DNA of 24,253 nt, from the NCBI GenBank assembly GCA_048882385.1, contig JBHLRQ010000043.1, forward strand, positions 1 through 24,253, read 5' to 3'. A program made the translations under genes and the position numbers. The notes beneath the pieces were generated by a model that saw only the letters and a program-made list of their open reading frames with translations, did no database searches and was not told the origin of the DNA. Of the stretch, positions 1 to 24,253 are shown one piece after another (the first letter of the stretch is position 1; each line of letters starts with the position of its first letter). Source of the stretch: Candidatus Thorarchaeota archaeon. GTDB taxonomy: Archaea > Asgardarchaeota > Thorarchaeia > Thorarchaeales > Thorarchaeaceae.

Positions 1-11
1 CTTTGGTTCTC

Positions 12-482
12 TCACATATCTGGCTGAAAGACATCATCATACATATTCTGCAATCTGGCCTTGTGCATATCCTCTTCTTTGGCCAGAGCCTCGAAGACAG
101 ATCTGTGTGCTGCACTGGTAGTGAGTTCTGATAGTGCTTTGTAGAAGTTATTTGCTGCTGCTTCCTTTTTGATTGCAACAATCAAAACATCTTGAGGTGA
201 TGATGATGGTGATAATGGAACATCAACAAGATATTGGTCCAAATCCAATTTCTCTAGCTCTTCAACGGAACTACATGTGAAAGTGTCACAGACGCCTTCT
301 TTGAGTGCTTGTTCCAATTTTTGCTTATGGATTACCTCTTGATTTGCTAGATCCTTAAGCAACTTGGCGGAAGCCTTCAACTCCGAGTCCTCAGAAGCTT
401 TCATATAGAAATCATATGCTTCTTGTTCCCTCTGAATAGCAAGGGAAACCATTTTTTCGAAAGACTGTTGAACAGTTGTCAC
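12..482 (-). CDS. Ferritin-like / rubrerythrin-family diiron protein (no rubredoxin domain)
   Basis: Two repeated carboxylate motifs, EQEAYDFY...EVIH and EAAANNFY...EDMH; GTG start. Confidence 0.85.
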   Translation of the reverse strand: MTTVQQSFEKMVSLAIQREQEAYDFYMKASEDSELKASAKLLKDLANQEVIHKQKLEQALKEGVCDTFTCSSVEELEKLDLDQYLVDVPLSPSSSPQDVLIVAIKKEAAANNFYKALSELTTSAAHRSVFEALAKEEDMHKARLQNMYDDVFQPDM

Positions 483-559
483 TGAAATTCCCCATGTAGT
501 CTTTACGAATGCAGGTTTTAAGCATGATGTTGGAATTCCATCTAATATCTGAGTTCGAA

Positions 560-1852
560 TTACTTCTGAGGCACTATCTCTTTGATTTCAGATGGAAGAT
601 ACTTGAGCAATGCTGACGGTATCTTTACACTTCCATCCTCTCTCTGATAGTTTTCGAGGATTGCGACCATAGTCCTTGGATTGGCCATCATAGTGCTGTT
701 AAGTGTGTGGAGATATGCCTTTTCAGTACCGCCCTTTTTCAAACGGTATTTTATGTTTAGCCTGGTGGCTTGGTATGCAGTACAATTACTACATGAACCC
801 GCCTCACGATACTTCTGTTGTCCTGGGAACCAAAACTCCAAGTCTAGCTTCTTGGCCGCAACTATTCCGATGTCACCTGTACAAACGTTTACGATTCGAT
901 AAGGAAGTTTGAGTGCTTGCACATATTCTTCCTCGTTCTTGATTAATTCCTCATGAATTTTCCATGATTCATCTGGATGGCTGAACACATACTGCTCAAC
1001 TTTATTGAATTGATGGACTCTAAAGATACCCTTTGTATCCTTTCCGTGAGAACCTGCTTCTTTACGGAAACATGCACTTACTCCTGCAAGCTTGATTGGA
1101 AGGTCATTCGGTTCGAATACCTCTCCCATGTACATTGCAGAAATTGGATGTTCTGATGTTGCTATGAGATAGAGGTCCTCGCCCTCAATCTTGTACATTA
1201 CATCCTCAAAATCTGCTAGGTCTGTGACACCTTCATATGGTGTTCGTCGCATCATGAACGGCGGATAGATTGGAGTATACCCCTTCTTGAGGAGCATCTC
1301 AAGCGCCATCTGTTGCATCGCGATATCAAGAAGGACCAACTCGTTCTTGAGATAGTAGAATCTAGATCCTGCAATCTTTGCAGCTCGAGGGATATCACCT
1401 ACACCAAGGGTTTCAAGCAGATCCACATGACTGTGGTACTGGAAATCGAAGTTGGGTTTTCCTCCCCACTCTCTTACCACCACATTGTCCTCTTCGTCTT
1501 TGCCATATGGAACACTCTCGTGAAGGATGTTAGGAATACTCATCTGTATTCGATTCAGATTCGCCTGGATAGCATCTTTTTCAGACTCCAGAGACTTGAT
1601 TTCGTCATTTACTTTGTTGACTTGCTTTTCAAGTTTCGAACTATCTTGACCAGACTTCTTCAGTTCCCCAATCTCTCTTGACAGCTTATTTCTCCGAGTT
1701 CGCTGATCTTGGATTTCTCTCATCAGCACTCTTATTTTTTCATCCATCTCAAGCAGTTGTTCAAAGTCTTTGAGCTTGTCCTTATCCCTTCGAAGCTTGA
1801 GGTTTGCACGAATCAAATCTGTGTTATCTCTGATGAACCTGATGTCTAGCAT
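560..1852 (-). CDS. serS: Serine--tRNA ligase
   Basis: MLDIRFIR N-terminus, coiled-coil arm, LIATSEH, FRKEAG...GIFRVHQFNKVEQ, SCSNCT, HTLNST. ATG at 1852 is preferred over the track start at 1903. Confidence 0.97.
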   Translation of the reverse strand: MLDIRFIRDNTDLIRANLKLRRDKDKLKDFEQLLEMDEKIRVLMREIQDQRTRRNKLSREIGELKKSGQDSSKLEKQVNKVNDEIKSLESEKDAIQANLNRIQMSIPNILHESVPYGKDEEDNVVVREWGGKPNFDFQYHSHVDLLETLGVGDIPRAAKIAGSRFYYLKNELVLLDIAMQQMALEMLLKKGYTPIYPPFMMRRTPYEGVTDLADFEDVMYKIEGEDLYLIATSEHPISAMYMGEVFEPNDLPIKLAGVSACFRKEAGSHGKDTKGIFRVHQFNKVEQYVFSHPDESWKIHEELIKNEEEYVQALKLPYRIVNVCTGDIGIVAAKKLDLEFWFPGQQKYREAGSCSNCTAYQATRLNIKYRLKKGGTEKAYLHTLNSTMMANPRTMVAILENYQREDGSVKIPSALLKYLPSEIKEIVPQK

Positions 1853-1927
1853 CTGGAGCTCTCTCCTATCGAGTTGTATATTTGGACTGATTTCAGATAC
1901 CACATAAGTCGTTTCCTTAAGAAACCA

Positions 1928-3028
1928 TCATCTTCTTCTTGTTGCGATGGCTCTTTCATATACTTGTTCAATCTGATGAATCTGAGTTTTCCATGAATAG
2001 AAGTCCTCGACTTTTCTGCGGCAATTTTGGCCCATGGAAAGTCTGAGCTTTTTGTCATCTCCTAAAACTCTCATAGCATCAACAACATCCTCGACGCAGT
2101 GAGGTCTAACCAACAAGCCTTCATCTTTTCCAAGAAGTCGAACAGTTTCACCTATCGCTGTCGTAATCACCGGAAGGCCACAACTCATGGCTTCCATGAC
2201 ACTCAGACCCAATCCGCCAATATTCTGAGGGATTACAAAAGCATCCATTTTTTGCAAAACCTTAGGAATCTGATTATGGATTATGTTGCCAATCCATGTG
2301 ATTGAATCATCATCAACAGTATCCTCTATCTGATTCTTGAGCATACCATCTCCTATCAAGGTTAGTCTAGAATCTGGATTCTCACTATGGTACTGTCCGA
2401 ATGCATCCAGAAGAATGTTGACACCTTTGTCCAGACTCAGTCGACCTACATACACAAAATCAATGATTCCGTCATTCTCTCTCTTAGTTGGTGGACTGAA
2501 CAATTCAGTATCTACACCATTCCTGATTACTGAGAGTCTGCTCTCAGGAACTCCGTAATCAATGAAGTAGGGTTTCTGTGAAGGGTCTACAAGAATTATC
2601 TCATCAAATCTCTTAGCTGAAAATAGAGACCCCTTCCAGGCTATTGCAAAAAGAGTTGTGTAGAATGATACTCCCCCTGCATATGCAAGATGGAATGTTA
2701 CGGTTGTGGGTGGTAGATATTTTCTATAGAATGGGAGAAATGATTCAGTAGTTCCGGAGTTCATTTGAATGTGTACCACATCAATCTCATGTTCTCTACA
2801 GATTCGCGCAATCGATCGTGGGGAACTGAAGGAGTCAACCGAAAAATGCTTGTTGAGCCAAACTGCTTTGAACCTATGAATCTGCTCTTCAGGAAGACCA
2901 TCTACATTCTTTGAATGTGTGAGTGCATGTACCTCATGGCCTCGTTTTACTAGACCTTTCACGACACTGTCAGCACGAATACAGAGCCCATCCGGAGCTC
3001 CAAACTTGCTCACAATGCCTATCTTCAT
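1928..3028 (-). CDS. Glycosyltransferase family 4 (GT-B)
   Basis: VIRNGVDTELF, YVGRLSLDKG, GLSVMEAMSCGLPVITT motifs. Confidence 0.92.
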   Translation of the reverse strand: MKIGIVSKFGAPDGLCIRADSVVKGLVKRGHEVHALTHSKNVDGLPEEQIHRFKAVWLNKHFSVDSFSSPRSIARICREHEIDVVHIQMNSGTTESFLPFYRKYLPPTTVTFHLAYAGGVSFYTTLFAIAWKGSLFSAKRFDEIILVDPSQKPYFIDYGVPESRLSVIRNGVDTELFSPPTKRENDGIIDFVYVGRLSLDKGVNILLDAFGQYHSENPDSRLTLIGDGMLKNQIEDTVDDDSITWIGNIIHNQIPKVLQKMDAFVIPQNIGGLGLSVMEAMSCGLPVITTAIGETVRLLGKDEGLLVRPHCVEDVVDAMRVLGDDKKLRLSMGQNCRRKVEDFYSWKTQIHQIEQVYERAIATRRR

Positions 3029-3094
3029 TGTCTTGTCACCAGAAACAAGTTGCTACGAATTGACATCCTATTAACATGTTTCTATAAAATCGCT

Positions 3095-3745
3095 CTAGAT
3101 TTCAGCAGAGGGGCATACTGAATTGACACGACACTCTGGACATTTAGGTCGAAATGACTTACAAGTTTGGCGACCATGTGCACCCATAATTCTTGCATAA
3201 TCTTTCCACAGAGTTTTAGGTAGCATTTCCATTAAATCTCTCTCAATCTTTTCCGGTTGTTTATCATACTCACTGAGTCCAAGTTTCACTGTAACACGTC
3301 CTACATGTGTGTCAACAACCACTCCCTCACTGAGATTGAACGCAACTGATAAAATCACGTTGGCTGTTTTTCTACTCACTCCCTTGAGTGTAATCAGCTC
3401 ATCCATATTTTGGGGAATGGATCCACCAAAATTCTCAACAAGTGACCTTGATGTTTCAACAATATACACAGCTTTTCTATTGTAAGCGCCTATACCCCGA
3501 ATGAGTTCCACAACATCCTCTATCTTTGCTTTCGCCATTTTTTCTGGAGTTGGATATCTTGCAAATAAATCGGGAGTTAACTTGTTCACTGCTGCATCTG
3601 TTGTCCTGGCAGAAAGGATTGTTGCAATAGTCAATTCAAATGGGTTTCTGTAATTCAAGTAGGTCGCAGGTGCTTCTGGGTATGCTCTCTTCAATTCATT
3701 GATAATCTTCTTTACAAGTTCTCTCTTTTCCAAAATTCCCACCAA
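3095..3745 (-). CDS. nth: Endonuclease III (HhH-GPD glycosylase/AP lyase, 4Fe-4S)
   Basis: ILSARTTD, LKGVSRKTAN with catalytic Lys, VDTHV, C-X6-C-X2-C-X5-C. Confidence 0.93.
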   Translation of the reverse strand: MVGILEKRELVKKIINELKRAYPEAPATYLNYRNPFELTIATILSARTTDAAVNKLTPDLFARYPTPEKMAKAKIEDVVELIRGIGAYNRKAVYIVETSRSLVENFGGSIPQNMDELITLKGVSRKTANVILSVAFNLSEGVVVDTHVGRVTVKLGLSEYDKQPEKIERDLMEMLPKTLWKDYARIMGAHGRQTCKSFRPKCPECRVNSVCPSAEI

Positions 3746-3787
3746 TCCTATTTGACAATGAGGAAATGAGTAATCATTATTTACAGT

Positions 3788-5317
3788 TTATGTAGGGTCC
3801 CTCTCTCTAATCAAACCTTGGCTTGATATCCATGCTAAAATTAGCATGTTGAGTAAAAGTATTACAAGGAATAAATCTCCTTGATAGAAATACTGGAAGA
3901 ACAGACCTCCTATATATGGGCCAACAGATGCACACAACCAGACGATAAACCAGAAGACGCTAAGAATTTTGGAAGTATCCTGTCTTGGAAGACTTTTCTG
4001 AATTATTATGAGTAGTAAAAGGTACCATATCGAATCGTTTAGAGACTTCAATACTATTGCAAGGAATGGTGTTGAGAAGACTGCTCCAAGTCCAATCATT
4101 ATTGATTCAGCGTTGTTGACTATTGATCTAGGTGCCCAGTAAGGAATCATTGGAGATATTACAAGCATCATTGCAGAGATTGGTATAATGCAATAGACTC
4201 CCAAAGCCAACTTCTTCAAACTGTAACGATCGGACAATCTACCCGCTCCCAACAAGAGAGGAACCGAAACAAGTATTGTCACAAGACTCATGATGGTTAT
4301 GCCAGGTATCTCAATTCCTACCACTTCATAGATGTAAATGTATGAACCAAATTTGAACAACGAATCGCTAATGGAATCAATAATGACAACTGCAATCATA
4401 CCTGGTACTGTTTTCATGAGCAATCCCACAGCTCTTTTATTGTCTTCAAAGAACGCTCTTGGTAGAGAAACACCATCTCGTTTTATTTCTGGATCCTTTC
4501 CCTTTAGGAAAACAGCTCTAGCAATTGCAGCTGCAATGAGACATATCCCGCCTATTAGAAACATTAGACGTAGACTTGGTTCAAACCCAAGAAGTGGTGT
4601 CAATATGACGAATGAACCAAGTGTGACAATCCCTAGTAATCGTCCAATCTGAAAAAGCGAAAGTCCAAGTCCACTGTGTTTCTTGGGGATATTGTCCATG
4701 ATATATGCTGAAGATCCTCCTTTGAATATCTCCATGGTGGCTCCTATCATTAGAGCGATGAAGATCCAAGTGAACTCAATAAAAATTCCAAGAACTAAAT
4801 TATAAGCAGCCATCATGAACATGGCTATTACCGAGAGATGCTTTCTGTTTACAACATCTCCAACATACCCCCCACCCAGACGTGAAATTGCAGCTACTGC
4901 ATTGGATATAGATATGATGGCTCCAAGTGTAACGTAATCACCGGGATATAACTCGAGAAAGTAGAGATTGAAGAATAATCCCATGTAGCTAAAGGCACTG
5001 AAAATCCATGCAGTTGCCAAATAGACTGAATAATTTCGCCAAGAGAATATGATTTTGATAGAGTCAATCAGACTAGGACTTTCCTCTTTTATTTCATCAA
5101 GTTGGTCTTGGATTCTATCAAGTTTATGTCTGATCTTGTCTAGTTTTTCTTTTTCCTCTCTTATTTTGTCAAGTCTTTCTTCCTTTTCTTTTTCCCTCTC
5201 TTTTTCTCTCTCAGATTCTATCAAATCTTCCCAAGTGAGAAGATCAGCTTCAGTTTTAGGAGGTCCACCATCCAAGTCCCTTTCACTCCTTTCATCAGAA
5301 TGTTGGATGAGCTTCAA
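3788..5317 (-). CDS. MFS transporter with charged N-terminal coiled-coil extension
   Basis: About 12 hydrophobic segments; motif A-like GGYVGDVVNRK and AGRLSDRYSLK; ~85 aa E/K/R-rich N-terminus; TTG start uncertain. Confidence 0.88.
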   Translation of the reverse strand: MKLIQHSDERSERDLDGGPPKTEADLLTWEDLIESEREKEREKEKEERLDKIREEKEKLDKIRHKLDRIQDQLDEIKEESPSLIDSIKIIFSWRNYSVYLATAWIFSAFSYMGLFFNLYFLELYPGDYVTLGAIISISNAVAAISRLGGGYVGDVVNRKHLSVIAMFMMAAYNLVLGIFIEFTWIFIALMIGATMEIFKGGSSAYIMDNIPKKHSGLGLSLFQIGRLLGIVTLGSFVILTPLLGFEPSLRLMFLIGGICLIAAAIARAVFLKGKDPEIKRDGVSLPRAFFEDNKRAVGLLMKTVPGMIAVVIIDSISDSLFKFGSYIYIYEVVGIEIPGITIMSLVTILVSVPLLLGAGRLSDRYSLKKLALGVYCIIPISAMMLVISPMIPYWAPRSIVNNAESIMIGLGAVFSTPFLAIVLKSLNDSIWYLLLLIIIQKSLPRQDTSKILSVFWFIVWLCASVGPYIGGLFFQYFYQGDLFLVILLLNMLILAWISSQGLIRERDPT

Positions 5318-5352
5318 TATTATCAGGTCTCCAAACTGGTTGAAATGTGTAC

Positions 5353-5545
5353 TGCCGTTCCCTTTTGGACCCCTCCGAACCGAAGTTCGGATTAAATTTG
5401 AACGGCATTAGAACAAGAAGCAGTAGTTGCTGAGGCTATATAGACGCCTCACTTTTCATACATACTGTATTGAATGTACTACTCCGGGGGTGAATCTTTT
5501 CCTTCGTCCCCCGGGAATACTCCGGGTCCATTGCCTTCACCAAGG
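5353..5545 (-). ncRNA. Putative structured RNA element between the 83-aa ORF and the MFS gene
   Basis: Stems 5353-5360/5400-5407; 5374-5380/5385-5391 with a cUUCGg loop on the minus strand; 5431-5436/5446-5451; 5484-5490/5508-5514; long-range complement 5366-5372/5524-5530. Confidence 0.5.
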
Positions 5546-5548
5546 TCA

Positions 5549-5800
5549 CTAATCAAACACTAGCACTTTAACGTCGCCGTCCGCAGTCGGGATGGCCATG
5601 AGTTTGTGTGTGCAGATGTCCGCTGTGACCACAAGACATTCTGGTGGAGCATTCGCAGTGATTAGATTTCTTACAGCTAGCTCGAGGTTGATTGCTACAA
5701 GTCTAACAGTTTCTGAATCAGTGAATGGATCCACCTCTCGCCAATCATCTGGCTGAGTGAAGTCTCCGAATATTGGTTCGATTTTTTGTGTTCGTATCAT
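5549..5800 (-). CDS. Small hypothetical protein (83 aa)
   Basis: GGAGGA 10 nt before the ATG; protein-like composition; ends TAG TGA. Confidence 0.75.
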   Translation of the reverse strand: MIRTQKIEPIFGDFTQPDDWREVDPFTDSETVRLVAINLELAVRNLITANAPPECLVVTADICTHKLMAIPTADGDVKVLVFD

Positions 5801-5848
5801 TTTTCGTTTTTCCTCCGTTTTGCGGGTATGCCGCCATTTCTTTCATTA

Positions 5849-5923
5849 TTACCATGGTTCATTACTACCAGGTCCGTTGTCATGTGGGCTCATTGTGGTT
5901 TTCTCCTCCATTGTCGGTTTCAT
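5849..5923 (-). CDS. Putative micro-peptide MKPTMEEKTTMSPHDNGPGSNEPW (or 14 aa from ATG 5893)
   Basis: In-frame ATGs at 5923 and 5893 are each preceded by GGAG(T/G)A at 10 nt spacing; ends in three consecutive stops, TAA TAA TGA. Confidence 0.4.
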   Translation of the reverse strand: MKPTMEEKTTMSPHDNGPGSNEPW

Positions 5924-6130
5924 TTTTGTTCTCTACTCCAAGCGCAAGGTTGGTATGCCGGATTTCTCCAGCTCTGCTCCAAGCCTTTGGGGGGTTTGGT
6001 TTCATCGTTTAGCTTCTCTCTCTAGAAGCTCACACTGCAGAGTTGTTGTAAGAAACCCCTACCAACCGTGTCCAGCAACGAAGTAAATCGACGCTGTGCG
6101 CACCTTGCAGTCGAGTCCGATTGACCTACT

Positions 6131-6154
6131 ATCCACTGATTTGTATCAGTGAAT
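6131..6154 (-). other. Hairpin immediately after the 40-aa ORF stop
   Basis: Minus strand ATTCACTGAT-ACAA-ATCAGTGGAT, 10 bp including one G-U pair; no U tract. Confidence 0.5.
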
Positions 6155-6276
6155 CAGAATGGTGTCGGATCTTCGCATGGTGGCTGCACGACGGTCGAGA
6201 TACCGCGTACAACACCGATTGATAGCAACTCCAATGCAGCACGATTCTTCGTCATGCTCTCGTAAAGAGTTCTCAT
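6154..6276 (-). CDS. Small ORF, 40 aa, MRTLYESMTKNRAALELLSIGVVRGISTVVQPPCEDPTPF (45 aa if started at ATT 6291); not in the ORF track
   Basis: Manual translation; perfect GGAGGTGA at 6304-6297, 5 nt before an in-frame ATT. Confidence 0.55.
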   Translation of the reverse strand: MRTLYESMTKNRAALELLSIGVVRGISTVVQPPCEDPTPF

Positions 6277-6330
6277 CCGGTCTGTCTTAATCGCTTTCAC
6301 CTCCTTCGATTGCTGGAAGGTTGATCGGGG

Positions 6331-6454
6331 TCACACTGTGTAGATTCACTTCCTATTAGCACACGGTCTAGTACCTGTATCTCAATGCAGGTACCTTCCC
6401 ACGACTAACTAGGCGTAGGACTAACCTGTCCTTTGAGCTCATTCTACAGTGTGA
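6331..6454 (-). ncRNA. Structured 5' leader / riboswitch-like candidate
   Basis: Closing stem 6331-6339/6446-6454 with extension; internal hairpins 6371-6380/6385-6394 and 6417-6421/6428-6432; begins ~25 nt downstream of a TATA-like box. Confidence 0.5.
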
Positions 6455-6479
6455 AACCAAGTTAACGGGCTCAAAATCG

Positions 6480-6487
6480 TATAATAA
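6480..6487 (-). promoter_or_regulatory. Putative TATA box for the minus-strand RNA/micro-ORF unit
   Basis: TTATTATA; the predicted start (~6457) coincides with the base of the leader stem. Confidence 0.45.
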
Positions 6488-6510
6488 GGCCGCGTTGTAT
6501 TACGTAGGTC

Positions 6511-6530
6511 CATTAGACTTAGTTCTAATG
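6511..6530. promoter_or_regulatory. Palindromic candidate operator CATTAGA-N6-TCTAATG
   Basis: Perfect 7-bp inverted repeat in the divergent intergenic region next to two HTH genes. Confidence 0.45.
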
Positions 6531-6672
6531 ACTCTATAGCCATAATCTAGTGAAATCCTCCGCGGCTTGATGATTTTACAAATGTGGCAGGTACAAACAA
6601 GACGAGCCACCAAATTGATAACTAAACATCTGGCCATATTACCTGGATATTGTGCTAATATAGGTGTTAGAA

Positions 6673-7746
6673 ATGCGGCTCCTGGGATCTGGTGAATTAC
6701 GGCTCCTACGTCGATTGGTGATAGATCCATCACTTCGTCAAGCAAGTCTTGCACAAGAACTCAATGTGACACGATCTGCAATTAACCAAATTTGGCACAA
6801 ACTAAGCTCCGATTTCGATGCAGCAATTCGAAGTAATCTTGATTATGGAAAGCTTGGACTTCGATTTGTATTTGGGTGGGTGAGTGAGGGTAAGAGTCTG
6901 AATGTGCTATCTAAGTTCTCACAATGGCTTCATTCTAATCGATTCGTTACTCGGCTTACTAAATCAATAATGTCTTCGACAATGGACACACGGGTATACT
7001 ATGAAGCAATCCTTCCTATTGGCAAACAGTATAGTTGGTTTCGAAGCCAGATGGAGAGGTTCCGTAAGAAACCCTACTCTCTCAAGGTAGACTATGAGGT
7101 TGTTTCGAGTGTGGCGAATCATATGAACCTCGGTCTGTTTGATGGTGCGCAATGGGGCTTTAGTAATGACTTTCGTCTTGAAGCCTCAATTGGTGCGGCG
7201 AAACACTATGTTGATGTGCTTCCTGTCTTAAGCACAGTTATCCAGAGTGAAACAAATCCTGTCGATCTTCATGATTTAGTAATCGCAGCAGCACTGGAGG
7301 CTAATTACCATGTCACTGCAACTGAGCTCGCGAAGAAACTAGAAATGTTGGGATTGAAACCTCTTTCCGGTAGGACTCTTCGACGTCGCTTGGCTCAATT
7401 TAGAAAATCTTTGACTATACCTTATGTGAACATATCCCACATTGGACTCAATCAAAAGATAGTAGTCTGCTTGAAAGAAGAAAATTCGTCCAAGTCCGCA
7501 ATTAGCAGATTGCTTCATGCCCAGGCCAGTACTTTTCCTAAAGCTCGTGTCTTGTCTGGAACGAACATGACAGTTATCGATTTCGAAACCCCTGAGTATG
7601 TTGACTGGGTGACAATGTCTCAAATTCTATCCGGCATGATCGATAACACCTCAGAGATATGTACATTTATAGCCAAAAATCATGAAATAGACAAACGACT
7701 TGAGAGTGTGGTGTCCCACCTTGCATCACAAGCGCCCTCCGAGTAA
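6673..7746 (+). CDS. Tandem (2x) Lrp/AsnC-like wHTH + RAM-like regulator
   Basis: HTH1 QASLAQELNVTRSAINQ followed by the Lrp linker LDYGKLGL; HTH2 ATELAKKL...SGRTLRRRL followed by ISHIGL; AGGTG precedes ATG 6673. Confidence 0.8.
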   Translation: MRLLGSGELRLLRRLVIDPSLRQASLAQELNVTRSAINQIWHKLSSDFDAAIRSNLDYGKLGLRFVFGWVSEGKSLNVLSKFSQWLHSNRFVTRLTKSIMSSTMDTRVYYEAILPIGKQYSWFRSQMERFRKKPYSLKVDYEVVSSVANHMNLGLFDGAQWGFSNDFRLEASIGAAKHYVDVLPVLSTVIQSETNPVDLHDLVIAAALEANYHVTATELAKKLEMLGLKPLSGRTLRRRLAQFRKSLTIPYVNISHIGLNQKIVVCLKEENSSKSAISRLLHAQASTFPKARVLSGTNMTVIDFETPEYVDWVTMSQILSGMIDNTSEICTFIAKNHEIDKRLESVVSHLASQAPSE

Positions 7747-7760
7747 TGCAATAGCTGGCG

Positions 7761-9239
7761 ATGAAAAAATTGAACAAAACAGGTTCAAGGCTTGAGGAAA
7801 CTGTAGTAGATATCAGTCCATCCAAGAGTCTGTCATCGCAAATACAGACACCATTTGATGATCTCATTCCAGAATCCAACGAACCATCAGCTCAGTTTTA
7901 TCTTGATGCAATGAGAATCTATCTCGGACTGTGTACAGGTTCATTATCAATGGAAACTGCAATCAAAGCAACGGACATTCTGAAAAACAACCCTGAATAT
8001 ACAATCTGTCCTACCAATCCTGCGATGATTCCGATAAACGCTCGATACAAATCTCGAATACTTGACAATCTAAAGACTTTGAAAAAATTCAATCTGATAA
8101 CACGAGACTCGATCAAGTCTGCATACAGCTTTGCTTTCTTGAGCGAGGAAGGACCAATGAACAAAACCGATTACGAAGCCCTTCTTCTTTTCGCTCAAAA
8201 TCCTGAGATTTCACTCGTTGAGGCATCCAAGACCCTCGGTATAACCCCTAGGACTATTGCAAGAGCAGTCAAACGTCTAAGAGATCGAAACGTCTTGCGC
8301 TTCTCTGCTCTTCTTGATTATACCGCTTTCAATCTCCAATCAGTTATGCTCTTCTTTACGATGAACGACAAAGCAGACTGGTCGGACGTTGAACACTGTA
8401 TGACAAAATACCCTTTCACAAAAAGCATTTTGAAGACTACAATGACCGATCTTGGTTATGTCACATTTCTCATTCCAAATATCGCAGAAACTCGCAATGT
8501 GTTTCAACAATCAATTCGCGATATCTCTCAGGAATTCTTTGATTATGCTAGTCTTCACTATCAAACTGCAGTCGGTGCAAATTCAAATCTACAACTTTAC
8601 AATGTTGATGAGTGGATATTGCCTAGATATCTTAGACAGGGTGATACCGATTTCGATGCAAGTCCATATGAATCCCCGCCATTGATTCATTGCAGAGGTC
8701 CAAAAGAAGAGTATAATCAATATGACTTGGCCATTGCAGCTCAAATTCAAAGCGACTCCCGTGCGGGGCCAAGCAAAATCAGTAATAACCTAAGAATCAG
8801 GGGTTTCGATGTAGAAACGAGAAGAATTGCCAAATTGGATAGGAAACTCAGAGAGAACCACTCACTCATGTCGTATATCCTGTTTGGTGGTTTAGGACTG
8901 TCATCTAATTTCTGTTTCGAGATTATCTGCAATGACCATTGGAAACAGCGAATCTTGCATCTTGTCGCACAATTTCCGTGGGTAATGTATTATCTATCAA
9001 ATAGAGGAATTATAGTTTGGACAATGACGCCAGGAAATCATCAAGTTGATTATTATCAGATGTTCCGAACTCTCGAACAAAATCCAGATGTGGAAAAGGT
9101 TCATCCAATAATGACAATTGCTCAAGGTGGTTCAAAGGCAGTGACGGACCTAACAAGAGGTCTAAGATTGGAGAATGGAAAGTGGTCGATTAATATCGAT
9201 GATGTCGATCTGACATATTGCTTACCCGAACTAGAATAG
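7761..9239 (+). CDS. Tandem (2x) Lrp/AsnC-like wHTH regulator with ~130 aa N-terminal extension
   Basis: HTH SLVEASKTLGITPRTIARAVKRL + LDYTAFNL; second degenerate repeat DSRAGPSKIS...FGGLGL. Confidence 0.8.
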   Translation: MKKLNKTGSRLEETVVDISPSKSLSSQIQTPFDDLIPESNEPSAQFYLDAMRIYLGLCTGSLSMETAIKATDILKNNPEYTICPTNPAMIPINARYKSRILDNLKTLKKFNLITRDSIKSAYSFAFLSEEGPMNKTDYEALLLFAQNPEISLVEASKTLGITPRTIARAVKRLRDRNVLRFSALLDYTAFNLQSVMLFFTMNDKADWSDVEHCMTKYPFTKSILKTTMTDLGYVTFLIPNIAETRNVFQQSIRDISQEFFDYASLHYQTAVGANSNLQLYNVDEWILPRYLRQGDTDFDASPYESPPLIHCRGPKEEYNQYDLAIAAQIQSDSRAGPSKISNNLRIRGFDVETRRIAKLDRKLRENHSLMSYILFGGLGLSSNFCFEIICNDHWKQRILHLVAQFPWVMYYLSNRGIIVWTMTPGNHQVDYYQMFRTLEQNPDVEKVHPIMTIAQGGSKAVTDLTRGLRLENGKWSINIDDVDLTYCLPELE

Positions 9240-10145
9240 GGTTGATTTTGCTAGGGTTAATTTTTCAATGCCTTTCCTTGATAGGCCAATTGGAGGTCCA
9301 AAGACCACATTCGTGAAGCCAATGCTCTTCAGTTCTAAGACATATTCCTGAAGCTGCTTCACAGATCCACAAAATGCAAACTTCTTCAACACCTCTTCTC
9401 CTAAGGAATTTATGACTTCACTATCTATTCTTCCTCTTTCCTTCAACAGCAATCGCGCATCCTTCAACACTGAACTCAAACCAAAATGTTCTGCAACAGA
9501 TTTCCCAAGTCCAACAGCGACCATTGCAGCAGAGTGGCTTATGTCAAGGTCATCTCTGAATCTTTCACATGGTCCAATTTGAACAGGTGGAAACAGTCCC
9601 AATTGGAAACCTGCTCTACTCTTGTTCTTGACTTTATTTGCAGCCCATCGAGCCATCTCCAAGTCCGAATAGTTGAGAAGAACACCATCTGCGTCAAGTG
9701 AAACCTCAATCATTTTTGGACCCTGTGCACCTACGAACACACTGCAACCATGACCTGTTTCAAGCAAACCCGCCTTTATTTCTAACAGCGAATTTTTGAT
9801 TTTCTCGACTATTTTTTTGGGTGCGTGTGAAATTCCAATACTCTCAAGCGCAAATCGGTCTCCTGGTCCAAGTAGTAAATCAAATCTATCTCCATGACTT
9901 TCAATCAATGTGGTCATGAATTGCACAATCTGAAATGATGAATAAAGGAGAGGACTCACTAATCCGACACCTATTCTGCAGCTACTAGTCTTTTTTGCGA
10001 TTGCTGCTGCCACTGCTGGTGCATACCTGAGTGCAGGGAAATCTGTTATCCAGACTTGGTCCATCTCTCCCTCGTCTGCAATAATCGCCTTTTCTAATGT
10101 CTTTGAGATGGAATCTCGGACATTTAGTGCTATTCCCCATTTCAT
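9231..10145 (-). CDS. LLM-class (luciferase-like, Mer-like) oxidoreductase
   Basis: VWITD, IGVGLVSP, LGPGD, GAQGPKM..ADGVLLN, VVFGPPIG motifs as in Mer; ATGA overlap with the upstream paralogue. Confidence 0.85.
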   Translation of the reverse strand: MKWGIALNVRDSISKTLEKAIIADEGEMDQVWITDFPALRYAPAVAAAIAKKTSSCRIGVGLVSPLLYSSFQIVQFMTTLIESHGDRFDLLLGPGDRFALESIGISHAPKKIVEKIKNSLLEIKAGLLETGHGCSVFVGAQGPKMIEVSLDADGVLLNYSDLEMARWAANKVKNKSRAGFQLGLFPPVQIGPCERFRDDLDISHSAAMVAVGLGKSVAEHFGLSSVLKDARLLLKERGRIDSEVINSLGEEVLKKFAFCGSVKQLQEYVLELKSIGFTNVVFGPPIGLSRKGIEKLTLAKSTLF

Positions 10146-11155
10146 GGATTGTCTCTCCTCGAATTGGCCTCCTCAAAGAGCTCTGTCGTGGCAGCTCTCC
10201 AATCACCAGAAAAGGGCGGTCCAATCACAACCTCGGTTGCACCAATTTCCGCCAATTTCTCAAACCGATCAACCATGTGTTCTTTGCTTCCGCTTATTGA
10301 AAAAACATCAAGTAATTCATCATCAACATACTCAGCTCCCTCTTTTGGGCTTGAAGCTGCAACTGTCTCACGAATTCTCTCAATTTGTTTAACATCCACA
10401 TTCAACATATCTATGACTGAGTCTGGAGTGTCCGCGATTACTAATGCAACAACTCGCCTTGCAACTTTATCCTGTGTCCCTTTGAATGTAGGAATAGTCG
10501 GCACCCAAACAACCTTTTCCACTGACCCATGTTGTCTACCCACCGTTTCTGACGAATCATCAACCATTCTTATTGCATTTCGGAGATACTCGAAGGGTCC
10601 TGATAGGATTACACCATCTGCAATCCTCCCTGCGAGTTTAAGCATCTGAGGTCCTCTGACTCCAAGAAAAATGGGGATTCTACTCGGATTTACTTCGACT
10701 AGCTTAAAGTTTGTGAGTGAGAAGACCTCACTCTCTGCCACAACAGTTTCTCCTGCCCACAAACCGTTCAGAGTTTGGATCGTCTTATGAAGTTCAGTGA
10801 CAGGTTTCCTGATATTAATTCCATGTTTTTCGAGATCCTGAATTCCACCTATGCCCAGACCATAGGCAAATCTTCCCTCACCCATCTCTGATAATGTGAA
10901 ACCTACCCTTGCAAGAGTGGCAATATTGTGAACAGTTACAGGGATTATACCTGTACCTACTCTTGCAGTCTTGGTCTGCAGTAGAACATTCGCTGTCAGT
11001 ACAAATGTTTCCTGACCAAGACCAATATCTTCGCCTATCCAGATGCTTTTGGCCCCAAGTGCGTCCGCATTTTGCGCAATCCAATCTGTTGCGCTCACTC
11101 TCATGTTTGTCGTGATACCAATGCTGACACCATACATTCTATTCATCTCTCTCAA
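10142..11155 (-). CDS. LLM-class (luciferase-like, Mer-like) oxidoreductase
   Basis: IWIGED, VGTGIIP, GRFAYGLGIG, IPIFLGVRGPQMLKLAGRIADGV; true start probably 11146 or 11137. Confidence 0.88.
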   Translation of the reverse strand: MREMNRMYGVSIGITTNMRVSATDWIAQNADALGAKSIWIGEDIGLGQETFVLTANVLLQTKTARVGTGIIPVTVHNIATLARVGFTLSEMGEGRFAYGLGIGGIQDLEKHGINIRKPVTELHKTIQTLNGLWAGETVVAESEVFSLTNFKLVEVNPSRIPIFLGVRGPQMLKLAGRIADGVILSGPFEYLRNAIRMVDDSSETVGRQHGSVEKVVWVPTIPTFKGTQDKVARRVVALVIADTPDSVIDMLNVDVKQIERIRETVAASSPKEGAEYVDDELLDVFSISGSKEHMVDRFEKLAEIGATEVVIGPPFSGDWRAATTELFEEANSRRDNP

Positions 11156-11241
11156 GTAGTCTAGTACTGTAAAATCCCCTTCAAATATCCAGCTTTTGGC
11201 ATAGGTATTTTTGTATGTGTAGCTATCTTCTGATGATTACA

Positions 11242-11793
11242 TTGGCACGCATAGTCTGGGGAATCACTGGATCTGGTGATCACATTCAAGAAATAGTTGC
11301 TACCATGAAGCAATTGGAAGAAGATCCTGATCATCGAGTGACAGTGATTGTATCTAGAGCTGGAGAGCAGATGCTTAGATGGTATGGTCTTTGGGATGAG
11401 TTGAATGGGTCTTTCAGGAAGGTCCTGAAAGAATCCAATGCAAATGTACCATTTATCGCTGGTCCACTCCAATTGGGGAAGTATGATATTCTTGTGGTTG
11501 TTCCCTTGACTGCAAACTCCACCGCAAAGATTGCTCATGGTATAGCTGACACTTTGGTGACAAATGCTGTGGCACAGACACTAAAGGGTGACACACAAGT
11601 TTTGTTATATCCCGTTGATCAGTTTGACACAGAGATTGAAGCTTTGGGACCGAAGGGTGAGAAGTTCACAATACATCCTCGCAGAGTAGATCTGGAAAAT
11701 GTTAGACTACTCAAGGAGATGGAAGGTGTCACCATTTTGAAAACTCCTTCTGATATTCCTGCCCAAATAGAATCCATCCTCTCCTCAAAATGA
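11242..11793 (+). CDS. afpA: Archaeoflavoprotein AfpA-like (HFCD flavoprotein family)
   Basis: WGITGSG, AGPLQLGKYD, PLTANSTAKIAHGIADTLVTNAVAQ, PVDQ; start uncertain (11215/11233/11242). Confidence 0.8.
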   Translation: MARIVWGITGSGDHIQEIVATMKQLEEDPDHRVTVIVSRAGEQMLRWYGLWDELNGSFRKVLKESNANVPFIAGPLQLGKYDILVVVPLTANSTAKIAHGIADTLVTNAVAQTLKGDTQVLLYPVDQFDTEIEALGPKGEKFTIHPRRVDLENVRLLKEMEGVTILKTPSDIPAQIESILSSK

Positions 11794-11796
11794 GGA

Positions 11797-12462
11797 ATGT
11801 TCATGATCTCGAAACATGAAGTTGTCAGGAAGAAACTTGTCAAATGGTACGATGAACATGGCAGGAGTTTTCCTTGGAGAGATACAAATGATCCTTATCG
11901 TGTTCTGATTTCAGAGATTCTCCTAAGAAGAACAACAGCAACAGCTGTTTGTCGGGTTTATGGCGATTTTTTTGAACGCTTTGATTCCATAGAACGTCTA
12001 GCCCGTGCCAGAGAATCAACTATTGCCCAGGCGCTTGGTTCTCTTGGTCTTCAGTTTAGAAGAGCCTCAGAGCTCAAACAAATGGCATCTTTCATCAGCA
12101 AGAACTATTCAGGAACTATACCAAGGATTCACACGGATCTTCTATCTCTCCCGGGTGTAGGTCCCTACATAGCCTCCGCGGTCAGGAACTTTGCCTTTGG
12201 AGATCCTGCTCCCCTCGTCGATGGTAATGTCATTCACTTAATTTCACGGGTCTATGGAACCAACTTCAAGGGACCTGCAGATTCTGATGCATGGGAATTC
12301 ATGTCAGATCTCGGTGGAAATCAACAGGAAGCCAAACTATATTGGGGACTCATCGACTTGGTGGCTACAATCTGCCTTAGACAGAATCCACGGTGTTCAA
12401 TCTGCCCTCTGTCTGAGGTATGTTCGTATATGAAAGGAGAAACATCTGTTGAATGTCCCTGA
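11797..12462 (+). CDS. HhH-GPD G:T/U mismatch thymine-DNA glycosylase (Mig-like; MutY superfamily)
   Basis: RSFPWR..DPY..LISEILLRRTT (Mig-type; MutY has MLQQT), LPGVGPY, VDGN, 4Fe-4S motif; no C-terminal MutT-like domain. Confidence 0.8.
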   Translation: MFMISKHEVVRKKLVKWYDEHGRSFPWRDTNDPYRVLISEILLRRTTATAVCRVYGDFFERFDSIERLARARESTIAQALGSLGLQFRRASELKQMASFISKNYSGTIPRIHTDLLSLPGVGPYIASAVRNFAFGDPAPLVDGNVIHLISRVYGTNFKGPADSDAWEFMSDLGGNQQEAKLYWGLIDLVATICLRQNPRCSICPLSEVCSYMKGETSVECP

Positions 12463-13729
12463 AGGTTACAAGTTTGGTTTCGTTAAGACTGATGATGATC
12501 TGAAAGAACTTCTTGAATTCCATTCTATAATTCATCCTGATGATAATCCTGAAGAGCTGAAACGTCAAATCGAGAGGTTGCCAGGATTCGGAAGAGAACT
12601 AAACTTCTTTCTACGTCACGTTGAAACCGGATTGATTGTCAGCTCGCTGAACGCAATTCCTAGCACATGGTCCTATGATGCAGTTCCTCTTCGAAACTTG
12701 GAACTTGGCTGGGTGGGCACATTAAAGGAACACCGGAGAAAAGGACTGGTTCGTGTTTTGTATGAACACTTTGATAGTCTGCTTCATGAAGGGGAATACG
12801 ATATCTCTACAATTCAGGGCATTCCATACTATTACCGTCAGTTTGGATATGACTTTGTGATTCCGATGGACCCTACCTTGTGGATTAATACATCCCAGCT
12901 TCCAACCATTGATGAAAAAGCACCTCCTCTCTATATGAAAATCAGTTGTCGTGAGGCTGAAAAGAAAGACCTTGACGAACTAATGAACCTCTATGATGAA
13001 AATAATAGACAAGTTCAGGTATATATTCCACGAAACAGAGAACTCTGGGAACTTCAAGAGGAAACGAAGACATTCTATGAAAGCAAGTTTCGCACATTTG
13101 TCTTTGAGGACAAGGATAACATGATAGGTTACCTTCGACTAATTGTATACAAGCCTTCTACTGGCCTCTATGACTCTAATGTGAGAGTCATCGAGAGCAG
13201 TATCAAGACCTATGATGGTGTCATGAGAGCCTTACAAGTGATAAAATCAGAAGCTCAGAGACATAATTTCCAACAAGTTGGCGTGATTGGAGCTCCTTCC
13301 AACAATCTCCGAACAATAGTGAAGGACTTAGGTGGTCAAATCTTGGGTGAGTGGAAACACCAGTTACGTGTTCCAAATATCCTGCGGCTTCTTCAAAAGA
13401 TTGCTCCTGTCTTGGAGAAACGTCTTGTTGGATCTATGTTTGAAGGACTAACAAAAGACCTAGCCATTAACACATTTCGCCACTGCTACCTACTAAAATT
13501 CTTGAATGGCAATATCGCGAGTATTACTGATATCGGTATGCAAGAAGTAAATGAGAATCGAGGATTTCGCGCCCCCCCAAATGATTTGATTCGTTTGATT
13601 TTTGGAACATATGATATCGATGAAATTCAACGTAGTAACATTGACTTTATTGTGAGTCGAGATTTGAAATCATTAGTTTCAACCCTGTTTCCAAAGGGAG
13701 AGAGTTGTATCTACTATTACATGTGCTGA
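12449..13729 (+). CDS. GNAT acetyltransferase, Eis-like architecture
   Basis: VGTLKEHRRKGL acetyl-CoA motif, GIPYYYRQFGY; length fits two GNAT domains plus an SCP2-like domain. Confidence 0.82.
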   Translation: MNVPEGYKFGFVKTDDDLKELLEFHSIIHPDDNPEELKRQIERLPGFGRELNFFLRHVETGLIVSSLNAIPSTWSYDAVPLRNLELGWVGTLKEHRRKGLVRVLYEHFDSLLHEGEYDISTIQGIPYYYRQFGYDFVIPMDPTLWINTSQLPTIDEKAPPLYMKISCREAEKKDLDELMNLYDENNRQVQVYIPRNRELWELQEETKTFYESKFRTFVFEDKDNMIGYLRLIVYKPSTGLYDSNVRVIESSIKTYDGVMRALQVIKSEAQRHNFQQVGVIGAPSNNLRTIVKDLGGQILGEWKHQLRVPNILRLLQKIAPVLEKRLVGSMFEGLTKDLAINTFRHCYLLKFLNGNIASITDIGMQEVNENRGFRAPPNDLIRLIFGTYDIDEIQRSNIDFIVSRDLKSLVSTLFPKGESCIYYYMC

Positions 13730-13735
13730 ATGATT

Positions 13736-14110
13736 CTATTCGTCCAAATCAGGAATCGGTAACTCAATTGCGAATGTTGTACCACATGGACATGTTGCAC
13801 TTATTGGATAGTTGTCTGGAGTATCTATACTAAGAGAAACACCTTGAGCAGCAGCTCGGTCAATCAGCGCTTGCATATGATGAACCATATATCTGGCAAA
13901 CCCACTTACTGTGTCTGGAATCGACATATCATCGATAAAGTAAACATATCTCTCGCAGTTAGGACAATGGCTGAGGAGAACGTGAGTGCTATCTGAACAG
14001 CTTTTGCATGTTACCGATGTGTGGTGATAGTCTGGAGCAATTGGTTTTGGAAGATTGACCTTATTCTTAGTACCACATCGATAGCAGTGATAGACGAAAT
14101 CATTGCTCAT
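13736..14110 (-). CDS. Cys-rich zinc-ribbon hypothetical protein
   Basis: CYRC, CKSC, CPNC, CPC motifs; GGAG before the ATG. Confidence 0.75.
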   Translation of the reverse strand: MSNDFVYHCYRCGTKNKVNLPKPIAPDYHHTSVTCKSCSDSTHVLLSHCPNCERYVYFIDDMSIPDTVSGFARYMVHHMQALIDRAAAQGVSLSIDTPDNYPISATCPCGTTFAIELPIPDLDE

Positions 14111-14229
14111 GAGTATCTACTCCTTGACTCGGTGTTAATCACAAGGGTGTGTTAAATCCATATGTAACAGTGCAATGTGTGTGTACCTAATAAGGAAGCA
14201 TAGACACCAAATTGAGGAAGTGAAGAAAT

Positions 14230-14430
14230 ATGTTGATTCAGCAACAGAACACGAAACTGAACTCATTGTTGCTCGTGTTCCTCACCGAGAATTATACCAC
14301 TGGAGTTCGACGTTGTGATAACTGTAACACAACATCTCCTCGATTTGAAAGAATTTTTCTCATTAATGAAGAATGGATTTGTTTTGATTGTGTCCTCTCT
14401 AGAATAAATGGAACCCCGCCCCTATGTTAG
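14230..14430 (+). CDS. Small zinc-finger protein
   Basis: CDNC...WICFDC; purine-rich SD-like sequence upstream. Confidence 0.6.
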   Translation: MLIQQQNTKLNSLLLVFLTENYTTGVRRCDNCNTTSPRFERIFLINEEWICFDCVLSRINGTPPLC

Positions 14431-14484
14431 CATCTTCAAAACCGAACAGTGTAAAAGAGAGTAATATGCCCTGTATCCTGTTAG

Positions 14485-15261
14485 GTGAGTCCATTGAAGA
14501 CACGAATTCAACCACATCTCAGAGTTGGAGAAGGCGATGTAGAAAAGATAGTTGTTATCACAGGCAATCCTGATAGAGTACCTGTGATTGCTTCGAGGAT
14601 GAAAGATCCCGAAGAGGTGGTGCGCTATAGAGGTCTTGTCACATATCGTGCATATACTCCCAAAGGAAATGCAATTACAATTTCTGGTACTGGAATGGGT
14701 GTTGCAACAACCCACATCTGTGTAGAAGAGTTGGCGAAACTTGATTGCAAAGTGATTCTTCGTCTTGGAAGTTGCGGCGGAGTAGATCCGACTGTGAAGA
14801 CGGGCGATGTTGTCGTTCCAACAGCTTGTGTCCGTGATGAACGTGCAAGCCTAAACTATGCTCCAATGGAATATCCGGCTGTAGCCTCCCCTGAATGGTA
14901 TCTAGCTCTCCATGACAGCATACTGCAACTTCTTCCACCAAACCGTGTGCACTCAGGGATAAACTGGACATCTGACATTTATTATGTAAATCCAGCACTC
15001 AATCAACTTGAAGTTTGGACTCGTGCTAGAGTAAAAAGTGTAGAGATGGAATCATCACTTCTATTCACGTTTGCACAGACTAGAGGTTTAGATGCTGCAG
15101 CGATTCTCTCATGTGATGGAAATCTACATGGCGCACAGAAGACTGAACAAAGTTCAGAAGATGAAAAAACAGGAGAACAAAACCCTCTGCTGGTGGAAGC
15201 GATTGAAAAATCTCTTGACGCCTTAGTAATGGCCGTAGACAAATTAGCGGACAAATACTGA
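14485..15261 (+). CDS. Nucleoside phosphorylase (uridine phosphorylase/PNP family)
   Basis: TGNPDRV, GTGMG, LRLGSCGG, EYPAVA, TSDIYY, VEMES. Confidence 0.92.
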   Translation: MSPLKTRIQPHLRVGEGDVEKIVVITGNPDRVPVIASRMKDPEEVVRYRGLVTYRAYTPKGNAITISGTGMGVATTHICVEELAKLDCKVILRLGSCGGVDPTVKTGDVVVPTACVRDERASLNYAPMEYPAVASPEWYLALHDSILQLLPPNRVHSGINWTSDIYYVNPALNQLEVWTRARVKSVEMESSLLFTFAQTRGLDAAAILSCDGNLHGAQKTEQSSEDEKTGEQNPLLVEAIEKSLDALVMAVDKLADKY

Positions 15262-15277
15262 CAATAATAGGGGGCTC

Positions 15278-15931
15278 TTGATGGTTTCTGGGGAATCTGA
15301 ATCGATCTCCAAAAATCAAATCCGATCTTATATGATTATGAAAGCTGAAACTCAAGAAGCACTCCAACTGGCTGAGGAATGGTGGCAAGAGAAAACTCTT
15401 CCAACGTATGTCAAGATTAAACGTCTTGATATGGAGGAAATTGATGAATTTGTTGAATTGTATAATCGATGTTTCATAGCATCGCCAGATCCTTTCTGTC
15501 CTTTAACCTCTGAACAAGCCCAGAAACTAGATCCTGAGGGTATTTTTGTAGCCAAACTTGGTGGATCTTATGTTGGCTTCATAGCATGCTTTGTGGAAGA
15601 AAAAGAAGATTCAATCTATGGTGAAATCACTGGAATTGGAGTTATTCCGTCTAGAAGGAGAAAAGGAATCGCTACTGCTCTCATCAAGCAAGCTGCTGAA
15701 TATTTCATAGACTCTGGAGTTAAGGAAATCTATTGTGAAGTGTATGAGAAAAATACACCTTCCCAACTCCTCATACTGACATACGGTTTCAAGGAAGTCG
15801 GTCGTAGAAACATCCCAGTGACCAACGCAGCAAAAACATCTGACGAAGAATCAGACTTGCCGGGAGGAAAGATCATGAAGCGATTAGGCCTTCGGCCTCG
15901 TCCTGGATGCGAATCATGCAGGGATTTATAG
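15278..15931 (+). CDS. GNAT N-acetyltransferase (RimI-like) with C-terminal CxxC tail
   Basis: IGVIPSRRRKGIA, N.PS..L...YGF; start uncertain. Confidence 0.85.
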   Translation: MMVSGESESISKNQIRSYMIMKAETQEALQLAEEWWQEKTLPTYVKIKRLDMEEIDEFVELYNRCFIASPDPFCPLTSEQAQKLDPEGIFVAKLGGSYVGFIACFVEEKEDSIYGEITGIGVIPSRRRKGIATALIKQAAEYFIDSGVKEIYCEVYEKNTPSQLLILTYGFKEVGRRNIPVTNAAKTSDEESDLPGGKIMKRLGLRPRPGCESCRDL

Positions 15932-15995
15932 ACTATGTATAGCAACCTGGATACTGGACAGCTTATTAGTCGAGTTATGCTAAGAGGAAACTGCA

Positions 15996-17096
15996 ATGCA
16001 GGAGTACAGGGTAAACAGTGAAGTCGTTTGTGATTCAGCTCCGAGAATCACACTAGGTCACTTTGAGAAAGTTAGCAATCCCAAATCAATTCATGGTATC
16101 TACCCATATAGAGGTAAGATGTCAGCAATCGATGCAGCACATGTCATTTCACAGTTGTCCCCTGACTCAGTCTTATTAGATCCCTTCTGTGGAACTGGTA
16201 CGATTGTCTATGAAGCACAGTCTCACGGAATGAAGGCAATCGGGGTTGATAACAATCCCTTGGCCTGCATCATCGCTCGTGGTAAGCTTGATTATATCGA
16301 TCATGAAACAGTGTTGTCGACAATTGATACAGCAATCCAAGAAGCCCAACGACAGGAAGAAATCACTCCAATGCCTAACTCCGCCGCAAAATACTTCCAT
16401 CCTGAAACAGCTGACCAAGTAATGAGGATGGTTTCCGTTTCAGGAGACTTTCCATCATATCTCCTTGCCACTCTCTATGGGTCAATATGCGTGGCAGCAA
16501 GAGGTTGCAATGGATGGCTCTGGACATCTAACTCTATAGGTCGAATCAACAAACCACTCCGCAATATCGACTTTTATTCCACACTCATTAGGAAGACCAA
16601 GAAACATCTTGAATTCATCAATGCAGGTCCTCATGCTGAAATCTATTCGCACGACACTCGATACATATACGAAGTTGTTGCTGAAAATTCAGTCGATGTC
16701 ATCTATACCAGCCCTCCCTATTTTGATGCTCTCGATTACACCAGCTACTACTCAAAGATAGTTCTTGAAATTCTTGGTTTTGATAGAACATCGATCCGTG
16801 ACGGGCTCATTCAGAAATTCTCGTCTTACAGAGAGGATATGCAATCTGCACTATCTGCAATAGATCGTTTAGTCCATGATGAATCTCTCATCATCTTCGT
16901 TGTTGGAGATCGAATGGTGCACGGTAAACTCATACGAGGGTCGGATCTCTTTAGCGAAATAGCTCCTTGGAGCAATCCCTATGTCGTCGAGCGAGAGTAT
17001 ACGAATACAGCTAGTGGACTCTGGGATACAATTAATGCCACAAAGAGGAAAGAGCAGATACTAGTCTGGGATCTTGCTACTGGGGGTCGAAGGTAA
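15996..17096 (+). CDS. DNA amino-methyltransferase (likely N4-C; motif order I then IV)
   Basis: HGIYPYRGK, LDPFCGTGT (motif I), TSPPY (motif IV). Confidence 0.85.
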   Translation: MQEYRVNSEVVCDSAPRITLGHFEKVSNPKSIHGIYPYRGKMSAIDAAHVISQLSPDSVLLDPFCGTGTIVYEAQSHGMKAIGVDNNPLACIIARGKLDYIDHETVLSTIDTAIQEAQRQEEITPMPNSAAKYFHPETADQVMRMVSVSGDFPSYLLATLYGSICVAARGCNGWLWTSNSIGRINKPLRNIDFYSTLIRKTKKHLEFINAGPHAEIYSHDTRYIYEVVAENSVDVIYTSPPYFDALDYTSYYSKIVLEILGFDRTSIRDGLIQKFSSYREDMQSALSAIDRLVHDESLIIFVVGDRMVHGKLIRGSDLFSEIAPWSNPYVVEREYTNTASGLWDTINATKRKEQILVWDLATGGRR

Positions 17097-17097
17097 A

Positions 17098-17934
17098 TTG
17101 ACCGATCACAAGGTAGTGATTGGAGATAGCAAATACATGGATCAAGTTCCCGATTCATCAGTACACCTCGTTGTAACATCTCCCCCATATTGGAAACTCA
17201 AGGACTATGGTGATGAAGAAGGTATTGGGCAAGCATCTACTACATATGAGGAGTATCTCTCTGCAATCAATGAAGTATTTCGCGAATGCGTTAAGAAACT
17301 CATCCCTGATGGAAAACTAGTCATTAATATTATCCCTATTCTTCTTACCGGGAAGAACACTAAATTCAACCGCCGAGTTACGAAGTCAGTCTTGATTGAT
17401 CTAGAGCACTTTATGAACTCACTTGGAAACATGTACTTTCATTCATTATTCATCTGGGACAAAAGAAAATCTGCAAGATTCAGTTCTTGGGGGTCATACC
17501 CATATCCACCGAATTTACTCTCATCATTTCCATATGAGTGGATTATTGTCTTTTCAAAAGCTGGCAAGAGACCTCGAGTTGCCCCCGAAATCAAGGCTGC
17601 ATCGAAAATCAGTCATGAGGAGTTCACCAATTGGGTTCAGAATTCTATATGGGATTTTCAGCCTGCTTCTGCAAAACAAGAGCAACATCCTGCACCTTTT
17701 CCTGAGGAGCTTCCTCGAAGATGTATTCGGCTCTACTCATTCGTGGGAGACACAGTACTCGATCCTTTTGCAGGAACTGGAACAACCCTAAAGGTTGCCC
17801 GTGATCTAGGACGTAATTCGATTGGATTTGAGATTAATCCTGCATATGAACCTTTGATTCGAAAGAAACTAGGAAGTAATGATAAACATACTAAAGACTC
17901 CTTCGAATATATCATTGGAAAAAGTCAAAGCTAA
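17098..17934 (+). CDS. DNA amino-methyltransferase, beta class (N4-C/N6-A)
   Basis: VTSPPY precedes HPAPFPEEL...VLDPFAGTGTT; TTG at 17098 lies 1 nt after the upstream stop. Confidence 0.9.
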   Translation: MTDHKVVIGDSKYMDQVPDSSVHLVVTSPPYWKLKDYGDEEGIGQASTTYEEYLSAINEVFRECVKKLIPDGKLVINIIPILLTGKNTKFNRRVTKSVLIDLEHFMNSLGNMYFHSLFIWDKRKSARFSSWGSYPYPPNLLSSFPYEWIIVFSKAGKRPRVAPEIKAASKISHEEFTNWVQNSIWDFQPASAKQEQHPAPFPEELPRRCIRLYSFVGDTVLDPFAGTGTTLKVARDLGRNSIGFEINPAYEPLIRKKLGSNDKHTKDSFEYIIGKSQS

Positions 17935-18020
17935 TTAGTGTTTTAGTCAATGGTCTACTATCGTACATCGCGATCAACCAAAAGTGGGGATTCGATTTCA
18001 AATGGAGGAGTACAGAACCT

Positions 18021-19241
18021 TTGATCTATGATGTCATCGTAGTAGGAGCAGGTCCCGCTGGAACAATTGCAGCTCATAATTGCGCAGAAATGGGCTTTAA
18101 CACGCTGTTGTTGGAGAAATTCAAACTGCCACGTGAGAAACCCTGTGGTGGAGCAGTGATGTATCGAGCGCTCCGAATGGTTCATGGAAAAGTGCCTCGT
18201 AACCTAATTGAACGAAGAATTTTCGGGCTTAGGTTTCTTCTAGCCAATGGCAAAGGAGCTGAATTCATCTCTGACAAACTAATTGGGATCACGGTATTCC
18301 GTGATCGATTTGATGAATTTCTAGCAAAACGTGCAATCAGAGCTGGAGCAGATTTTCTTGAAGATGCACGTGTAGTGCATGCCTCAGTATCATCAGATTC
18401 AGCGACTGTGATGATTGCAAATGGAAGAGAGTTCAAAGGAAGATTCCTACTTGGTGCCGATGGAGTAAATTCAATTGTTAGTAGATCACTTGGGCTTAGA
18501 CCAAAAAGAAAGAATCTATTGAAAATTGGTCTTGGTATGGAAGCAGACTTCCATGTTGGAGAAGACGGTGTTCTCAAAGCAACAAATGGAAATCCATCAG
18601 TCCTTGAAATATGTCCTGTTGAAAATCGAATCAGTTATGGATGGGTTTTTCCGAAGAAAGAGCATCTGGCAATAGGAATCGCTGGGGCTGCTTTGCATAT
18701 GCAATCGCTTAGATCGGATTTTGACGAATTTTGCAGAGCAACTGAAAACCGTCTTGATATACCCCTTGAATTGGAAAAAAGAAGGACCTTTTTCATAGGT
18801 GGCGACGGTCTTGGGAGTAAAAACATTACAGAACGTGCTATACTGATTGGAGACGCCGCAGGCTTCGTAGATCCACTTATGGGTGAAGGAATCGCATATG
18901 CTATGCAATCTGGTGCCTTTGCAGCTTCAGTCATTTCCAAAGCAATCTCCCTCAACAGACACGATGAAGCAATTTTGTCTGAGTACCAAGAAAAATGTCG
19001 TGATTACTTCACATCAAACTTTACATTTGCTGGACAGGTTGGCGTACGCGCAACTCCATTCGTGGATCAACTCCTTCCCAGAATGAATGGACATAGACTT
19101 GCTGGTGATATCCTAGCAATGCTTGCCCGTGGAGAAATCGGATATTCAGACATTCCTTACACAGTTATTAGAAAACTCCCCAGAGAATTACCAACTATAA
19201 TAAAACACGTTGTTCAATCTCATATTAACACTCAACACTGA
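18021..19241 (+). CDS. Geranylgeranyl reductase family flavoprotein
   Basis: GAGPAG, KPCGG, GADG, YGWVFPK, IGDAAGFVDPLMGEGI. Confidence 0.92.
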   Translation: MIYDVIVVGAGPAGTIAAHNCAEMGFNTLLLEKFKLPREKPCGGAVMYRALRMVHGKVPRNLIERRIFGLRFLLANGKGAEFISDKLIGITVFRDRFDEFLAKRAIRAGADFLEDARVVHASVSSDSATVMIANGREFKGRFLLGADGVNSIVSRSLGLRPKRKNLLKIGLGMEADFHVGEDGVLKATNGNPSVLEICPVENRISYGWVFPKKEHLAIGIAGAALHMQSLRSDFDEFCRATENRLDIPLELEKRRTFFIGGDGLGSKNITERAILIGDAAGFVDPLMGEGIAYAMQSGAFAASVISKAISLNRHDEAILSEYQEKCRDYFTSNFTFAGQVGVRATPFVDQLLPRMNGHRLAGDILAMLARGEIGYSDIPYTVIRKLPRELPTIIKHVVQSHINTQH

Positions 19242-19279
19242 AAAGCTTCTTAGGTCCTGAATCAACTGCGTAATTAGCC

Positions 19280-20287
19280 ATGAGAGAGATAGGGATTATA
19301 CTAATCGTATTTTTGATATTCACTATGTCCATTAACTCGATGGGTCCACATCAAATCTCACATGTCCCCTCTTTCAGTGGAACTAATGCATATCAACACC
19401 TTATAGATCAATGCAACTTCGGACCTCGACCTCCTGGTTCTGAGAATCTAAGTATGTGTAGAACAATGATTTCAGACACTTTCCGAACTGCAGGATGGAA
19501 TGTTACTTTCCAAAACTTTACCTACCAAGAAGTGGAATGCGTTAACATTATTGCTACATGGGCTTCTTCGGAAGCCTCACCTCTCATACTCGGTGCCCAC
19601 TATGACACCCGCCCCAGAGCCACATCTGATCCCGATCCTGTAAATAGGTCCAAGCCAATTATAGGAGCTAATGATGGTGCAAGTGGTGTTGCTGTACTTA
19701 TGGAATTAGCTAGATCATTACCTGAATCTGTAAGATCAGCAGTAGAACTTGTTCTATTTGATGCTGAAGATTCTGGTCAAATTGATGAGTGGGACTGGAT
19801 TCAAGGAGCAACATACTATGTATCTCAGCTGAGTTCAGAACGCAAAAGCTCTATCCGTGCAATGGTCCTTGCTGATATGGTTGGTGACGAGAGTCTACGT
19901 CTACCTCGGGAGAGCAGCTCAACTAGGTCTCTTCAGAACACTATCTGGAATATTGCTAATCAATTGGGTTACAATGAAACATTTCTTGAAAACTATGGTG
20001 CTTCAATCACTGATGATCATCGACCTTTTCTGAATGCTGGAATACCTGCTGTGGATTTGATACATTATCCATTTCCTTGGTATTGGCATACTCTAGAAGA
20101 TACACCCGACAAATGTAGCTCGACAAGCCTTCAAATAGTGGGTGATGTGTTAGAAGTGTTTGTAGTGGAACAAGCCAATGATGGATCAACTTTTCCAATT
20201 GACGAATCGATGCCTCTCATCATCGCTCTTGGAGTAGCAGCTATTATCGCAACGTCATTCGTGTATTTCATACTGAAACGTAGATGA
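19280..20287 (+). CDS. Secreted, C-terminally anchored M28 peptidase / glutaminyl cyclase-like protein
   Basis: Signal peptide, GAHYDTR, GANDGASG, FDAED, DDHRPF, WHTLED, C-terminal TM helix followed by KRR. Confidence 0.88.
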   Translation: MREIGIILIVFLIFTMSINSMGPHQISHVPSFSGTNAYQHLIDQCNFGPRPPGSENLSMCRTMISDTFRTAGWNVTFQNFTYQEVECVNIIATWASSEASPLILGAHYDTRPRATSDPDPVNRSKPIIGANDGASGVAVLMELARSLPESVRSAVELVLFDAEDSGQIDEWDWIQGATYYVSQLSSERKSSIRAMVLADMVGDESLRLPRESSSTRSLQNTIWNIANQLGYNETFLENYGASITDDHRPFLNAGIPAVDLIHYPFPWYWHTLEDTPDKCSSTSLQIVGDVLEVFVVEQANDGSTFPIDESMPLIIALGVAAIIATSFVYFILKRR

Positions 20288-20354
20288 TATGCTACACACT
20301 TTTAACCAAATTTCCTTTGATTCTAATTTGATGCTTGTCTTACGGTGATTCAGA

Positions 20355-21236
20355 TTGGAAAAATCCATTGTCTTTCGACCATCTGATAGTGCTCCATCCC
20401 CCTTGACAAGTATCTCCGTATCGCCAAAGGGTCGATTAATCGCTTGTGGTACGATGGATGGACAGATCCTGCTTTTTCACTCCAAATCAGGTAAATCGAA
20501 ACGTGGTGTCATAGGTCATGATGGTTCAGTATCAGCATTATCTTTCGCAGGAAAATCCAATTCCATAGTTTCCTGTGGTTGGGATAAGACCACACGACTA
20601 TGGGACATAAAAAGCAAAGAGGATCCAATTGTGTTGAAACATGCCTCTGAAGTTAAAGCTATGGCAACCTCGGCATCATTTGGGAAAGGTGCTTCTGGAG
20701 CCCGTGATGGAGAAATAAAGGTATTCTCACTGAGTAGTCTAAAATGCATCAAAAATCTTCAGGCGCATAGGTCTGATATTTCTGGTATTGTCATCCTAGG
20801 CGAGGAAAAGAAAATGGTGACATCATCCTATGATGGAGAATGCAAAGTTTGGGATTTATCATCTTACGAGTCCATCATGACCTTGGTTGAGCAAAAATCC
20901 CGTATTAGATCTATTGCATCATCAGGTGATGGGTCATATGTGTTCCTGGGGCAACGCGATGGAACCATACTAAGAATTAGTACAGAAAATGTTGATGACA
21001 AAGTCGAAATGCTCGGACATACAGATATTGTGAGCGCAATGTCAGTCGACACCTCTGGGAAGTTTCTGGCATCAGGAAGCTGGGACACTACTTTGAGAGT
21101 CTGGTCACTGGATGATTTTCAAGAAATTGCTCTTGGAAAATTAGTCACTGGAATTGCTTCACTCGCATGGTCCACACATGAAAATGTTGTTTATTCTGCT
21201 GACTTTTCTGGTTCTGTGACATCATGGTCATTTTGA
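20355..21236 (+). CDS. WD40 repeat beta-propeller (about 7 blades)
   Basis: Repeated GH...S.(W/Y)D...(R/K)xW units such as GHTDIVSAMSVDTSGKFLASGSWDTTLRVW. Confidence 0.93.
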   Translation: MEKSIVFRPSDSAPSPLTSISVSPKGRLIACGTMDGQILLFHSKSGKSKRGVIGHDGSVSALSFAGKSNSIVSCGWDKTTRLWDIKSKEDPIVLKHASEVKAMATSASFGKGASGARDGEIKVFSLSSLKCIKNLQAHRSDISGIVILGEEKKMVTSSYDGECKVWDLSSYESIMTLVEQKSRIRSIASSGDGSYVFLGQRDGTILRISTENVDDKVEMLGHTDIVSAMSVDTSGKFLASGSWDTTLRVWSLDDFQEIALGKLVTGIASLAWSTHENVVYSADFSGSVTSWSF

Positions 21237-21812
21237 CTGTAGCGATCTTACATCAATATCTGCAAATCCCTCTCTATTCCAAGTAATCCGAATCCGCTCA
21301 TAATTCCGATTAATCTCACCTGGCTTTTCATTCCTCAATATGTCTTCGATTCTTTCTGCCAGTCGATTCCTACTTCTCTTATCAAATGGTATTCCAAGAA
21401 CACTACCATCAGGAATGAATACTATGACCGCTTGCTTCTCCAATTTGATGATGGGCTGTGAGAGAATCAGTCTACCTGGCTTGAAAAATGGAGTCTTGTC
21501 CCTCATGCTACGAACAGTCTTTGCCAATCTTCGATGGTTCGAAATTTCTACTCGAGCGGTCTTTGCAACATCCTCAAAATATTGGACTCTTTTATCGAAC
21601 TTTTCAAAAAAGGTGTCCTGTAAGACTTGAATGGTTCTGGTTGGGGATGTTAGATGCTGTCTCAGTATCTGTTTGATTGTCCAGTTCGTTGCCATTCCAT
21701 ACCTCTGTAGTTCCCCTTCGAGAATATCCTGCTTGTCTCTCGTTAATGTAACACTCAGAAGTTTCAGTATCTCAACATCCGACATGGACACCACTGTAGC
21801 TGAAATCTCCAA
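21228..21812 (-). CDS. Hypothetical protein resembling the N-terminal REC/WED half of TnpB/Cas12f, lacking RuvC
   Basis: LSVTLTRDKQDILEGELQRY..ATNW, then a helical region, KTPFFK and a beta-rich segment; family resemblance judged by eye; alternative start 21785. Confidence 0.55.
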   Translation of the reverse strand: MEISATVVSMSDVEILKLLSVTLTRDKQDILEGELQRYGMATNWTIKQILRQHLTSPTRTIQVLQDTFFEKFDKRVQYFEDVAKTARVEISNHRRLAKTVRSMRDKTPFFKPGRLILSQPIIKLEKQAVIVFIPDGSVLGIPFDKRSRNRLAERIEDILRNEKPGEINRNYERIRITWNREGFADIDVRSLQSK

Positions 21813-21832
21813 ACTCGCCTAATCAATCTAAC

Positions 21833-22864
21833 CTAAAGACGCTGTGCTATAAACCGAGCTTCGCTGATTATCCTCATTATCTCCTTTGGTAGTATATCAT
21901 AAGCTCCATGCTCTACCAATATCTCCTCATAGAACACCGGTTCACTTTCACTGAGTTGATCCATAAACGCACCATCTACGAAGCTCGAAAATTCCTTGAG
22001 TGTTATTAGTGCCCTACCCAATGAGCACGCTGCATGCCGCATTTCTAACACAGCCAGCTCATAGTCCCCTGCATATGTCAATCCTAAGGCACCATGATAC
22101 TCTCTTTGGGCTTGTGATAAGAGGCCCGTAGCAAGTAAGGCTTGCTCGTCGAGGGTTACATCACTTATTCGTAATTCAGCATTATCCAACCAATTACGTA
22201 GGTCTTTGAGTACTGCCAATAGTTTCGGCTCATTCATTCCCTTTAATTTGAACGCTCTCAAGAACAATGAATATATCATGGGATCGAGCATTCTGACCTC
22301 AGTCAAGACTTCAGCGGGTTTCAATATCAGGAAGTTATTATTCACCATTAGGATGACTCGTCCAAGATTGAATATTCCTTCACGCATCTCGAAGATTGCA
22401 CTTGGTCCTTCATCTTCCTCTGCGAATTTTTCTGCTCTGTCTAAGTATTCTAGTGCTGTGTTCTTGACCTGTGAGATTGACTCATCAGACCATACATAGT
22501 TCACAGTCTTCTTCTGCCAATCACTCACCAATCCTTTGGTGTCATGCATCACAAGGGAATTTCGTAGACGATTGATGACTTCAGATATCTTGGTGACATC
22601 CTTTGTAGCTCCATCAAATACATCTTCAACTTCCTCGACAGTCATGAAGACCATGTCCACAAGCACCTCTTTGTGTGTAGACATTAGTCTAACAGGCGCC
22701 TCATTTGCATCCCAGATGATGCAAATATCTAGGTCCGAATTTGCTGTGGCAGTTCCTCTCACATAAGACCCATACACGAAGATGCCTTTGACATTCCCAT
22801 GGTTCTTCCATTCATTCACTGTGTCTTTCAGGGCATCTGTGAAGCGTTTACGGATATCAGGCAT
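21833..22864 (-). CDS. Pol-beta superfamily nucleotidyltransferase with two HEPN-like helical domains
   Basis: YGSYVRG.....SDLD and VDM; two similar helical segments, LDRAEKFAEEDEGPSAIFEMREG and QAQREYHGAL..YAGDYELAVLEMRHA. Confidence 0.8.
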   Translation of the reverse strand: MPDIRKRFTDALKDTVNEWKNHGNVKGIFVYGSYVRGTATANSDLDICIIWDANEAPVRLMSTHKEVLVDMVFMTVEEVEDVFDGATKDVTKISEVINRLRNSLVMHDTKGLVSDWQKKTVNYVWSDESISQVKNTALEYLDRAEKFAEEDEGPSAIFEMREGIFNLGRVILMVNNNFLILKPAEVLTEVRMLDPMIYSLFLRAFKLKGMNEPKLLAVLKDLRNWLDNAELRISDVTLDEQALLATGLLSQAQREYHGALGLTYAGDYELAVLEMRHAACSLGRALITLKEFSSFVDGAFMDQLSESEPVFYEEILVEHGAYDILPKEIMRIISEARFIAQRL

Positions 22865-22989
22865 CTTTTATTTCTCCACCACTGTTCTCTACTGTGTGCA
22901 GTCAACATGCTACAAAGTGTTGGATGTCAATAAAACTATCTGATACGAGTCCCGACACTAATTAATAGTCGATTACCAATTCAACTTCT

Positions 22990-23694
22990 ATGCCCAGAAT
23001 AGATGGTAGAGCCAATGATGAGCTCAGACACGTTCAATTCACACGTAATTTTCTCAAACATCCTGAAGGCTCAGTCCTAATTGCGACGGGAGAAACTAAG
23101 GTCATCTGTACAGCAACAGTTGAAGAGGGAATTCCGGGTTGGCTAAATGGTAAGGGACAAGGCTGGGTTACTGCTGAGTATGGAATGCTACCACGCTCCA
23201 CAGATGATCGTATGAATCGATACAAAGTAAGTGGAAGAACTCAGGAAATTCAGAGGCTTATTGGGAGGTCTCTCAGAACTGCAGTAGATATGTCAAAGAT
23301 AGGTGAGAACACCATTAGGATTGATTGTGATGTCATACAAGCTGATGGAGGAACACGTACTGCATCAATCACTGGTGCATATGTTGCTCTCTGTGATGCT
23401 GTTCAGTATATGATTGACATGGACATGATTTCTGAGAGTCCTGTAACCGGTAATGTTGCAGCAGTGAGTGTTGGGATGATCAATGGTGAAATCCTTCTAG
23501 ATCTTTGCTATGTTGAGGATGCTCAAGCAGATGTGGACATGAATATAGTCATGCATAGTAACCAGTTTGTTGAGATTCAAGGAACTGCTGAAGGAGCTAC
23601 CTTTGATCGTGACACCATGAATGTGATGTTGGATTATGCTACAAAAGGAATCTCAGAACTAATTGAAGCTCAATATAAGGCGCTGTCGGTGTGA
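22990..23694 (+). CDS. rph: Ribonuclease PH (bacterial type)
   Basis: [63 protein letters not shown]. Confidence 0.95.
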
Positions 23695-23720
23695 TAGAGC
23701 TCAAAAATACCGCCTCTGAC

Positions 23721-23732
23721 AAAAGCTTTATA
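23721..23732 (+). promoter_or_regulatory. BRE-TATA promoter P1 of the rRNA transcript
   Basis: AAAAGC-TTTATA; a G lies at 23756, the expected start distance. Confidence 0.65.
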
Positions 23733-23755
23733 CGCAAATCTTGAAGAATAATCCT

Positions 23756-24206
23756 GCTCTCGTCGAAGAGAAGGTCTTATGCGACGTGAACGTCGTGAGG
23801 CTGTTCTGGTAACACCGGTGACGGAAATTACCCTCGACGCATAGCAAGCTTTAAATCGCCGTCAAATTAGGCTGGCGGAGCACTCGCTGGAACAGTGAAG
23901 TGCTAGCGTTAGGTCCGGAGTTCAGATGTCTTCGAACACTGAACAAAGGTTCATCGGGACCAGGCCATGAGATTGGTGCCATTCCCGATGGAGGACCGTC
24001 AACGTAGATGACTCGGTGAAATGTGTCATGGAGAGTCTGATGCGTGGACTGCAGAGGATGGAGGTACACTGATTCAAAAGAATTGTAGGATATACCAAAA
24101 TTTAGGATATTAAGTTACTACAACAACTCCTTGGCATGATTAGAGATAATCATGTTCACATTATTGTGGACAACAGGTAATACTGTGTCAACACATGAGT
24201 AGATTT
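23756..24206 (+). ncRNA. Structured 5' leader (pre-rRNA spacer) of the 23S rRNA gene
   Basis: No credible ORF; hairpins 23879-84/23899-904, 23920-25/23939-44, 23952-59/23983-90, and 24135-42/24147-54 with a GAGA loop. Confidence 0.65.
23844..23855 (+). promoter_or_regulatory. Possible second BRE-TATA promoter P2
   Basis: GCAAGC-TTTAAA, same AAGCTTTA core as P1. Confidence 0.5.
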
Positions 24207-24253
24207 GCGATTCGCTAAACGGTCAGTGGTGGATGACTTGGTTGGTTAGCCGA
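24207..24253 (+). rRNA. rrl: 23S rRNA gene, 5' end (truncated by the window)
   Basis: GGTGGATGACTTGG....AGCCGA matches the conserved LSU 5' motif GGUGGAUGnCUnGG...GCCGA; exact start is approximate. Confidence 0.8.

Follow-up and report, generated by a model that had tools for sequence, protein, structure and literature searches.

The 1.3-kb stretch that open reading frame (ORF) prediction leaves nearly empty in a 24,253-nt piece of a Candidatus Thorarchaeota archaeon genome (contig JBHLRQ010000043.1; hereafter the window) is a folded mRNA with three small genes, kept in one family of Asgard archaea. Two of the three genes had no annotation, and both encode peptides with the same proline-aromatic end. 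The locus looks like a translation-sensing control unit, none of which has yet been described in archaea. A conserved TATA box, a leader of about 165 nt and three small ORFs, designated p45, p14 and p83, follow one another on the minus strand (6487-5549), and all three ORFs are translated, each with a Shine-Dalgarno (SD) site upstream. RNA-library contigs from four studies, which carry no strand information, cover only positions 5779-6438, corresponding to p45, the leader and the downstream stretch.

The p83 gene is present in 74 and p45 in 68 of the 85 genomes of this Thorarchaeota family, and the small-gene unit was found in none of the 315 Asgard genomes outside it. In the other 17 family genomes p45 had no match, and it is missing from two of the 16 genera; in the 14 genera that carry it, it is nearly always a single match per genome at a fixed syntenic core position, second matches in a few genomes lying mostly at contig ends. 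At the DNA level, the region 5320-6660 is conserved within the genus (22 of 24 other genomes) and in none of 16 sampled genomes of other genera. No Rfam family matched it at the gathering score (up to an E-value of 10 there were only two matches, at 2.8 and 4.6), and no tRNA was found in it. A preliminary description had proposed a coherent module in which paired regulators control an RNA and peptide transcript that feeds a transporter gene; its observations were partly confirmed and its interpretation partly supported. The core idea of an organised unit facing two double-Lrp genes holds, since the small ORFs are under purifying selection, the long-range RNA structure is conserved and the gene order is kept, but a specific tie to the regulators or the transporter did not emerge beyond synteny of the whole block.

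The first gene, p45 (6154-6291, minus strand), had been described as a 40-aa ORF behind an SD site. Its coding nature was borne out by codon-position entropies of 0.07/0.05/0.70 in 18 loci of the genus, with 4, 5 and 29 variable columns of 40 at the three codon positions, indicating strong purifying selection. The start, however, is most likely not the ATG at 6276 (M1) but an ATT 15 nt upstream (6291-6289), giving 45 aa. The SD sequence GGAGGTGA (6297-6304) lies 6 nt from this AUH codon. Across 32 loci, GGAGG is placed at -28/-29 relative to M1 in 29 and at -32/-33 in three, and 6 nt after GGAGGTG there is an in-frame ATT, ATA or ATC in 31 and an ATG in one (L061). The M1 codon is other than ATG in 12 loci of this set, and in-frame stops occur just upstream of the AUH codon in six loci. 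The p45 protein, ending in CEDPTPF before a TGA stop (6156-6154), shows 55-98% identity across the family and a mean column identity of 80%, is conserved along its whole length (E6, T9, L15, L17, C34, P39 and F40 of the 40 aligned residues are invariant), and exceeds p83, the transporter and the regulators from the same loci in conservation. The third gene, p83 (5549-5800, minus strand; SD GGAGGA at 5816-5811), annotated elsewhere as a hypothetical protein, also proved to be a real gene, with codon-position entropies of 0.37/0.15/0.98 in the 18 loci and 87 protein clusters. Its predicted beta-alpha-beta-beta-beta fold has no significant structural match (best E-value 0.24), and the protein has no PqqD, other Pfam or NCBIfam hit; a language-model search linked it weakly with pieces of Asn-synthase-like proteins (scores 0.84-0.90, with 75-116 of 256 features shared).

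Between them, the suggested run of repeated SD-ATG micro-ORFs was reduced to a single conserved one, p14 (MSPHDNGPGSNEPW-stop, 5849-5893, minus strand; SD GGAGGAG at 5909-5903). In all 18 loci from the family's 16 genera, p83 is preceded at a distance of 32-73 nt by an ORF that ends in P[FWY]-stop; with 21 loci of this genus added this holds for 39 of 39, and an SD-led ATG start was picked in 36 of them. Asp, Glu and Pro make up 49% of the p14 peptide, which measures 11-15 aa in 35 of its 37 distinct forms; it keeps only its ends and its composition, the middle varying in length and sequence. Both p45 and p14 end in [DE]P(xP)[FWY]-stop, a tail confined to this locus in the 3.7-Mb genome: of 7,395,604 codons in the whole genome only two instances of [DE]P.P[FWY]-stop were found, one of them p45, and the single tail-bearing ORF among 1,771 SD-led short ORFs is p14. 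In 234,904 six-frame codons of the 18 loci P.P[FWY]-stop occurs 27 times, nearly all of them, as judged by eye, in these ORFs. Because the proline codons of the tail vary and its residues are kept, it is the peptide that selection acts on; the last residue may be F, W or Y, and the stop codon TGA, TAG or TAA. In four loci (L056, L059, L062 and L070) p14 persists where p45 is absent, and the two therefore need not work together.

The roughly 125-nt multibranch RNA noted earlier upstream of p45 is folded, but as part of a larger structure whose main feature is pairing of the leader with a stretch 35-125 nt after the p45 stop codon. One domain of 447 nt encloses the SD site, p45 and a stop-proximal hairpin (-172.5 kcal/mol, z -7.67, none of 100 shuffles as good). 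Within it, helix A joins TCACACTGTAGA (6443-6454, minus strand), at about the predicted transcript start, to TCTGCAGTGTGA (6030-6041), 113-124 nt past the stop; its 12 pairs, present in the minimum-free-energy fold of the window, are formed in 97.9% of cells of a 16-sequence alignment, and the helix is seen in this genus only. Helix C (CCCCGATCAACC, 6319-6330, with GGTTGGTAGGGG, 6056-6067, minus strand) is found in the window fold and in the genus alignment, where its six pairs are formed in 100% of cells, four varying on one side only. Helix B, whose 5' strand CCAGCAAT (6309-6316, minus strand) ends a few nucleotides before the SD site, pairs with GTTGCTGG (6072-6079) in the window fold and in the genus alignment; one of its eight pairs changes from CG to UA on both sides in three sequences. 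Together the long-range helices are paired in 97.8% of cells, against 24-49% when the partner strand is slid. Within the genus, only one long-range pair shows a two-sided change, and 16 of 26 pairs never vary. Other genera have a helix of different sequence at the same relative place as helix B: across 16 loci, the SD-adjacent helix scores 21.8 for matched and 16.8 for mismatched leader and downstream strands, sequences differing per genus (Fisher combined p 1.7e-9, for related loci and windows chosen after looking).

The hairpin reported after p45 was recovered directly past the stop codon (6132-6153, minus strand; z -3.0 in the window); of 23 loci, 10 give a z below -1.64, each subclade has stem sequences of its own, and the stop codon region of p45 is paired in most loci of the genus. 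A short GC hairpin that follows the p14 stop and precedes the p83 SD site (5822-5834, minus strand) has p 0.11 in the window itself; in 22 of 39 loci, chiefly those of this genus, p falls below 0.05. No alternative fold hiding the SD site of p14 or p83 was found.

Upstream, the TATA-like box at 6487-6480 (TTATTATA, minus strand) was upheld: it lies within a block, CTTATTAT, without variation in 16 of 16 genus sequences, and loci of other genera have TATA-like boxes at a similar distance, as judged by eye. The palindrome at 6511-6530 (arms CATTAGA/TCTAATG) is likewise real. Its core TTAGA-N6-TCTAA (6513-6528), an operator-like inverted repeat about 25 nt upstream of the TATA box, fits YTAGA-N6-TCTAR, which occurs once in the window against 0.11 expected (at least once in nine of 100 shuffles). 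This pattern was present in 27 of 73 fetched loci, a set that includes overlapping copies of the same genomes; of the matches whose place was noted, the one in L002 is some 120 nt further out than the TATA box, on its upstream side, and the one in L030 falls outside the intergenic region. The pattern is absent from all 18 loci of other genera (L056-L073). In each of the three subclades of the genus, it or a repeat resembling it precedes the TATA box, with differing spacers. Another conserved motif, GKCC-N3-TGTTWAG (6622-6635, minus strand), immediately precedes the R360 start. The window has one copy against 0.04 expected, and 52 of 73 loci have exactly one each, among them 11 of the 18 from other genera.

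The duplicated HTH-RAM genes facing the unit were recognised correctly. R360 (6664-7746, plus strand) is a tandem double Lrp/AsnC-like protein with HTH-RAM twice, and its paralogue R492 (7761-9239, plus strand) has an N-terminal extension of about 125 aa, HTH_24 at an E-value of 8e-8 and a match of residues 132-239 to the Lrp regulator FL11 (E-value 4e-5); residues 59-269 of R360 align with 185-390 of R492 at 20% identity (E-value 0.001). RAM domains are known for amino-acid ligands. Among solved folds, R360 comes closest to NirDL, an enzyme that is a fused double Lrp-like protein, so that even the regulator role is a putative one. A further layer of control, at transcription, may come from R360 and R492 acting on the palindrome that precedes the TATA box.

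The order R492-R360 <> p45-p14-p83-MFS holds across the loci of the genus and across loci of 16 genera; however, this linkage is not discriminating, since synteny in those loci extends over the entire block, to which an EndoIII-like gene and a GT4 glycosyltransferase gene also belong (the conserved neighbours are Lrp-like, Mer-like, EndoIII-like and GT4 genes). The assignment of the MFS transporter gene (3788-5317, minus strand) stood, with Pfam MFS_1 matching residues 105-467 at an E-value of 2e-16 behind a charged N-terminal extension of about 100 aa. The idea that the unit feeds it was not supported: the MFS gene is no essential part of the unit, because in the single-contig genome of L060 p45-p14-p83 is directly followed by the EndoIII-like gene and the MFS gene is absent, and because a TATA-like box within an inverted repeat (GAGGC-GTCTATATA-GCCTC, 5450-5432, minus strand, conserved in 17 genus sequences) is probably the gene's own promoter. 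This promoter-like element takes the place of the second structured RNA suggested before the MFS gene, where RNAalifold predicted eight pairs, none with a compensatory change.

The best explanation, which we hold tentatively and at somewhat less than even chances, is that p45 and p14 are cis-acting leader peptides coupled to an RNA switch, each step of which we infer. The two peptides would serve as translation sensors, with ribosomes pausing, aborting or terminating slowly on the acidic proline tail. Whether the stop-proximal pairing and the long-range helices remain closed would depend on ribosome dwell at the stop codon, and this in turn would govern how often the weak AUH codon is used for initiation and how strongly p83 downstream, perhaps the MFS gene too, is expressed; Mg2+, polyamines, aIF5A activity or a small ligand could be the signal. 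The main rival, possible but rather doubtful, treats p45 and p14 as stable trans-acting products whose shared tail binds a common partner, such as p83, the RAM domains of R360 and R492, or the MFS protein as exporter in a peptide-signalling loop, the RNA fold only tuning p45 output or mRNA stability. As p45 is conserved over its whole length, a folded or partner-binding small protein fits at least as well as a leader peptide, and the F/W/Y swap at the last residue is expected of a bound side chain; the restriction of the tail to this locus and the joint placement of p45 and p83 in one operon-like array point the same way. The small-peptide gene divergent from regulator genes also recalls Rgg/SHP-type systems, but those rely on TPR peptide receptors and not on RAM domains. 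Exported pheromones typically carry a signal sequence or hydrophobic stretch, which both p45 and p14 lack, the variable middle of p14 would be unusual in a receptor-fitting ligand, and the conserved weak start codon, the stop hairpins and the fixed 32-73 nt spacing to p83 are left unexplained.

It is unlikely, but less so than the readings below, that p14 alone is a cis leader, of p83, and that p45 is an independent small protein gated by the long-range fold and AUH start, the gate responding to a bound protein or ligand or being an element for stability or processing whose 5' end is paired. This would account for p14 persisting without p45, for helices that enclose p45, abut its SD site and in the window partly cover it, for the 5' strand of helix A lying at the predicted transcript start and for the extent of the RNA-library contigs. 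The shared tail, the best-kept part of p45 and p14, would however become a leftover of common descent without a shared role; no ligand, protein partner or processing site was identified, and no BHB motif was found, the B/C helix having, by eye, a 3-nt bulge on one strand only. That p45 and p14 are precursors of a modified peptide or cofactor, with p83 as recognition or chaperone protein and the MFS protein as exporter, is very improbable: two small ORFs with a common conserved C-terminal core beside a transporter gene and the Asn-synthase-like lead for p83 would suit it, but the conserved block has no modifying enzyme, the p83 fold and domain searches gave no support, and in L060 the unit lacks the MFS gene. 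Scarcely credible is a type I toxin-antitoxin-like locus, with p45 a small toxic membrane peptide silenced by fold-back mRNA, as in hok. A long-range 5'-3' fold enclosing the ORF and touching its SD site, a weak start codon and a moderately hydrophobic centre would suit it; that centre, however, includes Arg and Gly residues and does not make a clear membrane helix, there was no sign of an antisense RNA element, and purifying selection on p45 is strong. Loci of this kind are usually mobile and patchily distributed, against the nearly always single copy of p45 at a fixed position in 14 genera.

For p45 and p14 as leader peptides, known systems offer two models. The tail has no two consecutive prolines and in this differs from PPW and from EF-P/eIF5A motifs. 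One fitting model is the MgtL type, intrinsic ribosome destabilisation on short Asp/Glu/Pro-rich chains; MgtL shows EPDP/IRD sensing, which a chain that fills the tunnel counteracts (bioRxiv 10.1101/2021.02.02.429294). In the second model the ribosome arrests on the stop codon or beside it, examples being TnaC, SpeFL, PepNL and the AZIN1 uORF; for PepNL the arrest is at a stop codon (PMC11890864), and the AZIN1 uORF combines an AUU start with stalling at a C-terminal PPW (PMC9082881).

The Candidatus Thorarchaeota assembly from which the window derives comprises 256 contigs (3.70 Mb, 95% completeness). The interval 5320–6660 contains only short ORFs and has a G+C content of 0.478, compared with about 0.41 in its flanks. 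Searches of the whole window against Rfam yielded no matches at the gathering score and only two up to E 10 (E 2.8 and 4.6), both far under the gathering scores, and no tRNA was detected in 5320–6660. The DNA of this interval is conserved at 66–87% identity in 22 of 24 further genomes of the genus, and no copy turned up in the 16 genomes of other genera included in the same draw.

An alignment of 18 loci of the genus revealed strong codon periodicity in two minus-strand ORFs. In the 40-aa ORF that begins with the ATG at 6276, entropies at the three codon positions were 0.07, 0.05 and 0.70 (4, 5 and 29 variable columns of 40), and for the 83-aa ORF (p83, 5800–5549) values of 0.37, 0.15 and 0.98 were calculated from the same loci. 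This periodicity confirmed the translation of both ORFs, as suggested in the preliminary description. The spacers between the ORFs contain indels and lack periodicity in the alignment, so that an interrupted or recoded gene, considered in a six-frame reading, was ruled out. Products of the 40-aa ORF were found by tblastn at 92.5–100% identity in 21 of 23 loci (contig ends truncate two of the 21), and those of p83 at 70–100% identity in 22 loci. The existing annotation misses two of the three genes of the unit.

The 40-aa ORF is a gene, as previously proposed, but its start most likely lies at a codon 15 nt upstream of the ATG. At that position, 6 nt after the GGAGGTG sequence, an in-frame ATT, ATA or ATC codon (hereafter AUH) is present in 31 of 32 loci, and the remaining locus, L061, carries ATG there. 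Since AUH is conserved, in-frame stop codons occur directly upstream of it (L014, L017, L065, L068, L072, L073), the downstream ATG (M1) is ATA, ATC, AAA or CTG in 12 loci, and the codons from AUH to M1 read I-S-[TAS]-[DE]-x with synonymous changes, translation most likely starts at the AUU codon at 6291–6289, giving a predicted 45-aa product, designated p45.

A p45 profile detected homologues in 68 of the family's 85 other genomes, representing 14 of 16 genera, and in none of the 315 genomes from other Asgard families. Across the family, no other gene in the neighbourhood is conserved as well as p45. A collection of about 15 billion predicted proteins held no exact match to the 40-aa sequence in either of two versions tried. 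No NCBIfam match was found for p45, and the best match in a PDB profile search had an E-value of 0.58. The p83 profile found one copy each in 74 of the 85 family genomes, covering all 16 genera, and again none in the 315 genomes of other Asgard families; many of the misses of both profiles fell in incomplete genomes. In the same protein collection p83 formed 87 clusters, and those that bear a name are almost always called 'hypothetical protein'. It had no match in Pfam or NCBIfam, a best E-value of 0.87 among PDB profiles, and only weak leads to asparagine synthase fragments in the ESM Atlas, with scores under 0.9 and few shared features. Foldseek returned no match for p83 under E 0.24, and many of the best matches were Roadblock, LAMTOR or longin proteins (E 0.24–1.1, TM 0.33–0.45). 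A predicted complex of p83 with p45 scored 0.01, which counts neither way.

The genus alignment also made visible a third gene, p14 (5893–5849, minus strand), encoding MSPHDNGPGSNEPW and preceded by the SD sequence GGAGGAG. In all 18 loci drawn from the family's 16 genera, the p83 start is preceded at a distance of 32–73 nt by an ORF that closes with P[FWY]-stop, and the total rises to 39 of 39 loci when those of the genus are added. For 36 of the 39, an ATG start behind an SD could be picked; L059 has no ATG, and the start is ambiguous in L061 and L068. The 37 distinct forms of p14 are mostly 11–15 aa long, consist of Asp, Glu and Pro to 49%, and many of them begin with M[DN]P. In one locus of another genus (L064, G360:C18) the p14 unit occurs twice between p45 and p83, as MSNPNPISPDPCPW and MSNPNPISPDPTPW, with an SD for each. 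The spacer between p45 and p14 is about 130 nt longer in the genus of the window than in other genera and carries non-conserved ATG ORFs, for example 6006–5878 (MKPNPPKAW...), which may represent a decayed p14 copy.

The two small ORFs share the type of their C-terminal end. The p45 tail is CEDPxPF-stop, in which C34, P39 and F40 did not vary among 22 sequences, and the p14 tail is [DE]PxP[WF], EP[WFY] or something close to these, for example QPW or SPF. In general the tails take the form PxP[FW] or EP[WFY], and PPW-stop occurred in none of the loci. P.P[FWY]-stop was found 27 times in 234,904 six-frame codons of 18 family loci, and these matches, as judged by eye from the listing, were nearly all p45- or p14-type ORFs. 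Across the whole genome (7,395,604 codons) [DE]P.P[FWY]-stop occurred twice, in p45 and in one frame without a Met codon, while among 1,771 SD-led ATG ORFs of 8–30 aa the tail was present in p14 only. A regulon search located the tail on no further ORF of the genome. The Pro codons and the stop codon vary and the tail residues stay; judging by these alignments, the tail is conserved through selection on the amino acids.

RNAalifold analysis of 16 sequences of the genus predicted three long-range helices on the minus strand between the leader, i.e., the transcript 5' of p45, and a conserved block after p45: helix A (6454–6443 with 6041–6030), helix C (6330–6319 with 6067–6056) and helix B (6316–6309 with 6079–6072). 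In these helices, 97.8% of the alignment cells were paired, versus 24–49% when the partner was slid by one to three columns in the same alignment; of 26 long-range pairs, 16 were invariant, seven showed one-sided variation and one was changed on both sides. The 447-nt domain of the window (6456–6010) folds with −172.5 kcal/mol (z −7.67), helices A, B and C included, and in this fold the B/C helix extends into the first SD bases of p45. Across genera, a helix is predicted at an equal relative place, pairing a segment 25–70 nt before M1 with one 35–115 nt after the stop codon, and its sequence differs between genera (CCAGCAA/TTGCTGG, AGGTAATCGGA/TTCGATTACCT, GTATGACAATC/GATTGTCATGC, ATCCATACCA/TGGTATGGAT). 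RNAduplex applied to the whole leader and the whole downstream region returned long gapped duplexes that were uninformative, and only the window's own locus stood out (z −3.86, none of 200 shuffles as good). Ungapped-helix scoring was used in its place and gave 21.8 for matched versus 16.8 for mismatched leader/downstream pairs in 16 loci; the Fisher combined p of 1.7e-9 for these loci overstates the case, since the windows were chosen after data inspection and the loci are related.

Local pairing was found at the stop codons. In most loci of the genus a hairpin lies at or over the p45 stop codon (z < −1.64 in 10 of 23), and in several other genera the stop-proximal bases of p45 pair with a leader segment instead. 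RNAalifold proposed no pairs in the p14–p83 spacer because short hairpins were misaligned; when each sequence was folded separately, a short GC hairpin between p14 and the p83 SD was obtained in 22 of 39 loci. Only these hairpins at the stops were seen; an alternative fold masking a downstream SD was not identified.

On the promoter side of the small-ORF transcript, the TATA-side sequence CTTATTAT is invariant in the genus, and the transcript is predicted to start near 6457. The presence of the palindrome reported there was confirmed. The window has a single match to the core, YTAGA-N6-TCTAR, versus 0.11 expected, and this core was found in relatives from the genus and not in other genera. More widely kept than this palindrome by the p45 TATA box is the motif GKCC-N3-TGTTWAG (6622–6635, minus strand, GGCCAGATGTTTAG), which lies just upstream of the divergent gene R360 (6664–7746, plus strand) and could be the R360 promoter or operator. 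It matches exactly once in the window versus 0.04 expected. Of the 73 loci, 52 carry a single match each, and 11 of these 52 belong to the 18 loci from other genera. In the loci inspected, the match was located in the intergenic region between R360 and p45, near the R360 start.

In 22 RNA-library runs from 13 studies, 5–20% of the sampled words were present. RNA contigs from four runs of four studies cover 5779–6438, three of them at 99–100% identity; such contigs carry no strand, transcript ends or level, and DNA carry-over is possible. That p83, the downstream MFS gene and R360 were uncovered in these four runs does not indicate silence.

A second structured RNA had been suspected before the MFS gene (3788–5317, minus strand), but a consensus structure search found none. 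Instead, about 115 nt before the MFS gene begins, the genus conserves a TATA-like box within a 5-bp inverted repeat, GAGGC-GTCTATATA-GCCTC (5450–5432, minus strand), which probably gives the MFS gene a promoter of its own that may be regulated. In the single-contig genome with locus L060 (G346:C1), an EndoIII-like gene directly follows p83, and no MFS gene occupies that position. In view of its own promoter-like element and this gap, the MFS gene adjoins the small-ORF unit without being one of its required components. The encoded protein matches MFS_1 over its membrane domain (residues 105–467; 60.2 bits versus a cut-off of 33.4); before the first Pfam-matched residue, 105, it has a strongly charged N-terminal extension of about 100 residues rich in Glu, Lys and Arg. 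Its start codon is TTG or GTG, 9–10 nt past a conserved GGAGA. After the p83 stop, at 5535–5480, overlapping GC hairpins (CCCGG...CCGGG and CCGGGG...CCCCGG) were seen in 11 of 17 sequences of the genus; they are mutually exclusive, having a common middle segment, and do not occur in the other subclade.

R360 and the adjacent R492 (7761–9239, plus strand) had been described as paired double-Lrp regulators; the fold is supported, and the two proteins may act as DNA-binding regulators or as enzymes. An AlphaFold2 model of R360 built with 25 orthologues (pLDDT 86, pTM 0.85) contains two HTH and two beta-alpha-beta-beta-alpha-beta (RAM) modules. Its top Foldseek match was NirDL (4ch7, E 4e-9, TM 0.53–0.60), followed by single Lrp/AsnC regulators with about 150 aa aligned each; PH0061, PF0864 and ST1022 were matched with a probability of 1.00. 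Identity to the NirDL and Lrp structures is just 11–20%. NirDL is a siroheme decarboxylase built as a fused double module. Pfam searches up to E 10 revealed HTH families only and neither AsnC_trans_reg nor the siroheme decarboxylase family, and the latter was not matched in NCBIfam either. R492, a weak paralogue of R360, matches HTH_24 at E 8e-8 and, over residues 132–239, FL11. NCBIfam gave LysM and Lrp matches far under the cut-offs for the two proteins.

The gene order Mer-like, R492, R360 <> p45, p14, p83, MFS, EndoIII-like, GT4 was kept in 20 loci of the genus as far as the contigs reach (p45 in 18 and R360 in 15 of the 20, each miss being at a contig end), and in 18 loci of the family as well, bar the MFS gene in L060. 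The expected linkage of the regulators to the small-ORF unit is thus conserved, but synteny does not show functional coupling, since the housekeeping neighbours are equally syntenic. At 9231–11155 there are two adjacent luciferase-like genes, whose best matches were models of Mer (5,10-methylene-H4MPT reductase), with 103 and 174 bits versus a curated cut-off of 276.

Taken by analogy, a translation sensor acting in cis would fit the features of the unit best: a weak start codon, SD sites, a peptide-selected tail at the stop of two successive ORFs, the Asp/Glu/Pro-rich p14 body, pairing at the stops, the fixed distance to p83 and a fold enclosing p45. Models of the same logic are MgtL with intrinsic ribosome destabilisation (IRD), the AZIN1 uCC, which starts at AUU and ends in PPW, and arrest at stop codons; stalling at the present locus is predicted from that analogy. 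Close behind stands the alternative that p45 and p14 are peptides acting in trans through their tail motif, which is favoured by the conservation of p45 over its full length and, if true, would establish a novel family of peptides with this tail motif and offer a way to approach p83, an orphan protein.

Developed further, the cis-acting sensor could be hypothesised to work as follows, a scheme that we regard as rather unlikely in this complete form. The AUH-started 45-codon ORF and the Asp/Glu/Pro-rich 13-codon ORF would read the cell's capacity to elongate or terminate on an acidic proline-aromatic tail, which would depend on aIF5A, polyamines or Mg2+, and would relay it via the long-range mRNA fold to p83 and the transporter. 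Such an Asgard nascent-peptide sensor would parallel in archaea what the AZIN1 uCC does in eukaryotes and the MgtL logic in bacteria. The listings and abstracts found on archaeal arrest and leader peptides and on Asgard small ORFs contain no account of this locus or of such an archaeal system, and to our knowledge no nascent-peptide sensor of this design has been described in archaea. The locus combines a near-universal non-AUG start, a genome-unique tail on two ORFs, and an mRNA fold whose sequence varies between genera with pairing kept. If a cis-acting sensor is indeed encoded, it would be the first case of nascent-peptide regulation in archaea, in the lineage nearest to eukaryotes.

Signalling of the Rgg/SHP or RRNPP type, which relies on a TPR-type peptide receptor and an exported hydrophobic pro-peptide, does not fit the locus, as R360 and R492 have the HTH–RAM fold and p14 is acidic and proline-rich, without a hydrophobic stretch. 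In TnaC and SpeFL, both short and conserved uORFs, the final residues are important, and ribosome occupancy of the stop codon controls downstream genes; a leader such as SpeFL, about 34 aa long, may be conserved along its entire length. Arrest at the stop codon is also described for PepNL (PMC11890864). The locus shares with these systems short conserved ORFs with conserved last residues before the stop, selected here at the amino-acid level as [DE]P(xP)[FWY]-stop, and a same-strand ORF at a conserved distance from the next gene, p14 lying 32–73 nt before p83 in 39 of 39 loci, presumably on a common transcript. However, there is no sequence similarity, the stop codon is variable here, and a Rho-dependent or terminator-type read-out is unavailable in archaea.

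For MgtL, the IRD study states that translation is aborted by DE/P-rich N-termini and that this effect is opposed by a chain of about 30 aa filling the tunnel (bioRxiv 10.1101/2021.02.02.429294). p14 resembles MgtL in being SD-led, very short and part of a long leader with structure, in its D/E/P-rich stretch right after Met, and in preceding another gene, beyond which a transporter gene follows; a short chain enriched in D/E/P near the N-terminus, as in IRD, is found in its 37 forms (49% D+E+P). Since p14 is short and the p45 tail comes only after 38 residues, the two ORFs form a natural contrast. Nevertheless, the sequences of MgtL and p14 are unrelated, and the best-kept part of p14 is the C-terminal P-aromatic-stop rather than the N-terminus. 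The hosts also differ, MgtL being bacterial (Salmonella/E. coli), whereas an archaeon has no Rho and another ribosome; MgtL controls mgtA, while the gene directly after p14 encodes an 83-aa protein and not the transporter, and the present locus is not known to be linked to Mg2+.

Translation of the AZIN1/ODC uCC begins at AUU, a near-cognate codon, and its conserved C-terminal Pro-Pro-Trp directly precedes the stop; stalling at this end feeds back on how the weak start is used (PMC9082881). Consecutive prolines are absent from the tails found here, with no C-terminal Pro-Pro-Trp, no polyamine gene is linked, and ribosome queuing of the uCC type on a scanned 5' leader is inapplicable because initiation is SD-led. 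Yet p45 has a conserved non-AUG start, AUH in 31 of 32 loci, with PxPF-stop about 45 codons on, and p14 ends in (P)xPW or EPW; the likeness of p45 and p14 to the AZIN1 uCC is one of design, not descent.
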